From contig JAZNSH010000050.1 of NCBI GenBank assembly GCA_045591115.1, positions 26,294 to 90,293 of the forward strand: DNA of 64,000 bases. The letters are read 5' to 3'. Every line of letters begins with the position of its first letter. Positions within the stretch are counted from its first letter, which is position 1. The notes beneath the pieces are model-generated. The model was not told the origin of the DNA. It made no database searches and was given only the letters and a program-made list of their open reading frames with translations. This stretch comes from Clostridia bacterium. GTDB taxonomy: Bacteria > Bacillota > Clostridia > Christensenellales > QALW01. The position numbers and the translations under genes are program-made. Below are positions 1-64,000 of the stretch, one piece after another.

Positions 1-231
1 TTTTTCGGTAATAAAATTACAAATTGCTTTTAATGCATCATCAGAATACAAAACCGTCATATCAGCACCTGCTGAGAGCGAAACGGAATAAAGGTATTCA
101 AGGATTTCACCTTTATTTTGTTCAGAATTTTTTGCAACGTGTAAAACAAATAAACTATCGTCTTTTTCTTTTATTGTTTTTGCGTAGTCAATGAGCCTTT
201 CGCAGATGCTTTGCAATGTAACGCAAACCAT
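1..231 (-). CDS. Usp-like (universal stress / KdpD-linker type) domain protein, N-terminal part only; the gene runs off the left edge
   Basis: Reverse-strand ATG at 231. Translation MVCVTLQSICERLIDYAKTIKEKDDSLFVLHVAKNSEQNKGEILEYLYSVSLSAGADMTVLYSDDALKAICNFITEK is open to the window edge. The pattern resembles a Usp-type alpha/beta fold. Absent from the ORF track because it is truncated. Confidence 0.4.
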   Translation of the reverse strand, partial: MVCVTLQSICERLIDYAKTIKEKDDSLFVLHVAKNSEQNKGEILEYLYSVSLSAGADMTVLYSDDALKAICNFITEK

Positions 232-248
232 AATATTTTTCAAATAAA

Positions 249-710
249 TCAGTCCTCGATGTAAATTATAATATTTCTGTGCGTTTTAACTTTTATAACA
301 GATCCTTCTTTTAATTCAGGGTAGGGAAGATCGGAAAGAAAATATAAGGTTCTGTTAAAAACTTCTCCATCATCTTCAAAAGTACAAAGAAGACGTAAAA
401 GACGCACACCGTCATGCTCGGTAACATCGTCAGTTTTCTCAAAAACATAAGAATCATCTTGAGTAATTCCTAAAAAAACACTGTTATAAAACTTTAATAA
501 TTTGTTTTTATCAAAAATAGCACCGTAATAAAAAAGAACCAGGAATATAACAGAAGAGATTCCAATTAACATTGTGATCCAAAGCTTGTTAAAGGTAAAA
601 CTATAAATATACAAAGCAAGAAGAGCGACGGAAAATATTATAAAAACGCATAAAAAAATATTACGCTTTTTTCTTAAATGCTCGAAAAAATTTTTTTGTA
701 ATAAATTCAT
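249..710 (-). CDS. Hypothetical membrane protein (2 TM plus a soluble C-terminal domain)
   Basis: 153-aa ORF. Two hydrophobic helices (IFLCVFIIFSVALLALYIY, WITMLIGISSVIFLVLFYY) precede an ~85-aa C-terminal domain. No family recognised. Confidence 0.5.
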   Translation of the reverse strand: MNLLQKNFFEHLRKKRNIFLCVFIIFSVALLALYIYSFTFNKLWITMLIGISSVIFLVLFYYGAIFDKNKLLKFYNSVFLGITQDDSYVFEKTDDVTEHDGVRLLRLLCTFEDDGEVFNRTLYFLSDLPYPELKEGSVIKVKTHRNIIIYIED

Positions 711-766
711 AAAAACACCCTTTTATATTATAGCAAACTTTTCAAAATAATGCTATAAAAATTTTA

Positions 767-797
767 TAAAAAAAGCCGAATATTTTAAATTCGGCTT
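767..797 (-). terminator. Intrinsic terminator downstream of htrA
   Basis: Stem AGCCGAAT/ATTCGGCT (774-781/789-796). A 7-A run on the + strand gives the U-tract on the - strand. Confidence 0.7.
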
Positions 798-804
798 AAA
801 TACT

Positions 805-2196
805 TTATTTTGCTTCCGAAAGAGTAAGAGAAATATCAATAGGAGTTTTTGAATATTGAACTGACCACCCTGAAATATTTGCTCTGTATACCTTGAGAGT
901 AACTATATCACCTGGTTTTTTTGTAAGCAAATATGAGGAATAATCAGCCATCGAAATTATTGTTTGATCGTCAATAGCACAAATTATATCATACTGCTTT
1001 AAACCTGCATCCAGTTCATTTTGACCTGTTACTGCAGTGATGCAAAGACCTCTTGGCAAAGAGTTCCAGCCTGACATTCTAAAAACAGCAGAAGGAAGTG
1101 CCAACGTAAGGTTTATTGTTGCACGGTTTTTAACGTAACCATAATTTAAAAGATCGTTAAGAATAGGCGCAGCTTCATCATAGGTTATTGCAAAACCCAT
1201 ATTTTCATAGCCTTCAGCAACGATTTTTGATGAAGTTATGCCGATAACATTTCCGTAAAGATCTATAAGAGGTCCGCCACTATTTCCGGGGTTAATGGCG
1301 GTATCAGTTTGGATACAATGCATTATATAGCCGGTTGTATCATCTTGAATAACTCTATCAACGGCGGAAACGATTCCGCTCGTGACACTTGAAGAAAAAT
1401 CTAATCCTCCGGGGTTTCCGATAGCAAGAACGCTATCTGCAATGCTGAGATTTTTTGCTGAAGAAAAGGTTGCGACAGTAAGATCTAAGTTTTCTGAATC
1501 AATTTTTAAAAGAGCAAGGTCTGTTACAAAGTCAGCACCGATAATTTGTGCATCACAGGTTGTTCCGTCAAATAAAATTACTTGAACAGAGGAGGCACCT
1601 TGAATAACGTGTGCGTTTGTAATAATATATCCGTCTTCACGACTTATAATACCGCTTCCTTCAGAATAGAGGGAAGAAGCATCGGAGTTTCCAAAGTAAT
1701 TATTTGTTGTATAGCATTGAATACAAACTACACTGGGGATAACCTTTTGTGCTGCCTGCTGAGGTGTTAAAAGTTGACCATCGACAAGGGTAGGTGTTGC
1801 GGTTGGCTTTACTTCAACGATTGTATCAAAGGCAGATGGATTGCCGTTATTATCGTTGGTTATTTCAGATGGATTAAAAGAATCAATTGTCGGATTGAAA
1901 CTTGGTTGCTCAATGACACGATTCTCATTAGACTTTAAAAATGTTACAATGCAAAGACCGGAAGAAATTATTGTAATGCAGAGTAACACACAAATTATTG
2001 TAATAAAAAATCCATTTCCACGAAAATTTTTATTTTTTATCTGCCCCATGTCAGTATTATAGCCATTGCCTTGAGCATAACTTGTGTTATTTGGGTTATA
2101 GGTGTAATGAATACCTGAATAATTATTTTGCTGTGGATTATTATTAAACTGATCATTGGTAAAGCTTTGTTGTTGATCAAAATTGTTTTCGCTCAT
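805..2196 (-). CDS. htrA: HtrA/DegP-family S1C serine protease with PDZ domain and a Q/N-rich N-terminus
   Basis: 463 aa. Triad contexts TNAHVI, DLALLKI, GNSGGPL. C-terminal PDZ-like region. One TM helix (FFITIICVLLCITIISSGLCIV) follows a ~58-aa Q/N/Y-rich segment. Confidence 0.9.
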   Translation of the reverse strand: MSENNFDQQQSFTNDQFNNNPQQNNYSGIHYTYNPNNTSYAQGNGYNTDMGQIKNKNFRGNGFFITIICVLLCITIISSGLCIVTFLKSNENRVIEQPSFNPTIDSFNPSEITNDNNGNPSAFDTIVEVKPTATPTLVDGQLLTPQQAAQKVIPSVVCIQCYTTNNYFGNSDASSLYSEGSGIISREDGYIITNAHVIQGASSVQVILFDGTTCDAQIIGADFVTDLALLKIDSENLDLTVATFSSAKNLSIADSVLAIGNPGGLDFSSSVTSGIVSAVDRVIQDDTTGYIMHCIQTDTAINPGNSGGPLIDLYGNVIGITSSKIVAEGYENMGFAITYDEAAPILNDLLNYGYVKNRATINLTLALPSAVFRMSGWNSLPRGLCITAVTGQNELDAGLKQYDIICAIDDQTIISMADYSSYLLTKKPGDIVTLKVYRANISGWSVQYSKTPIDISLTLSEAK

Positions 2197-2238
2197 AAAA
2201 AACTCCCTTTTAATTTTCTACACTTATTATACTTTCAA

Positions 2239-2260
2239 AATATGATAAAAATATGATAAA
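2239..2260 (-). promoter_or_regulatory. Perfect 11-bp tandem direct repeat in the -35 region of the htrA promoter (candidate response-regulator site)
   Basis: AATATGATAAA occurs twice head-to-tail (2239-2249, 2250-2260). It lies 7 nt upstream of a TATAAT -10 (reverse strand, 2226-2231). No TTGACA-like -35 is present. Confidence 0.45.
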
Positions 2261-2273
2261 GTATTGAGAAAAC

Positions 2274-2304
2274 AAAAAAATAAAGGCGAACAGATGTTCG
2301 CCTT
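2274..2304 (-). terminator. Intrinsic terminator downstream of rpsR
   Basis: Stem AAGGCGAAC/GTTCGCCTT with a 4-nt loop. A-run 2274-2280 on the + strand gives the U-tract on the - strand. Confidence 0.75.
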
Positions 2305-2310
2305 AACTAA

Positions 2311-2559
2311 TTAGTCTACGCTGTAGGGAAGAAGGGCAACAGTGCGAGCACGTTTAATAGCTGTTGCAAGCTCTCTTTGGTGCTTTGCACAAGTGCCTGT
2401 CATTCTGCGGGGTTGAATCTTACCACGCTCAGAAATGAACTTACGAAGCTTAGCTACATCTTTGTAATCAATTGCTTCAACTTTATCTGCACAGAATTGG
2501 CAAACCTTTCTTCTGGGTCTGCGGTTATTGCGCATCTTCTTAAAATCCTTTTCGGACAT
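2311..2559 (-). CDS. rpsR: 30S ribosomal protein S18
   Basis: 82 aa. Shows the S18 pattern [50 protein letters not shown]. Gene order is rpsF-ssb-rpsR. Confidence 0.97.
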
Positions 2560-2581
2560 CGTCGTTTCCTCCTAATAAAAT

Positions 2582-3004
2582 TTAGAATGGAATGTTCTCA
2601 TCTTCAACGGTTTCAATATTATCGCCGAATGGAGAATTTCCAAAACTCTGTGCGCGTGCAGCGTCATCAACATTCTCATTTCCGCCGGGACGGGATAAGA
2701 ACTGAACTTCGTCTGCAACGACCTCAGTGACATAACGTTTTGATCCATCAGGAGCATCATAGGATCTTGTTTGTATTGAGCCGGAAACAGCTGCCTGACT
2801 GCCCTTATGCAGATATTTAGCGCAGTTCTCAGCTTGTGCACGCCAAACAACAACGGGAATAAAATCAGCTTCCCTTGTCTGCGAATCACGGTTTGCAAAA
2901 CGGCGATCAACGGCAATAGTAAAAGTACATACTGCGATACCGCTGGCGGTTGCTCTTAATTCAGGATCTTTGGTAAGTCTGCCGATAAGCATTGCTCTAT
3001 TCAT
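2582..3004 (-). CDS. ssb: Single-stranded DNA-binding protein
   Basis: 140 aa. OB-fold N-terminus [17 protein letters not shown]. Gly/Asn-rich linker. Acidic C-terminal tip DENIPF. Confidence 0.95.
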
Positions 3005-3028
3005 AAATCAAAACTCCCTTAAATTAAA

Positions 3029-3316
3029 TTATGCTTCCTTCTTAATAACGATGAAGCGCATGATATCCTCGCTGATTTTGAAGTTTCTCTCAAGCTCTGC
3101 GGGGAATGCAGGTTCTGCGGTAAAGTTCATAAGCACATAGAAACCCTCGTTAACAAAATTGATTTCGTATGCAAGCTTTTTAACGCCCTGCTCTTCGATA
3201 CCATCAACAGTACCGCCGTTCTCTGTAACGAGATTTGCGAACTTTTCGATTAAAGCCTTTGTAGCTTCACCGTCAAGTTTGGGGTTGATGATGTAGAGTG
3301 ATTCGTACTTATTCAT
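3029..3316 (-). CDS. rpsF: 30S ribosomal protein S6
   Basis: 95 aa. S6-like MNKYESLYIINP...KKLAYEI. SD AAGGAGGTG lies upstream. Confidence 0.95.
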   Translation of the reverse strand: MNKYESLYIINPKLDGEATKALIEKFANLVTENGGTVDGIEEQGVKKLAYEINFVNEGFYVLMNFTAEPAFPAELERNFKISEDIMRFIVIKKEA

Positions 3317-3391
3317 ACTTCAATTCACCTCCTTATGGTCTTAATGGTCCCTTTGTACACAAAGGAACAAGGAAAATTTATCTGCCGAATA

Positions 3392-3420
3392 ATAATACCA
3401 CATTAGGGTAAATTTGGCAA
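3392..3420 (-). promoter_or_regulatory. SigA-type promoter of rpsF-ssb-rpsR
   Basis: Reverse strand reads TTGCCA (3420-3415), 17 nt, TGgTATTAT (extended -10, hexamer 3397-3392). Confidence 0.6.
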
Positions 3421-3553
3421 GTGTTTTTTACAAAAAACAGGCTATTTCCTGCAAAATTTGCATTATAGATATATTTTGAGTAAAAATATTAGTTTTTATA
3501 TTAAAAATGAATGGTTTTTTAATTGAAATTGATTTAAAAAAGTGTTATTATTA

Positions 3554-4351
3554 CTAAAAAGAAACAGTTTTGCGGAATTTCAGCGGTGAATATCCAACGT
3601 GTTTTTTAAAAAAGGAATAAAAATATATGTCGTTTTCAAAGCCGCATAAGTTTGCAATGCGTGAAATGCTTAGATTACTGTACTTTAAAAGCGACATTGC
3701 GTTGTTGAGTCTTAAATCAATTATGGTTTTGTGAAGAGGCTTTCCCACGTACTTATTAAAAAGTCTGTCAAGAGTTGCTCTGCTTATATGGAAATGCTTT
3801 GCAATTAAATCTCCCTTTAAATCCTTGTCTAAATTTGTATGAATAAACTGAAGTATTGGTGAAATAATATTATCTTTTTCCTTGAGATATTTTGGAGATA
3901 TTTGAGAAAGATAAGCAAATATTTCCAAAAGACAAGCACATTTGTAAGCTTCCGAGAAGCGTTCATTGAAAATATTCATCACCGTGTGTTCGAGATGTTT
4001 AAGTGATTCGTTTTCGTAGATTGACGAATGAGAAAAAACTTCTCTATTGATTAACCAAGGTGCGCAAGAAAGAAGTTCTTCTGAAAAATATATAACAAAG
4101 CGTTCAAAAGTATCGGAGCATTCCTCTGATTCCATAAGATGAACAGTGTAAGGATTTGTAATAATAATGCAAGGTTTTTCAATTCTATATTGTTCACCGT
4201 TATGAGTTAAAATTTGCTTTGTCGGCTTTGGACAAAAATATAGTTCATAGTGTGGATGAAATTCCAGGTGATCATAGTTTTGCGTGTAATTTGTTTTGTG
4301 CACGGTGGCAATTCTTGATGAAAAAAGAACATTTTTAAATAGGAAATTCAT
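3554..4351 (-). CDS. AraC-family transcriptional regulator
   Basis: 265 aa. Cupin-like N-domain. C-terminal double HTH (ISRATLDRLFNKYVG...LSISRIANLCGFENDIYFYSFFKKHVGYSPLKFRK). Confidence 0.85.
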   Translation of the reverse strand: MNFLFKNVLFSSRIATVHKTNYTQNYDHLEFHPHYELYFCPKPTKQILTHNGEQYRIEKPCIIITNPYTVHLMESEECSDTFERFVIYFSEELLSCAPWLINREVFSHSSIYENESLKHLEHTVMNIFNERFSEAYKCACLLEIFAYLSQISPKYLKEKDNIISPILQFIHTNLDKDLKGDLIAKHFHISRATLDRLFNKYVGKPLHKTIIDLRLNNAMSLLKYSNLSISRIANLCGFENDIYFYSFFKKHVGYSPLKFRKTVSF

Positions 4352-4432
4352 AAATTCAATCCTTTTATGATTTAAAATCTGAATATATTTTAATTTTAAA
4401 CAATCTTTTTGTCAATAGAAAGGGGAAAAAAT

Positions 4433-5533
4433 ATGGCAACTAAAACAAGAATTGTAGAACCATCCTTCAGAATAGGTGCGGGAAGGTATCTTCAGGATAA
4501 CGGTATTTTAAAAGAAATTGGTAAAGAGGTTTCTCTTTTGAAATGCAAAAAAGCTTTTGTTATGGGTGGTACAACTGCTTTATCGTTGACACAGCATACT
4601 GTTGAGGAGAGTCTCAAAAAAAGCGAAATAGATTTTATTTTTTATGAATTTAAGGGTTTTTGTGTTCCTGATCACTGTGAAAAAATAGTAAATAGTGATG
4701 ATTTTAAAACTTGCGATATAGTTATAGGCATTGGCGGCGGTGTTTTGATGGATGCCTCAAAGTTTTGTGCTGTTTTGAGTGATAAACCTGTTATTTGTGT
4801 ACCTACATCAAGTGCCACCTGTGCTGCCTATGCGCCTTTAAGTGTAACTTATAGCGAAATAGGTAAAACTTTAGGTACAAAGCATCATAATCGTGAAGTA
4901 AACTGTGTTATGGTTGATATGGATATTTTGACAAAACAACCTGCAAGATTGTTCGTTTCAGGTGTGTACGATTCACTCGCAAAGCTTATGGAGCTTAATC
5001 AACGCTTAATTGGAAAGGATGAATCCGATATTGAAATTGGACTTCGTTCGTCCTATGAATTGTCGAAATTCTTGTTTGAAAGACTTAATCAAAACTTTGA
5101 TTCTGCTTTAGCATCAATAAAAAAAGGTGAAGAAACCAAGGAAGTTTTCGATTGTGTTTATCTTGCAATATGTTTAACAGGTGTTGTTTCAGGTTTAGCT
5201 CGCGGTTCAAATCAAACAGCAATAGCGCATAAAATTTATGAATCGGCAAGAAAACTTTTTCCTGAAAAAATCAGCAAATATCTTCATGGCGAGGTAGTCG
5301 CCGTTGGGCTTATCGTTCAGGCTGCTTATAATGGTACTGATGAAGATGCAGTTCAATTTAAAGCTAAGATGAAAGAGAGAGGAATGCTTACAAGCCTTAA
5401 TGATATGGGCGTTGAAAAAACTGATGAAAACTTTGAACTTCTTTATAATACTATGCTTGCATCCACTGCAATGGCGGGTACCAATGAGGAAGAGCAATTG
5501 AAGCTTAAAAAATATCTTAGATTAATAATTTAA
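4433..5533 (+). CDS. Iron-containing alcohol / glycerol dehydrogenase-family oxidoreductase
   Basis: GIGGGVLMDASKF glycine motif and overall Fe-ADH/GldA-like layout. Start moved from the track's TTG 4409 to ATG 4433, which has AAAGGGG 6-7 nt upstream. Confidence 0.8.
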   Translation: MATKTRIVEPSFRIGAGRYLQDNGILKEIGKEVSLLKCKKAFVMGGTTALSLTQHTVEESLKKSEIDFIFYEFKGFCVPDHCEKIVNSDDFKTCDIVIGIGGGVLMDASKFCAVLSDKPVICVPTSSATCAAYAPLSVTYSEIGKTLGTKHHNREVNCVMVDMDILTKQPARLFVSGVYDSLAKLMELNQRLIGKDESDIEIGLRSSYELSKFLFERLNQNFDSALASIKKGEETKEVFDCVYLAICLTGVVSGLARGSNQTAIAHKIYESARKLFPEKISKYLHGEVVAVGLIVQAAYNGTDEDAVQFKAKMKERGMLTSLNDMGVEKTDENFELLYNTMLASTAMAGTNEEEQLKLKKYLRLII

Positions 5534-5540
5534 AATTAAG

Positions 5541-5568
5541 AGGCAACTTCAAAAAGAAGTTGCCTTTT
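5541..5568. terminator. Hairpin terminator between convergent genes
   Basis: AGGCAACTTC-AAAAA-GAAGTTGCCT followed by TTTT. Confidence 0.65.
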
Positions 5569-5569
5569 G

Positions 5570-8500
5570 CTATTTGATCTCCACCGTTTTGTTAACGTGA
5601 AAGAAATGTATGTAAGGATATACAGTTTTGCCCGGATAAAGCTCTTCCAAAGCAGATTTGTACATTTTAAGCTGTGGCGTGTGATGGAGAATATGATCAT
5701 CAAGATCATTTTTGATATAATCGGTTTTATAATCCAAAAGAATTATATCATCGCCTTCAAAGAAATAGCAGTCGATTATACCTTGCACCAAGGTTTCGTC
5801 ACCGTCATTATTAAAGGGGATAATGTGACAAAAAGATCTTTCACGGCAGATAAGATCCGAATTTTCCATTCGCTTTTTAAATGGAGATGACATAAATGCT
5901 TCAAGTTGTTCAAAGGGGAGAGCGTTGTATTCTTCTTGCGATAGAATTCCTGATATAAGCATATCATCAGCTTGTTTTTTTGCGCTTTCTCCGGAAGTAA
6001 AGGAGACGTGCTCCATAAAGAAGTGCACTACGGTTCCTTTTTGAGCGCCTTTATATTCTTTATCTTCAAAAGACGGCTTACGCAATGGAATTTTAACACG
6101 GAGGTCCTTTTTGCTGGGAGAATGTTTTGTTCTTTGCGTTGTTGATGAAGCATATTTATATTGCCAGGAAAAATTTTCTTCAATTCTTTTTAGATAATCA
6201 GCTTCGTCAAATTCAATTTGATCAGAAACTGTTTCGGCTTCATCGGGAAGAATGAGATCACGGTATATTTCCACAACCCAATCGCTTTCGGTATAATGCA
6301 CTGTATCAAAGTCAAACTCACCGTCAGCAATATAATCTCTTAAAGCTTGTCCATCCTTATGATATGTGAGGAGCGGGAGGAATAGATCTGAATAAGCTGA
6401 ATAGTCTGCAAGAACACCGTCAGATAAAGGAGTGCAACTTTGACAAATTGCTTTTTTAGTATCGTTCAAGGATAAGATCAACTTGTTTCTTGCACGAGTG
6501 AGTGCAACGTAAAATACACGCATTTGCTCGGCTCGCTGTTGTATTTTTTGTGAATGCTTAATAACCTTCGTTGCTATTGAGGCGTGCTCGCTTCTCACGT
6601 TGAATTCATCAAGTGTGTTGTATTTGAAAGAAAAACCGTATTTTTCGTCGAAGGCATATGAGCTTTCACGAGGTCTATCAATTTCCGAGCATCCTGCAAG
6701 GATTACAACGGGAAATTCAAGACCCTTTGATGCGTGAATTGTCATATAATGCACATTGTTGTCATTTTCATCAATAACAAATCCTTTTTTCTTTGGCTCA
6801 GAAATGTTTTTATAATAGTCAACAAAACCTAAAATACCTTTATCGGAAAAACTGCTGTATGAACGCGCACTGTTAATAAGTTTTTTCAGTGCTTCCTGTT
6901 CCTTGCTGGATTTAGGCAAATATGCCGTATGATATATATATCCCGTTTCATTTACAAGATATTCTATGAATTCAGCAAGCCCCATTGTTTTTTCAATCAG
7001 TTCAAGCTTGTCAAGCAACTCAAAGAAATCGCTGATTTTTTTCTTTAGATTTTTATTGTCATCATAGTTCTTTAACGCATCATAAAAACTACCGTCTTGA
7101 TGTTTTGCTCGGATTTTTCCAACTTCTGTTGGCGTAAAGGATCCGATAGGCGATAAAATTACCGTAATAAGATCAATATCATTACGTCTTAATATAAGAA
7201 GTCTTAAAAGCGAAATAATTGTAATGGTAGTATCGGAGTTGTCGGGTTGCTCTTTTTCATTCATAGAAAAGGGGATGCCCATTGATGCGAAAACTGATGA
7301 AAAACGTTCTCCTGCGGCATTTGTTCTGCCTAAAATAGCAATATCACCATATCTTAATGGCCTTAACATACCATCCTGATAAACAGATGTTTTTAAAAGC
7401 TCCTTGATTTTTAGCGCAATAGCGTAAGCCTCCTGCTCCTTTGAACCTTCTACAATAAGAAGCTCGTTTGCAGGTTGTTTTTCACCATTCAAATATAAAC
7501 AATCGGAATATTGGAGAAATGTTTCATCGGGTGACGGATAAAGGCAAGCGTCGGCATCATATAATATTTCTGAAATTTTAGGATCAGTCATAATATTTTT
7601 AAAAATAAAATTAACGCCTGTAAGTATATCGGGATATGAACGGAAGTTGTTTACTAAGTTCAGCCTATCTCCGCCTGAGTTTTTTGAGTAGCTCTCCATT
7701 TTTGCTCTGAAAAGCTCAGGGCGGGCATCCTGAAAGCCATAAATACTTTGCTTAATATCACCAACGAAAAACATATTATTACCTTTTGAAATGGAGGTAA
7801 GAATATATTCTTGGAAAGCATTTGTGTCCTGATACTCGTCAACGTAAATATAATCGATACTGTCTTTTAGATCATCACAAATATCGGGATTGTCTTTAAG
7901 TAATTGAACCATATGCCTTAAGACACCTGAAAAGCTTGTTCCACCTTCCTTTAACATTAACTCTTCAAGACGGTCAACGTATTTTTCATGAAGAATAAAT
8001 AAACCTTCAATGGCAGGCTTTAAATGTGTTAGGTTATAAGAATCTTCGTTGTTTAACAATTTCTTTGCAGTTTCACGAAGTTGCTTTATAACCAAACAGT
8101 TATCAAATAACATAGCTTTTAAAGTAGGAGATTTTGCTTTAGTTCGTATTGAAGGAAAGGTTATTGAAAGAGACTCAAATTTTTTGTCAGGGTCAGGTTC
8201 ATTTAAAGCAGTTTTAAAATAATTAATATATGCATCCAAAAGGCTATTTGAATAATCCTCTATAATTGTACCGCTATACTCAATAAGTAATTTTTCTGAA
8301 TGCTTGATTGCACAGTTAAGCAAAAAGTCAGCACTGTCTGTTACAAATTTTCTATAAACAGTCCCCTCGCTATCGCTGTAAATGTCAAGAACACTTTTTT
8401 TATATTCTTCAGGATAGAGCATATCTTTTATTGCATTCTGAAGACTCTTGATTATTTCTGCTAAAGAAGAATCCTTCTTTTTATTTGCAAATTGCAAAAG

Positions 8501-8977
8501 AGCATCCTTATATTGTGGGAAAAATCCGTCATTATAAAGCTTAGCGGACTCTTCCATAATCTCATCAATTGCGGCAGCTTCCAAGGCTCTTTCCTGAGCA
8601 CCTTCAAAAATTCTGAAATCAGGGGGTAAGGGGGTACGAAAATAATATTTGCGTAAAATGTTAATACAGAATGAATGTATCGTTGAGATATTGGCTCTTT
8701 CAATAAGCTGCTTTTGCTTTAAAAGGAGGTCATTTGAAGGATCCTTTAAAAAGGCATCACCGAATTTTTTGCTGAGCTTTTCTTTCATTGATGCGGCAGC
8801 GGCGTTGGTATAAGTGGTAATAAGCATTCTATCTATAGAACCGTTGTTTTCAGTAACTGTTTTGAAAATATGCTCAACCATAACTGCGGTTTTTCCGCTT
8901 CCTGCAGCCGCAGAAACAAGAAGGTTGGTGTTTTTATGATCTATTACTGCTTGTTGGTGTTTAGTCCACGTTGGCAT
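5570..8977 (-). CDS. addA: ATP-dependent helicase/nuclease subunit A
   Basis: SF1 UvrD/PcrA-type motifs (AAAGSGKT, VDEYQDT) plus a C-terminal RecB-type nuclease (GIIDCYF...LLDYKTD). Start moved to the second ATG, 8977, with GGAGG 9 nt upstream. Confidence 0.92.
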   Translation of the reverse strand: MPTWTKHQQAVIDHKNTNLLVSAAAGSGKTAVMVEHIFKTVTENNGSIDRMLITTYTNAAAASMKEKLSKKFGDAFLKDPSNDLLLKQKQLIERANISTIHSFCINILRKYYFRTPLPPDFRIFEGAQERALEAAAIDEIMEESAKLYNDGFFPQYKDALLQFANKKKDSSLAEIIKSLQNAIKDMLYPEEYKKSVLDIYSDSEGTVYRKFVTDSADFLLNCAIKHSEKLLIEYSGTIIEDYSNSLLDAYINYFKTALNEPDPDKKFESLSITFPSIRTKAKSPTLKAMLFDNCLVIKQLRETAKKLLNNEDSYNLTHLKPAIEGLFILHEKYVDRLEELMLKEGGTSFSGVLRHMVQLLKDNPDICDDLKDSIDYIYVDEYQDTNAFQEYILTSISKGNNMFFVGDIKQSIYGFQDARPELFRAKMESYSKNSGGDRLNLVNNFRSYPDILTGVNFIFKNIMTDPKISEILYDADACLYPSPDETFLQYSDCLYLNGEKQPANELLIVEGSKEQEAYAIALKIKELLKTSVYQDGMLRPLRYGDIAILGRTNAAGERFSSVFASMGIPFSMNEKEQPDNSDTTITIISLLRLLILRRNDIDLITVILSPIGSFTPTEVGKIRAKHQDGSFYDALKNYDDNKNLKKKISDFFELLDKLELIEKTMGLAEFIEYLVNETGYIYHTAYLPKSSKEQEALKKLINSARSYSSFSDKGILGFVDYYKNISEPKKKGFVIDENDNNVHYMTIHASKGLEFPVVILAGCSEIDRPRESSYAFDEKYGFSFKYNTLDEFNVRSEHASIATKVIKHSQKIQQRAEQMRVFYVALTRARNKLILSLNDTKKAICQSCTPLSDGVLADYSAYSDLFLPLLTYHKDGQALRDYIADGEFDFDTVHYTESDWVVEIYRDLILPDEAETVSDQIEFDEADYLKRIEENFSWQYKYASSTTQRTKHSPSKKDLRVKIPLRKPSFEDKEYKGAQKGTVVHFFMEHVSFTSGESAKKQADDMLISGILSQEEYNALPFEQLEAFMSSPFKKRMENSDLICRERSFCHIIPFNNDGDETLVQGIIDCYFFEGDDIILLDYKTDYIKNDLDDHILHHTPQLKMYKSALEELYPGKTVYPYIHFFHVNKTVEIK

Positions 8978-11900
8978 CGTTAGCATCCTCCTTGTGCTTT
9001 ATTCCGCATATAGAGCTGAATTTGCAATATTTGCAAGAATCGTCGTTTTTTAATGACTGAGCTTTAATATTACCGCTTAAGATGTTTTTAACAAGATCCT
9101 GAGAAACTGACTCGGCGGTATCTAAAAGGTGATCAAAATGCTCCTTTGTGATACCTTTTTCGTTAAAATCAAGTATTTCAGGGCCTGAAAATGTATTATC
9201 AATAACAGACATATATTGTGCAGATGCGGGTTTGTAATTTTTAAAGTGCTTTAATAATGCTGACATATATATCAAAAGCTGAAGATTTTTTCCCGATGAA
9301 AGTTGTGCTTCGGAAAAAGTGTTATTTCCGCTTTTGTAGTCTACTATGCGCAAATAGAGTTGATTATCTTTTGTTAAAACATCAGCTCTGTCGATTTTTC
9401 CTTCAACATAAACAGTTCCGGAATCCGTCTGAATTTCTATTGGAGGATATTTACCGTATCCAAAGGCAATCTCTTCACCAATAACCCGGCAATCAGAAAT
9501 ATGTTTCTTAATTTTCCAGGAAGCCTCACAAGCGATATTTTTCAAAATATTGTTAAAAGCTTTTTGACGGTCTGTAGCAAGCATTGCGCCGAAATGAACG
9601 TTGGGTAAACGTTCATCAAAAATTTCCGAAGCTTTTTGGTAGCATTCTTCCCTTGTAAGATCTGCATCCTTATATTTTTTTAGGAATTTTTCAAAAGTAT
9701 GGTGTAACAAAGAACCGATATCTAAATCGTCTATAACGTATTCCTTGCTCTCAGTGGGGGAAAGACCAAATTCGATAAAATGCTTAAAAGGACAAGTTGC
9801 AAAAGTATCAAGCTGAGTAAAACTTGTCGTTTTTTTTGATGTAAAGAGCTGAGATGCCAACTGAGGATCAATTTCCGTTTCTCTCTTCTGAAGTTCTCTC
9901 TTTAATATCTGTGTTTTGCGTTCGGAATTTTTCTCAAGATAATCAAGTAAAGCTTGGGATTCGGGGGAAGAAAACTTATCTTTTGCCATTTCAAGCATAG
10001 CTTGATCCTTAGTCAAAGGATTTTTTAATTCTTCTGAGGCATTTGTTTTTTTGTAATGCTTTGAAGAAATCTTCGGAAATAATGATTTTAAGTGACTGAA
10101 AATATATGAAGGTCTTTGAAGCGAACCACTGAGGCTGAATAGAGGACAAGAGAATTCAAGTGTGTGAGTTGGAGAGCATATTGCTGAATAAATGGTATAA
10201 CGTGTGCGAGCATCCTCTGTATCTTCCGTGTGAGCAAGCTCCATTCCGAGCTCTGAAAGAATATTACTTTCAGCTCTTGTTACAAGCCTTTCATCTGTGC
10301 ATACAGCCGGTATTACGCCATCATTAGCACCGACTATATAAACGAATTTTATGTGCTGTTCCTTTGTAGCTGAAAGGTCTCCAAAGGTCACAGAATCAAT
10401 AACGCTTGGAATAGTTGAAATTTTCGTTGCCTTAAAGCCTTCATACAACGTATCGGTAAAATCTGAAAGAGAAATTTTGCGTTCACCTGAAAGATCAGAG
10501 ATGCTTTCAAGTAATTCGAGCATTTTGTTCCAAATTTGACTTGTTACATCGGAAAGTGTGAATTGTTCAAGATCCTCATATTTCTGCGTGAGCTCTTGAA
10601 TTTTTTGATAAACACCGTTTTCTTCCATAAATTTATAGCAAACGGAGGCAAGCTCTCTTGCTGTTGAGGCATTTAAAATTTTTTCCTTGAAATTTTTTAA
10701 TGGATTAATGAATTTTAAACGTAAAGAATCAAATTCTGCTTGAGATTCTTCAGAACCACGTTTAAAATATAAACCGTTTTCTATTTCGCTTGGGTTTACA
10801 CCTGTTTCTCTTATATATGATATAAATGTATCTCGTTCGTCTTGGGAAAGATTTGTAAGCGAAGATATGGCAATAGCCGTAACGTTTTCTGAAGTAAAAC
10901 CGTGTGTTGCGCATTTTAAAAGCGAGAATAAATACATTGCGACGGGATGCGCGGTTATATCATGGCTTTTGTCTGTATATACGGGAATATTATAACGGTC
11001 AAAAACAGCGGATACAATAGATGCGTATTTTTTTACGTCATTACAAATAACTGCATAATCTTTGTATCTGGTACAACTTCTTACTCCTAACAAAATTTTC
11101 TTTGCAATTTCGTTAATTTCATCGTCAATGGAGGGGTAGAAGCACAATGAAACGTTCTCGCAATTTTTTGTGTAAACGTCAGGGACTTGCTGATAAAAAT
11201 TATCTTCAATAAAATGTATTTCATCTGACTTTGTTTTTGCTGCTCTTTTTACATTTTCTATCTTATATTCACAACAACAGTCTTTTGCAATGGCAATGAT
11301 ATCATTTAAGGTTTTTTTGTGAATATCATATCCTCGGTCTGTATCTGTAAAATCCGAATTTAATGCAATAACAACATCAGTGCATTTAATGAGTTCTTTG
11401 AAAAAACTGTATAAACGTGATGTAAATACGTCAAAACCGTCAATATATACAATGGTATCTTTAAATTCAGGATAGAATTTCAAAAGTTCTTCGGCGGTTT
11501 TTAATTTATCGGCATTATCGGTGTAGCCCGAATCAAGAATATCAATATATGCCTTGTAAATTACCGCCATATCATTAAGCTTATATTTTAAAATACCGTT
11601 ATCAAGTTTTTGCAAAACAGAAATCAAATCTTCATAGGTATAACCGCAATTTTCAATAACTGAGATCATATTCAGACAGCGTTCACAAAAGCCTTTGCGC
11701 CTTGATGCGCTTTTAAAAATCGTCAGCTTATCTTCGTTTTCAAGCACGGCAATGCGGACAGCCATTGTCTTTGAACAGTCATCAAGATAAGTTTTCTTGT
11801 TTTTCCCAAAATAGTCTAAAACGCGGGAGGCAAGTCGATTGAATGAGCATACGTCAACATCAATAAAGCCTTTTATATTAAGTTGATGACATAGACGTTG

Positions 11901-12032
11901 TTCAAAGTTATAGGTTACAGGGTCGGGAACGATAAGAAAGGATTTCTTCTTGTTTTTTATCCGTTCGCCGATTTCGTCAATAAGAATATGCGTTTTGTTT
12001 GTAGCAATTCTGCCCGTAATAATTCTAAGCAA
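8961..12032 (-). CDS. addB: ATP-dependent helicase/nuclease subunit B
   Basis: 1023 aa. TTG start 7 nt after GAGGTG. C-terminal nuclease (RIVDYKSG) is bracketed by 4 Cys (CPFKHF ... CKYCKFSSIC), the AddB Fe-S staple pattern. It overlaps addA and lies directly upstream of it. Confidence 0.88.
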   Translation of the reverse strand: MLRIITGRIATNKTHILIDEIGERIKNKKKSFLIVPDPVTYNFEQRLCHQLNIKGFIDVDVCSFNRLASRVLDYFGKNKKTYLDDCSKTMAVRIAVLENEDKLTIFKSASRRKGFCERCLNMISVIENCGYTYEDLISVLQKLDNGILKYKLNDMAVIYKAYIDILDSGYTDNADKLKTAEELLKFYPEFKDTIVYIDGFDVFTSRLYSFFKELIKCTDVVIALNSDFTDTDRGYDIHKKTLNDIIAIAKDCCCEYKIENVKRAAKTKSDEIHFIEDNFYQQVPDVYTKNCENVSLCFYPSIDDEINEIAKKILLGVRSCTRYKDYAVICNDVKKYASIVSAVFDRYNIPVYTDKSHDITAHPVAMYLFSLLKCATHGFTSENVTAIAISSLTNLSQDERDTFISYIRETGVNPSEIENGLYFKRGSEESQAEFDSLRLKFINPLKNFKEKILNASTARELASVCYKFMEENGVYQKIQELTQKYEDLEQFTLSDVTSQIWNKMLELLESISDLSGERKISLSDFTDTLYEGFKATKISTIPSVIDSVTFGDLSATKEQHIKFVYIVGANDGVIPAVCTDERLVTRAESNILSELGMELAHTEDTEDARTRYTIYSAICSPTHTLEFSCPLFSLSGSLQRPSYIFSHLKSLFPKISSKHYKKTNASEELKNPLTKDQAMLEMAKDKFSSPESQALLDYLEKNSERKTQILKRELQKRETEIDPQLASQLFTSKKTTSFTQLDTFATCPFKHFIEFGLSPTESKEYVIDDLDIGSLLHHTFEKFLKKYKDADLTREECYQKASEIFDERLPNVHFGAMLATDRQKAFNNILKNIACEASWKIKKHISDCRVIGEEIAFGYGKYPPIEIQTDSGTVYVEGKIDRADVLTKDNQLYLRIVDYKSGNNTFSEAQLSSGKNLQLLIYMSALLKHFKNYKPASAQYMSVIDNTFSGPEILDFNEKGITKEHFDHLLDTAESVSQDLVKNILSGNIKAQSLKNDDSCKYCKFSSICGIKHKEDANDANVD

Positions 12033-12100
12033 TGTGCTTCACCTCATACTGTACTTTGTATTATTTTATCACATTAACTGACATAATTCAACTAAAGAAA

Positions 12101-12127
12101 TAAAAAAGTTCCGATAAAGATCGGAAC
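12101..12127 (-). terminator. Intrinsic terminator downstream of glyQS
   Basis: Stem AGTTCCGAT/ATCGGAACT with a 4-nt loop. A-run 12101-12106 gives the U-tract on the - strand. Confidence 0.75.
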
Positions 12128-12136
12128 TTTAAAAAA

Positions 12137-13513
12137 TCAAAAAACAAGCTTTTCCTTAATGAAGTCTTTAACTTCTTCGATTTTAAGTGTAACCTGCTCC
12201 ATTGTGTCACGGTCACGAACAGTAACGGTGCCGTTTTCAATGGTATCAAAGTCAACGGTTACGCAATAGGGAGTGCCATTTTCATCCTGTCTGCGATAAC
12301 GCTTGCCGATTGAACCTGCTTCGTCATAATCAACGGGGAAGTGCTTTGCAAGCTCAGCGTGGATCTCAAGAGCCTTTTCCGAAAGCTTTTTCTGTAAAGG
12401 AAGAACTGCACACTTGAAAGGAGCAAGCGCAGGGTGAAGATGCATAACGTTTCTAACGTCACCGTTTTCCAAGGTTTCCTCTTCAAAAGCATTGCAAAGG
12501 AAAGCAAGAGTTACGCGGTCAGCACCAAGAGAAGGCTCAACACAGTAGGGAACGTACTTTTCGTTTGTTGTGGGATCAAGATATTCCATATTCTCACCGC
12601 TATGCTCTGCGTGCTGCTTAAGGTCATAGTCAGTTCTGTCTGCAATACCCCAAAGCTCACCCCAACCAAATGGGAATAAGAATTCAAAGTCAGTGGTTGC
12701 TTTTGAATAGAATGAAAGCTCTTCCGGTGAATGATCGCGAAGTCTTAAGGATTCTTCTTTAATGCCAAGATCAAGAAGCCACTTTTTGCAATATGAACGC
12801 CAATATTCAAACCATTCAAGATCAGTGCCGGGCTTGCAGAAGAATTCAAGCTCCATCTGTTCAAATTCGCGAGTTCTGAATGTGAAGTTGCCGGGTGTAA
12901 TCTCGTTTCTGAAGGATTTTCCTATCTGGCAAATACCAAAGGGAACTTTTTTTCTTGTTGTACGCTGAACGTTTTTAAAGTTAACGAAAATACCCTGAGC
13001 GGTTTCGGGACGAAGATATACTGTTGAAGTTGAATCTTCCGTTACGCCCTGGAAGGTTTTAAACATAAGGTTAAACTGACGGATGTTTGTCCAATCGTTT
13101 TTACCGCAATCGGGGCAAACAATGTTGTTTTCCTTAATATATTCTTCCATCTGCTGATTTGACCAACCGTCAACAACGATATCAGTGCCTCTTTCGTGGT
13201 TAAAGTCCTCAATAAGCTTGTCTGCACGGTATCTTGATTTACAAGCCTTGCAGTCCATAAGAGGATCAGAGAATCCACCAAGGTGACCTGATGCAACCCA
13301 AACCTGAGGGTTCATTAAGATTGCACAGTCAACACCAACGTTATAGGGGGATTCTTGAACGAATTTCTGCCACCATGCTTTTTTTACGTTGTTTTTTAAC
13401 TCCACACCTAAAGGACCGTAATCCCAAGTGTTGGCAAGACCGCCGTAAATTTCGGAACCGGGGAAGATGAATCCTTTGCCCTTGCAAAGAGCAATAACTT
13501 TATCCATATCCAT
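12137..13513 (-). CDS. glyQS: Glycine--tRNA ligase (homodimeric class II type)
   Basis: 458 aa. Class II motif 2 context [25 protein letters not shown], motif 3 SLGADRV, C-terminal anticodon-binding domain. Confidence 0.93.
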
Positions 13514-13549
13514 AATATGTACCTCCGTACTAAAATTCTAATACCTATT

Positions 13550-13577
13550 ATTATATGGAAAAATACGATTATGTCAA
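13550..13577 (-). promoter_or_regulatory. SigA-type promoter of glyQS
   Basis: Reverse strand reads TTGACA (13577-13572), 16 nt, TATAAT (13555-13550). The implied leader is only ~30 nt. Confidence 0.7.
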
Positions 13578-13669
13578 ACTAAAAATCGTTATTAACGGTA
13601 TTTAATCGAAACAGTTTTGCGTTGGACACAATAAATTAATAAAATGTAACAAGATTTGAAAAAAATATG

Positions 13670-13698
13670 TTGATTTTTTTTAAAAGGTGTTGTATAAT
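13670..13698 (+). promoter_or_regulatory. SigA-type promoter of the 13730 gene
   Basis: TTGATT (13670-13675), 17 nt, TATAAT (13693-13698). Confidence 0.6.
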
Positions 13699-13729
13699 AA
13701 AACTACCAATGTATTAGGAGGTATTTTAA

Positions 13730-15340
13730 ATGAAAAAATTGTTAGTAGCCTTATTGGCTATGTGCATCGCTTTTTCTGCATTCAGCTTTGTGGTTCTTGC
13801 TGAAGAGACAACCGGCGATGTTACTGCAGACGCAACCACAAATGAGACCGAAGCAGGCGAACAGAAGACCGTTGAAAGCCTTGTTGGTGCTTTTTATCTT
13901 CAGGGTGAGGGCGGCAGTGATGTAGATGCTAATGGTAACGTTGTGACAAGTGACTACAATTATCAGATTGCTGACGTTATGGCAAAGGCTCTTAACGGAA
14001 CAAACAAGGTTCCTTTCTATGCCTTTAACAGAGACAATGCAGTTTCGCTGGAAGCCTTTGCAGAAGCATATGTAGTTTCGGAAATTAATGCGGCTGCTGA
14101 AGCAGGTATTGATTTCTTTGCATATGACCTTCATATGAGTTATGCTTCAATCAATAGTTCAACCGAACTTGCTCGTACTATGAATAGTATGCTTATGCGC
14201 CACAAATCACTTTTTGGTACAAAGACTATTGGTGATTCAGTTAGATATGCAATTGTTCTTGATGGCAATTTTGATGCAGGCAAGAGTATGGAAAGAAATC
14301 TTATTGTTGATCACTTCCTTACAATAAAAGGGTATCTTGTGGCTGAAGACGGAAGACCCGTTGTATTTATTAAGTGGAATGATGATATCCAGAATCAGAT
14401 CACAAAGCTTAATTCAACCCTTAAGAAGGCTGTTAAGGATCCCACAATGCTTAAAGATGGTGTTGAGTCAATCTATGCAGTTGCTCTTAATGCTCCCAGC
14501 TATGATGAAGCTATCAATGCAGGTGCTGAAGCAATTTCCTGGACAGAAGGCTCAGGTAAAAACGGTGCAGCTTATGCAACAATGACTGCAACTGTTGAAG
14601 CAAACTGGGCAAACGGCACAGCTGTTATTCCCAACGTTGTAACCGGTTTTGATAAGACCTTACTTGCCAATAACCCCATTAACGTTGAAGCAAATAAACA
14701 GTCAGGCAAAGACAAGACCTTTGGTGTTCGTTATTCAAGAACAGGCGCAGCTGATGATTTTGTTGCAGCAGCTACACCTGAAGAGCTTGTTAACCACGTA
14801 AAGAACGCAGTTGCTACAACAAATAAGCCTGCAAACTTCCCTGCAGTTATGGTTTATGCTTGGGATGACTTTATGGGTGGTGCATATCTTTGCCCCACAA
14901 AAACTGATAAAGATTATCAGTACAATGTTGCATATCTTAATGCTTTAAGAGCATATTTCTTTGGCAAAGAAGATGGCATTAGCTCTATTAAAGTTCTTGA
15001 TAATACAAACCAAGATGTTATTACTGATATGAGAGCACAGACCATCACTGTTGGTAAAAACGAAAAAGGTGTTTTTGTTGAAAAATCCAAGGTTGACTTT
15101 GATGGAAACAATCTTCTTGAAGTAGCTCCACCTGAAGAAACTCCTTCTGTAACCGGTGAACCTGATACTACTCCCGGAGCAACAAGTGATCCTGACGTAA
15201 CAGTTCCTGGTGGCGACGATAGTGAAGGTAAAGATGGTGGAATTGATCCCTTAATGATCGGTCTTATTGCCGGCGGTGCAGTAATCGTTATTGCTATTGT
15301 ATTAGTTATTGTTTTAAAGAAAAAGAAAAAATCTGAATAA
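13730..15340 (+). CDS. Secreted, C-terminally membrane-anchored protein of unknown function
   Basis: 536 aa. Signal peptide MKKLLVALLAMCIAFSAFSFVVLAEE. ~400-aa domain with no family recognised. Pro/Thr/Glu linker. C-terminal TM (LMIGLIAGGAVIVIAIVLVIVL) followed by KKKKKSE. Confidence 0.6.
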   Translation: MKKLLVALLAMCIAFSAFSFVVLAEETTGDVTADATTNETEAGEQKTVESLVGAFYLQGEGGSDVDANGNVVTSDYNYQIADVMAKALNGTNKVPFYAFNRDNAVSLEAFAEAYVVSEINAAAEAGIDFFAYDLHMSYASINSSTELARTMNSMLMRHKSLFGTKTIGDSVRYAIVLDGNFDAGKSMERNLIVDHFLTIKGYLVAEDGRPVVFIKWNDDIQNQITKLNSTLKKAVKDPTMLKDGVESIYAVALNAPSYDEAINAGAEAISWTEGSGKNGAAYATMTATVEANWANGTAVIPNVVTGFDKTLLANNPINVEANKQSGKDKTFGVRYSRTGAADDFVAAATPEELVNHVKNAVATTNKPANFPAVMVYAWDDFMGGAYLCPTKTDKDYQYNVAYLNALRAYFFGKEDGISSIKVLDNTNQDVITDMRAQTITVGKNEKGVFVEKSKVDFDGNNLLEVAPPEETPSVTGEPDTTPGATSDPDVTVPGGDDSEGKDGGIDPLMIGLIAGGAVIVIAIVLVIVLKKKKKSE

Positions 15341-15346
15341 TTTTTA

Positions 15347-15370
15347 AGCCGCCTTTATGGCGGCTTTTTT
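15347..15370 (+). terminator. Intrinsic terminator abutting the nth start codon
   Basis: AGCCGCC-TTTAT-GGCGGCT followed by TTTTTT. The ATG of nth follows at 15371. Confidence 0.7.
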
Positions 15371-16006
15371 ATGAGTATGAACAGTAAAATAATTTTATCT
15401 AAACTTTTGGAAATGTATCCTGATGCTGATACAGAACTTGAATTTAAAAGCAATTACCAGTTGCTTGTTGCCGTAATTCTTTCTGCACAATGTACTGATA
15501 AACGTGTGAATGTTGTAACAAGAGAGCTTTTTAAAGAATATGGAACGGCTGAAAAAATGGTTACGCTATCTCAGGAAGAGCTTGAAAAGAAAATTTTTTC
15601 CTGCGGTTTTTACAAAAATAAAGCAAAAAATATTTTGTCAACAAGTAAAATAATTATCGAAAAATTTGGTGGGAAAGTGCCCCAAGATTTTGATGATCTG
15701 CAGTCACTTCCGGGAGTGGGAAGAAAAACTGCAAATGTCGTTGCTTCCGTTGCTTTCAACATTCCCGCCATAGCAGTAGATACTCACGTTTTTCGCGTTG
15801 CTAATCGAATCGGTCTTTCTGATGCTAAAGATGAACTCCACACCGAGCTTCAATTACAGAAAGTAATTCCTCAAGAAATGTGGTTAAAAGCACACCATCT
15901 TATTATTTGGCACGGCAGACGTTGTTGCGAATCCCGTAACCCAAAATGCGAAAAATGTTTACTTGTTGATGAGTGTAAGTATTTTAATGACTTGTCAAAG
16001 AAGTAA
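15371..16006 (+). CDS. nth: Endonuclease III (DNA glycosylase / AP lyase)
   Basis: 211 aa. HhH motif LPGVGRKTANVV. [4Fe-4S] motif C-x6-C-x2-C-x5-C (CESRNPKCEKCLLVDEC). The start lacks a visible SD, so it is less certain. Confidence 0.9.
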   Translation: MSMNSKIILSKLLEMYPDADTELEFKSNYQLLVAVILSAQCTDKRVNVVTRELFKEYGTAEKMVTLSQEELEKKIFSCGFYKNKAKNILSTSKIIIEKFGGKVPQDFDDLQSLPGVGRKTANVVASVAFNIPAIAVDTHVFRVANRIGLSDAKDELHTELQLQKVIPQEMWLKAHHLIIWHGRRCCESRNPKCEKCLLVDECKYFNDLSKK

Positions 16007-16045
16007 TGATGTGGTAAAATACTTAAAAAAATACGGGAGTATTAT

Positions 16046-17308
16046 ATGTTTATAGATTACGTTAAAATTTTTATTAAAAGCGGTAATGGCGGTAACGGTG
16101 GATTATCTTTTCATAGGGAAAAGTATGTTCAGTCCGGTGGGCCTGATGGTGGTAATGGCGGCAATGGCGGTGATATCGTTCTTGTGGCAGATCCTGATAT
16201 GCGCACCCTTCTTGATTTCCATTTTCAGAAGCATTTTACGGCAGGTAACGGTGAAAACGGTATGAGTAACCTCCGCACCGGTGCAAGAGGTGAGGATGTT
16301 GTTATTCGCGTTCCAAGGGGCACTGTTATTAAGGATGCAGAAAGCGGTCTTGTAATTGCTGATATGTATGAAAAGGATGCCCGAAAGATTATTCTTAAAG
16401 GTGGGCGCGGTGGAAAAGGAAATGCCCATTTTAAAAGCGCAAAAATACGTACACCAAACTTCTCTCAGAACGGTGAGATTACTAAGCAACGACAGATCAT
16501 TCTTGAACTAAAAACCATTGCAGATGCCGGCTTTGTTGGATTCCCTAATGTTGGTAAATCAACTATTTTATCGATAATATCTAAGGCACGACCTAAGATT
16601 GCAAACTATCATTTTACAACTCTTGAGCCTAATTTAGGTGTTGTGAAAATTGATGAATCAACCTTTGTTGCCGCAGATATTCCCGGGCTTATTGAGGGTG
16701 CATCTGAAGGTGCAGGTTTAGGTCACGCTTTCTTAAGACATATTGAGCGCACGCGTGTTATTGTTCACGTTGTTGATATTTCAGGTTCGGAGGGCAGGGA
16801 TCCTGTTGAAGATTATAAAATAATCAATAATGAACTTGAAAATTATTCTTTTGCTCTTTCGGGACTTCCTCAGTTTGTTGTTGCAAATAAGTCAGAACTT
16901 CCCGGAAGCGACGAAAATCTTAAACGTCTTCAGGAATTTTTAGGCGATACACCCATATATAAAGTCTCAGCGGCCACACGCCAAGGCTTTGAGCCACTTT
17001 TGCGTGCTGTTGCCCAAAAGCTTAAAGAGCTTCCTGAGCCTGAGCCGATTATTGAGGATGGTGAGCTTGTTTATTATGAAGATCCCAATGAATTTATTAT
17101 AACAAAGCTCAATGCTGAAATTTTCGTTGTTGAGGGTAATCTTATTGATTCTCTTCTCAGAAAAGTTAATTTTGAAGATCCCACAAGCCTTGATTATTTC
17201 CAACGTATGCTAAGGGAAAAAGGCGTTATTCAAGCCTTGCGTGATAAGGGTGCAAAGGATGGTTGTGTGATCAGGATTGAGGATATGGAATTTGATTTCG
17301 TTGATTAA
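16046..17308 (+). CDS. obg: GTPase Obg/CgtA
   Basis: 420 aa. Gly-rich Obg fold (GNGGNGG repeats). G1 GFPNVGKST, G3 DIPGLIEGA. C-terminal OCT domain. Confidence 0.95.
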   Translation: MFIDYVKIFIKSGNGGNGGLSFHREKYVQSGGPDGGNGGNGGDIVLVADPDMRTLLDFHFQKHFTAGNGENGMSNLRTGARGEDVVIRVPRGTVIKDAESGLVIADMYEKDARKIILKGGRGGKGNAHFKSAKIRTPNFSQNGEITKQRQIILELKTIADAGFVGFPNVGKSTILSIISKARPKIANYHFTTLEPNLGVVKIDESTFVAADIPGLIEGASEGAGLGHAFLRHIERTRVIVHVVDISGSEGRDPVEDYKIINNELENYSFALSGLPQFVVANKSELPGSDENLKRLQEFLGDTPIYKVSAATRQGFEPLLRAVAQKLKELPEPEPIIEDGELVYYEDPNEFIITKLNAEIFVVEGNLIDSLLRKVNFEDPTSLDYFQRMLREKGVIQALRDKGAKDGCVIRIEDMEFDFVD

Positions 17309-17969
17309 TTCTTTTCAGAAGCTTTTGAGATAATCCGAAAATCATCAATGATGATCCGAAAAGTATATAGTATATTTTGTACGGTGTAATGATGCTTAAA
17401 AGTAGCAAAATTACACCGTATTTTATTGAAAATTTTCTAAATTCTTTTGTAAAAATTACTTTTTTAATTTTTGTCAAAACCGTAACTTTTTTTATTTCGG
17501 GATTGGAAACAAGATCCTTTGCTAAAGCAAGGATTTCGTCGGCTGAATGAACCGTAAATTTTTTGTTTATTGCGTTTAAAAACTCTCTTGTACTATCAGA
17601 AATTCCCCTTACTGAGTAAATATGAATATCACCGCTATTTTTTCTCATAAACTTTATAATTTTATCCTCAGTAATTCCTATAAAAGAGTTATCTGTTAAT
17701 GAATTTTTCGGAAACTTCTCCATAAAAACTGCACTTTCGACAAAAAGCAGGGAAACTAATTGACTTTCATCCGTTCTTTTTTTATTATTTTTCTTGTCAG
17801 TCAGTTGACGAACTTTTGTTCGGATAGTATAATATAAATACGAAATAACGAAAGCCGATAAAAGTGAAAAAAGCATAGCTCCGTTTTTTGTTGGGTAGAT
17901 ATATTCGGCTATTACGTATGAAATAATGAAAAATATTGGATATAATACTATGCTGAATATTAAGATCAT
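17271..17969 (-). CDS. Hypothetical polytopic membrane protein with a central soluble domain
   Basis: 232 aa. Two N-terminal and two C-terminal hydrophobic helices flank a ~130-aa cytosolic segment. That segment has at most a faint resemblance to restriction-endonuclease-like (Mrr-type) folds. The 3' end overlaps the obg 3' end by 38 nt. Confidence 0.5.
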   Translation of the reverse strand: MILIFSIVLYPIFFIISYVIAEYIYPTKNGAMLFSLLSAFVISYLYYTIRTKVRQLTDKKNNKKRTDESQLVSLLFVESAVFMEKFPKNSLTDNSFIGITEDKIIKFMRKNSGDIHIYSVRGISDSTREFLNAINKKFTVHSADEILALAKDLVSNPEIKKVTVLTKIKKVIFTKEFRKFSIKYGVILLLLSIITPYKIYYILFGSSLMIFGLSQKLLKRINQRNQIPYPQS

Positions 17970-18016
17970 AATAACACCTCAAAATGATTTTTTACAAAAA
18001 AGGTAAATGATATACT

Positions 18017-18589
18017 ATGAAAATTGGAATTATGGGAGGATCCTTCGATCCGATTCATTTTGGTCATCTTGATATGGCTGAAAAATGTAAAGATGAATTC
18101 TTATTGGATGCAGTAATGTTTCTTCCATCAGGCGAACCGCCTCATAAGAAAAAAATTACGAATAAAGAAATTCGTATTGAGATGCTATCTTGTGCCATTA
18201 AAAAGTATCCGTCATTTTATTTAAGCAGAATGGAAGTTGACAGAGTTGGCAAGACCTATACCTTTGATACTGCGCAAGAATTAATTGATTCTCAAAAAGA
18301 ATATTTTTTTATTATTGGCGGAGATTCACTTAATACTTTGCATAAATGGTATCGTGCGGAAGAGCTTTTTAAAATAATGAAATTTATTGTTGTAGACCGT
18401 CAGCATATAGATGAAGATAGCTCTCTTGCTGAAAAAATGGGTGCAAAACTTTATTTTTCCAAACATACGGGACTTGATGTTTCGTCAACGGAGATCCGTG
18501 AAAAAGTGAAAAAGAATTTACCGATAGATGACCTTGTTCCATCGGAAGTTTCGGAGATTATTGAAAAATATGGATTATACAAAGATTGA
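18017..18589 (+). CDS. nadD: Nicotinate-nucleotide adenylyltransferase
   Basis: 190 aa. GGSFDPIHFGH nucleotidyltransferase motif. Confidence 0.92.
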   Translation: MKIGIMGGSFDPIHFGHLDMAEKCKDEFLLDAVMFLPSGEPPHKKKITNKEIRIEMLSCAIKKYPSFYLSRMEVDRVGKTYTFDTAQELIDSQKEYFFIIGGDSLNTLHKWYRAEELFKIMKFIVVDRQHIDEDSSLAEKMGAKLYFSKHTGLDVSSTEIREKVKKNLPIDDLVPSEVSEIIEKYGLYKD

Positions 18590-19121
18590 ATTTTTTAAAG
18601 AGAAACTAAAGAAAGATTTAAAGCCGCAAAGATATACCCACACCTTATTTACAACCTTAAAAGCAATGGAACTATCTGTTGGTTTGAATGTTGATAAGGA
18701 TAAGGTTTTTCTTGCTTCGCTTCTTCACGATTGTGCAAAATATTTAGAACCAACCAAAGAGCAAGCCGAAAAAATAGCTGATTTTATTGATTTTAAGCCC
18801 ATTATTCACGGACCTTTAGGTGCAATTATTGCAAAAGAGGAATATGGAATCAATGATGAAACCATACTTAATGCAATAACATATCATTCAACCGGCAGAC
18901 CTAATATGACTGATGAAGAAATTATTGTCTGTTTAGCCGATGCAATTGAAGATTCCAGGGATTATCCAAATGTAGATAACATAAGAAATGCAACGAAAAA
19001 AGGATTAAAAAACGGATTGCTTGAATATCTTCAGGGCGTGGTTGCTTACGAAAAATCAAAAGGGAACGCTATTCATCATTTAACCTTGGAAACAATACAA
19101 TGGCTTAAGGAGATTTTATGA
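18570..19121 (+). CDS. yqeK: HD-domain phosphohydrolase YqeK
   Basis: HD motif context LLHDCAKY. Conserved nadD-yqeK-rsfS order. Start moved to ATG 18570 (the track starts at 18528 inside nadD). Confidence 0.85.
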   Translation: MDYTKIEFFKEKLKKDLKPQRYTHTLFTTLKAMELSVGLNVDKDKVFLASLLHDCAKYLEPTKEQAEKIADFIDFKPIIHGPLGAIIAKEEYGINDETILNAITYHSTGRPNMTDEEIIVCLADAIEDSRDYPNVDNIRNATKKGLKNGLLEYLQGVVAYEKSKGNAIHHLTLETIQWLKEIL

Positions 19122-19471
19122 AAAGACAAGAAATAATTGAAAAAATTTGCAATGCCGCATTAGATAAAAAAGCTGAGAATGTAGTTGTTATGGATATTAA
19201 AGAGCTTACGGTTATTGCAGATAATTTTATAATTTGTTCGGGCACATCTCATTCTCAGGTAAAAGCTATATGCGATAATATAGAAGAACAATTAAAAAAA
19301 GCGGGGGAAGAGCCTGCCAAAATTGATGGATATAATGATGCTCGTTGGATAGTTATGGATTATTCAGATGTTTTTGTTCACGTTTTTTATAATGAGGACA
19401 GACAGTTTTATAATCTTGAACGTTTATGGCATAACGGCAATAATTTGTACGTATTTTCTGATAATATATGA
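19118..19471 (+). CDS. rsfS: Ribosome silencing factor RsfS (iojap)
   Basis: 117 aa. Iojap-like pattern (ADNFIICSGTSHSQVKAI...WIVMDYSDVFVHVF). Confidence 0.9.
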   Translation: MKRQEIIEKICNAALDKKAENVVVMDIKELTVIADNFIICSGTSHSQVKAICDNIEEQLKKAGEEPAKIDGYNDARWIVMDYSDVFVHVFYNEDRQFYNLERLWHNGNNLYVFSDNI

Positions 19472-19484
19472 TAAAATAGTGCAT

Positions 19485-19512
19485 AAAACCGCATAAAAAT
19501 TGCGGTTTTTTT
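19485..19512 (+). terminator. Intrinsic terminator after rsfS
   Basis: AAAACCGCA-7 nt-TGCGGTTTT followed by further Ts. Confidence 0.75.
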
Positions 19513-19513
19513 G

Positions 19514-19542
19514 TTGCATATAAATCCCAAATGTGCTATAAT
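19514..19542 (+). promoter_or_regulatory. SigA-type promoter of pgi
   Basis: TTGCAT (19514-19519), 17 nt, TGcTATAAT (extended -10, hexamer 19537-19542). Confidence 0.7.
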
Positions 19543-19588
19543 ATATGAGAATGTGAAATTATATACAAAGTGAGAAGGTAAGTAAAAA

Positions 19589-20995
19589 ATGGAAAAGTTG
19601 AAATTGCGTTTAGATGTTAATAATATGATGGCCGATTATATTGGTGAAAAAGGTTTTACTGAAGCTGATTTAAAGGCTGTTATGCCTAAGGCTGAGGCCG
19701 CATTTGATTTTGTTTTGAAAAATCGCGGCAAAGGTATGATGGGATGGACCGAGCTTCCGTATAATCAGGATGATATCGTTGAAGATATTTTGGCCACCGC
19801 TAAAAATATTCAGGCAAAGTTTGATTATTTTGTTGTTTTAGGTATTGGTGGAAGTGCTCTTGGTCCCATAGCAATTCAGCAGGCACTTAATCATATGCAT
19901 TATAATGAACTTTCTAAGGAAAAACGCAATGGTTGTCCTAAGCTTTACGTTGAGGATAACGTTGACCCTGAAAGAATGGTTGCTCTTTTTGATGTTATCG
20001 ATTTGAAGAAAACCTGCTTTAACGTTATTTCAAAGTCCGGCAGCACCAGCGAGACAATGACGCAGTATCTTATTCTGTGGGATGCTCTTAAAAAAGAACT
20101 TGGTGATAAAGCAAACGAACATATTATTGCTACCACTGATGCTGAAAAAGGTAACCTTATAAAGCTTGCTAATAAGGAAGGCTTTAAAAAGTATGTTATT
20201 CCCGATGGAGTTGGCGGAAGATTTTCTGAAATGTGTCCTGTTGGTCTTCTTGCCGCGGCAGTTTGTGGTATTGATATTAAATCAATGCTTCAGGGCGCTA
20301 AATATATGGACGAGCTTGCAGCATCATCTGATATTTATAAAAACTCACCGCTTATGGCAGCATCACTTCAGTATTTGGCTATGAATAAAGGCTATAATAT
20401 TTCTGTTATGATGCCTTATGCCGACAGTCTTAAATATATGGCTGACTGGTATTGCCAGCTTTGGGGCGAATCGTTGGGCAAGAAAAATGATCTTAACGGA
20501 AACGTTGTAAACGTAGGACAGACTCCTGTAAAAGCTCTTGGCGTAACAGATCAGCACAGTCAGGTTCAGTTGTATACGGAAGGTCCTTTCGATAAGGTTA
20601 TAACGATTCTTGGTGTAGATAATTATCGTGCAACTGTTAAAATTGCTGATGGATGTGAAGATATTCCTGCTGTTAACTTCCTTTGCGGGCATACGATGAA
20701 CGAACTTATTACTGCAGAGAGAAATGCCACGGAATACGCTTTATTAAAGAGTGGACATCTCAACCACACGATTATACTTCCTGAAGTAAATGCCTTTACC
20801 ATTGGTGAGCTTATGTACTTCTATGAGCTTGAAACTGCATATTGCGGTGCAATGCTTAATATTAATACCTTTGATCAGCCCGGTGTTGAAGAGGGTAAAA
20901 ATGCTACTTACGCACTTTTAGGACGTCCCGGCTACGAAGAGAAAAAAGCCGAACTTGAAAACAGACCTGAGAAAACTTCTAAATATATTATTTGA
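19589..20995 (+). CDS. pgi: Glucose-6-phosphate isomerase
   Basis: 468 aa. PGI/SIS pattern (VVLGIGGSALGP, SKSGSTSET, GGRFS). Confidence 0.92.
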   Translation: MEKLKLRLDVNNMMADYIGEKGFTEADLKAVMPKAEAAFDFVLKNRGKGMMGWTELPYNQDDIVEDILATAKNIQAKFDYFVVLGIGGSALGPIAIQQALNHMHYNELSKEKRNGCPKLYVEDNVDPERMVALFDVIDLKKTCFNVISKSGSTSETMTQYLILWDALKKELGDKANEHIIATTDAEKGNLIKLANKEGFKKYVIPDGVGGRFSEMCPVGLLAAAVCGIDIKSMLQGAKYMDELAASSDIYKNSPLMAASLQYLAMNKGYNISVMMPYADSLKYMADWYCQLWGESLGKKNDLNGNVVNVGQTPVKALGVTDQHSQVQLYTEGPFDKVITILGVDNYRATVKIADGCEDIPAVNFLCGHTMNELITAERNATEYALLKSGHLNHTIILPEVNAFTIGELMYFYELETAYCGAMLNINTFDQPGVEEGKNATYALLGRPGYEEKKAELENRPEKTSKYII

Positions 20996-21009
20996 ACAGG
21001 AGCATAATT

Positions 21010-21729
21010 ATGGAAATTACTTTTGATACCATATTCAGGGTTATTCGCAAATCGATAGCACTTATTTTAATTTGTGCAATGATTTGTGCGATAGGCGCGT
21101 TTCTTGTAAGTAAATATCTTATGAAGTCTACATATGTTTCTGTCCTTGAAATCAATATTATTGGTACGCAGGATTCTGAGGGCGGAATCGTTAATGAAAA
21201 CAATCAATGGGTATTTGCTAACCGTCTTGTTAAAACTTGTAAAGAGATTATTGATACGAATACTTTTAAACGCAAGGTAAAAGAGGTTGCAGGCATCGAT
21301 CATAAGCCAACCTTTACTGTTTCTTATGATGAAGAAACAACGGTTATCGGAATTAATGTTCAGGATAATGATAGGAATGATGCTTATAAGATAGCAAAAG
21401 CTATTGAACAGATCGTTAATGATCATCTTATTGAAAAAACTGCTACTTCAGTTTCGGTTCGTGTAATTGAAGAACCTGTTGAACCTACCGTGCCTTCATC
21501 GCCAAATGTTATGTTGAATACTGTTCTTGTTGCTTTTATTGGTGCGGTAGTTGTTGTTATAGTTGAAGTTATCCGTGAAACCTTTGGAACAAAGGTTAAG
21601 GATGAGGATGAGTTGAGAAAGCGTTATGATTTACCCGTTATTGCGGCAATTCCTGATTTTAATGAGGCGATGCGCAATAGCTATAAGTATTCATATTCCG
21701 AATATGCTTCAAGGGGGACGAATAAATAA
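21010..21729 (+). CDS. Wzz/CpsC-type polysaccharide co-polymerase; BY-kinase transmembrane modulator
   Basis: Two TM helices flank an ~140-aa outer loop. The cytoplasmic tail ends NSYKYSYSEYASRGTNK. Start moved to ATG 21010 (AGGAG 7 nt upstream). Confidence 0.8.
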   Translation: MEITFDTIFRVIRKSIALILICAMICAIGAFLVSKYLMKSTYVSVLEINIIGTQDSEGGIVNENNQWVFANRLVKTCKEIIDTNTFKRKVKEVAGIDHKPTFTVSYDEETTVIGINVQDNDRNDAYKIAKAIEQIVNDHLIEKTATSVSVRVIEEPVEPTVPSSPNVMLNTVLVAFIGAVVVVIVEVIRETFGTKVKDEDELRKRYDLPVIAAIPDFNEAMRNSYKYSYSEYASRGTNK

Positions 21730-22415
21730 TGGTAACGAAAGCTCCTTACACAAAATATAACCGTTCAGGTGATGCTGAGTTCTTTACAGTTGAGGCTTAT
21801 AAGCTTGCAAGAACAAATATTGCTTTGTCAATTATTAAACAAGGTTGTAAAAGAATTGTATTCACGAGTGCGGTTGCCGGTGAAGGCAAAACAACCACAT
21901 CTTGTAACGTTGCTGCGGCATTCTCAAAACACTTAAATACTAAAACTGTTATTGTGGATTGCGACCTTCGTAAACCTACAGTAAGTAAGTTTTTTAAAGT
22001 TAAGAATAATCCCGGCATAACAAATTATTTAAGCGGAATGACTGACCTCGACAGTATAATTCAGGTTGTTGAGGGAACTAATCTTTCTGTAGTTCCCGCA
22101 GGAATCGTTCCTCCCAACCCATCAGAGCTTCTTGCAAGTAAAGAATTTTCCGATTTTCTTGATGAGCTTTCCCAAAGGTTTGATTACATCATTTTGGATA
22201 CTCCGCCTGTTAATATTGTTTCTGATGTTCTTCCGGTAGCGGAAAAAGCAGATGGCGTTGTCGTTGTTGCATATGAGGAACGCTCTAATTATGTTGAGTT
22301 AGACAAGGCAATAGAAAACCTTAAGCGTTGCGATACAAAAATCATTGGCTTTATTCTTAACGGAAGTCGTAAAAAAGAAAAGAAAAATAGAAAGATCAAG
22401 TCATACAGACGATGA
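21729..22415 (+). CDS. CpsD/CapB-type bacterial tyrosine kinase (BY-kinase) catalytic subunit
   Basis: 228 aa. Walker A SAVAGEGKTT, Walker A' VIVDCDLRKP, Walker B IILDTPP. The basic C-tail has a single Tyr. Joined to the upstream gene by a TAATG overlap. Confidence 0.88.
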   Translation: MVTKAPYTKYNRSGDAEFFTVEAYKLARTNIALSIIKQGCKRIVFTSAVAGEGKTTTSCNVAAAFSKHLNTKTVIVDCDLRKPTVSKFFKVKNNPGITNYLSGMTDLDSIIQVVEGTNLSVVPAGIVPPNPSELLASKEFSDFLDELSQRFDYIILDTPPVNIVSDVLPVAEKADGVVVVAYEERSNYVELDKAIENLKRCDTKIIGFILNGSRKKEKKNRKIKSYRR

Positions 22416-23089
22416 GATTTTTTGATACTCATACACATATTTTGCCCGGTATTGACGACGGTTCGAAGAATAAAGAAGAAAGCTTGAATATGATAAAAAT
22501 GCTTGGTGAACAGGGAATAACAGATATAATCCTTACGCCGCATTTTTATAATTATGAAACAACTCTGGAAAAATTTGTAAAGAAACGCAAGGATGCATTT
22601 GATGAAATAAAAGAGTTCTTTGGAGAGATAACGCCTCATTTAGGTGCAGAAGTTTATCTGGTTGATACGATTTTCGGTATTGAAGATATTACGGAGCTAT
22701 GCATTGATAAAAGCAACTATATTCTTGTTGAACTTCCCTTTAATGAACATAATCAGGGTAAAGTTATTTCGATGATCAATAGACTCTGCGCTACTTTTCA
22801 GGTAATACCAATTCTTGCGCATATTGAAAAATATCATTCTTTTTTTAACGCAGAATTTTTGCGTGAAGTAAGTAAGCTTGATTGCCTTGTTCAGATTGAC
22901 ATTGATTCTCTTAAGCATCCTCTCTTAAGGAGAAAAATTAGCAAATTTATTGAGCGGGGCTACATACAATTCGTTGGCAGTGACTGCCATAATTTAAAGG
23001 AAAGAAGACCGAATTTTGACGTTTTGAAAAGAAATTTGCCACCTATTATGTGTGAATTTCTTCACAACAACAGTGATATAACTTTTTAA
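22412..23089 (+). CDS. PHP-family (CpsB/YwqE-type) protein-tyrosine phosphatase
   Basis: 225 aa. N-terminal FDTHTHILPGIDDG metal-binding motif. ATGA overlap with the kinase gene. Confidence 0.88.
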   Translation: MRFFDTHTHILPGIDDGSKNKEESLNMIKMLGEQGITDIILTPHFYNYETTLEKFVKKRKDAFDEIKEFFGEITPHLGAEVYLVDTIFGIEDITELCIDKSNYILVELPFNEHNQGKVISMINRLCATFQVIPILAHIEKYHSFFNAEFLREVSKLDCLVQIDIDSLKHPLLRRKISKFIERGYIQFVGSDCHNLKERRPNFDVLKRNLPPIMCEFLHNNSDITF

Positions 23090-23092
23090 ACT

Positions 23093-23127
23093 AAAACAGC
23101 CTGCATATGATTTGCAGGCTGTTTTTT
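23093..23127. terminator. Bidirectional intrinsic terminator
   Basis: AAAACAGCCTGCA-7 nt-TGCAGGCTGTTTT, with an A-run and a T-run on either side, between convergent genes. Confidence 0.8.
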
Positions 23128-23132
23128 ATTAG

Positions 23133-24089
23133 CTATTCTATATCTTCATTATCAATGCTTTCGATTTCATCAGAATCATCAGAATCATCAGAATCGTCAG
23201 AATCGTCAGAATCGTCAATCTCTATTATTTCATTATCCAAATCAGCATCTAAAATATCATCGATCTTTGAGTTAAGAATTTCAATAATTTTTTTGTTTAT
23301 TTCATCTGCTCTTTCTTCATGGAGAAAGTGACCGCAAGCAGGAAGTGTTGCTGAATATACTTCAGGCAATGCGTCTTCAAATAATTCCATCATTTCGATG
23401 GGGTGCCAGGTGTCTTCTTCTCCCCAGAATATGTAAGCCGGAGCCTGAATAGAAGATAATTCGTAGCCGATATTACTGTCGTCCCAATTACTGTAAGCAA
23501 TCATTGCTGAGTCAAGATTTTCTTTGTTTGAAAGAACTTTATAATAGTGACGGATAACATCTTTCTTAACCATAGTAGGATCGTAATAACCCTTGCTAAG
23601 AACCTTCTTAACCGTTGATTTTCTAAAGAAAGTAAAAATAATATCTGAAAGAATAGGGGTTGAACAATGCTTAATATGTGAGGGATATGTTTTTGTAACA
23701 CCACCGGGTGTAAGTAAAAATAAACGTTTAACATATTTGGGATATTTGATTGCAACGTCAAGGGCGATGATTGCACCTGTTGAAAAACCTAAGAGAGAAG
23801 CTTTTTCAATTCCCATTGCATCCATAAAATCAACTATAAGCTTTGAGAAATCATCGATAGTGTAATCAATTTCGGGCTTTGATGATAAACCGTGACCAAT
23901 AAGATCCAGGGAAATAACGTGACAGTGTTCAGATAAGACACGAACATTTTTTCTAAATGTATACATTGCCTGCCCGACACCGTGGATAAAAATAACTGTT
24001 TCGCCGGATCCTTCCTCAAAATATCTGATGGTATTTTCACCAACTTGTATAAATTGTCCGCTTGATTTGCGTTCTGCATTTTCGCTCAT
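23133..24089 (-). CDS. Alpha/beta-fold hydrolase with an acidic (DSD)n C-terminal tail
   Basis: 318 aa. Nucleophile elbow GFSTG. HGVGQ oxyanion region. C-terminal His in ACGHFLH. No signal peptide. The tail reads IDDSDDSDDSDDSDDSDEIESIDNEDIE. Confidence 0.8.
   Translation of the reverse strand: MSENAERKSSGQFIQVGENTIRYFEEGSGETVIFIHGVGQAMYTFRKNVRVLSEHCHVISLDLIGHGLSSKPEIDYTIDDFSKLIVDFMDAMGIEKASLLGFSTGAIIALDVAIKYPKYVKRLFLLTPGGVTKTYPSHIKHCSTPILSDIIFTFFRKSTVKKVLSKGYYDPTMVKKDVIRHYYKVLSNKENLDSAMIAYSNWDDSNIGYELSSIQAPAYIFWGEEDTWHPIEMMELFEDALPEVYSATLPACGHFLHEERADEINKKIIEILNSKIDDILDADLDNEIIEIDDSDDSDDSDDSDDSDEIESIDNEDIE
23164..23217 (-). repeat. 9-bp coding tandem repeat (about 6 copies) encoding the (DSD)n tail
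   Basis: GAATCATCA x3 then GAATCGTCA x3 on the + strand. Confidence 0.9.
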
Positions 24090-24107
24090 TATATTAACCT
24101 CCTGATT

Positions 24108-25526
24108 CTATACTGATGGCGTTATCAGATTACTTGTTGGCGGGCCGATAGCATCTGATGGAGTAACGTAAAAAAATTCGCCTTCAACAATAATATATTT
24201 TTTTTGAAGATAACCTTCCATACCACCGTTTGTACGAACCTTTATCCATTCTTCATCGTAATCATCCAAAACTGTAAGCTGGGTGCCGTTAGCAAGTCCC
24301 GCCTGAACAACGGAAGTCGTACTTGGTTTATATCTTAAACGCAGTGTGCTTTTTTGGTCTGAAAGCTTTATTCTGTATAGTGAGCCAACTTGATAGGGAG
24401 CTGTAGGAGCGGGTGTTGTAACGTTTAAAGGTAATGAAAGGGTTTCGATTGGTTCTGCGGGAACTTCTGGGTTTTCCGGTATGGTTGAGGGGTCCTGTTC
24501 TTCATCAATGCTGGGATGCATTATCGCGCCGTCATCGGGAATAAGAGCATTTGGATCGTCCTTTAACATTTCTTGCGGGTCAGGGTAAACCATTTTTGCG
24601 TGAACAATTATTCTTGAATTTCCTGATCTGTCACAAGTGGAAAGCGTAAGAATTCGATCGTATGGAGTGAATATAACGTTTGTATCTTTATAGATACTGC
24701 GGTTCCTTGTTTGATTACACCAGTTTATAAATGAAGTATTGCTATCAAAATCAACGTATAAATACAAGCTTGAGGGGGAAGTTTTATAAACACTGTATAT
24801 TTCATAACGATATGTGCCGTAAAGCGTATCGAAGAAAATATACTTATGTGAATCATAATAAGCTTTTGTGCCTTCAAGGAAGTTGTTAAGAGTTGCAAAC
24901 ATTGTGCCATCGCGCATATTATGACCGTGGATAATTATGTTACGGGATATTGGATTAACATCGCAGGCATCTGACATAAAAAGCGTACCAGATGTTGAAG
25001 GAGTACCATCATAGCTGTGGTTAAGATAATAATCCTTTTTGCCGTTTTCTTGGGCAATGGGATAATTTATACCCATTCCGTACATATAGATCCAAGAATT
25101 AACGTCACCGTTTATTGCCTCGTTAATAGACCAAAGCATTGATTGCTTGCTTGTGTAACCAAGAGCACGTTCAAACTCTGTTGTGCCTAACATATCAGAT
25201 GGCTTCATACCGTTTGTCTCCTGCAAGGGTGAAGCAAGAAGAGGGTCAAATCCATCAGAATCAGTTGTGGAATAAGCTGTAGACCAATCTATGTTAAGAG
25301 GGTCGTATGTGTCGAGGCTGGGATCGTCAATCTGACCGCGATTAGCCAGTTCACTGTATTTAGTTTCGGCGAGATACTCGCTAATGCTCTTATCAAATAA
25401 GGAAAAACTGCAAACTGCAATGACTACTACAAGAGCAATTGGAACTATACGAAAGAATATTGTTCGTACAATATCTGAGTTCATACGTTTTTTTCTTTTG
25501 ATTTTCAAGGGCTTGTAATCACTCAT
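24108..25526 (-). CDS. Sortase (class B-like) with long N-terminal extension and C-terminal SH3b domain
   Basis: 472 aa. N-terminal TM (IFFRIVPIALVVVIAVCSFSLF). Sortase motifs IIHGHNMRDGTMFATL and TLSTC with a downstream Arg. C-terminal SH3b-like GTQLTVLDDYDEEWIKVRTNGGMEGYLQKKYI. Confidence 0.8.
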   Translation of the reverse strand: MSDYKPLKIKRKKRMNSDIVRTIFFRIVPIALVVVIAVCSFSLFDKSISEYLAETKYSELANRGQIDDPSLDTYDPLNIDWSTAYSTTDSDGFDPLLASPLQETNGMKPSDMLGTTEFERALGYTSKQSMLWSINEAINGDVNSWIYMYGMGINYPIAQENGKKDYYLNHSYDGTPSTSGTLFMSDACDVNPISRNIIIHGHNMRDGTMFATLNNFLEGTKAYYDSHKYIFFDTLYGTYRYEIYSVYKTSPSSLYLYVDFDSNTSFINWCNQTRNRSIYKDTNVIFTPYDRILTLSTCDRSGNSRIIVHAKMVYPDPQEMLKDDPNALIPDDGAIMHPSIDEEQDPSTIPENPEVPAEPIETLSLPLNVTTPAPTAPYQVGSLYRIKLSDQKSTLRLRYKPSTTSVVQAGLANGTQLTVLDDYDEEWIKVRTNGGMEGYLQKKYIIVEGEFFYVTPSDAIGPPTSNLITPSV

Positions 25527-25642
25527 TAAAAAACCTCCATAATAGTGTTAAGTATATTATACTACAAAATCAAAAAATTTGCACTACTTATTTTAATTAT
25601 TTTATAAATATTCAAATATATTATACTATATAAATAAATCTA

Positions 25643-25671
25643 TTGCAAGATATAGTTTTTTAGGTTAAAAT
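25643..25671 (+). promoter_or_regulatory. SigA-type promoter of mutS2
   Basis: TTGCAA (25643-25648), 17 nt, TAAAAT (25666-25671). Confidence 0.55.
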
Positions 25672-25701
25672 AATAATATAAATTTATTAAAGGATTTTGA
25701 T

Positions 25702-28041
25702 ATGGACGAAAAATTATTCAGAATACTTGAGTTCGATAAAATAAAGGAAAAACTCAAAAAAAATGCAGTTTCACCGAAAGGGAAAGAATTCATTGATGAA
25801 TTACAGCCGTCTACGGAAATTAATGAGGTAAAAAATCTTTTATCCGAGACGGATTGTGCAGTTGAACTGATTGAAAAAACAGGAGGCTCTCCAATTCACA
25901 GCTTTGATAATATAGAAGGAGTTCTTTCAAGAATAAAAATTGAAGCAACACTTTCTATGTCGGAGCTTTTAAAAACGGCCGTTTTTTTAAAAGCGGTTCG
26001 TGAGGCACGCCGCCAGATCTGTGATACAAGCCGGGAAAATATTTTGTTGGAATATGCTCGATTATTAGTTCCGATGAAAGATATTGAAGAAGAAATTTTT
26101 GCGGATATAATAAGTGATGATGAAATGGCGGACAATGCAAGCAGTAAGCTTCGCTCAATAAGACAGCAGATCCGCAGACAGAATGAAAGTATAAAGGACA
26201 GGCTTAACTCACTTGTGAGAACTTTGGATAGAGATGGCGTACTTCAGGAGGGGATTATTACAATCCGAAATGATCGTTATGTTCTTCCTGTGGTTGCTGC
26301 TCATAAAGGTCGCGTTCCCGGAATAGTTCACGACCAATCTGCAAGCGGTGCGACGCTTTTTATTGAACCAATGGCTGTCGTTGAAATAAATAATACTATT
26401 CGCCAGCTGAAGCTTGATGAACGTGATGAGATCGTAAGGATACTTGAAAGCTTTTCAAAAGAGCTTTTTATGGAATATAAAAGCCTTGAAAGCAACTACA
26501 TTCTTATGGCAAAGCTCGATGTTATATTTGCCAAGGCGAAGCTCAGCCGTGAGATGGAAGCCATTTGTCCGCAGATCAATGAAAAAAAATATATCTTTAT
26601 TGTTAACGGTCGTCATCCGTTAATTGAAAACAGTAAGGTTGTGCCAATAAGTATCAGAGTCGGTAAGGAATTTACTCAGCTTTTGATAACGGGACCTAAT
26701 ACAGGAGGAAAAACCGTTTCTTTAAAAACGGTGGGACTATTTGCGCTTATGACACAGTCGGGCTTGCACATTCCTTGTGAATTCGGTTCACAAATGCCCG
26801 TTTTTGATAATGTCTTTGCAGATATTGGTGATGATCAAAGCATTCAGCAAAGCTTAAGTACCTTTTCTTCACATATGAAGAATATCGTCAAAATTTTAGG
26901 TGAGATCACTGAGAATTCACTTGTTTTGCTGGACGAACTTGGTGCAGGAACCGATCCGGCAGAGGGAGCGGCACTTGCGATGTCTATTCTTGAGGAATTG
27001 CGAAGAAAACGCATCAGAACTATTGTAACCTCACATTATGCTGAATTAAAGGCGTATTCGCTTTCTCATTCCGGTGCGGAGAATGCTTCAGTTGAATTTG
27101 ATGTTCAGTCATTAAAACCAACTTATAAGCTTTTGGTTGGAGTTCCCGGAAATAGTAACGCCTTTCTTATTTCACAAAAATTAGGTCTTAATAAATATCT
27201 TATTGATCGAGCCTATAGCTTTGTTAGCGAGGACGCTCGTAAGCTTAACAAGGTTTTGACAAATGCGGAGGAGTACAGAGCATCAGCACAAGCAACAAGA
27301 AGTGAGGCTGAGCGCTTAAAATTGGAAATTACTTCTTTAAAAAAGAAAATTGAAAAAGAAGAAAATGCCTTGGAAAGAGAACGTGAAAAAATTCTTAAAG
27401 ATGCAAAAAGAGAGGCTGAAAGAATTAAAGAAAATGCGTTGAAAGAAACAGAAAAGATAATTGAAGAATTAAAAAATTTAAAGAAAAACAATGATGATTC
27501 AGCTATCTTCAAAGCAAGAGAAATAAAGAAAAAAATCAATGTTACAAAATTAGAAAATTATTTAAACGAGCCGGCAGAGGGTGAGAAAATAAAAGAGTTT
27601 ATTATTGGGATGGATGTTTACGTTTCCAGCCTTGATAAAGAAGGAACACTTGTTACTTTGCCGAACTCAAAAGGTAAAGCAACTGTAGCAATAGGTATTA
27701 TTCAAACGGAAATTGATAAAAATTATCTTATGTATCCAAAACAGAATAAAAAAGAAGTGGTATCAGGCGTATCTGTTTCGAGAGCGCACACAAACGTTCC
27801 GATGTCTTTGGATGTACGAGGTCAGCTTGCTGATGAGGCGGTAATAAACGTTGATATGTACCTTGATCTTGCTGTAGGCAGAAATTTAGGCTCTGTAACC
27901 ATCATTCACGGAAAAGGAACCGGAGCATTAAAGAACGCTATATGGGAATATCTCAAGCAAAACAAGAAGGTCTCAAAGTATCGTTTGGGAGCATATGGCG
28001 AGGGCGATGCGGGTGTTACTGTGGTTGAATTAAAAAATTAA
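25702..28041 (+). CDS. mutS2: Endonuclease MutS2 (MutS domain plus Smr)
   Basis: 779 aa. Walker A GPNTGGKT. Long K/E coiled coil. C-terminal Smr (LDVRGQ...IIHGKGTGALK). Confidence 0.93.
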   Translation: MDEKLFRILEFDKIKEKLKKNAVSPKGKEFIDELQPSTEINEVKNLLSETDCAVELIEKTGGSPIHSFDNIEGVLSRIKIEATLSMSELLKTAVFLKAVREARRQICDTSRENILLEYARLLVPMKDIEEEIFADIISDDEMADNASSKLRSIRQQIRRQNESIKDRLNSLVRTLDRDGVLQEGIITIRNDRYVLPVVAAHKGRVPGIVHDQSASGATLFIEPMAVVEINNTIRQLKLDERDEIVRILESFSKELFMEYKSLESNYILMAKLDVIFAKAKLSREMEAICPQINEKKYIFIVNGRHPLIENSKVVPISIRVGKEFTQLLITGPNTGGKTVSLKTVGLFALMTQSGLHIPCEFGSQMPVFDNVFADIGDDQSIQQSLSTFSSHMKNIVKILGEITENSLVLLDELGAGTDPAEGAALAMSILEELRRKRIRTIVTSHYAELKAYSLSHSGAENASVEFDVQSLKPTYKLLVGVPGNSNAFLISQKLGLNKYLIDRAYSFVSEDARKLNKVLTNAEEYRASAQATRSEAERLKLEITSLKKKIEKEENALEREREKILKDAKREAERIKENALKETEKIIEELKNLKKNNDDSAIFKAREIKKKINVTKLENYLNEPAEGEKIKEFIIGMDVYVSSLDKEGTLVTLPNSKGKATVAIGIIQTEIDKNYLMYPKQNKKEVVSGVSVSRAHTNVPMSLDVRGQLADEAVINVDMYLDLAVGRNLGSVTIIHGKGTGALKNAIWEYLKQNKKVSKYRLGAYGEGDAGVTVVELKN

Positions 28042-28118
28042 AAAAATTATGTCACAAATTTAGATTTTATGTTATAATATGGATATAAATATAAATGTTT
28101 TAATATTGGAGGTAAAAT

Positions 28119-28808
28119 ATGTTAAACAAAACAAAAATTCTGGTAGTTGATGATGATAAGCACATTTCTGAAGTTGTAAAACTTTATCTTGAAAAAGAGG
28201 GCTATGAAGTTTTTGTTGCTGAAGATGGTGCAGAAGCGGTAAATAAATTCAAAGCAGTTCAGCCTAAGCTTGTTGTTCTTGATATTATGCTTCCCGTAAT
28301 GGATGGAATGCAGGTTTGTAATGAGATTCGCAGAATTGATAACACTCCTATTATTATGCTTTCTGCAAAGGGCGAGGTTTTTGATAAAGTTCTTCTTCTT
28401 GAACTTGGTGCTGATGATTATATGGTTAAGCCTTTTGAGCCCAAGGAACTTGTTGCACGTATAAAAGCAATTTTGAGAAGAAGCACACAGAGAGAAGAAG
28501 TGAGCGAGAATGTTGAATATAAAGAGCTTGTGATCAATATAACCGACTATACGGTTACATATAAAGATGTTAAGATCGAAATGCCTCCAAAGGAAATAGA
28601 GCTTCTTTATTATCTTGCTTCACATCCCAAAAAAGTGTTTACCCGTCAACAGCTGCTTGAACAGGTATGGGGCTTTGAATATTTTGGTGATTCCCGCACC
28701 GTTGACGTTCACATTAAGCGTATCCGCGAAAAGGTTTGCGGAAACGATCAGTGGAATATAAAAACTGTTTGGGGTATCGGTTATAAGTTTGAGGTAAATG
28801 AGGAATGA
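28119..28808 (+). CDS. OmpR/PhoB-family response regulator
   Basis: 229 aa. Receiver domain (DD..., LVVLDIMLP, K in MVKPF) plus winged helix (RTVDVHIKRIREK...WGIGYKF). Confidence 0.92.
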   Translation: MLNKTKILVVDDDKHISEVVKLYLEKEGYEVFVAEDGAEAVNKFKAVQPKLVVLDIMLPVMDGMQVCNEIRRIDNTPIIMLSAKGEVFDKVLLLELGADDYMVKPFEPKELVARIKAILRRSTQREEVSENVEYKELVINITDYTVTYKDVKIEMPPKEIELLYYLASHPKKVFTRQQLLEQVWGFEYFGDSRTVDVHIKRIREKVCGNDQWNIKTVWGIGYKFEVNEE

Positions 28809-30253
28809 TCTTTAAATCCTTAAGGGTCAAGCTTGTTGCAATATATCTTCTTATAGTTATTCTGTTTATTGTAGTTTTAGGTGCGATTCTTGCATTTAAT
28901 TTTAAAAAGCATCTTACGGATATGCGTGAAAAAAGCATCATTGAGTGTGCAGAACAGATTGCAAAAATGTATGCGGATAATTCTTTGAAGGTTCATGATG
29001 TTAACGAAGGACAAACCGTTCCCGTTTTAGTCACAACGGCAAAGGACTTTGATGCTACTATTCAGATTGCCAATGCAGATACCAGGCGCCTTAACTATAA
29101 TATTGATTCAGAAAATATAACAGTTTATGAAAAAAACGAGCTTGTGAATGATGAAATATATAACACCGTTTACACCAAAGAAGAGGTTTATATAAAATCA
29201 GACTATTTTAATGAGCAGATGGGTGAAAACGTTTTAACCGTTGCTTATCCGCTTTTTTATCCTAATTCTGACGGTAAACCTCCTTGGGCAATTTTAATCA
29301 TAAATTCATCACTTGATTCAGTTAATGAAACGTACACGAAGGTAATAAACACGCTGTGGCTTCCTGCCATCGGTATTTTTATGGCAGGATTTGCAATGAT
29401 TTATATTCTTGTGAATAATATTGTTTCACGTGTGCGAAAGCTTAATAATGCAACACAAGCGGTTGCTAAAGGTCGTTTTGATATTGCTCTTACAGTTAGG
29501 GGAAATGATGAAATCTCACAGCTTGCTCGTGACTTTAATAAAATGGCGGAAGACCTTAAAGTCAGCGATGCTTCAAAGCGCGATTTTGTTTCAAATGCCG
29601 CCCACGAGCTTCGCTCACCGATGACAAGTATTAACGGTTTTGTTGAAGGAATGCTTGATGGCACTATTCCGCCTGAAAAGCACAAAGATTATCTTGAAAT
29701 TGTTTCTTCTGAGGTAAAAAGACTGACAAAACTTGTTAAAACAATGTTGGATCTATCAAGAATTGAATCAGGCAGTGATAAGATCTCGATGACGAAGGTT
29801 GATATTAATGAAGTTATTCGTCACGTAATTATTAGGCTTATGCAGAAAATTGAACAAAAGGGAATTTGTCCTGAAATTGAAATTTCAGATGATCCTCTTT
29901 GGGTTCTTGCAGACTCCGATAAGATTGAACAGGTTTTGCAGAATCTTATTGATAATGCGATAAAATTTACAGATGAAGGTAAGCACTTGTTTATTTCAAC
30001 GGAGAAAAAAGGTGCAAAAGTTTTTGTTAAGGTTAAAGACGAAGGTGCAGGCATTAACGAAAACGATCTCAAGTTTATTTGGGATAGATTCTATACCGTG
30101 GATAAAGCACGAAGTGGTGAAAAAACAGGTACCGGTCTTGGACTTTCCATTGTCAAAAGTATTATAGACCAGCACGGTGAAACCATCAGTGTAAAAAGTA
30201 CAGTAAATGAAGGAACAGAATTTATTTTTACACTTCAAGTGGCAGGTGAATAA
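28805..30253 (+). CDS. Sensor histidine kinase (2 TM, HAMP, HisKA, HATPase)
   Basis: 482 aa. H-box AAHELRSPMTSI, N-box DNAIKFT, G-box GTGLGLSIV. ~150-aa extracytoplasmic loop. ATGA overlap with the regulator gene. Confidence 0.9.
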   Translation: MIFKSLRVKLVAIYLLIVILFIVVLGAILAFNFKKHLTDMREKSIIECAEQIAKMYADNSLKVHDVNEGQTVPVLVTTAKDFDATIQIANADTRRLNYNIDSENITVYEKNELVNDEIYNTVYTKEEVYIKSDYFNEQMGENVLTVAYPLFYPNSDGKPPWAILIINSSLDSVNETYTKVINTLWLPAIGIFMAGFAMIYILVNNIVSRVRKLNNATQAVAKGRFDIALTVRGNDEISQLARDFNKMAEDLKVSDASKRDFVSNAAHELRSPMTSINGFVEGMLDGTIPPEKHKDYLEIVSSEVKRLTKLVKTMLDLSRIESGSDKISMTKVDINEVIRHVIIRLMQKIEQKGICPEIEISDDPLWVLADSDKIEQVLQNLIDNAIKFTDEGKHLFISTEKKGAKVFVKVKDEGAGINENDLKFIWDRFYTVDKARSGEKTGTGLGLSIVKSIIDQHGETISVKSTVNEGTEFIFTLQVAGE

Positions 30254-30255
30254 TT

Positions 30256-31350
30256 ATGCGTGATGATTTTTTTGAGGAAAAGAAGCGTAGAGGAGTAGGA
30301 ATAACCTTTATTATTGTTGCAATTCTTGTTGTTGCAATGATAAGCTCTATGGCAACTTACTTCTTTATGCCTAAAACGTATACGATAAAAAAAGAAGATA
30401 ATCAACCTTTGCAGAGCACAACTACAGTTGTAACCGAAAAAGTTGTTGTTGATGGTGGTATGGAAGACGTTTTTACGGCTTTGTATGAAAACAATCGTGA
30501 TACCGTGGTTGTAATAGATGGATATGTTATTCAAAATGACGAAGAAGTACACTATAGTCAGAGCTCTGGTTTTATCGTATCTGAAGATGGTTATATATTT
30601 ACAAACCATCATTGTGTTGCCGATATGGATAAAATAACAGTGTCCCTTTATGATGGCAAAGAATATGTTGCGACGGTTATCGGAAGTGATGACAGAACCG
30701 AGGTTGCTGTAATAAAAATAGAGGATGAAATGCCTTTTAAAAAGGCGATTCTTGGTGATTCGGATAAGACTAAGGTTGGTCAGTATGCCGTTGCAATAGG
30801 TAATCCGATCGGTTTTGAATATTCTATGAGTATTGGCTTTGTTTCGGGTCTTGAGCGCGAGGTTGATTCCCAGAATTTCAGATATAAAATGATTCAGATT
30901 GATACTCCTCTTAATTCAGGCAACAGTGGAGGTCCGCTATTTAATTCTGACGGCGAAGTTATTGGAATCAATACTATGAAAAGCTCGTCATATGTTTCAA
31001 ATATTGAGGGAATCGGCTTTGCCATTCCGATAAATTTAGCAAAAAACATTGCTGATGAGCTTATTAAAAACGGAAGGGTAACACGTCCGGCAATTGAAGC
31101 AACGGTTGGTAGCTACATCGGCGAGGGTGGAGGCGCACTTGTTGCCGAGGTCGTTGAGGGCGGTGCAGCTGAAAAAGCAGGAATTAAGGCTAATGATATT
31201 ATTATTTCATTCAACGGCGCGGAAATTCAAACTGTAAACGATCTTATTTCTGAATTGGAAAACTGTAAAGCAGGGGAAGAAAAAGAAATTATTGTAATTC
31301 GTGATAACGAAGAACTTAAATTGAAAATAATATTGGGTACAACTAAATAA
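30256..31350 (+). CDS. HtrA/DegP-family serine protease with PDZ domain (second paralog)
   Basis: 364 aa. N-terminal TM. Triad contexts TNHHCV, EVAVIKI, GNSGGPL. PDZ domain. Starts 2 nt after the kinase stop. Confidence 0.9.
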   Translation: MRDDFFEEKKRRGVGITFIIVAILVVAMISSMATYFFMPKTYTIKKEDNQPLQSTTTVVTEKVVVDGGMEDVFTALYENNRDTVVVIDGYVIQNDEEVHYSQSSGFIVSEDGYIFTNHHCVADMDKITVSLYDGKEYVATVIGSDDRTEVAVIKIEDEMPFKKAILGDSDKTKVGQYAVAIGNPIGFEYSMSIGFVSGLEREVDSQNFRYKMIQIDTPLNSGNSGGPLFNSDGEVIGINTMKSSSYVSNIEGIGFAIPINLAKNIADELIKNGRVTRPAIEATVGSYIGEGGGALVAEVVEGGAAEKAGIKANDIIISFNGAEIQTVNDLISELENCKAGEEKEIIVIRDNEELKLKIILGTTK

Positions 31351-31367
31351 TTTCATAAAAAAATAAG

Positions 31368-31405
31368 GCCGAGTTTCATCAATAAAGATGTAACTCGGCT
31401 TTTTC
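31368..31405. terminator. Hairpin terminator between convergent genes
   Basis: GCCGAGTT-16 nt-AACTCGGC followed by TTTTT. An A-run on the other side would serve the - strand. Confidence 0.65.
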
Positions 31406-31409
31406 TTTA

Positions 31410-33329
31410 TTATTCTGTTACGGTAGTATTTTCTGCGGATTCATCGGTTATCGCTATATTTTCATCAAGTGCATCCTCAGAAATAGTAGGATCTGTTGCA
31501 TACCAGAGCTTAAATACGGGAGCTTCTCCTTCGGGCATCTCTGTCAGTTGGGCGATAAGATTGTAGTCAGTATTTAACTCTATTTCATCAACGGCATTAT
31601 ATATATCAAAAATCAATTCACAATCATCAACGATGGCTTTTAACTTATACTTTCCAACAACTTCTGTAAATTTAACGTTATTGAAAGTGTAATGTTTGTC
31701 TGTTGAAAGGGTTAATAAAGAATCTTTTGTAAAGGCTTCATTGTTAACTGCAAGTGCTTCCTTGCTTGGCCAATATTTAAAGGATATAACTCTTTCTACG
31801 GTTATTTCATCGGTCACTGCGTACAAAGAAACGTTTACTATACCGTATTCACAGCTTGAAATATCCAAAGTGATTGTATGAGAATTTGTTTCTGCATTAT
31901 ATGAATTATATGTAAAAGGAAGCTTTGTTTTTATTGTAGGTCCGTGATCAACTGTATATGAAATATCAACGGTCTTTTCACTGTGAACATCAGAAACCTC
32001 TGAAGAAATGCTGAAGTTAAATGGGGCAGGATCTTCAATAAATTTGATCTGTTCCTTGATTTGATGTCTGTAAGGCTGTGATACGATTATATCACAAATT
32101 ACACCGCTTTCGGGACTCATCTGATGACTTACGATGCCAAAGGCATTTGGAGTAACGAGTTCACCGCCGATAGTAACAGTAGTAGCTTCATCTACCCAGA
32201 AGCTAATATTAAATAAGTTTTCTGATATAATAACCTCTTCTGTCCCTGACTCAAGATCAGTGTCAGCAGCAGGAAGGGTTAAGGTTGCAATTTTTGTTTT
32301 TAAAGGGTATTCTTCTTCCCTGGAATGATAAGCCTGAAGATCAATTTCAACTTTACTGTCCGCAAAAATCTTGTCAGCAGGGAAGATATCCTCTATATAA
32401 AGCTTAAGCTCAATTACGTCTGAAGTAAAATCGTAAGATTTACCATTGCAATTTAGCGTTAATGTGTCGCCTGCTTTGCCATAGAACTTTCCGTTTATAA
32501 ATTCCTTGCCATTATCATCAGTTAAAACCGAAATTTCCGGTGCGTTGATATCAAAAGCTTCTGTAGCATCAATAACTTCTTGCTGACCAGGCTGAGAGCT
32601 CTGACTATGGCTTTTAAAAATGTAATATCCGATTATGGCAACCAAAGCAACCAATAAAGCAACTAAAGCAAAAGCAACGATCTTATTTTTTAAGGATCTT
32701 TTTGTTGAGCCGTCTTCGCCGGAAATGTCTTCCGATTCCTCACCAACATAAACAGAATCGATCTGCGCTTCGCTGGAATTTGTTTCTTCGGTATCTTCGG
32801 AATCAGAGGGAACATCGTTGTTTTGTTCTTCTTCTGTGGTATCGACTGCTTCAGCAGAACTTTCGTCAGACTCAATCATATCTTCTTCAGTTTCTTTTTC
32901 ATCTGCTTGATCATCGGAAGTTTCAGATGTTTCTTCAATAACTTCTTCAACTATATCAGTTTTTTCTGATGATAAAACCTTTTCAGAGGCATCAACTTCT
33001 GCGATAGGCTCAACTTCTGCGATAGGCTCAACTTCTGTGATAGGCTCAACCTCTGTGACAGACTCAACCTCTGCGATAGGCTCAACCTCTGCGATAGGCT
33101 CGACTTCTGCAATAGACTCAACCTCTACGTTAGGCTCAACTTCTGCTATAGGCTCGACTTCTTCAAGAATTTCAAAGTCCTCAGAAGGTGCTTCGTTTGA
33201 AGATGTAGGCTGGGCTTGTACAACCTCCACAACAGGGGTGCTTGTTTTTTGTTTTATAAGTGGTGCACCGCAATAAAAACATCTTTTACTACTATCTCTG
33301 TTTTTAACACCGCATTTGTTGCAAATCAT
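31410..33329 (-). CDS. Bitopic zinc-ribbon protein: Zn-ribbon, acidic hexapeptide repeats, TM, beta-rich extracytoplasmic domain
   Basis: 639 aa. N-terminal CNKCG...CFYCG ribbon. (EVEPIA)n repeats and D/E/S-rich linker. TM IVAFALVALLVALVAIIGYYIF. ~400-aa C-terminal region with an Ig-like beta-strand pattern. Confidence 0.75.
   Translation of the reverse strand: MICNKCGVKNRDSSKRCFYCGAPLIKQKTSTPVVEVVQAQPTSSNEAPSEDFEILEEVEPIAEVEPNVEVESIAEVEPIAEVEPIAEVESVTEVEPITEVEPIAEVEPIAEVDASEKVLSSEKTDIVEEVIEETSETSDDQADEKETEEDMIESDESSAEAVDTTEEEQNNDVPSDSEDTEETNSSEAQIDSVYVGEESEDISGEDGSTKRSLKNKIVAFALVALLVALVAIIGYYIFKSHSQSSQPGQQEVIDATEAFDINAPEISVLTDDNGKEFINGKFYGKAGDTLTLNCNGKSYDFTSDVIELKLYIEDIFPADKIFADSKVEIDLQAYHSREEEYPLKTKIATLTLPAADTDLESGTEEVIISENLFNISFWVDEATTVTIGGELVTPNAFGIVSHQMSPESGVICDIIVSQPYRHQIKEQIKFIEDPAPFNFSISSEVSDVHSEKTVDISYTVDHGPTIKTKLPFTYNSYNAETNSHTITLDISSCEYGIVNVSLYAVTDEITVERVISFKYWPSKEALAVNNEAFTKDSLLTLSTDKHYTFNNVKFTEVVGKYKLKAIVDDCELIFDIYNAVDEIELNTDYNLIAQLTEMPEGEAPVFKLWYATDPTISEDALDENIAITDESAENTTVTE
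32983..33162 (-). repeat. 18-bp coding tandem repeat, about 10 copies
   Basis: Units such as GCGATAGGCTCAACTTCT at 33001, 33019, 33037 ... 33145, with point variants. They encode the (I/V)(A/T)EVE(P/S) hexapeptide on the - strand. Confidence 0.95.
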
Positions 33330-33359
33330 AAAAACTCTCCTAAATTATTTTATGATAAT

Positions 33360-33388
33360 AGTATATCACAACTTTCTTTACTTGGCAA
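33360..33388 (-). promoter_or_regulatory. SigA-type promoter of the zinc-ribbon gene
   Basis: Reverse strand reads TTGCCA (33388-33383), 17 nt, TGaTATACT (extended -10, hexamer 33365-33360). Confidence 0.55.
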
Positions 33389-33440
33389 TAATTTGAATAT
33401 TTTTTTTACATATGATGATAATATAAATCAGGTGATATAT

Positions 33441-35684
33441 GTGTTTAAGAAGAAGAAACGATATTTTATATTGATTCCGCTTGTACTCATCGTTATAATT
33501 TCAGTATATTTTTTTTCAGGAGTACCGGATCTTTCTGTAGAAAAAATAAGATCCACATCTCAGGTGCTTACTATTTATGATAAGGATAATAATATTTCGG
33601 CATATCTTGATGGCGGACAAACGAGAAAGAATGTTTCAATCGAAGCTGTTCCCAAGCACGTAATAAATGCATTGCTCGCAATAGAAGATATCAGATTCTA
33701 TGAACACAACGGTATAGATATAAAAAGAATCTTTGGAGCAATGATCAATGATATTTCATCAGGTAGCTTAAAAGAAGGCGGAAGCACGATAACACAACAA
33801 TTGATTAAAAACTCACACCTGAGTAATGAAAAAACTTTTATAAGAAAGATTCACGAAGCAATTTTAGCACTTCAGCTTGAACGGCAATACACTAAGGATG
33901 AGATTCTTGAAATGTATTTGAATTACGTTTACTTTGGTCGTGGTGCATATGGTATTCAGGCTGCAGCGCAAATGTATTTCGGTGTTGATGTTCAAGAACT
34001 TTCCGTTTCACAGGGAGCGATGCTTGTAGGTGTGTTGAAAGCACCATCAAAATTAGCACCGCATATAAATATGGAAAAGGCGATAGAGAGAAGAAATAAT
34101 GTTCTTTTTCAAATGAAAAAGTACGGTTTTATTTCTGATGAACAATATAAGGAATTTTCATCTGAAGATATAAAAATTGTTGAAGATATTTCGCATCCCG
34201 ATTATGGGTATTATACGGATTATGTTTTGGAAGAAAGTGCTAAAATGCTGAATATTTCAGTGGAAGAACTTCTGAATGGCGGTTATAGTGTATATACATC
34301 ACTTGATTCTGAATTACAAGAAAACGTTCAGCAGTTATTTTCTGATAATGAAAATTTTCACGATAACAAAGTTCAGGCCGCAACGGTTGTTATAGATAAT
34401 TTCACGGGGGAAATTTCTGCAATTATGGGTGGCAGGGAGCATAACGGGATGAGAATCTATAATAGAATTACTGCAAGAAGACAACCGGGCTCCGTAATAA
34501 AACCCATTCTTGTTTACGGACCTGCGTTTGAAAATAAAAGTATTACGGCATCAACGGTTATAAATGACTATAGAAAAGATTTTTCAGGATATAAGCCAAC
34601 AAATTTTAAAGATGTATATTATGGAAACGTAACAGTAAGAAAAGCACTTAGTTTGTCTTTAAATGTTCCTGCAGTTGAAATTTTAGAAAGAAACGGCATT
34701 GATTATTCAAAGGAATTTGCTGAAAGAGCAGGGCTTGTTTTTGATGAAAGTGATAATAATTTAGCGCTCGCTTTAGGCGGAATGAAATTTGGTGTTACAC
34801 CGCTTGAAATGGCAGGAGCATATTCTATGCTTGCTCGCTCGGGCGTTTATATTGAACCGCACTGTGTTAGAAAAATTTTAGATAGTAATGGAAAGCTGGT
34901 TTATGAAAACAAGAAGATAAATCAAAAGGTTTTTTCGGAGAAAACAACTTTTTTGTTGACGGATATTTTACGTGACGTTTCAACACACGAAAGTAACGGA
35001 CATAAATTGTTCTCAAGACAAATTGCTACAAAAACGGGAACGGTAGGCTACAATGATTCGGGACATTCCGATGCCTGGTCAGCAAGCTATGTTAACAGTC
35101 ATACCGTTGTTGTGTGGATGGGATATGATAAAACAACAGCCCAACAGTTTTTGCCTTACGATGTAACGGGAAGCTCATATCCGTCCCAAATATCTGCAAA
35201 GATTTTCGAAAAAATATTTGAGAAATACGGGTACGATGATTTTAAAGTTCCTGACGGAATAGTTTCTTTAAAAATTGATAATTTTTCATTGAAAAACGGG
35301 GCAGGAAACTATTTGGCCTCCGATATTCAAACAGATACTGTAAATGAATTTTTTGATTCGGAAAATGCTCCGCAAGAGATAAATTCCTATTGGCAAAAAC
35401 CAACGCTTCCAAAGGATATAAAGGTTCAATTAAACGAACTTCGACAAGCGGAAATTTCTTTTAATGCAACAAATGACTATACTCAATATATAATCATTAA
35501 AAGAAACGCCGTAGGGGATAAAGTTATAGGAAGACTTAACGGAAAAGAAAATGAAAAATTAATTTTAATTGATGAAGAATATTTTTTTGGTGACAGTTAT
35601 ATAATTCAAGCAATGCATTCAAAAATTTCAGTGAATAAAATGCCATATTTAGGTGAAAAAAGCAAGGAATACGTTTTAAATTGA
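33441..35684 (+). CDS. Bifunctional class A penicillin-binding protein (PBP1A type)
   Basis: GT51 motifs EDIRFYEHNGID and GGSTITQQL. Transpeptidase motifs SVIKP (SxxK), SLN, KTGT. Start set to GTG 33441 (AGGTGA 5 nt upstream), because the track start 33216 overlaps the divergent gene. Confidence 0.88.
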   Translation: MFKKKKRYFILIPLVLIVIISVYFFSGVPDLSVEKIRSTSQVLTIYDKDNNISAYLDGGQTRKNVSIEAVPKHVINALLAIEDIRFYEHNGIDIKRIFGAMINDISSGSLKEGGSTITQQLIKNSHLSNEKTFIRKIHEAILALQLERQYTKDEILEMYLNYVYFGRGAYGIQAAAQMYFGVDVQELSVSQGAMLVGVLKAPSKLAPHINMEKAIERRNNVLFQMKKYGFISDEQYKEFSSEDIKIVEDISHPDYGYYTDYVLEESAKMLNISVEELLNGGYSVYTSLDSELQENVQQLFSDNENFHDNKVQAATVVIDNFTGEISAIMGGREHNGMRIYNRITARRQPGSVIKPILVYGPAFENKSITASTVINDYRKDFSGYKPTNFKDVYYGNVTVRKALSLSLNVPAVEILERNGIDYSKEFAERAGLVFDESDNNLALALGGMKFGVTPLEMAGAYSMLARSGVYIEPHCVRKILDSNGKLVYENKKINQKVFSEKTTFLLTDILRDVSTHESNGHKLFSRQIATKTGTVGYNDSGHSDAWSASYVNSHTVVVWMGYDKTTAQQFLPYDVTGSSYPSQISAKIFEKIFEKYGYDDFKVPDGIVSLKIDNFSLKNGAGNYLASDIQTDTVNEFFDSENAPQEINSYWQKPTLPKDIKVQLNELRQAEISFNATNDYTQYIIIKRNAVGDKVIGRLNGKENEKLILIDEEYFFGDSYIIQAMHSKISVNKMPYLGEKSKEYVLN

Positions 35685-35738
35685 TTTTTTTACTTCCAAA
35701 AATTTTCATTATGTGGTAAAATAATAACGGTGATTGTT

Positions 35739-36665
35739 ATGAAAACTGCAATATATGATAAATTTGGAAAAAAGATAGCCGGAGATGTTTCATTAAATGA
35801 AGCATTATCTTCTCACATCTTAAGTAAAGAATTTCCTTTAATTGAAAACGGTAAACTTTACACGCTTCTTTCTGATGGAAGCATTTCTGTTTTGTGTGCA
35901 GAGGAAAGCATTCTTGAGAGCTTTATTGAAAAAAAAGACATTAAGCGTCTTACAAAAGGTGAGTTTCTGAGGAGCTTGCTGTTTGGGGAAGCAAATTCCG
36001 ATATGGTATACTTGTGTTCGCGTTACGGCATTCATTTTGATGATCCGCGCAGGGTTTATGTTGCTCAGGTCAGCGAGGATGTTTCCGAGTATGTATTACC
36101 GCTTGAGGAGCTTTTTGAAGAGGAAAATATTATTGTTGTCGGCCTTGACTCACATCGAATTGCTGTTATCTGTGTTGAAGGCGATAATGATACTGATGAG
36201 ATGGCAGATGCTATAAGTGCAACTTTTCAGGACTTAAATTCAGAATGTTATATCGGCGTAAGCTGTATTGCTGATAACGCATCTGCTCTTTCGGGGGCAT
36301 TTCAACAAGCGCTTTGTGCTATAGAACTTGGTAAGAAAATTTCTTTCAATGGCGGAGTATGGTTCTATTCGGATATTTTACCTGAACTGATTATTTCACA
36401 GATGCCCAAGGAAGCGCTGGATGATCTAAAAGATAAAGCATACAAGGTTAAACGCAGTCTTGATAATGAGAATGTTGAAGTTGCAATGGAGTTTTTTAAG
36501 CATAATCTGAATATAAGTGAAACGGCAAAATGTTGCTTCCTTCATAGAAATACACTTATTAACAGGCTTGATAAAATACAAAAGGATACAGGCTTCAATA
36601 TGCGCAATTTCCACGAAGCTGTAGCTCTCAGATTATATATTGCGGCAAATAAGGTGTTTAAATAA
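35739..36665 (+). CDS. PucR/CdaR-family transcriptional regulator
   Basis: C-terminal PucR-type HTH (NISETAKCCFLHRNTLINRLDKIQKDTGFNMRNFHEAVALRLYI). Start taken at ATG 35739. Confidence 0.8.
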   Translation: MKTAIYDKFGKKIAGDVSLNEALSSHILSKEFPLIENGKLYTLLSDGSISVLCAEESILESFIEKKDIKRLTKGEFLRSLLFGEANSDMVYLCSRYGIHFDDPRRVYVAQVSEDVSEYVLPLEELFEEENIIVVGLDSHRIAVICVEGDNDTDEMADAISATFQDLNSECYIGVSCIADNASALSGAFQQALCAIELGKKISFNGGVWFYSDILPELIISQMPKEALDDLKDKAYKVKRSLDNENVEVAMEFFKHNLNISETAKCCFLHRNTLINRLDKIQKDTGFNMRNFHEAVALRLYIAANKVFK

Positions 36666-37834
36666 TGAAAAAAAGGAAAATATCTTTTACTTCTATTTTG
36701 CTGATAATTACTATCAGCTTTTTAGTTGGCTTTTTATCAAACGGTTTATTAAATAAGTATCTTAATAAGAACGCATTTTCTGATGAACAAATAGATATGA
36801 TCAATATGGTTGGAAAAATCATCAATGATGATGCCATTGAGGTACATCAAAAGGATAAACTTGTTGATTATGCGTTAAAAGGAATGGCGGCGGCGTTAAA
36901 TGACGAATATGCCTATTATTTTACCGCGGAAGAGCTGGATGATTATGTTAAATCAACAAACGGTGTTGTTGAAGGCGGAATTGGTGCATCACTTTATTTT
37001 GATGGTGAAAAATATATTTTTCCTGAAGTCTACAAAGGCCTTGCGGCGTATTCTTCCGGTATATTGCCCGGCGATGAGCTTATCAAAGTAAACGGTGAAA
37101 GCATTGAAGGGTTAAGTCTTGAAGAAATTGTCAGCAAGGTAAAAGGTGAAGCGGGAACTGAAGTAAATATTACTGTTATTCGTGATGGGAAAGAGCTTGC
37201 GTTTAACGTTGTGCGCTCAAATGGTCAAAGAGAGCTTGTTGAATATAAAATGATTGATTCAATTTTATATACAAGAATCATTTCTTTTCACGGAAATGCA
37301 GTTGAGTATTTTTCAAAAGCTCTTGAATATGGTAAAAGCAACAACTATGACGGAATAATTATTGATTTGCGTGATAATCCCGGTGGAGAGCTTGAAGTAT
37401 TCGTTCAGATAGCGGATTACTTGCTTGAAGAAGGCGAAGTTTTTTATGCCTTAGACAAAAACGGAAACAAAATTTTATCTGAAAGATCAAATGCCGGCGG
37501 TGTGGATAAAGAGATATGTGTTATTGTTAACGGCGATTCTGCCAGTGCCTCTGAGGCTTTATGCGGTGCATTAAGAGATCTTGGAAATGCAAAAATTGTG
37601 GGCACAAAAACTTTCGGTAAAGGCATTATGCAGTCAAACTATACACTACCTAACGGAGGAATGTTTAAATTAACTACAGCTAAGTATTATCTTCCCAACG
37701 GTGATTGTATTCAGGGTGAAGGAATCACTCCCGATTATGTTGTGGAGTTACCTGAAAGCTTAAGAGGTAAGATATGGATGCTCAATGAAGAAGATATTCA
37801 ACTGAAAAAAGCAGTAGAGGTATTGACAGAATAG
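36665..37834 (+). CDS. S41-family carboxy-terminal processing protease with PDZ domain
   Basis: 389 aa. N-terminal TM. PDZ (GDELIKVNGESI). S41 core motifs GDSASASE and TKTFGKG. Confidence 0.88.
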   Translation: MKKRKISFTSILLIITISFLVGFLSNGLLNKYLNKNAFSDEQIDMINMVGKIINDDAIEVHQKDKLVDYALKGMAAALNDEYAYYFTAEELDDYVKSTNGVVEGGIGASLYFDGEKYIFPEVYKGLAAYSSGILPGDELIKVNGESIEGLSLEEIVSKVKGEAGTEVNITVIRDGKELAFNVVRSNGQRELVEYKMIDSILYTRIISFHGNAVEYFSKALEYGKSNNYDGIIIDLRDNPGGELEVFVQIADYLLEEGEVFYALDKNGNKILSERSNAGGVDKEICVIVNGDSASASEALCGALRDLGNAKIVGTKTFGKGIMQSNYTLPNGGMFKLTTAKYYLPNGDCIQGEGITPDYVVELPESLRGKIWMLNEEDIQLKKAVEVLTE

Positions 37835-37851
37835 TAAATTAAATATATAAT
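37823..37851 (+). promoter_or_regulatory. Perfect-consensus SigA promoter inside the 3' end of the S41 protease gene
   Basis: TTGACA (37823-37828), 17 nt, TATAAT (37846-37851). Confidence 0.7.
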
Positions 37852-37857
37852 ATAGAT

Positions 37858-37996
37858 GATCAAAGTGAAGGTTTTTCTGACACGGAGATAGTTATACTGC
37901 ATCTGAAAACGAGGTTTAGTACTGAGTTAAGGTAAAGAATAATGGGCGTAATCTCTTTACTGTTGTGCAGTAAAGAGATTTTTTTATGGAGGTAAA
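37858..37996 (+). promoter_or_regulatory. 5' leader with terminator/attenuator (unclassified cis-regulator)
   Basis: About 90 nt of leader precedes the terminator. SD GGAGG (37988-37992) begins 3 nt after the U-tract, so no promoter can fit downstream. A possible antiterminator pairs GTAAAGA (37932-37938) with TCTTTAC (37954-37960). Confidence 0.5.
37950..37985 (+). terminator. Strong intrinsic terminator in the leader
   Basis: 13-bp perfect stem AATCTCTTTACTG / CAGTAAAGAGATT with a 5-nt loop, followed by TTTTT. Confidence 0.85.
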
Positions 37997-38266
37997 ATGG
38001 AAAACAGAATAGGAATTGTAGGTATTGTTATTGATGACCCCACAAAAGCGGCAGAAAAGGTAAATGAAATTTTAAGTGAATTTTCTGACATTATTATCGG
38101 AAGAATGGGGCTTCCGTATAGAAAACGTTCTATTCACGTTATATCAATAATGGTGGATGGAACCAATGAACGCATCGGTGCACTTTCCGGGAAATTAGGA
38201 AGACTTGAAGGTGTAAATGCTAAATGCGTGTTGTCTAATAAAAAATATGAAGGAGATTTATTATGA
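37997..38266 (+). CDS. TM1266-family small ACT-like protein (family annotated as a putative iron-only hydrogenase system regulator)
   Basis: 89 aa. RIGIVGIVIDD...INEILSEFSDIIIGRMGLPYR...HVISIMVDGTNERIGALSGKLGRLEGV matches my recollection of the TM1266 family. Not verified by any search. Confidence 0.6.
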   Translation: MENRIGIVGIVIDDPTKAAEKVNEILSEFSDIIIGRMGLPYRKRSIHVISIMVDGTNERIGALSGKLGRLEGVNAKCVLSNKKYEGDLL

Positions 38267-39219
38267 AAAAATTTTTAAGTTTAATTTTATGTGTTGTTAT
38301 GTTGTTGGCTGTTGGGTGTAAAGAGGAACAAACAGAAACCACAGTTGAAGTGAAGATCGGTGCTCTTATGGGTCCGACCGGGATGGGAATGTCAAAGCTT
38401 ATGGATGACGGTAAAAATAATAAAACTGTCAATAAATACACCTTTGAGCTTTTCAGTGCGCCCACTGATATTTCGGGTCCCATTATAAACGGTGAATTAG
38501 ATATTGCAGCAGTTTCAACAAATCTTGCGGCTACACTTTATAATAAAACCAACGGTAAAGTTAAATTGCTTGCTCTTAACACATTAGGTGTATTATACAT
38601 TCTTGAAAAAGGCAACTCAGTAAATTCAATTAAAGATCTTGAAGGTAAAAAGATTTATTCTTCAGGCCAAGCTGCAACACCACAGTATGCACTTGATTAT
38701 GTTTTAAAACAGAATAATATAAACTGTGAAGTAGAATATTTTCCATCTCATGCAGAGCTTGCTACACAGGCTTTGGCGGGTAATGCTGATATAATTCTCA
38801 TTCCCGAGCCTCAGGTATCAACAATTATTTCTAAAAATCCCGAATTCAGAATTGCTGTTGATTTTAATGCAGCTTGGGATGAGGCAACCAATAATGAGGC
38901 AATTTTCTCAATGGGATGCCTTGTTGTCAGAAGTGAGTTTGCCGAGAAAAATCCTGAAGCAGTAAAAAAATTTCTTAAAGAATATACTGCGTCGGTTAAA
39001 TATGTAAATGAAAATCCAAAAGAGGCTGCGGAGATCATAGCAGAAAATAAAATCGTTCCCAATGCGGCTATTGCGGAAAAGGCAATTCCCAATGCAAAAA
39101 TGGTAACGATTTCAGGTAATGATATGAAGGAAAAAACAAAGAAATATCTTCAGATACTTTTTGAAAGTGATAAAAAATCAGTAGGCGGTGCATTGCCGGG
39201 TGAGGACTTCTATTATTAA
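38263..39219 (+). CDS. ABC transporter substrate-binding lipoprotein (NMT1/THI5 - SsuA/TauA-like)
   Basis: 318 aa. Lipobox LLAVGC. Periplasmic-binding type 2 fold pattern. ATGA overlap with the upstream gene. Confidence 0.8.
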   Translation: MKKFLSLILCVVMLLAVGCKEEQTETTVEVKIGALMGPTGMGMSKLMDDGKNNKTVNKYTFELFSAPTDISGPIINGELDIAAVSTNLAATLYNKTNGKVKLLALNTLGVLYILEKGNSVNSIKDLEGKKIYSSGQAATPQYALDYVLKQNNINCEVEYFPSHAELATQALAGNADIILIPEPQVSTIISKNPEFRIAVDFNAAWDEATNNEAIFSMGCLVVRSEFAEKNPEAVKKFLKEYTASVKYVNENPKEAAEIIAENKIVPNAAIAEKAIPNAKMVTISGNDMKEKTKKYLQILFESDKKSVGGALPGEDFYY

Positions 39220-39967
39220 AAAAATAATTTTAACGCTATCAATAACTGCAATATGGTTGATTATATGGCAGATAATATATGTTCTTGTGGGGAATCCTCT
39301 TTTTGTGGAATCCCCCAAAAACGTTTTTTTGAGAATGGTTCAACTAATACAGGAAATTGAATTTTGGAAAACCGTTTTCTTAAGCGTTATCAGTATTTTG
39401 CAAGGGTTTGTCCTTGGCATAATATTCGGAACTTTGATGGCTTTTGTAAGTATAAATGAATTTTTTAATAGCCTTTTTTCGCCCCTTAAAATAATTATAA
39501 GAGCCACACCTATTGCTTCAATTATAATGCTTATGTGGATATGGCTTGAAAGAGCATATATTCCGGTTTTTGTCGCTTTTTTAATGGTTACGCCAATACT
39601 CTGGGGAAATGTTTCCACTGGCATAAAAAGTGTAAAAAAAGAACATATAGAGTTTGCGAAAGTATATAAATTTTCAAGAATAAAAAAGTTTAAATATATA
39701 TATGTTCCCACTGTATTACCTTATTTTGCCACTGCGGTATGCACTTCATCGGGACTTGTTTGGAAAGCGGGTATTGCAGCGGAGGTGCTTTGTCAGCCAC
39801 CCAAAACCATAGGTGCCAATTTGTTTTTTGCAAAGGGAAGCTTTGAATATCTTGATGTTTTTGTGTGGACGGCAGTTATAATTATAATTAGTATATTGCT
39901 TGAAGTTTCTATAAAAAAGATTCTTAAAAAACTTGAAAAACGTTTTAAGTTTGCGGGGTTAACATGA
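39188..39967 (+). CDS. ABC transporter permease (NitT/TauT family type)
   Basis: 259 aa. Six predicted TM helices. Conserved cytoplasmic loop region (FAKVYKFSRIKKFKYIYVPTVLPY). GTG start is uncertain (39188 or 39200). Confidence 0.8.
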   Translation: MHCRVRTSIIKKIILTLSITAIWLIIWQIIYVLVGNPLFVESPKNVFLRMVQLIQEIEFWKTVFLSVISILQGFVLGIIFGTLMAFVSINEFFNSLFSPLKIIIRATPIASIIMLMWIWLERAYIPVFVAFLMVTPILWGNVSTGIKSVKKEHIEFAKVYKFSRIKKFKYIYVPTVLPYFATAVCTSSGLVWKAGIAAEVLCQPPKTIGANLFFAKGSFEYLDVFVWTAVIIIISILLEVSIKKILKKLEKRFKFAGLT

Positions 39968-40512
39968 TAAATATTGAAAATCTTACTGTGAAGTTTGATA
40001 AAACGGTAATAAAAGATTTTTCTGTTTTTCTTCCTTCCAAAGGTGTTTATTGCATATTTGCACCATCGGGTGTTGGTAAAACAACGTTGCTTAATGCAAT
40101 AGCAGGGCTTGTAAAATATTCAGGAAAAATTGATGTTTTGGGAAAAATAAGCTATTTATTTCAAGAAGATAGATTATTTAATTGGCTTACGGTTAAACAA
40201 AATATAATGATTATTGAACCTGATCCTGAAAAAGTTGAAAAATATGCTGAAGCATTTGGCGTAAATGATTTTATAAATGAAATGCCACAAGAGCTTTCTG
40301 GAGGAATGAGAAGGCGAGTAGGTCTTGTGAGAACACTTGCTTTTGATGCTGATGTATTTTTATTAGATGAGCCTTTTAACGGCCTTGATGAAGAAAACGT
40401 GAAAAAGGTTTATGAGGTTATAAAAGAAATTTCAAAGGAAAAGCTTGTGCTTCTTGTTACCCATAATGAACAAGATGCTATCAACTTAAATGCTGAAAAA
40501 ATTTTACTTTAA
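39964..40512 (+). CDS. ABC transporter ATP-binding protein (compact, 182 aa)
   Basis: Walker A APSGVGKTT, Q-loop LFQED, signature LSGGMRRR, Walker B VFLLDEP, H-loop VTHN. Confidence 0.85.
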   Translation: MINIENLTVKFDKTVIKDFSVFLPSKGVYCIFAPSGVGKTTLLNAIAGLVKYSGKIDVLGKISYLFQEDRLFNWLTVKQNIMIIEPDPEKVEKYAEAFGVNDFINEMPQELSGGMRRRVGLVRTLAFDADVFLLDEPFNGLDEENVKKVYEVIKEISKEKLVLLVTHNEQDAINLNAEKILL

Positions 40513-40788
40513 GAATTCAGAAAAATTCTTTAACGTGTCAATGTAACTTTCAGATGAACTTCCTTGTGAGCTTATGTTGTTAAATAATCCCGTCAAATTA
40601 GGAAGCATTGAAAATAGATTTGACATATTATTGATTTTTGATGAAAAATTATCTGCGGCTTCAATTGCATTTTTTATGCTATTGAAGCCGTTTTTATTGG
40701 TTAATAAAAATAGAATAAACATAGGAGTTAAATCGTTCACAAACATCGCCTCATTATATTTATATGCACAAAATAATAAAAAGTGCAT
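40504..40788 (-). CDS. Hypothetical protein; coding status doubtful
   Basis: 94-aa ORF with no SD before either ATG. It contains a + strand terminator-like hairpin (40655-40697). An alternative 78-aa + strand ORF overlaps it. Confidence 0.25.
   Translation of the reverse strand: MHFLLFCAYKYNEAMFVNDLTPMFILFLLTNKNGFNSIKNAIEAADNFSSKINNMSNLFSMLPNLTGLFNNISSQGSSSESYIDTLKNFSEFLK
40655..40697 (+). terminator. Terminator-like hairpin about 145 nt downstream of the ABC operon
   Basis: CGGCTTCAAT (40655-40664), 16-nt loop, ATTGAAGCCG (40681-40690), then TTTTTAT. Confidence 0.55.
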
Positions 40789-40809
40789 AACATTATATGA
40801 GGTGATATG

Positions 40810-41091
40810 ATGAAAAGATCATTAAGAAATTCAAACTCAAAGGTAGAAGAAAATAAGCTTAACAGTGAACAAAAAATTCAGTTTGAAAAATTAAAGGATG
40901 TGGCAAAAAAATACGAGGGAAAAAGCGATAATGATATTTTTAAGGATCTTTCCGAAGCTGTTCAGAAAGGGAAAAAGGATGGAACGCTAACCAATGAAAA
41001 AATGGATTCTATTGCATCAACAATCGCTCCGATGCTTAACGGTGAACAAAAAAATAAGCTTAATAAACTTATGCAGACATTAAAAAAATAG
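40810..41091 (+). CDS. Small lysine-rich hypothetical protein
   Basis: 93 aa. GAGGTG (40799-40804) lies 5 nt before ATG 40810. Helical, K/E/N-rich. No family recognised. Confidence 0.55.
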   Translation: MKRSLRNSNSKVEENKLNSEQKIQFEKLKDVAKKYEGKSDNDIFKDLSEAVQKGKKDGTLTNEKMDSIASTIAPMLNGEQKNKLNKLMQTLKK

Positions 41092-41096
41092 GGGAT

Positions 41097-42227
41097 TTAA
41101 CCCCTATTTTTTGATATAAGCTCAAGAACGTTTAAAAGGTAATGAAGTTCTTTTTCGGTGTTAAACATACTTAATGATATTCTTACAGCGCCTTGATCTT
41201 CCGTTCCCAAAAATTTGTGACATAACGGTGCGCAGTGAAAACCTCCGCGAACGCATATTGAATACCGCTTATCAAGTATATCTGCAATTTCGTTGGAGTC
41301 TTTGGTGCCAACATTAAATGCAATAACACCGCTCTTGGCGTGGCGTGGTGAGTATAATTTAATTTTTTTGTTAGTTTTTAGATTATCTATTAAAAACTGC
41401 GCAAGATGTGTTTCGTGTTCGTAAATTTTTTTCTGTCGTTTGCTTATAAATTTTACGCCTTCTTCCAATGCGGAAATATTTTGAACGGATAATGTTCCGC
41501 TTTCAAGATATTCGGGCATATCACTGGGCTGAATGAGATCAAATGTTCTGTTTCCCGTTCCGCCAAAACGAAGAGGAATGGGAAGAGGGACATCTTTTTT
41601 TATTCCCAAAATACCAATTCCTTGGGGACCGTATAAGCTTTTGTGACCTGCAAGGCAAAAATAATCACAATCAATATTCATATCTTGTATTCCTGCTGCT
41701 TGCGCACAGTCCGCTATAAATAAAAGTCCATATTCTTTTGCTATTTTAGCATATTCATTTATTGGCTGAACAAAACCGTTAACGTTTGAAACGTAGTTAA
41801 AAATCATTGCCTTAGTATTCTTTTTAATTGCGTTTGTAAATTGCTTGTCGCTGATATAAAAACCGTTATCAGGGTACAAAACTGAATATTCTATTCCTTT
41901 GTTTTTCATAAATTCAAGGGGTCTTAAAACTGAATTGTGTTCGTAAGCACTTGTGATTATATGATCTCCATCTTTAAAAAGGCCTCGAATAAGAATATTT
42001 AAAGAATCTGTACAACCAAATGTGAAAATAACTCGTTCAGGTGCATCTAAAAAAAGAAAATCACTAATTGTTTTTCTTGCTGAATATATTAATTCTGCTG
42101 CCATAATTGAAGCTTGATGGCCACTTCTTCCGGCATTAGCAGAAAAATTTTTAAAAACTGAATCGCTGCGAAAGTACACTTCGTGCGGTTTAAAAAGCGT
42201 AGTTGCAGCATTATCAAGATAGATCAT
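41097..42227 (-). CDS. Class V aminotransferase-fold PLP enzyme (cysteine desulfurase / selenocysteine lyase-like)
   Basis: PLP-Lys context AGHKSLYGPQG. C-terminal RGGFHCAP motif. Start moved to ATG 42227 (MIYLDNAATT; GGAG 8 nt upstream). Confidence 0.82.
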   Translation of the reverse strand: MIYLDNAATTLFKPHEVYFRSDSVFKNFSANAGRSGHQASIMAAELIYSARKTISDFLFLDAPERVIFTFGCTDSLNILIRGLFKDGDHIITSAYEHNSVLRPLEFMKNKGIEYSVLYPDNGFYISDKQFTNAIKKNTKAMIFNYVSNVNGFVQPINEYAKIAKEYGLLFIADCAQAAGIQDMNIDCDYFCLAGHKSLYGPQGIGILGIKKDVPLPIPLRFGGTGNRTFDLIQPSDMPEYLESGTLSVQNISALEEGVKFISKRQKKIYEHETHLAQFLIDNLKTNKKIKLYSPRHAKSGVIAFNVGTKDSNEIADILDKRYSICVRGGFHCAPLCHKFLGTEDQGAVRISLSMFNTEKELHYLLNVLELISKNRG

Positions 42228-42298
42228 ATCAGCTGCTCCGTTAACCTTTATTTGCTGCACATAATATATTATATTAAAATAGATGTTAGGAGGATACA

Positions 42299-42520
42299 TT
42301 GTTGGAATATATTATTATTGTTTTTCGTTCACGCACGCAAGTTATAAATTTTAAGAAAATTCTTGAGGGAAATGGCATAAATGCGCAGATCGTTTCTACG
42401 CCCAGGAGACTCAATATCGGATGCGGACTATCGTTAAAAGTATTAAACAGAGATTTCTATAGAGCAAAAGAACTTATTGATGTTTATAAGCCACAAGGAT
42501 TTGTTGGCATTTATGATTGA
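42299..42520 (+). CDS. DUF3343 (putative Se/S carrier-like) small protein
   Basis: 73 aa. Pattern IIVFRSRTQ...STPRRLNIGCGLSL is typical of the family as I recall it. TTG start follows TAGGAGGA. Confidence 0.65.
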   Translation: MLEYIIIVFRSRTQVINFKKILEGNGINAQIVSTPRRLNIGCGLSLKVLNRDFYRAKELIDVYKPQGFVGIYD

Positions 42521-42576
42521 CAATAAAAAAATATTATGATAATCTAACCATATAAAAGTATGGAGAAGATTTATAT

Positions 42577-43695
42577 ATGATATATGCAGATTATGCGGCA
42601 ACAACGCCCATTGATAAGGACGTTTTAAAAAGAATGGAAGAATCCTTTGCTTCTGATTTTGCAAATCCATCAAGCACTCATCAATTTGGTAGAGAAGCTT
42701 CAAAAGCAGTAGAGGAAGCAAGAATGAGCATAGCGAGTAAAATAAATTGCAACAGAAATGAGATTTATTTTACTTCCGGTGGTACGGAAAGCGATAACTG
42801 GGCAATTTTGGGCTATGTTAAAGCAAATGATGTGAAGCACGTTATTACGTCATCAATAGAACATCACGCAGTCTTAAATACCTGCTTGAGGCTTGAAAAC
42901 GAAGGCGTAAAAGTAACTTATTTATCTGTTGATAGCGTAGGCAGAATAAATATTGATGAGCTTGAGAGTTCGATAACGGATGAAACCGGACTTATTAGCA
43001 TAATGACTGCCAATAATGAGATCGGAACAATTCAGGATATCGATAAAATTGGTGAAATTGCAAAAAAATATAATATACCTTTTCACACTGATGCTGTTCA
43101 GGCTGTCGGAAATATTATGATCGATGTTGAAAAATCTAATATTTCGATGTTATCTGCTTCGGCACATAAATTTTACGGACCTAAAGGTATTGGTTTTCTT
43201 TATATAAAAAACGGTATAAAAATCTCAAATTTATTTGAAGGTGGAGCTCAAGAGCGTGACAGAAGACCCGGAACAGTAAATACTCCCTTGGTCGTTGGTA
43301 TGGCTTGTGCTCTTGAAAAGTCAATTGATAATATTAAAGAATATAATTTAAAGCAGACCGAAAGAATAAATACGGTAAAAGAGATCGTACTTGGTAAACT
43401 TCCTGATGTGCAAATAAATGGAGATGAAGTAAATCGTCTTTCGGGGAATTTAAGCCTTTTTTTTGACGGTATACAATCGGAAGGTTTGGTTGTTTTGCTT
43501 GATATGATGGGAGTGTGTGTTTCAGCAGGTGCGGCGTGTTCTGCAGGAGCATTAAAGACCTCACACGTCCTTAAGGCTATAAATAAGGTTGAAGGTGCTA
43601 CGATCAGAATTTCATTAAGCCACTTGACAACAAAAGAAGAAGCAGAGACAATAGGCAACACTATAGTTGAAGCAGTTAATAAATTAAGAAAGTGA
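42577..43695 (+). CDS. NifS/IscS-type cysteine desulfurase
   Basis: 372 aa. PLP-Lys SAHKFYGPKG. Active-site loop SAGAACSAG. N-terminal YADYAATTP. Confidence 0.88.
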   Translation: MIYADYAATTPIDKDVLKRMEESFASDFANPSSTHQFGREASKAVEEARMSIASKINCNRNEIYFTSGGTESDNWAILGYVKANDVKHVITSSIEHHAVLNTCLRLENEGVKVTYLSVDSVGRINIDELESSITDETGLISIMTANNEIGTIQDIDKIGEIAKKYNIPFHTDAVQAVGNIMIDVEKSNISMLSASAHKFYGPKGIGFLYIKNGIKISNLFEGGAQERDRRPGTVNTPLVVGMACALEKSIDNIKEYNLKQTERINTVKEIVLGKLPDVQINGDEVNRLSGNLSLFFDGIQSEGLVVLLDMMGVCVSAGAACSAGALKTSHVLKAINKVEGATIRISLSHLTTKEEAETIGNTIVEAVNKLRK

Positions 43696-43696
43696 A

Positions 43697-43727
43697 AAAG
43701 TTACTGGTTTTTCCAGTAACTTTTTTT
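43697..43727 (+). terminator. Intrinsic terminator after the desulfurase gene
   Basis: AAAGTTACTGG-5 nt-CCAGTAACTTT followed by TTTT. Confidence 0.8.
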
Positions 43728-43766
43728 ATTTTTTGGTTAATAATAAAAGAAGAAAAGGGTGAAAGT

Positions 43767-44201
43767 ATGGAATCAATAAATAGTTATATAGGTTGTGATG
43801 TATATGCAGGCGGTAAAGTTATCGGAAGAATATATGACTTCCTTATAGATTTTAAAAACAAAAACATTTTTGGAATAATCTGTTTGAGCAATACAGGAAT
43901 TATCAGAACAAAATTTTATGTTGAAAAAACAGGTGTTTTACATCTTGACAGAAATGGTGCTGTAATTGATAAGAGTAAGATAAATTATAAGAAAAAATTT
44001 GACGAGGAGTATTCGCGAATATATTCCCAAAGCGAATTTCGTAATGGAAGTATTGGTAATTTATATATTGATCCGGAAACACTGGAGTTTAAAAGTGTAA
44101 GCGTTAAAAAAAGCTTTCTTGATGATTTGATCTATGGCAGAGAATTTTTCGATATTAATGATATAACATTGACAGAAAAGGGAATAGTAAAAAAGGATTA
44201 G
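43767..44201 (+). CDS. PRC-barrel-like domain protein
   Basis: Start moved to ATG 43767, because the track start 43692 lies across the terminator. N-terminal IGCDVYAGGKVIGRIYDFLIDFKNKNIFGIICL resembles a PRC-barrel. Confidence 0.5.
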   Translation: MESINSYIGCDVYAGGKVIGRIYDFLIDFKNKNIFGIICLSNTGIIRTKFYVEKTGVLHLDRNGAVIDKSKINYKKKFDEEYSRIYSQSEFRNGSIGNLYIDPETLEFKSVSVKKSFLDDLIYGREFFDINDITLTEKGIVKKD

Positions 44202-44212
44202 GAGGTGAATTT

Positions 44213-44359
44213 ATGAAAATACTTGGAACTTCATTGATGGTAACTGCCGGTGTAGCGGCAGGTATGATTGCAGGTGCACATCTTACGATGAATAAGCCTT
44301 GTGTTCGAAGAATCTACAGATATGGTAAACGTTATATTAAAAAAATGATTAAAAATTAA
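44213..44359 (+). CDS. Small (48 aa) membrane protein, not in the ORF track
   Basis: TAGGAGGTG lies 7 nt before the ATG. Sequence is MKILGTSLMVTAGVAAGMIAGAHLTMNKPCVRRIYRYGKRYIKKMIKN, one TM helix followed by a basic tail. Confidence 0.5.
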   Translation: MKILGTSLMVTAGVAAGMIAGAHLTMNKPCVRRIYRYGKRYIKKMIKN

Positions 44360-44396
44360 ATGGGGCAAAAAGCCCCTACATAAAGGAAGTAACAAT

Positions 44397-45419
44397 GTGT
44401 TAAGAAAACGTAGAATTGCAATAATAATATCTATAATTTTATTTGTATGGTTTTTGCTGTTTTTTCAAGAATCAATATTAAAAATCCTCTCTATTCTGGC
44501 AACTTCATCCGTGGTTGCTTATTTAATATTTCCGTTGATTAAACGCCTTGAAAAACGAGTGCCTGATAATTTTGCGATAATTCTGAGCTTTGTAATTATA
44601 ATTTCAATAATACTTTCTTTGGTTTTTCTGCTTGTGCCTATTTTCAAAGAACAAATACAAAATCTTGTAATTATTTTGCCGGAATATATAAATAATATTT
44701 CCGATGAATTATCAAAGATACCTTATGTAAAAAATATTTTACCTACAACGGATTATATAAAACAAAATTTTTTAAATGCGGATACGGTGATGTCTGTTTT
44801 TGCACCGCAAAAAATTATTTCTCTCATATCATCACTTTTGTTGATTCCCGTTGTCGTATTCTATATTTTGAAAGAACGAGAAAATTTAAAAAAACTAAGT
44901 CTTTTTCTTTTGCCCGGAAAAATAAAAACACCTGCTATATTTATTTTCAGAGATATTAATCGACAGTTGCGTGATTACGTGTTTGGTGAATTTGTTATTA
45001 TTCTTGCTGTCTCATTTTTTATGTCGATTGTCTTATTAATATTTGGTTTTGATTATTGGCTTATATTGGGAATTTTAATGGGAATATTCAATATAATTCC
45101 TTATGTGGGACCGCTCATAGGAAGCCTGCCAATTCTTTTGACTGCATTTTATCAGGATAAGGTCATTCTTGCCATTGTTCTTATTCTTCTTGTTCAGCAA
45201 ATAGATAATCTTATAATTCATCCGCGCATTATATCTGACAGTGTTAAAATTCATCCTGTAATAGTTCTTCTGTGTGTTGTAGCAGGAAACACTATAGGAA
45301 GTGTGTTTGGAATGGTTCTTGCAATACCGTTTTTTATTATCGCAAGAATACTTTTCAGAGAGTTTTATAAATATTTCAGCGAAAGAAAACGTAATTTTTG
45401 TCAAATAAATAAAATATAG
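44397..45419 (+). CDS. AI-2E family transporter (PerM/UPF0118)
   Basis: 340 aa. Polytopic. Conserved NIIPYVGPLIGSLP segment. GTG start 7 nt after AAGGAAG. Confidence 0.82.
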   Translation: MLRKRRIAIIISIILFVWFLLFFQESILKILSILATSSVVAYLIFPLIKRLEKRVPDNFAIILSFVIIISIILSLVFLLVPIFKEQIQNLVIILPEYINNISDELSKIPYVKNILPTTDYIKQNFLNADTVMSVFAPQKIISLISSLLLIPVVVFYILKERENLKKLSLFLLPGKIKTPAIFIFRDINRQLRDYVFGEFVIILAVSFFMSIVLLIFGFDYWLILGILMGIFNIIPYVGPLIGSLPILLTAFYQDKVILAIVLILLVQQIDNLIIHPRIISDSVKIHPVIVLLCVVAGNTIGSVFGMVLAIPFFIIARILFREFYKYFSERKRNFCQINKI

Positions 45420-45482
45420 TCTTGTAAAAAATGTTTTTTTATAATATAATATATCTATAAATATTTTTTACGGAGGTTTTTT

Positions 45483-45734
45483 ATGCAAAATATCAATGAT
45501 ACAATGAAATACAGACGCAATGAGGATAATGCCGAAATCAAAGATATTCTTGTTCAGGTATACACTTCGCTTCAGGAAAAGGGTTATGATCCCGTAAATC
45601 AGATCGTTGGATATATTCTTTCGGGCGATCCGACTTATATCACCGGTTATAATAATGCACGAAATCTTATTCGCAGGGTCGAGCGTGACGAATTATTGGA
45701 AGAGCTTGTTAAGAGCTACGTTGAAAATTGCTGA
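45483..45734 (+). CDS. IreB-family regulatory phosphoprotein (UPF0297)
   Basis: 83 aa. [19 protein letters not shown] motif. Followed by ruvX and DUF1292, as in other Firmicutes. Confidence 0.85.
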
Positions 45735-46153
45735 TGAGATATTTAGGGCTTGATATCGGAGATAAACGCATCGGCATTTCTTTAAGCACAAGCGGTATTC
45801 TTGCAAGCGGAGTTGAAACTTACAGTCGCGTCAGCTTGAAACACGATTGCCAATATATTATGGATATAATAAAAGCAAATAAAGTTGATATTGTTGTTGC
45901 GGGCTTGCCCAAACATCTTAACGGTGATGCTCACGAGCAGGCAGAGAAAAATGAAGTTTTATGTAATGCATTAAGAGAGCAGGGCGTTATAATTGAATAT
46001 TTTGATGAAAGGCTTACGTCCTCTTGTGCGGAAAAAGTAATGCTTGAAGCAGACCTTTCAAGAAAAAAACGTAAAGAAAACATTGATAAACTTGCTGCGG
46101 TAATTATATTGCAGGATTATCTTGATTTTAAAAATGGAGGATCTTTTTTATGA
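45734..46153 (+). CDS. ruvX: Holliday junction resolvase-like nuclease RuvX/YqgF
   Basis: [17 protein letters not shown]-terminus. Start taken at ATG 45734 (TGATG overlap with the upstream stop). Confidence 0.9.
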   Translation: MRYLGLDIGDKRIGISLSTSGILASGVETYSRVSLKHDCQYIMDIIKANKVDIVVAGLPKHLNGDAHEQAEKNEVLCNALREQGVIIEYFDERLTSSCAEKVMLEADLSRKKRKENIDKLAAVIILQDYLDFKNGGSFL

Positions 46154-46434
46154 GTGAAAATCAGGAAAATATTGTACTTACCCTTGTTGATGAAAATGAC
46201 GAAAGCTTTGAAGCAGAGCTCATTGACAGTATTTCTTATGATGGGCATATATATAATCTTTTTGTACCCGTAGATGAGAAGGATAATGAAGAAGCTCCCG
46301 TCATAATTTTAGAATATGTTGAAGAAGGCGAAGATATAGTGCTTCTTCCCGTAGAAAACGAGGTTTTGCTTGAGGAAATATGGGAAGCTTATGAAGCTGA
46401 ATTTGATGATGAGGATGAAGAAAAGGAAGAATGA
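46150..46434 (+). CDS. DUF1292 acidic protein (YrzB-like)
   Basis: 94 aa. Highly acidic. Conserved position after ruvX. Confidence 0.75.
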   Translation: MSENQENIVLTLVDENDESFEAELIDSISYDGHIYNLFVPVDEKDNEEAPVIILEYVEEGEDIVLLPVENEVLLEEIWEAYEAEFDDEDEEKEE

Positions 46435-46497
46435 CACCTTTTTGCTTAAGCTTTAGCATTTTCTGAAAAAATTTTTAAAATAAATAAAGGATTTTTG

Positions 46498-46541
46498 AGT
46501 CTTTTGCAGAATTATATTATATATGCAAAAGACTTTTTTTA
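46498..46541 (+). terminator. Intrinsic terminator/attenuator abutting the dgt RBS
   Basis: AGTCTTTTGCA-15 nt-TGCAAAAGACT followed by TTTTTTT. The next ATG is at 46557. Confidence 0.75.
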
Positions 46542-46556
46542 TGAAAGGTAGTTTTT

Positions 46557-47555
46557 ATGCGAAAAGATACTGAAGCTTTTGAGAAAGAATATTTATCACC
46601 CTTTGCCGCTAAATCATTTGAAAGCAAGGGGAGAGAGATATTTGAAGAAGAGTGTGATTTAAGAACGGCGTTTCAACGCGATAGAGATAGAATCATATAT
46701 TGTAAATCATTCAGGCGTCTTAAACATAAAACGCAGGTTTTTCTTTCACCTGAGGGAGATCATTACAGAACAAGACTTACCCATACTTTGGAGGTAAGTC
46801 AGATTGCACGAACGATTGCGCGGGGTTTAAAACTTAATGAGGATCTTGCAGAGGCAATTGCGATGGGGCACGATCTTGGGCATACGCCATTTGGTCATGC
46901 AGGAGAAAGAGTTTTGAACCGTCTTTGTTCAAAAGGCTTTGAACATAACGTTCAATCACGCCGTGTTGTTGAAAAGCTCGAAAACGGCAAGGGCTTGAAT
47001 CTTACCTGGGAGGTTCGTGATGGCATTGAAAACCATACCAGCCGTTCTAAACCGTCAACCTTAGAAGGAAAGATCGTTTCTTATGCGGACAGAATTGCTT
47101 ACATAAACCATGATATTGATGATGCCTGCCGTGCAGGGATAATTACTGAAGCAGATCTTCCTTTTAGAACGAATATGATGCTTGGCACAGATAATTCTTT
47201 GAGAATTGATACGCTTGTAACTGACGTTATAAAGAACAGTTACGGTAAAAATGATATAATTATGTCAGATGAAATTTACGAAGTTATGAATGAGCTTCGA
47301 GATTATATGTTTAAAAACATTTATTCTTCACAGAGCTCAGCAAAGACTGAAGAGGTTAAGGCTGAGGGCGTTATTGAAAATTTATTCTATGCATATATGG
47401 AAGATGAATCTCAGCTTCCGCAAACAATCAAGCTTTCAATAAAGCAGTTTGGTAAAGAACAAGCCGTGTGTGATTATATTGCAGGTATGAGTGATGGGTA
47501 TGCCTTAAGAGAATATGAACGCATATTCGTTCCTCGATCCTGGCAAAGAGATTAG
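46557..47555 (+). CDS. dGTPase-like HD-domain triphosphohydrolase
   Basis: 332 aa. RLTHTLEVSQIARTIA and GHDLGHTPFGH motifs. Confidence 0.88.
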   Translation: MRKDTEAFEKEYLSPFAAKSFESKGREIFEEECDLRTAFQRDRDRIIYCKSFRRLKHKTQVFLSPEGDHYRTRLTHTLEVSQIARTIARGLKLNEDLAEAIAMGHDLGHTPFGHAGERVLNRLCSKGFEHNVQSRRVVEKLENGKGLNLTWEVRDGIENHTSRSKPSTLEGKIVSYADRIAYINHDIDDACRAGIITEADLPFRTNMMLGTDNSLRIDTLVTDVIKNSYGKNDIIMSDEIYEVMNELRDYMFKNIYSSQSSAKTEEVKAEGVIENLFYAYMEDESQLPQTIKLSIKQFGKEQAVCDYIAGMSDGYALREYERIFVPRSWQRD

Positions 47556-47564
47556 GAGGATATT

Positions 47565-49325
47565 ATGCCGAGAATACCCGAGGGGTTTATTGATGCGGTT
47601 ATTGAAAAAAATGATATAGTTGACGTAATATCCGAATACGTTTCCCTAAAAAAAAGAGGGAACAAATATGTAGGGCTATGTCCATTTCATAATGAAAAAA
47701 CTCCGTCTTTTACCGTTGATGGGGACAAGCAATTATTTTATTGCTTTGGATGCCACGAAGGCGGTAATATGATCGGTTTTTTGCAAAAGAAAGAGAATCT
47801 CACATTTTTTGAAGTTATTGAGGAACTTGCAAAACGCGCCAATATGCCGATGCCTCAGCTTGAAGAAAAAGGCGTGCCCGCTTTTTCAAGAGATACAAAG
47901 AACAGAATATATGAAGCAAATAAAGAAGCGGCAAGATTTTATTTTAATACGCTTTTTTCTGCTGAAGGCGTTGAAGGTCTTGAATATTTTACAAGTCGCG
48001 GTTTGACGGAGAACATCATAAAACGCTTTGGCTTAGGTTATTCACCAAACTCACGGGATGCGCTTGTGAAACACCTTAAAGAAAAAGGTTTTGATGAAGA
48101 TATTATAGTGCTTGCAGGTCTTGCTCAAAGAAATGATTACGGGATTCGTGATAATTTCAGAACGCGAGTAATGTTTCCTATAATAGCACCTACCGGCGAA
48201 ATCTTAGGCTTTGGCGGACGAGTGCTTGATAAATCATTGCCTAAGTACATAAATACAGGCGATACCCCTGTCTTTAACAAAAGAAAAAATCTTTATGCTC
48301 TTAATATTCTGAAAAAGAATAACAAGGGCAGAGCCATAATTGGCGAAGGCTATATGGATGTTATAGCTCTTAATATGGCCGGCTTTGATTATGGAGTTGC
48401 TTCTTTGGGAACTGCTGTTACACCTGAGCAGGTGCGACTGCTTAAACGGTATGCCAATGAAATTTATATTTGTTATGATGGCGACAATGCAGGTATAAGC
48501 GCAACGCATAAAGTCATTGATCTTATGAAAGAAGCTGAACTTAAACCTAAAATAATAGCGCTGCCGCTTGGCGTTGATCCCGATGAATATATAAAAGAAC
48601 ACGGAAAAGAAGCTTTCTGGGAAAAAATGAAAACTGCGCGGACAAGTATTGAATATCTTATGGACGAAGTTAAAAGTCAATGTGATATGAAAACTGAGGA
48701 AGGCAGAGCGGAATTTGCCCAAAAATCTACGTCAATTGTTGAAAAATACGCTTTTGACAGTATCGAGACTGAAATGTATATGAAGCGTATAAATCAATTA
48801 AGCGGTTTTTCTTTGGATGCTCTTTATAGCAATTTTGATGCAAAAAAGAAACCCAAACAGCAGACAACAAACGTTGATACGTATAGCACACTTAATAAAT
48901 TTGATTCAGTTACAGAAAGAGCTTTGATTTCTGTTCTTATTGAATATCCAACGCTTATTGAAAAATCAAAGAGTATATTGAAAGAGGATTATTTCACCAA
49001 TCCTGCATACGAAAAATTGTATAAATATCTGTGCGAAAACAGTGAAAAAACCAATATCAGCAGTTTAATGCGTACATTTGAAGAAGATAATGAGGTTGTT
49101 ACGGCACTCTCAGCAGTTGGCATTGAAAATATTGTGTTTGGAGATCCTGCGGCTTATATGGAGGATTGTTGCCTAAAAATAGCAATGGATTATCTTAATC
49201 GAGTAAGAGATGAAATGAGAGTTAAACTAAATGATCCGAACTATACGCCGGAGGAAAAGATTGCTTTTGCCGGAAAAATAGCGGAAACTGATAGAAAAAT
49301 TAAAGATATTCGCAGTAAATTTTAG
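47565..49325 (+). CDS. dnaG: DNA primase
   Basis: 586 aa. Zinc finger [11 protein letters not shown]...CFGC. TOPRIM EGYMDV...DGDNAG. Confidence 0.95.
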
Positions 49326-49336
49326 GAGGAAGAAAT

Positions 49337-50443
49337 ATGAGTGAGAATATTGAATTTAGTGATCAGCTTATAGACAAGATATGTGAAATAAAGAAAAAAG
49401 TAAAAGAAGGCACTATAAAAAAATCACTTACTTATACAGAAGTAATTGATATGCTTGACGGCATTGAATATGATGTTGACCAAATTGAAAGGATATTTGA
49501 TGTTTTTGCTGAAATGGGTGTTACCATTCAGAGTGACGTTGATCCTGAACTTGAAAATATGATTGAGGATATTGGCGACGTTGGCTCAAATATGATAATT
49601 CTTAACGATAGCATAAGTGTTGATGATCCCGTTAGAATGTATCTAAAAGAAATGGGTAAGGTTCCGTTGTTATCGGCAGATGAAGAGATTGAGATTGCTC
49701 AAAGAGTTGAAAAAGGTGATGAAAAAGCAAAGGAAAAGCTTGCGGAGGCTAACCTTCGCCTTGTTGTTAGCATAGCAAAGCGTTATGTTGGCAGAGGTAT
49801 GTTGTTTCTTGATCTTATTCAGGAAGGCAACCTTGGTCTTATTAAAGCAGTAGAAAAGTTTGATTATACAAAAGGATATAAGTTCTCAACTTACGCAACC
49901 TGGTGGATTCGTCAGGCTATAACACGTGCCATTGCCGATCAGGCTCGCACAATAAGAATTCCGGTACATATGGTTGAAACTATTCATAAGCTTTCAAGAG
50001 TAAAGCGTCAGCTCGTTCAGGCTCTTGGCAGAGATCCTCAGGTTGAAGAAATTGCGGAGGCAATGGAGGTTTCTGTAGATAGAGTAAGAGAAATTATAAA
50101 AATTGCCCAGGATCCTGTTTCTCTTGAAACCCCCATCGGTGAAGAGGAAGATAGTCATCTTGGCGATTTTATTCCTGATGATGATATTCCGCTACCATCA
50201 GATGCTGCTGCCGCAACACTTTTAAAAGAGCAGCTTATGCAGGTTTTGAGTATGCTTACACCTCGTGAAGAGAAGGTTCTTCGTTTAAGATTCGGTATTG
50301 ATGACGGCCGCGCAAGGACACTTGAAGAGGTTGGTAAAGAATTTAACGTTACTCGAGAGAGAATAAGACAGATCGAAGCAAAGGCTTTGAGAAAGCTTCG
50401 CCATCCGTCAAGAAGCAGAAAATTAAGGGATTATCTTGAATAA
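49337..50443 (+). CDS. sigA: Primary RNA polymerase sigma factor
   Basis: 368 aa. Region 2 ([16 protein letters not shown]) and region 4.2 ([20 protein letters not shown]). Confidence 0.96.
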
Positions 50444-51096
50444 TGCTTACAACGAGAATGATCACCATAACGCAGTTATTGGGTAAGAATAAAACTGTAG
50501 CAGATATAGGCTGTGATCACGGTAAATTAAGCGTATATCTTATAAAAAATCATATGGCTGACGTTGTTTATGCTACAGATATTTCGGCTCAATCCCTTGA
50601 AAAAGCAAAAAAACTTATAGAAAACGAGAATGTTAATAACGTTTTTTTCTATATTGGTGATGGATTTGAAGCATTCGAAAAAAAGCCTGATGCTGCTGTA
50701 ATAGCGGGGATGGGCGGGGAAGTTATAAAGCATATAATTTCCCATAAAAATGCAAGAACAAAGCTGGTTCTGCAGCCTATGAAAGATTCTGATATCGTTT
50801 ATAAACATCTTGTTGAAAACGGTTTTGAAATTATAAAAGTTCAGATCGTACGTGAAGGTGGCAGATTTTATGAAGTTATTCTTGCTGAACCCGGTAAAAA
50901 TGAAAGTTTTAACTATTTTTTGCCACCAATAGAAAAACTTGAGATGAATCAAGATGCATATGACTTTTTAGTTCATAAAATTAAGGTTCTGGAAAAAGCG
51001 TTAAAAGGTGCGGAGAAAAGCAGTTCAAACCGCGCTGATGAAATCAGAAGTTTCATTGAAACAATAAAAGGAGTTATTTCTGATGCCTTGTGTTAA
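50443..51096 (+). CDS. trmK: tRNA (adenine22-N1)-methyltransferase
   Basis: 217 aa. SAM-binding DIGCDHG. Conserved position after sigA. Confidence 0.82.
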   Translation: MLTTRMITITQLLGKNKTVADIGCDHGKLSVYLIKNHMADVVYATDISAQSLEKAKKLIENENVNNVFFYIGDGFEAFEKKPDAAVIAGMGGEVIKHIISHKNARTKLVLQPMKDSDIVYKHLVENGFEIIKVQIVREGGRFYEVILAEPGKNESFNYFLPPIEKLEMNQDAYDFLVHKIKVLEKALKGAEKSSSNRADEIRSFIETIKGVISDALC

Positions 51097-51940
51097 TGAT
51101 GTGGTTAATGCGGTTGAAAAGATTGCTAAGCCTGAATATGCCTATGAATGGGACAATTGCGGTCTTCTTGCCGGTGATAGAAATGAGAATGTTAGTAGCA
51201 TTCTTATTTCATTGGATATAACGAGGGAAGTTGTTCAGGAAGCTATAAAAAATAACTGTCAGATGATAATTTCTCATCATCCTCTTATTTTTAAGGCTGT
51301 GAAAAATTTATGCACAGATAACTATGAGGGAGAGATTCTTTCGCTACTCTATAAAAATAATATTGCATTATATTGTGCACATACGAGCCTTGATGCTTGC
51401 GAGGGTGGCGTGAATGATAGCTTGTGTGATATATTGGAACTTGAAGATGTTTCGGTTCCGCAAGAAAGAATTGTTAACGGAAAAAATATTTCCTGTTCCC
51501 GAATCGGAAAGCTTCCCCAAAAGTTTGAAAAAAACGAACTTTTAGAATACATAAAAGATAAGACAGGTTCAAAAAATTTATTATATTATTTAGAAGATAA
51601 GGCTTATAATTCGATTGGCTTGTGCTCGGGAGCCGGTGAAGAATATGCTTTTGAACTTGAAAGTGTTGATGTATTTTTTACCGGCGAAGTGAAATATCAT
51701 ACAGCGCTTGAGCTTAAACGCCAAAATATCTCATTTATTGCGGCAGGTCATTATTATACAGAGGTGCAAATGATCAATAGCCTTGCATCATCTTTACAAA
51801 AAAGTTTTAATATGCTAAAATATAATATTGAAATTATTAAATCGGAAACAAACACTAATCCGTTTGAGAATTTGGAGGATATATATGACAGAGCAGATCA
51901 AAAAATTATTAGAGTATCAGGAGGCGGACAACAAGGTTGA
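51083..51940 (+). CDS. Nif3-family dinuclear metal-centre protein
   Basis: 285 aa. ISHHPLIF and AGHYYTE motifs. The 3' end overlaps the next gene by 56 nt. Confidence 0.85.
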   Translation: MPCVNDVVNAVEKIAKPEYAYEWDNCGLLAGDRNENVSSILISLDITREVVQEAIKNNCQMIISHHPLIFKAVKNLCTDNYEGEILSLLYKNNIALYCAHTSLDACEGGVNDSLCDILELEDVSVPQERIVNGKNISCSRIGKLPQKFEKNELLEYIKDKTGSKNLLYYLEDKAYNSIGLCSGAGEEYAFELESVDVFFTGEVKYHTALELKRQNISFIAAGHYYTEVQMINSLASSLQKSFNMLKYNIEIIKSETNTNPFENLEDIYDRADQKIIRVSGGGQQG

Positions 51941-52577
51941 TGCCGCAGAGAAGAAGGTAAAAGGCAGTAAGGAGAGAAAGACTGCAAATGCAATGAAGCA
52001 GCGTTATGAACTTGCTGTTGAAGAAAGAAAAAAGCTTATTGCAGCACGTGACGGAGCAGAAAAAGAAGTTAATAATATTGCAAACGAGGTTGAGAAGCTC
52101 ACTGCGCTTGCAAATTTAGATCGTACTGAAAATGCGCCTGATAATTCAGAAGCAATCAGCAAGCTTATTGGTGATATTGAAAAGCTTCTTTCATCACTTA
52201 AAAAGCACGAGGAGAAATTGATCAATTTTAACAAGGCTATTGATGAAAATGAAAAGAAAATCAATGAGTATGCTTTAATTGCCAACAAAGCCAAGGAGGA
52301 ATTCAATATTAATAAGGCAGGATATGAAAAGCTTGTTGCTGAAAATAAGCCTGAAATTGAGGCTTTAAAAGCTGAAAGAGATAAAATTCAGGTTGATGCA
52401 GCGCTTTTAAACAAATATCAGAGCCTTAAGAAAAACAAGATTACGCCAACAGCACCTTTAACTGATAAGCGTTGCGGTGGATGCCATATGGAACTTCCTG
52501 CATTTACTGTTTCAAATGCAAATAAAAACGGTTACTGTGAATGTGAAAACTGTTCAAGAATCGTATACGTTGAGTGA
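51885..52577 (+). CDS. Coiled-coil protein with C4 zinc ribbon (COG1579/DUF164 type)
   Basis: Start moved to ATG 51885 (GGAGGA upstream). Long coiled coil. C-terminal CGGCHM...CENC ribbon. Confidence 0.8.
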   Translation: MTEQIKKLLEYQEADNKVDAAEKKVKGSKERKTANAMKQRYELAVEERKKLIAARDGAEKEVNNIANEVEKLTALANLDRTENAPDNSEAISKLIGDIEKLLSSLKKHEEKLINFNKAIDENEKKINEYALIANKAKEEFNINKAGYEKLVAENKPEIEALKAERDKIQVDAALLNKYQSLKKNKITPTAPLTDKRCGGCHMELPAFTVSNANKNGYCECENCSRIVYVE

Positions 52578-52585
52578 TTTTTTTT

Positions 52586-52919
52586 GAGTAAGTCGGATGA
52601 CTGCGGTGAAAATACGAGGAAAGTCCGAGCTTCATAGAGCAGGATGCCGGATAACGTCCGGTGGAGGCGACTCTAAGGATAGTGCAACAGAGATATACCG
52701 CCGCGTAAGCGGTAAGGGTGGAAAGGCGAGGTAAGAGCTCACCGAGTGCTATGGCAACTTAGCATTCCTGTAAACCCCATCCGAAGCAAGATTGATAGCG
52801 GAGCATTAACGGCTGCTCGTCGGCTCCCGGGTAATCGCTTAAGCTTTTCGGCAACGAAGAGAATAGATAGATAGTCATCAATACGAAAGTATTACAGAAC
52901 TCGGCTTATAGACTTGCTC
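52586..52919 (+). ncRNA. rnpB: RNase P RNA (appears type A)
   Basis: GAGGAAAGTCCG and ACAGAACTCGGCTTA universal elements. P1 pairs GAGTAAGTC with GACTTGCTC. P2 pairs GGATGACT with AGTCATC. Contains GGTAAGGGTGGAAAGG...GGTAAGAGCTCACC. Confidence 0.92.
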
Positions 52920-52934
52920 AAAATTTTAATGATA

Positions 52935-52970
52935 AAAGAGAGATTTAAAAGTCTCTCTTTTGTTATTTTT
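52935..52970 (+). terminator. Intrinsic terminator after rnpB
   Basis: AAAGAGAGA-8 nt-TCTCTCTTT followed by a T-rich tail. Confidence 0.7.
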
Positions 52971-53012
52971 GGTACATTTATTGCATATGCTTGTTCTGTA
53001 AGGAGGACAACT

Positions 53013-53903
53013 ATGGATAAACTTTTAAAAATTCTTCCGGATAAGGTTAGCGAGGTTTTGAAAAAATTACGTAATGATGAGATTTTAAAATTAACGGAAA
53101 TCAGATTAAGAGTATCTTATCCTGTTTATTTTTATATGGGGCGGGAAGAGTTTGGCATAAATGAATTTGGATTATCAAAAAGAGATGGCGTCATTTTTTC
53201 TCAAAACGATGCAAATGTTATGTGGCGAAAGCTTTGTGACGGTTCACCGTACAGTACAATAAAAAATCAAAAACAAGGATATATAACAGTTAATGGTAAT
53301 CGAATTGGATTTGTTGGACGGTACCGCGTTATTGATGGACAGATAAAGCATATAGATGAAATATCTTCTTTTTGTGTGAGGATAAAACACGAGAAAAAGG
53401 GATGTGCAAATAAAGTATACAAATATTTTTATGAAAATAATGAATTGCTGAACACATTGATAATTTCTCCTCCGGGATGCGGTAAAACAACGCTTTTGAG
53501 AGATACTGTAAGGCTTATTACATTTGACGGTAATAATGCTGTGCTTGTGGATGAACGTGATGAAATAGCTGCTTTGGAAGACGGTATCCCAACTCTTGAT
53601 GTAGGTAAAAGATGCGATGTTTTTTCGGGAGTCGATAAAAAAACAGCCATAGAAAATTCATTGCGTTCAATGAAACCGGATGTTTTTGTTCTTGATGAAA
53701 TTGGCTGGGATGAGCTTGAAATAATGAAAAAGGCATCTGAGAAAGGTGTTAAAATTATTGCAACTCTGCATGGAAAAGACTTTGGGGATGTAAAAGATTT
53801 TAAAAATATTTTTGATAGATTTATTTTTCTGTCGGATAACTTTGGGGTTGGAACGATTGCAGGGGTATATAATTCTTCTTTTAAGGAGGAGTTATGCTGC
53901 TGA
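53013..53903 (+). CDS. spoIIIAA: Stage III sporulation protein AA (ATPase)
   Basis: Walker A SPPGCGKTT, Walker B VFVLDEI. Start moved to ATG 53013 (AAGGAGG upstream), because the track start lies inside rnpB. Confidence 0.9.
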   Translation: MDKLLKILPDKVSEVLKKLRNDEILKLTEIRLRVSYPVYFYMGREEFGINEFGLSKRDGVIFSQNDANVMWRKLCDGSPYSTIKNQKQGYITVNGNRIGFVGRYRVIDGQIKHIDEISSFCVRIKHEKKGCANKVYKYFYENNELLNTLIISPPGCGKTTLLRDTVRLITFDGNNAVLVDERDEIAALEDGIPTLDVGKRCDVFSGVDKKTAIENSLRSMKPDVFVLDEIGWDELEIMKKASEKGVKIIATLHGKDFGDVKDFKNIFDRFIFLSDNFGVGTIAGVYNSSFKEELCC

Positions 53904-54376
53904 AGCTAATTGGTGTGGGAATTATTGCGTCAGGTGCCTGGGTTTTAGGTAGGAGTGTAAGTGAGGGATATAAGGATAAAATAAAAATCATAGATTCATA
54001 TATTGCTTTTATAAAAAATTTTAAAAGCGTCGTGTTATTTTCAGGTACCAATATGTATGTGTTCTTTTCAAAAAATCAAGACAATAATACAAAAAAATTT
54101 CTGAATTTTTTAATTGATAGAAAATGTAACAGTGCACTTTTTGAGTTTAAAGGAGCAAATAAAATTGAAGATAAATGTATATCGTTAATTTCTGAAAGTA
54201 TTATTTTAGCGGAAAAGACAAGTGACAGAGAATTAATTTCTGATTTTCTTGAAGAATGTGCGTATAAACTAACGTGTTTTAAAAAGGAAATTATGGAGGA
54301 ATACCGCGGTAAAATTAAGACTGCACCTTCTGTTGGGCTGATGTTTGGGATATTTATTGCGGTTCTTATAGTATGA
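53894..54376 (+). CDS. spoIIIAB: Stage III sporulation protein AB
   Basis: 160 aa. N- and C-terminal TM helices. Position in the operon. Confidence 0.8.
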   Translation: MLLKLIGVGIIASGAWVLGRSVSEGYKDKIKIIDSYIAFIKNFKSVVLFSGTNMYVFFSKNQDNNTKKFLNFLIDRKCNSALFEFKGANKIEDKCISLISESIILAEKTSDRELISDFLEECAYKLTCFKKEIMEEYRGKIKTAPSVGLMFGIFIAVLIV

Positions 54377-54567
54377 GTATTGATATAATATTTAAAATTG
54401 CAGCGATAGGTATTCTTGTAACTGTAATAAGTCAGTTGTTGACAAAATGGGGAAGAGACGATATTGCAATAATAACAACTGTTGCCGGATTGATTATAGT
54501 TCTGTTGATGGCACTTGATATGGTAAGTGATTTTTTTTCAACAATAAAAAGCGTTTTCGGTTTATAG
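54373..54567 (+). CDS. spoIIIAC: Stage III sporulation protein AC
   Basis: 64 aa with two TM helices. Position in the operon. Confidence 0.85.
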   Translation: MSIDIIFKIAAIGILVTVISQLLTKWGRDDIAIITTVAGLIIVLLMALDMVSDFFSTIKSVFGL

Positions 54568-54568
54568 T

Positions 54569-54955
54569 ATGGAAAAAATAATTACTATTGTTTTTGTGGC
54601 GTTAGGGGCAGTATTTATAAGCGCACTTGTGAAAAAATATGCGCCTGATTATTCTGTTGCCATATCGATATGCGCTACTGTAATAATTATTTTTTTTATT
54701 TTGACCGAGCTGACTGAGGCACTTGATTTTTTTGAAAATCTTATGTCTGAAGGAAGTATTAATGGGCAGTGGATTAACTCAATAGTAAAGGTAACAGTTA
54801 TAAGTTTTGTAGGTCAATGGGGAGTAGGAATATGCCGAGATGCAGGTGAAAATTCAATAGCAGAAAAAATCGAACTGGCAGTTAAAGTTATGATCCTTGT
54901 AATTTGCTTGCCTTATATAAAAATTTTATTTACGGTGGCCGATGAAATAAATTGA
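54569..54955 (+). CDS. spoIIIAD: Stage III sporulation protein AD
   Basis: 128 aa polytopic membrane protein. Position in the operon. Confidence 0.85.
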   Translation: MEKIITIVFVALGAVFISALVKKYAPDYSVAISICATVIIIFFILTELTEALDFFENLMSEGSINGQWINSIVKVTVISFVGQWGVGICRDAGENSIAEKIELAVKVMILVICLPYIKILFTVADEIN

Positions 54956-56034
54956 AAAAAATCGTTTCGTTTGTAATTATTCTGTTTATTGTATCAACAA
55001 ATGTTTTTGCAATGCCTGATTTTTCTCGAATTGAGCAGGAAACTGACAAAGTTATCGGAGAGAAACCTGAAGATATTGTCAATAAAATTTTAAATAATGA
55101 TTTTGAAATTGACGGAAGAAATATTTTGGAAAAATTGTTATCACTGTTATTTGACGCAGTAAAAAAAGTTTTGCCACATATATTTAGTCTGCTTTCAATC
55201 ACAATTATTCTTTCATTTTCGGAGAAACTTAAGTTCATCAATCTTAAAACAGAAAATGCGATGCTGATTGGCGGAAAAATAATTTTTTCAGTTGTTCTTA
55301 TAAGTTCATCAACAATATTTATTTATAATGCAAGAGAGAGCTTGGAACGTATTTCAAACTTTACTAACGGTCTGTTGCCCATAGTTATTACCTTGTTGGC
55401 AACTGTAGGTGCGCAAGGCACGGTAACTGTGCTGGGACCATCTCAGGTTTTGTTATCGACTGTCCTTATAGATGTATGTGTAAAAATTATTTTCCCTATA
55501 ATAATCATTGGTTTTATCACAGCAGTAATAAATGGTATACTGTCTGATAATAAATTAAGGGGTATATCTGAGCTTATGAAAAAGCTTTCAACGTGGATAA
55601 TGGGCGGTGTATTTGCGTTATTTTCGGCGATTATTGCATTGCAAGGGATAGTTTCCGGAATAACTGATGGACTGTCTATAAAAAGCATCAAATATGCTCT
55701 TAGCTCTGCGGTACCTGTAATAGGATCATCAATATCTGAAAGCTTTTCGACTGTAATTTTAAGTGCGCTATCTATAAAAGGTGCGGCAGGAATCCTGGGT
55801 ATTCTAATTATTATTGGAATAGTTATTATGCCAATAATAAATATCTGGGCATATGTTATTGTTCTAAATGTTTTTTCTGCATCAGTTCATCCTTTTGCAG
55901 GCGATTTTATATGTTCACAAATTGAGTGTGTTACGAGTTTTCTTAAGTTGGCTGCCATTGTTTTGCTTGGCGTAACAGTTCTTTGGTTCATTTTTTTAGG
56001 TATTTTAATTTCTGCCGGAGGGAATTTTATTTAA
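54952..56034 (+). CDS. spoIIIAE: Stage III sporulation protein AE
   Basis: 360 aa. Signal peptide plus multiple TM helices. Position in the operon. Confidence 0.88.
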   Translation: MKKIVSFVIILFIVSTNVFAMPDFSRIEQETDKVIGEKPEDIVNKILNNDFEIDGRNILEKLLSLLFDAVKKVLPHIFSLLSITIILSFSEKLKFINLKTENAMLIGGKIIFSVVLISSSTIFIYNARESLERISNFTNGLLPIVITLLATVGAQGTVTVLGPSQVLLSTVLIDVCVKIIFPIIIIGFITAVINGILSDNKLRGISELMKKLSTWIMGGVFALFSAIIALQGIVSGITDGLSIKSIKYALSSAVPVIGSSISESFSTVILSALSIKGAAGILGILIIIGIVIMPIINIWAYVIVLNVFSASVHPFAGDFICSQIECVTSFLKLAAIVLLGVTVLWFIFLGILISAGGNFI

Positions 56035-56453
56035 TGATAAAAAAATATGTTTTATCAATAATTGTAATAAGTATATCCGGACTGTTTTTTGATGCAATTC
56101 TTCCTGAAGGAAATATTCGAAAATATGGTAATTATGCTCTGTCGGTAATAATGAGCATTGCACTTATTCAGCCTGTTGTTTCGTTTTTTAAAAATGATTT
56201 CGCTATTGAATATTCTTATGAACAGTATGTATTTGATTATACTGAGGCGGTTAAATCTACGGTAAACAGTATTTCAGGATATGAAGATGCTGATGTTTAC
56301 GTTGAACAAAGTAATAATAAGATTGAAAGTATAACGATATATCAAAGAAAAGATAAGCTTCTTGAAAAGGCGGAGGCTGTATTGAAAAAGGATTTCGTTA
56401 AAACTATGCTAAAAAATGTTTACGGAACAGAAAATATTTATTTTTCGGAGTGA
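56034..56453 (+). CDS. spoIIIAF: Stage III sporulation protein AF
   Basis: Start moved to ATG 56034 (TAATG overlap with AE). Two N-terminal TM helices followed by a soluble domain. Confidence 0.8.
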   Translation: MIKKYVLSIIVISISGLFFDAILPEGNIRKYGNYALSVIMSIALIQPVVSFFKNDFAIEYSYEQYVFDYTEAVKSTVNSISGYEDADVYVEQSNNKIESITIYQRKDKLLEKAEAVLKKDFVKTMLKNVYGTENIYFSE

Positions 56454-56457
56454 AAAA

Positions 56458-56976
56458 ATGATAAATTTTAAATTAGATAAAAAGAAAAAAATAATTCTTG
56501 TCGGTTTCTTAATTTTTATTGCATTACTTATTTATTTTTTTCCTACTGAAGGGAATAATGAACCTGCTGTAAGCATATCTAATAATACAGAAATATCGAA
56601 AGAAGAGCAGCTTGAAAGAGTTTTAAGCAATATTAAAGGAACGGGAAAAGTCAGCGTAATGATAACCTATGTAAGCTCATCGGAAATGGTTTGTGCAAAC
56701 AAGGTAGAAACTGAAACGAATACGGTAACGGAAAAAACTGAAAACGGCGGAATAAAGGAATCAGAAACTATTAAAGAAAATAGATCACCGATAACAATAG
56801 GGAACGGTGAAAAAGAAAACGCGTTGGTGATGATAAAAAAGGAACCGGAAATAAAAGGAGTGATCGTGGTTGCGCAAGGGGCAGAAAACGTAAAAACAAA
56901 GATGGAATTACAGAAAGCAGTTGAAACGGTGCTGCAGGTTTCACCGTCACAAGTAGAAATTTTTGCAATGAATTAA
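56458..56976 (+). CDS. spoIIIAG: Stage III sporulation protein AG
   Basis: Start moved to ATG 56458 (GGAG upstream). N-terminal TM. C-terminal ring-building-like region (EPEIKGVIVVAQGAEN). Confidence 0.82.
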   Translation: MINFKLDKKKKIILVGFLIFIALLIYFFPTEGNNEPAVSISNNTEISKEEQLERVLSNIKGTGKVSVMITYVSSSEMVCANKVETETNTVTEKTENGGIKESETIKENRSPITIGNGEKENALVMIKKEPEIKGVIVVAQGAENVKTKMELQKAVETVLQVSPSQVEIFAMN

Positions 56977-56988
56977 GGAGAATGATTT

Positions 56989-57486
56989 ATGTTTAAAATT
57001 AGCAGAAAAGCAATGGTTATTTCGTTAATGGTAGTTCTTTTGTTTGTAACGGGATTATTAAACCTGAAATATATTTCATCAGATGAAAATGTAGAAGATG
57101 TAAATTCTGAAAATGTACTTGAAGGAGAGGTTGAAACGGCTAATTTTTTTACCACGTATAAAAGTGAAAGAATGAGTAATAGAGAAGAAGAAATGACTTA
57201 TCTTGATAGTGTTATAGCAAATGCGTCAACAGATACTGAAACAATCAACGAAGCACAGCAAATGAAAATGGAGATCATAGCCAATATGGAGCTTGAAAGT
57301 ACTCTTGAAGGATTATTGGTGGCAAAAGGCTTTGATGATGCTATTGTAACATTTGGTTCCACCAGTGTGAATATTGTTGTAAAGGATAAAGAACTTACAC
57401 AAGCGAAGGTAGCACAGATCCTTGATATTGTAACAACAGAAACGCAATATACGGCAGGAGAAGTAAAAGTAATTCAAGCTGAATAA
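56989..57486 (+). CDS. spoIIIAH: Stage III sporulation protein AH
   Basis: 165 aa. N-terminal TM. SpoIIIAH-like C-terminal domain. Last gene of the operon. Confidence 0.82.
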   Translation: MFKISRKAMVISLMVVLLFVTGLLNLKYISSDENVEDVNSENVLEGEVETANFFTTYKSERMSNREEEMTYLDSVIANASTDTETINEAQQMKMEIIANMELESTLEGLLVAKGFDDAIVTFGSTSVNIVVKDKELTQAKVAQILDIVTTETQYTAGEVKVIQAE

Positions 57487-57492
57487 AAAAAT

Positions 57493-57528
57493 GCAGACAG
57501 ATCTTTTTTACAGAGCTGTCTGCTTTTT
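57493..57528 (+). terminator. Intrinsic terminator after spoIIIAH
   Basis: GCAGACAG-15 nt-CTGTCTGC followed by TTTTT. Confidence 0.7.
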
Positions 57529-57534
57529 CGTAAC

Positions 57535-57564
57535 AAAAAAAGCTGTTACAAACGTAACAGCTTT
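57535..57564 (-). terminator. Intrinsic terminator downstream of rpmB
   Basis: AAAGCTGTTAC-4 nt-GTAACAGCTTT. A-run 57535-57541 gives the U-tract on the - strand. Confidence 0.75.
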
Positions 57565-57580
57565 AATTTGTGCAAATAAA

Positions 57581-57772
57581 TTATAATGCTCTTGTAACCT
57601 TACCTGAACGAAGGCAACGAGTGCAAACACAAATCTGCTTGGGTGAGCCATCAACAATAGCTCTAACTTTCTGTACATTAGGTGCCCAGTAAGTTCTTGT
57701 ATGACGGTTTGAGTGGCTTACCTTGTTACCGGACATTACGCCCTTCTGACAAATCTCGCAATATTTTGCCAT
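57581..57772 (-). CDS. rpmB: 50S ribosomal protein L28
   Basis: 63 aa. MAKYCEICQKG...GNKVSHSNRHTRTYWAPNVQ is the L28 signature. Confidence 0.95.
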   Translation of the reverse strand: MAKYCEICQKGVMSGNKVSHSNRHTRTYWAPNVQKVRAIVDGSPKQICVCTRCLRSGKVTRAL

Positions 57773-57820
57773 AAGTGCACCTCCTTTTAAGGATGATAAA
57801 AATTTTAGAGCGTTGCTCTT

Positions 57821-57897
57821 TGGTGTGCGTGGAGGGACTCGAACCCCCGACCTACTGGTTCGTAGCCAGTCACTCTATCCAGCTGAGCTACACACAC
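57821..57897 (-). tRNA. tRNA-Arg (anticodon ACG), CCA encoded
   Basis: Reverse strand reads GTGTGTGTAGCTCAGCTGGATAGAGTGACTGGCTACGAACCAGTAGGTCGGGGGTTCGAGTCCCTCCACGCACACCA. 7-bp acceptor stem, anticodon loop CTACGAA, T-loop TTCGAGT. Confidence 0.93.
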
Positions 57898-57928
57898 ATA
57901 AAAGTCATTTCTCATAAGCAACGGTGTA

Positions 57929-57957
57929 ATTATATAACAACCTTTTGAATTTGTCAA
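57929..57957 (-). promoter_or_regulatory. Perfect-consensus SigA promoter for tRNA-Arg/rpmB
   Basis: Reverse strand reads TTGACA (57957-57952), 17 nt, TATAAT (57934-57929). Confidence 0.75.
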
Positions 57958-58037
57958 ACGTTTTCTTAAAAAATTTTTCTTTATTTTCTTTTTCTTTTGT
58001 GGTAAAATATTTTTAACATTAAATAATTCTATCATAA

Positions 58038-58054
58038 TGTTATCACAATGTTAT
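58038..58054 (+). promoter_or_regulatory. WalR-type direct repeat TGTTAT-N5-TGTTAT upstream of the second two-component operon
   Basis: TGTTAT (58038-58043), CACAA, TGTTAT (58049-58054). It lies 10 nt upstream of a TATTAT -10 (58065-58070). It is embedded in the 8-bp inverted repeat TATCATAA / TTATGATA (58030-58037 / 58051-58058). Confidence 0.45.
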
Positions 58055-58101
58055 GATATTATCATATTATAAAAAATATTTCACTGAAAGGAAGTTTTTA
58101 T

Positions 58102-58782
58102 ATGGCAAGAGTACTTATTGTTGACGATGAAGAAAATATCAGGATTGGTTTAAGGGAATATGCCGAGTTTGAAGGGCATGTTGTTACTGAGGCAGTTGAT
58201 GGTATGGATGCTGTTAATAAATGCAAGAATAATGATTATGATATAATTATTATGGACATTATGATGCCGCGTCTTGACGGATTCTCTGCTTGCAAGGAAA
58301 TAAGAAAGACTAAGGATATACCTGTTCTGATGCTTTCGGCGCGTGGCGAAGAATACGATAAGCTTTTCGGGTTTGAGTTAGGAATTGATGATTATGTTGT
58401 TAAACCCTTTTCACCTAAAGAAGTTATGGCGAGAATCAATGTTATTGTTTCACGCAGGGAAAATGCAGCAAAAGAGCCTGAAAATAAGCACGTTGTTATT
58501 AAAGGAATTGATATTGATCTTTCTGCAAGAAAAGTATATGTTGACGGTAAACGCATTGAATTAACGCCCAAAGAGTATGAATTACTTACCTTTATGATTA
58601 AGAATAAAAACATTGCTCTTTCACGTAATCAGCTTTTGTCGGAAGTGTGGGGATATGAATTCTTTGGTGATGATAGAACGGTTGATACTCACATTAAAAT
58701 GTTGCGTAACAGTATTGAACCCTATAGAGATTTGATTTCAACAGTCAGGGGAGTAGGTTATATTTTTGAAACGGAAGACTAA
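58102..58782 (+). CDS. OmpR/PhoB-family response regulator
   Basis: 226 aa. Receiver domain (DIIIMDIMMP, VVKPF) plus winged helix (RTVDTHIKMLRN...RGVGYIF). Confidence 0.92.
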   Translation: MARVLIVDDEENIRIGLREYAEFEGHVVTEAVDGMDAVNKCKNNDYDIIIMDIMMPRLDGFSACKEIRKTKDIPVLMLSARGEEYDKLFGFELGIDDYVVKPFSPKEVMARINVIVSRRENAAKEPENKHVVIKGIDIDLSARKVYVDGKRIELTPKEYELLTFMIKNKNIALSRNQLLSEVWGYEFFGDDRTVDTHIKMLRNSIEPYRDLISTVRGVGYIFETED

Positions 58783-60262
58783 CGTTAAGATAAAAATTTG
58801 GGAATATTTCTGTATATTTGCCGTTTTGCTTCTTGTGATTATATGGCTACTGCAAATTGTTTTTCTAAAGTATCTGTATATTGGTTCAATGGCAACGGAA
58901 AATATGGATAATGCAAGAGAACTTGTTTCACTTTATAAAGACGGTAAACTGAACAAAGAAGAAGTTTATAAAAGCGCAAATAAGAATAATCTCGTTATTA
59001 TAATTACTGATGAAAAGAACTACATAAAATATGCTTGTGATGATATGGGAAAGCTTGATAATGCAAGATTAAATAATCTTGATCAATATTTCAGGTTTTT
59101 GGGAAATGTACGTAAATCAATTGACGATGATTTTAACAATGAAATTGATTTTCGTATTGATAATGAAGCCTCTAATCAAAGTATGCTTCTCTACGCCGCA
59201 TCTGCAACGGAAGAATTTTCGGGTGAACGTGCATATTTTTACGTTATGTCACAACTTGAACCGATTGACTCGGTTGTCGCGGTTATTCAGAGTCAATTTA
59301 TTGGAATAACTGTAATTGTTCTTCTTATTGCTTCCATTATTGCATATGTTATTGCATACAGATTTTCCAGGCCTGTTGAAAAGCTGACACATTCGGCGCG
59401 TGAGCTTGCTATGGGAAATACGGCTGTTGATTTTGAAGTTGATGAAGCTTTTGGCGAAATATCCGATCTTTCTAAAGCACTTAATTATGCTACTGAAGAG
59501 ATAGTCAAGTCGGCAGAGTACAGACGCGAGCTTGTTGCAAATGTTTCACATGATTTAAGAACGCCTTTGACGATGATTAAAATGTATGCCGAAATGATTC
59601 GCGATATTTCGGGAGACAACAAGGAAAAACGTGAAAAAAATCTACAGACCATCATTGATGAAACTGATAGGTTATCGCGTCTTGTTAATGATATTCTTGA
59701 CCTTTCGTCACTTGAAGCGGCAAGTAATAAGGTAGAGATAAATGCCTTTGACATTTCAAAAACAATAACCAATATTTTGGAAAAGTTTGCGATTTTGACT
59801 GAAAGAGGATACTCTTTTGAATTTGAAGCACCTGAAAAGGCTTATGTTATGGGTGATGAGGCAAGAATTGAGCAGGTAATTTATAATCTTTTATCAAATG
59901 CAATAAATTATACCGGTGAAGATAAACGAGTAATCATTCGCATAACAAAGAAATTTGATTGTTCGCGTATTGAGATTATTGACACGGGAAATGGAATTCC
60001 AAAGGAAGAACTTGCGAATATTTGGAACAGATATTACCGAGCCAAAACACACGTTCGTTCTCAGGTTGGAACGGGGCTTGGGTTATCTATTGTTAAAAAA
60101 ATACTTGAAGGGCATAATTCTGACTTTGGAATAGAGAGTACGATAGGCGTAGGTTCAAATTTCTGGTTTGAATTAAAATTACCTGAAAATTCCAATAATA
60201 AAATTCTTAGGCTTGCAGATAATAATATCGTAAGTGATGATGATTCATTTACGAATAATTAA
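58766..60262 (+). CDS. Sensor histidine kinase (2 TM, HAMP-like, HisKA, HATPase)
   Basis: 498 aa. TTG start overlaps the regulator gene. H-box VSHDLRTPLTMI, N-box SNAINYT, G-box GTGLGLSIV. Confidence 0.9.
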   Translation: MKRKTNVKIKIWEYFCIFAVLLLVIIWLLQIVFLKYLYIGSMATENMDNARELVSLYKDGKLNKEEVYKSANKNNLVIIITDEKNYIKYACDDMGKLDNARLNNLDQYFRFLGNVRKSIDDDFNNEIDFRIDNEASNQSMLLYAASATEEFSGERAYFYVMSQLEPIDSVVAVIQSQFIGITVIVLLIASIIAYVIAYRFSRPVEKLTHSARELAMGNTAVDFEVDEAFGEISDLSKALNYATEEIVKSAEYRRELVANVSHDLRTPLTMIKMYAEMIRDISGDNKEKREKNLQTIIDETDRLSRLVNDILDLSSLEAASNKVEINAFDISKTITNILEKFAILTERGYSFEFEAPEKAYVMGDEARIEQVIYNLLSNAINYTGEDKRVIIRITKKFDCSRIEIIDTGNGIPKEELANIWNRYYRAKTHVRSQVGTGLGLSIVKKILEGHNSDFGIESTIGVGSNFWFELKLPENSNNKILRLADNNIVSDDDSFTNN

Positions 60263-60278
60263 CGGAGCGAATAATTTT

Positions 60279-60434
60279 ATGTCAAAAATGTCTACGGCAC
60301 TTAAATATGAGATTGCCAAAAGTCTTGGCGTGTACGATACGGTGAAGAATTCAGGCTGGGGTGACGTTTCATCCCGTGACTGTGGCCATATGGTTTCCAA
60401 GGCTATAGAAATTGCAGAAAAAAGCTTAAAATAA
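60279..60434 (+). CDS. Alpha/beta-type small acid-soluble spore protein (short variant)
   Basis: 51 aa from ATG 60279. LKYEIAKSLGV and SSRDCGHMVSKAIEIAE align with the two conserved SASP blocks. The track start 60234 lies inside the kinase gene. Confidence 0.7.
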   Translation: MSKMSTALKYEIAKSLGVYDTVKNSGWGDVSSRDCGHMVSKAIEIAEKSLK

Positions 60435-60443
60435 CCTATAATT

Positions 60444-60471
60444 GGCGGAGCACATCAGGTGCTCCGCCTTT
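60444..60471 (+). terminator. Hairpin terminator after the SASP gene
   Basis: GGCGGAGCAC-5 nt-GTGCTCCGCC followed by TTTC (short U-tract). Confidence 0.6.
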
Positions 60472-60523
60472 CATATTTAACGCTTCTTTTGCATACATTT
60501 TATTAAAAAAAGGAGTGTGTGTG

Positions 60524-60835
60524 ATGTATAAACCGGGGAACTACGTGCTGTATAAAGAACATATGAATTTTAGGCAAGAACCAAGTGCTAACTCAAAAGC
60601 TATTGGAGTTATTCCGATGGGAACCTGCATAGACGTTACTGATGTAAAAGATAATTGGGGAAAAACGCGAATAAAAGAAAAAGATGGGTGGTGTTGTATA
60701 AGTGAGTGCTTCGCAAAACGCGTGTGTCTTTGCGAAAGCGATGAATGTTGTTACTATAAAAGTTTTTTACAGCTTGAAGAAAAATATAACGAGTTGTTAC
60801 AGAAAATTGACAAAATAGGGGATTTATTAAAATAA
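60524..60835 (+). CDS. Small SH3b-like protein with a Cys-rich segment and coiled-coil tail
   Basis: 103 aa from ATG 60524 (AAGGAG upstream). SH3b-like MNFRQEPSANSKAIGVIPMGTCIDVTDVKDNWGKTRI. Then CCISECFAKRVCLCESDECC. Confidence 0.6.
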   Translation: MYKPGNYVLYKEHMNFRQEPSANSKAIGVIPMGTCIDVTDVKDNWGKTRIKEKDGWCCISECFAKRVCLCESDECCYYKSFLQLEEKYNELLQKIDKIGDLLK

Positions 60836-60840
60836 TTTAA

Positions 60841-60869
60841 TTGCAAATATAAGTATGTTATGGTATAAT
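60841..60869 (+). promoter_or_regulatory. SigA-type promoter of the CapA-like gene
   Basis: TTGCAA (60841-60846), 17 nt, TGgTATAAT (extended -10, hexamer 60864-60869). Confidence 0.7.
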
Positions 60870-60900
60870 CAACATAAGAAATTAATTTGGAGTTGATTAT

Positions 60901-62169
60901 ATGAGCGGTTTAAAAAACTATCATTTTCGATATATAAAACTTGTTTTTTACATACTTATTGTTGTTTCAATTATTACATTATTGTTTGTTATGCTCTTTA
61001 AAAATTCAGCGCAGAATCAAGAGCCGAACGAATCTATAAATAATGTAGCACCAACGCCTTCACCCGTTGTTGAAGATACAAATAGAATCAAGATTCAGCT
61101 TGCAGGAGATATTGTTCTTAATGACAAGCTCCTTAATAGTAATAAAAATGCTTACGGTGAATATAACTTTGATAATTGTTTTTCAACGATAAGTCCAAGC
61201 CTTGATGGTGATCTTGTTTTATTTAATCTTGAGGGACTTGTTGACGTCAATAAAAACGGCACAGATATTGCAGGTGCCCCTTACTATAATTACCCTAAAG
61301 AAATTGCAATAGCTGCCTACAATGCGGGCTTTAACGTTTGCATAACAGCAAATGATCGTGCAGCTCTGTTTTCTGATGAAGGCATTAAAAATAATGTTGA
61401 AAATATTCGTGAAACAGGCCTTTTGATTTCGGGCAGTTCTCTTGAGGGAGAAAATAATTATCTTGTAAAAGAGTTTAATGGAATTAAAATCGCTGTTCTT
61501 GCTTATACAGACAAGTTTTCAAATTTTGATAAAATAGATGCTGAACGTGTTGCAAGTATTGATTTTCATGATGTTGAAGGTACAATGGACAGAATTGAAG
61601 AAGATATTGCATCTGCAAAGGAAGAAGGAGCTGAGATTATAATTGCCTCGATGCATTGGGGCGAAGAGCTTGCTTCAGAAGTAACCACTGAGCAAAAGGA
61701 ACTTGCTGACAGAATGCTTAAAAGCGGTGTTGATATCATTTACGGAACACGTCCACACGTTTTTCAGCCTGTAACCTTTAAGCAGATTCCTGATGAAACA
61801 GGTGAACGCAAAAAAGTAATTGTTGCTTATTCAATGGGTAATATTTTATCACAACCTACAGTCACTACAGGACAGATTACTCAGCAAAGCGGTATTTTAA
61901 ATATTTATATTGAAAGAGACACTAACGGTAAAGCATATATTTCAAGTGCAGAATGTATGCCGGTTTATATTTATGCAAAAGCATTAGATAGTGTTGGTTC
62001 CAATTATTCTTATTCAATTTTGCCTGCAACGGAGTATGCGCTTTCTGAGGAAAGACCGCAGATTTTCCTCAATGATGAAGATTGGCAAAACTGTAAAACC
62101 GCCTACGAGAATATGAAGGAAATTGTTGAAAAGCGTCCCGATGATGAAATTTTGCTTGGCTTAAAATAA
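60901..62169 (+). CDS. CapA/PGA_cap-family metallophosphoesterase-like membrane-anchored protein
   Basis: 422 aa. N-terminal TM. GDIVLND and SMHWGEE motifs typical of CapA-family proteins. Confidence 0.75.
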   Translation: MSGLKNYHFRYIKLVFYILIVVSIITLLFVMLFKNSAQNQEPNESINNVAPTPSPVVEDTNRIKIQLAGDIVLNDKLLNSNKNAYGEYNFDNCFSTISPSLDGDLVLFNLEGLVDVNKNGTDIAGAPYYNYPKEIAIAAYNAGFNVCITANDRAALFSDEGIKNNVENIRETGLLISGSSLEGENNYLVKEFNGIKIAVLAYTDKFSNFDKIDAERVASIDFHDVEGTMDRIEEDIASAKEEGAEIIIASMHWGEELASEVTTEQKELADRMLKSGVDIIYGTRPHVFQPVTFKQIPDETGERKKVIVAYSMGNILSQPTVTTGQITQQSGILNIYIERDTNGKAYISSAECMPVYIYAKALDSVGSNYSYSILPATEYALSEERPQIFLNDEDWQNCKTAYENMKEIVEKRPDDEILLGLK

Positions 62170-62177
62170 AAACTTAC

Positions 62178-62202
62178 AGCCACCGCTATGGTGGCTTTTT
62201 TT
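62178..62202 (+). terminator. Intrinsic terminator after the CapA-like gene
   Basis: AGCCACC-5 nt-GGTGGCT followed by TTTTTT. Confidence 0.75.
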
Positions 62203-62216
62203 CAGGAGTTAAAAAA

Positions 62217-63830
62217 ATGAATGACATTCAGTATTTTGAATTGCATAAAAATGTTAAAAGAAAATATCTTGCAAAGGGAAAAAATTATATAACCTTTGAC
62301 GAGAGTTGGTGTATTTGTAATTCTTTCAACGAAATTTTCTTTGCAACAGAAGATTTTAAAGAATGTTTGAAAAAATGCTTTAATATTTCTTTGGGCGAAA
62401 ATACGGAGAAAGTAATTAAATTTACAATTAGTGAAATGGATGAACGTTCCTTTGAAATTATTGTTGAAGATAAATTGGTAGAGTTTATTGCTTCAAATAA
62501 TTTTATGCTCGTTCAAGCGCTTTATTATGCTGAAGATTTAATGAAGCAATTTGGTGATGGTTCTCTTGAAAAAAAGCATTTTTCTGTTAAAAGAAGAATT
62601 TTAAACAGAATAGCAACATCATCTCTTGAAAACGGCGAAATTACAAAGGAATATACAAATATTCTTTTGCACTATGGCTATAACGGTGTTATTTTATTTT
62701 CACATAGTGCTGAGAGCCTTGAAATTCTTCGTTCGGTTGGTTTGAAGGCTTTTCTTCAAAGTGATGAAAAAGAATATTTTTCATTATACGACGGTGCGAT
62801 ATCTGAAGAGGGTCAAATTTTATTCCTTGAAGGAAACTCCGATAAGATAAGTTGCCTTGAGAAGACAAATAAGAAAATTGTTGTTTTATCTTATGACGAA
62901 GGACAAGCTATTGAACGTGACGGAGTAAGTTTTGTTACAAAATCAGGCTCTGTTATTATGTCGCAACCTTCTGATTTATTTAAGCAGTTGTATGAAATTG
63001 CTCGTAATCGCGGTATTGAGGTGTGGGTGCAGAATTATGCTTGCGGAAAAACGGAAGAAATTCCATCAATACCGTATATCCCTGCTATGATGCAGTGGTT
63101 TATGCGTTTGAATCATTTAAGCGAATATGAAGTAAGTTGTACTGTTGAAAGTGGCAAAACGGGATTTATTCCTTCTATAGTAGGAGAATTTGCTAAAGCA
63201 CAGAGCTTTAGTCCTTGTGATGAGGGTGGAATTTGTATTCAAAAAATTGCCGCATTACACTTTGGTGCAGAGAATACCGAAAAAGTTATGATGGCATTTA
63301 AAAAAGTAACTGACGGAGTTAATTTTTTGGTGTATAATAATGCTGATGAAGAAGGTCCTTTGCTTTTCGGTCCTGCGTACCCCCTTGTGAATAATAAAAT
63401 CTATCATTACGATTTTGAAAATAATGATATTACCTATGAAACAGACTTGAATTTAAAGGCGGCGGATTGCTTTAACAAGGCATCGTTGATTTTAAGTCAT
63501 ATCGAAAACGAGGAAGCAAAGCAACTGTCATATATTTTGGCTTTTTTGGTAAATACCTTAGTTACCTGTGCAAACACAAAAAGATGGTATAGACGTATTG
63601 CTGTTTTGGAAACTACGGATGCTGATTACAAGAAGAAGTTCTTATATGAACAGCTGTTAAAAATCGGAGAGCAAGAAATCAAAAATGCTTATGATACTGC
63701 AGAGATTTTAATAAATGCTCCATTTTTAGAGGGTAGCAATGAGGAGTATTTATGCACAGCGGATGCACTTGAGGCAAAAATTAAACTAACGGAAAAAGCC
63801 GTTGAAGAAATACGTAAAAAAATACTTTGA
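62217..63830 (+). CDS. Large cytoplasmic protein of unknown function
   Basis: 537-aa ORF. No signal peptide or TM helix. No motif I recognise. Confidence 0.6.
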   Translation: MNDIQYFELHKNVKRKYLAKGKNYITFDESWCICNSFNEIFFATEDFKECLKKCFNISLGENTEKVIKFTISEMDERSFEIIVEDKLVEFIASNNFMLVQALYYAEDLMKQFGDGSLEKKHFSVKRRILNRIATSSLENGEITKEYTNILLHYGYNGVILFSHSAESLEILRSVGLKAFLQSDEKEYFSLYDGAISEEGQILFLEGNSDKISCLEKTNKKIVVLSYDEGQAIERDGVSFVTKSGSVIMSQPSDLFKQLYEIARNRGIEVWVQNYACGKTEEIPSIPYIPAMMQWFMRLNHLSEYEVSCTVESGKTGFIPSIVGEFAKAQSFSPCDEGGICIQKIAALHFGAENTEKVMMAFKKVTDGVNFLVYNNADEEGPLLFGPAYPLVNNKIYHYDFENNDITYETDLNLKAADCFNKASLILSHIENEEAKQLSYILAFLVNTLVTCANTKRWYRRIAVLETTDADYKKKFLYEQLLKIGEQEIKNAYDTAEILINAPFLEGSNEEYLCTADALEAKIKLTEKAVEEIRKKIL

Positions 63831-63850
63831 CGTTAAATGGAGGACTTGTT

Positions 63851-64000
63851 ATGCTTGAATTACAAAATATTTCTTATTGCGTAAAAGATGAAAACAACAA
63901 TGATAAAGAAATCTTGAAAAATATTTCCGTAACGATTAACGATAGGTTTGTTGCTGTTACCGGACCTAACGGTGGAGGAAAAAGTACTCTTGCAAAAATA
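63851..64000 (+). CDS. ABC transporter ATP-binding protein, N-terminal part (runs off the right edge)
   Basis: GGAGG lies 7 nt before ATG 63851. Walker A GPNGGGKST. Confidence 0.8.
   Translation, partial: MLELQNISYCVKDENNNDKEILKNISVTINDRFVAVTGPNGGGKSTLAKI

Follow-up and report, generated by a model that had tools for sequence, protein, structure and literature searches.

A two-module attenuator RNA outside the Rfam families is paired with the TM1266 gene in a clostridial ABC importer operon

How is an operon controlled when each of its transcripts has to cross an intrinsic terminator ahead of the first gene? This question is raised by a four-gene operon in the window, the whole 64,000-nucleotide stretch of clostridial DNA that was analysed. 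The operon and its control elements were located as follows.

37823 to 37851, forward strand: sigma-70-type promoter (TTGACA 37823-37828, 17-nt spacer, TATAAT 37846-37851)
37950 to 37985, forward strand: intrinsic terminator (stem 37950-37962/37968-37980, 13 perfect base pairs, loop TTGTG, T-run to 37985)
37988 to 37992, forward strand: ribosome-binding site GGAGG of the first gene
37997 to 38266, forward strand: TM1266-like ACT-fold protein, 89 aa (PF21699, 112 bits; TIGR03959, 111.5 bits with a cut-off of 60.8)
38263 to 39219, forward strand: lipoprotein substrate-binding protein (SBP) of the NMT1/SsuA/TauA (NitT/TauT) type (Pfam and NCBIfam matches, all under equivalog cut-offs)
39188 to 39967, forward strand: ABC permease (BPD_transp_1 domain match)
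39964 to 40512, forward strand: compact ABC ATPase, 182 aa, with all canonical motifs

The original prediction had described a perfect promoter in the last codons of the S41 protease gene, a 13-bp perfect hairpin with a U-tract, a Shine-Dalgarno sequence 3 nt further on with no place for a promoter between, and an operon of these four genes; all were found as described. The promoter matched the consensus at 12 of 12 positions and was the sole such match in a 7-kb scan (35500-42500). Its -35 element lies inside the final codons of the protease gene, the TAG stop of which occupies 37832-37834. The ribosome-binding site begins 3 nt past the T-run and the ATG of the first gene is at 37997, so that there is no room for a promoter between the terminator and the start codon. 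Given the 12/12 promoter, the 13-bp terminator and the adjoining ribosome-binding site, every operon transcript therefore crosses the terminator, and the proposed architecture of an obligatory, regulated attenuator was confirmed. Promoter, leader and terminator were kept in 20 orthologous loci, and the arrangement is thus not due to chance. Both promoter hexamers and the 6-7 nt gap between the -10 element and the first RNA module (M1, below) were kept in orthologous loci, as was the ribosome-binding site. The terminator was kept with compensatory changes (RNAalifold consensus).

The leader had been placed outside the known riboswitch classes, and this assignment held: no Rfam 15 family reached significance on the leader and none reached its gathering score in the neighbourhood. 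The NMT1 motif (xanthine/8-oxoguanine riboswitch) and the TPP/HMP-PP riboswitches often precede NMT1/THI5-type genes. They resemble the present case as 5' leaders that control NMT1/THI5-like substrate-binding or biosynthesis genes, but a search of 37780-38060 for them gave no match even at E≤10, and the module described here tracks TM1266 rather than the NMT1-type gene. The attenuator RNA matches no Rfam family and is paired with TM1266. The nearest solved structure to the SBP was 3HN0, annotated as a 'nitrate transport protein' (E 1.3e-17).

The leader had been said to show little obvious secondary structure. This did not hold: the leader is filled by two hairpin modules and an additional antiterminator helix, all of which covary. 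The modules are the following.

37859 to 37889, forward strand: module M1, ATC-AA-AGTG-AA-GG-[TTTTT]-CT-GA-CACG-GA-GAT (RNAalifold consensus)
37903 to 37932, forward strand: module M2, CT-GA(A)-AAC-GA-GG-[TTTAGTA]-CT-GA-GTT-AA-GG (M1-like architecture)

In the M1 hairpin, a helix of 3-4 bp lies between two 2x2 purine internal loops, and the first base of M1 coincides with the predicted transcript start (~37858-37859). The R2 matches of M1 and M2 scored 24.3 and 24.2 bits, respectively. Both module halves have the consensus C-U-G-A-N4-R-A-G-G in common; each module consists of two CUGA-N4-RAGG half-sites that pair antiparallel into a dyad-symmetric duplex with two purine 2x2 loops. RNAalifold recovered both hairpins and the terminator. 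The covariation test on related leaders that the original prediction had suggested gave a score of 0.312 against 0.191 in shuffles (0/500; 19 orthologues); both partners had changed in 10 of 17 pairs. In M1, 6 of 9 pairs changed on both sides in these orthologues, and in M2 an A-U to G-C exchange (11 vs 8 sequences) was observed beside an invariant C-G pair. A cross-phylum single-module alignment scored 0.456 vs 0.223, and the model-fitted set of 69 modules 0.577 vs 0.222, with 146 vs 54 double-sided changes. The hand-made cross-phylum alignment had no invariant column and only two that were at least 90% conserved.

A possible antiterminator pairing of GTAAAGA with TCTTTAC had also been pointed out. 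It proved real and forms part of an 8-bp helix (helix B), which is joined by a second helix (helix A).

37896 to 37901, forward strand: 5' strand of helix A, ACTGCA, pairing with TGCAGT at 37966-37971 (terminator loop and top of the right arm)
37931 to 37938, forward strand: 5' strand of antiterminator helix B, GGTAAAGA, pairing with TCTTTACT at 37954-37961 (terminator left arm)

Across the 19 orthologues helix B was 88% paired, helix A was paired in 80% of cells, and both together were 84% paired. Four of the six helix A pairs had changed on both sides, for example to ACCGCA/TGCGGT and GCCGTA/TACGGC. In minimum free energy (MFE) structures of the growing transcript, helix B appeared at 37962, when the left arm had been transcribed, and helix A at 37972, where it closes a three-way-junction antiterminator. 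From 37980 the terminator was formed together with the complete M2, including its outer helix (-29.8 vs -22.2 kcal/mol). The outer CT/GG helix of M2 overlaps the antiterminator, which makes M2 an anti-antiterminator: M2 competes with the covarying three-way junction and the latter competes with the terminator. Because the terminator form of the full-length transcript is favoured over the antiterminator form by 7.6 kcal/mol, the predicted polarity, in which the effector promotes termination, rests on which state holds the conserved complete module. When read by eye, the 3' half of the module also overlapped an antiterminator in loci L042 and L099. Overlap with a ribosome-binding site was read in the same way in L046 and, ahead of hydG, in L042 and L043.

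These structures bear on two simpler explanations. The hairpin might be no more than the S41 protease terminator, with the operon expressed by constant leaky read-through and the hairpins stabilising the mRNA. In favour of this, the terminator follows the protease gene and the MFE structure at full length is the terminated form. Against it, a conserved consensus promoter separates the hairpin from the protease stop codon, a covarying alternative structure sequesters the terminator, and modules with terminators or ribosome-binding-site overlap recur in unrelated contexts that have no protease gene. We consider this reading very unlikely. Even less credence can be given to leader-peptide attenuation, in which translation of the 17-codon uORF MGVISLLLCSKEIFLWR (37942-37994) across both terminator arms would control termination or access to the start site. 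In the window this uORF stops 2 nt short of the main ATG, but elsewhere it occurs only in L010 and L011, the closest relatives of the window; the remaining 18 orthologous loci have none or one in a different frame. Eight of the 20 orthologous loci had no ATG uORF of at least 8 codons in the scanned region (two of them, L003 and L004, count here only owing to a ~270-nt insertion in that region), and the others had different starts and frames. The shared peptide letters are the translation of the conserved terminator stem, and the uORF is not preceded by a ribosome-binding site. The uORF mechanism of the original prediction is contradicted by this lack of conservation.

Outside the window, many bacterial phyla contain the module, nearly always within TM1266-encoding operons and usually in those for hydrogenase maturation. 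It lies upstream of TM1266-led hydE/G/F operons, and some of these contain extra internal copies. Over the 300 nt that precede TM1266 genes, the CYGA-N3-5-RAGG unit showed a 14-fold enrichment. All 69 R2 matches with E<0.05 were on the TM1266 strand, although much of this co-occurrence arises by construction, because the TM1266 gene was the entry point for gathering most loci; 58 were in the TM1266 leader and seven within operons before hydG, aspA or hydE. The remaining four were at or near the operon start, with the TM1266 gene a good distance downstream; in three of these operons (L026, L033 and L099) another gene comes first. The unbiased samples were small, with 10 pattern matches and 8 transporter loci without TM1266, and the hydE/G/F operons sampled were all ones with TM1266. 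For the first of these samples, metagenomes were scanned with a pattern blind to TM1266; of 120 loci, 10 contained TM1266. The match lay 5-230 nt upstream of the gene on the same strand in nine, whereas in the tenth (L099) it preceded hydE and TM1266 at the start of the operon; the further matches inspected were chance or coding. The canonical module was absent from Ruminococcus-type TM1266 leaders (L024, L070, L073 and L074) and from seven other TM1266 loci that have short single-loop hairpins instead (L057, L059, L064, L068, L062, L063 and L069).

The TM1266 family had been described as usually accompanying [FeFe]-hydrogenase maturation genes, and TM1266 indeed adjoined hydE/G/F in 50 of 60 loci outside the window clade (L001-L020). 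It was found with an ABC importer instead in five (L027, L057, L059, L064 and L068). The leader and TM1266 stand before hydE/G/F in 50 loci and before ABC importers in the window clade and these five loci. These gene sets are unrelated, and the best interpretation of the pairing of TM1266 with an importer is that leader and TM1266 form a portable regulatory cassette. Transporter operons with SBP homologues 46-54% identical to the window SBP were compared. Those with TM1266 (L203/204 and L210) contained modules, and those without it (L201/202, L205-209, L211 and L212) had no module at E≤10; an Rfam scan of three of the latter gave no family. In six of the eight sampled loci without TM1266, which represent about five operon types, a Crp/Fnr-type regulator gene took the place of TM1266 at the operon start. 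Judged from these sequences, the RNA module follows the TM1266 gene and not the transporter.

The main rival explanation is a new riboswitch class, with the modules, in tandem in the window, as its aptamers; a small molecule or ion would close M2 to cause termination, TM1266 being merely a regulated gene, such as one for a ligand-buffering or accessory protein. A conserved, covarying and sometimes tandem hairpin with purine-rich internal loops would also fit such an aptamer, the expression platforms are classical (terminator/antiterminator pairs or ribosome-binding-site overlap), no Rfam family matches, and tandem and internal copies are known among riboswitches. Like the tandem or symmetric glycine, guanidine-II (mini-ykkC) and NAD+-I riboswitches, the leader has two similar domains, an intrinsic-terminator platform and a transporter downstream. 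Unlike them, its modules have no Rfam 15 match and no invariant pocket-like core and are strictly linked to one small protein gene. Each credible module instance sits in a TM1266-encoding operon, and from homologous transporter operons the RNA and TM1266 are jointly lost, most of those sampled gaining the Crp/Fnr regulator. Dyad symmetry and the lack of invariant columns are both uncommon in ligand pockets, whereas sites for oligomeric proteins typically show them, and H-cluster maturases and an NMT1-type importer would need to answer to a single metabolite. We regard a riboswitch as a real but rather doubtful possibility. It is improbable that a different trans-acting factor binds the modules with TM1266 as a passenger. 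The two RAGG elements and tandem G.A-type loops of each module are features that known RNA-binding proteins recognise, and CsrA (AAGGA-like motifs), a protein of the L7Ae/YbxF type (tandem G.A loops) or an sRNA could be considered. However, the GG of each RAGG is paired in a helix and not loop-presented as in CsrA sites, the loops are symmetric 2x2 without a 3-nt bulge and hence are not k-turns, and a housekeeping factor leaves the strict link to TM1266 operons and the joint loss with TM1266 unexplained.

The first gene product was identified as a homologue of TM1266 (PDB 2NZC; E 2.4e-15), which is a homotetramer (PMC12626770). TM1266 (2NZC) has no DNA-binding domain. The window protein gave a weak NikR_C match; it shares the NikR-C ACT-like tetramerisation fold of the TM1266 family but, unlike NikR, has no ribbon-helix-helix DNA-binding domain, and, unlike the family at large, is linked to an ABC importer and not to hydE/G/F. 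Neither His nor Cys occurred in the invariant or nearly invariant columns of the protein alignment. The invariant GRMG motif is not independent evidence, because it was part of the search pattern. To our knowledge, no ACT or NikR-C-type domain has a precedent as an RNA-binding attenuator. That the ACT protein itself acts on the leader had been offered as a further option, and it is now the best supported one, as the module follows TM1266; its RNA binding is what we infer. The model, to which we give about an even chance, is that homotetrameric TM1266 binds the modules and promotes termination in a PyrR-like manner.

The leader would then be a three-state transcription attenuator with the dyad-symmetric pair of M1 and M2 as sensor and the homotetrameric first-gene product as the most likely effector. 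Transcription is predicted to begin at ~37858 and M1 to fold at the 5' end of the transcript. During elongation, helix A, the inner part of M2 and helix B would form the three-way-junction antiterminator and sequester the left arm and loop of the terminator. Full closure of M2, with its outer CU/GG helix and flanking GA/AA loop, would take bases from both antiterminator helices, allowing the 13-bp terminator to form and switching the operon off. One TM1266 dimer may bind each complete symmetric module, so that the tetramer would bridge M1 and M2 and stabilise the anti-antiterminator, as PyrR does in the pyr operon; a small ligand on the ACT fold would probably set the affinity of the protein for RNA. 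The same cassette of modules, a terminator or ribosome-binding site, and the TM1266 gene may control hydE/G/F H-cluster maturation operons in many phyla.

TRAP and HutP are ligand-activated attenuation proteins and, as proposed here for TM1266, small homo-oligomers of which each subunit reads a short repeated RNA element, with ligand-controlled RNA binding and targets that include terminators and ribosome-binding sites. Their folds are unrelated to TM1266, and they read single-stranded GAG/UAG triplet repeats, whereas the CUGA-N4-RAGG repeats pair into a structured duplex. PyrR differs from TM1266, an ACT/NikR-C-like homotetramer, in having a PRTase fold, and its hairpin differs from the dyad-symmetric duplex with two 2x2 purine loops; the Rfam PyrR model scored 19.4 bits on the leader against a gathering score of 54. 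In the Bacillus pyr operon, as in the model proposed here, the regulator is encoded by the first gene, three RNA structures (anti-antiterminator hairpin, antiterminator and terminator) are mutually exclusive, and the effector promotes termination, as would TM1266. The pyr operon also has extra intercistronic sites, comparable to those found before hydG, aspA and hydE in the related loci.

A sequence scan found the arrangement that the original prediction had described: a promoter, a hairpin with a U-tract, an adjacent Shine-Dalgarno sequence and a four-gene operon, which encodes a TM1266-like ACT protein (89 aa, 37997..38266, + strand), an NMT1/SsuA-type lipoprotein (SBP), a permease and an ATPase. 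The promoter was the sole 12/12 match in a 7-kb scan. The hairpin is the strongest terminator-like site of the region and has the make-up of an intrinsic (Rho-independent) terminator, with 13-14 pairs, 4 G-C, and a T-run (37979-37985) directly after the stem-loop. As GGAGG and ATG come directly after it, all transcripts of the operon must traverse the terminator. The leader (∼37858-37990) and its surroundings contain the following features, including two hairpin modules (M1 and M2) and two antiterminator helices (A and B):

37823-37828 and 37846-37851: promoter, TTGACA, 17-nt spacer, TATAAT
37832-37834: stop codon of the S41 protease gene, the last codons of which contain the -35 element
37859-37889: M1, ATC-AA-AGTG-AA-GG-[TTTTT]-CT-GA-CACG-GA-GAT
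37896-37901 with 37966-37971: helix A, linker ACTGCA with TGCAGT (terminator loop and top of right arm)
37903-37932: M2, CT-GA(A)-AAC-GA-GG-[TTTAGTA]-CT-GA-GTT-AA-GG
37931-37938 with 37954-37961: helix B, GGTAAAGA with TCTTTACT, 88% paired in orthologues
37950-37962 with 37968-37980: intrinsic terminator, perfect 13-bp stem, T-run to 37985
37988-37992: ribosome-binding site GGAGG, followed by ATG 37997, right behind the terminator

The loci used for comparison were collected with the TM1266 protein (20 closer sequences) by scanning GTDB at one genome per species, which gave 80 loci. The synteny of PucR-like regulator, S41 protease, TM1266, SBP, permease and ATPase was common to 20 of them (L001-L020), and the leader that had been proposed as an attenuator was present in all 20 of these orthologous operons. 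The promoter was conserved too, and its -10 element ended 6-7 nt before M1, which puts this module at the transcript's 5' terminus. RNAalifold predicted two hairpins and the terminator from 19 leaders, with 9 of 22 pairs kept through double-sided changes; after refinement by hand, 10 of 17 pairs were altered on both sides among the 19 orthologues. The covariation score of the hand-refined structure was 0.312 versus 0.191 for shuffled alignments (0/500), and slid registers scored ≤0.108. A 17-codon uORF, which had been put forward as an alternative mechanism, was not conserved and occurred only in the window, L010 and L011; leader-peptide attenuation was rejected because no conserved uORF overlapped the switch. 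In L003 (4716-4985), and likewise in L004, a ∼270-nt insertion lay between the intact leader terminator and the TM1266 ribosome-binding site. Its ends are terminal inverted repeats (AACCAAACCATTATAACTT ... AAGTTACAATGGTTTGGTT) and it looks like a MITE. Because the insertion separates terminator and ribosome-binding site, it shows that their tight spacing is not essential.

The pairing of GTAAAGA with TCTTTAC, suggested earlier as a possible antiterminator, proved to be real and corresponds to helix B. In helix A, 4 of 6 pairs were altered on both sides, for example to ACCGCA/TGCGGT and GCCGTA/TACGGC. The order of the structures was derived from minimum free energy (MFE) folding of the growing transcript. 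Helix B entered the MFE structure once the left arm of the terminator had been made (37962), and in the transcript to 37972 helices A and B joined the inner part of M2 in a three-way junction as the MFE structure (-21.7 kcal/mol). From 37980 onward it changed to the terminator together with the complete M2, including its outer AUCU/AGGU helix (-29.8 versus -22.2 kcal/mol). The outer helix of M2 has bases in common with helices A and B, as these do with the terminator. The antiterminator and the complete M2 are therefore mutually exclusive, making M2 an anti-antiterminator, and stabilization of the complete M2 would be expected to lead to termination.

The leader had no meaningful match in Rfam 15, even at E≤10, in agreement with the earlier failure to assign it to a riboswitch class. 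The best matches were mir-4679 (21 bits), L10_leader (20 bits versus 44) and PyrR (19 bits versus 54), all three driven by the terminator, and the latter two were rejected as weak alignments to it. At the gathering score, nothing relevant to the leaders was found in the window and 33 related loci, permissive scans of two further leaders gave nothing relevant, and no Rfam family covered the other TM1266 leaders scanned. The only matches at the gathering score in the window were RNase P RNA class A (52585-52924, + strand, 269.7 bits) and a tRNA (57824-57897, - strand). Unrelated matches flanking TM1266 loci were a c-di-GMP-I riboswitch (L039 1743-1827, - strand) and Clostridiales-1 RNA (L023 9123-9289, - strand).

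Upstream of the other 60 TM1266 loci, CYGA-N3-5-RAGG units were repeated, and this pattern was enriched 14-fold in the 300 nt preceding the TM1266 gene versus the remainder of the loci. Two units combine into an antiparallel duplex in which the CY from one is paired to its partner's GG, GA faces RA, and N4 pairs with N4'. For 39 modules collected by hand from many lineages, covariation was 0.456 versus 0.223 (0/500). A two-module covariance model (R1) was strong only within the clade of the window and weak elsewhere, and it was therefore replaced by a single-module model (R2). Over 785 kb, R2 gave >80 matches at E≤0.28; without exception they shared the strand of TM1266, and almost all were located 60-200 nt ahead of its gene. 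The best 69 of these (E<0.05) showed 85% pairing, 146 versus 54 double-sided changes and a covariation score of 0.577 versus 0.222 in an alignment that, being fitted to the model, is biased towards the structure. The consensus, C86 U84 G83 A87-N4-A83 A83 G97 G83-[loop]-C99 U90 G81 A88-N4'-R A88 G94 G71, has the shape of a duplex with dyad symmetry, in which 4 bp separate two 2x2 purine loops, and no more than two columns were ≥90% conserved in the cross-phylum alignment made by hand. The lineages with TM1266 loci or modules included Clostridia, Desulfotomaculum, Sedimentibacter, Erysipelotrichales, Syntrophales, Desulfofervidaceae, Spirochaetota, Atribacterota, Synergistetes and Solirubrobacterales.

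The window contains leader copies of the module only. Extra modules were present within related operons:

L042 6296-6327: before hydG, overlapping the ribosome-binding site
L043 6286-6318: before hydG, overlapping the ribosome-binding site
L152 9345-9378: before hydG
L197 5123-5156: before hydG
L032 5279-5330 (also in L034, L035 and L060): between TM1266 and aspA, with its own terminator
L058 5429-5512: before hydE

In operons headed by a gene other than TM1266 (L026, L033, L099), modules stood at the operon start. The antiterminator includes the 3' half of the module in L099 and L042, and in L046 the 3' half covers the ribosome-binding site; the regulatory logic of these three loci is the same as in the window. 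The hairpin could also have been a plain terminator of the protease gene, as its position behind that gene would allow, and this reading is contradicted by the conserved internal promoter, by the covarying antiterminator and by the same modules in unrelated contexts.

The association of the RNA with TM1266 was examined in two samples, neither of which started from TM1266. An exact-pattern scan of metagenome contigs gave at least 120 loci, and TM1266 was encoded in 10 among those listed. Nine of these 10 listed matches were 5-230 nt upstream of TM1266 on the same strand, and the tenth (L099) was at the operon start, before hydE and TM1266. Most pattern matches inspected were rejected as chance matches in coding repeats, and among the matches listed just the 10 linked to TM1266 look real; no credible intergenic module without TM1266 was found among the metagenome matches inspected. 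One sequence, CCTGACGCAAAGGAGCTTACTGATGTGAAGGG, turned up repeatedly in metagenomes of the human gut and looks like a module whose N4 segments are complementary (L089, L094, L101, L107, L134, L145, L150, L154, L167, L185, L189, L190 and, with one base different, L198). These 13 near-identical matches were rejected as a chance look-alike, since all four loci checked (L107, L134, L167, L189) have the sequence within an ORF for a 612-aa ABC exporter; pattern matches of this type have to be judged in their context. The second sample consisted of homologues of the window's SBP (46-54% identity) with their gene contexts. Operons of this sample headed by TM1266 (L203/204, L210) had modules in the leader, whereas the TM1266-free ones (L201/202, L205-209, L211, L212) had none at E≤10; no Rfam family was found in the three TM1266-free operons scanned. 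In six operons among L205-L209, L211 and L212, a gene for a Crp/Fnr-family regulator (cNMP_binding and HTH_Crp_2), directly ahead of the SBP gene, took the place of TM1266. In these small unbiased samples of metagenome matches and transporter operons, it is TM1266 and not the transporter with which the RNA is gained and lost, and a DNA-binding regulator substitutes for the two. In L212, the Crp-led operon is divergent from a cluster with an [FeFe]-hydrogenase-like protein, a HATPase, a DRTGG protein and a NuoE-like protein. This Crp-led version beside an [FeFe]-hydrogenase-like sensory cluster hints at a functional link of the transporter family to hydrogenases.

The first protein of the operon belongs to the TM1266 family (TIGR03959, 111.5 bits, cut-off 60.8; PF21699, 112.1 bits, cut-off 27), long annotated as 'putative iron-only hydrogenase system regulator'. 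It is homologous to the solved TM1266 structure 2NZC over residues 1-78 (phmmer E 2.4e-15), and TM1266 has no DNA-binding domain. hydE/G/F were absent from the 64-kb window and from the 5-kb surroundings in L001-L020; outside L001-L020, hydE, hydG and/or hydF stood beside TM1266 in 50 of 60 loci, sometimes with aspartate ammonia-lyase. GRMG, GKLG and K76 were invariant in TM1266 proteins. As this holds even at loci without the module, and as the search pattern itself included GRMG, protein residues did not discriminate and were rejected as markers of RNA type. The structure 2NZC is a homotetramer (PMC12626770).

We consider the chances evenly divided that the leader is governed by a PyrR-like mechanism, in which TM1266 would bind complete modules and promote termination and its ACT fold would sense a ligand. 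This mechanism is favored because the RNA tracks TM1266, the module has dyad symmetry and few conserved columns, and the protein is a homotetramer without a DNA-binding domain. The main rival, which we regard as rather unlikely, is a protein-free riboswitch: the leader is a conserved, covarying structured domain coupled to an expression platform, as in riboswitches generally. Some TM1266 loci have different leaders, which argues against TM1266 as the partner. Upstream of TM1266 (∼200 nt) in the Ruminococcus-type TM1266-hydG loci L024, L070, L073 and L074, neither R2 nor Rfam gave a match. These loci have a long conserved leader of another kind with a terminator (e.g., GGGAUUUAUUCC, GUUUUCGG, UAUCGG), which may be a second class for TM1266, either unrelated or highly diverged. 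Short hairpins with a single tandem G.A loop likewise speak against TM1266 as the partner; they occur in the Christensenellaceae-like TM1266+ABC loci L057, L059, L064 and L068 (AUC-GA-UGA..UCG-GA-GAU) and in the spirochaetes L062, L063 and L069 (CCGA-GGAAA..UUUCC-GA-AGA), and resemble half a module. Only the four ABC-linked TM1266 proteins (L057/L059/L064/L068) had Q23 and D/I41 where the others have N23 and Y41, a difference that could stem from co-variation of protein and RNA or from mere clade history.

The TM1266-dependent mechanism is best compared with PyrR attenuation. In both, the anti-antiterminator overlaps the antiterminator and the antiterminator overlaps the terminator, a design also read in L042 and L099. 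Inter-cistron copies of the module are seen in the related hyd operons, where TM1266 would be the regulator. The window's protein is ACT-like and does not have a PRTase fold, and the Rfam PyrR model scored 19.4 bits, its gathering score being 54; the leader would thus operate in the manner of PyrR attenuation without belonging to that class. A k-turn/L7Ae site was rejected on loop geometry, the module loops being symmetric 2x2 (GA opposite RA) without a 3-nt bulge, and CsrA sites were rejected as the GG dinucleotides of the module are paired. The attenuation principle is already known; what appears to be new is the RNA motif with its symmetry, together with the protein partner proposed for it. 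We are aware of no ACT domain that binds RNA in such a way, and in the literature covered, outside subscription-only papers, no description of the RNA motif or of TM1266 function was found.

With about equal chances of being right or wrong, TM1266, for all its lack of a nucleic-acid-binding domain, would represent a new class of attenuation proteins that bind RNA and respond to a ligand. It would be an ACT-only homotetramer that recognises a dyad-symmetric duplex with two tandem purine loops (CUGA-N4-RAGG x2) and thereby controls transcription termination or translation, both for the operons of [FeFe]-hydrogenase H-cluster maturation across many anaerobic phyla and for an ABC importer in this clade. 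If so, the widespread TM1266 family would gain a function and a testable mechanism, regulation of hydE/G/F (H-cluster) would be revealed in Clostridia, Syntrophales, Spirochaetota, Atribacterota, Synergistetes and Actinomycetota, and the few RNA-binding attenuation systems (TRAP, PyrR, HutP) would be joined by a new protein fold and a new, unusually symmetric RNA site. If the protein model is wrong, a widespread structured leader missing from Rfam would still stand, as a candidate for an orphan riboswitch with ties to hydrogenase maturation. Either way, the identity of the ligand could reveal the signal that gates H-cluster assembly and the cargo of the NMT1-type importer.

The importer itself is of the NitT/TauT type, with an NMT1/SsuA-like SBP, a BPD_transp_1 permease and an ABC ATPase in one operon, and reached no equivalog cut-off. 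For the SBP substrate, sequence searches of Pfam, NCBIfam and PDB returned only the generic NMT1/SsuA/TauA group, the closest PDB entry being 3HN0, an uncharacterised 'nitrate transport protein'. Downstream of the operon are two 94-aa ORFs without a Pfam match (40504-40788, - strand; 40807-41091, + strand), the second of which is lysine-rich and, by eye, probably helical. The ABC ATPase (39964-40512) is short (182 aa), yet the Walker A, Q-loop, signature motif, Walker B and H-loop are kept. Its homologues are mostly 181-198 aa long (one has 219 aa), so the compact ATPase is a family trait.
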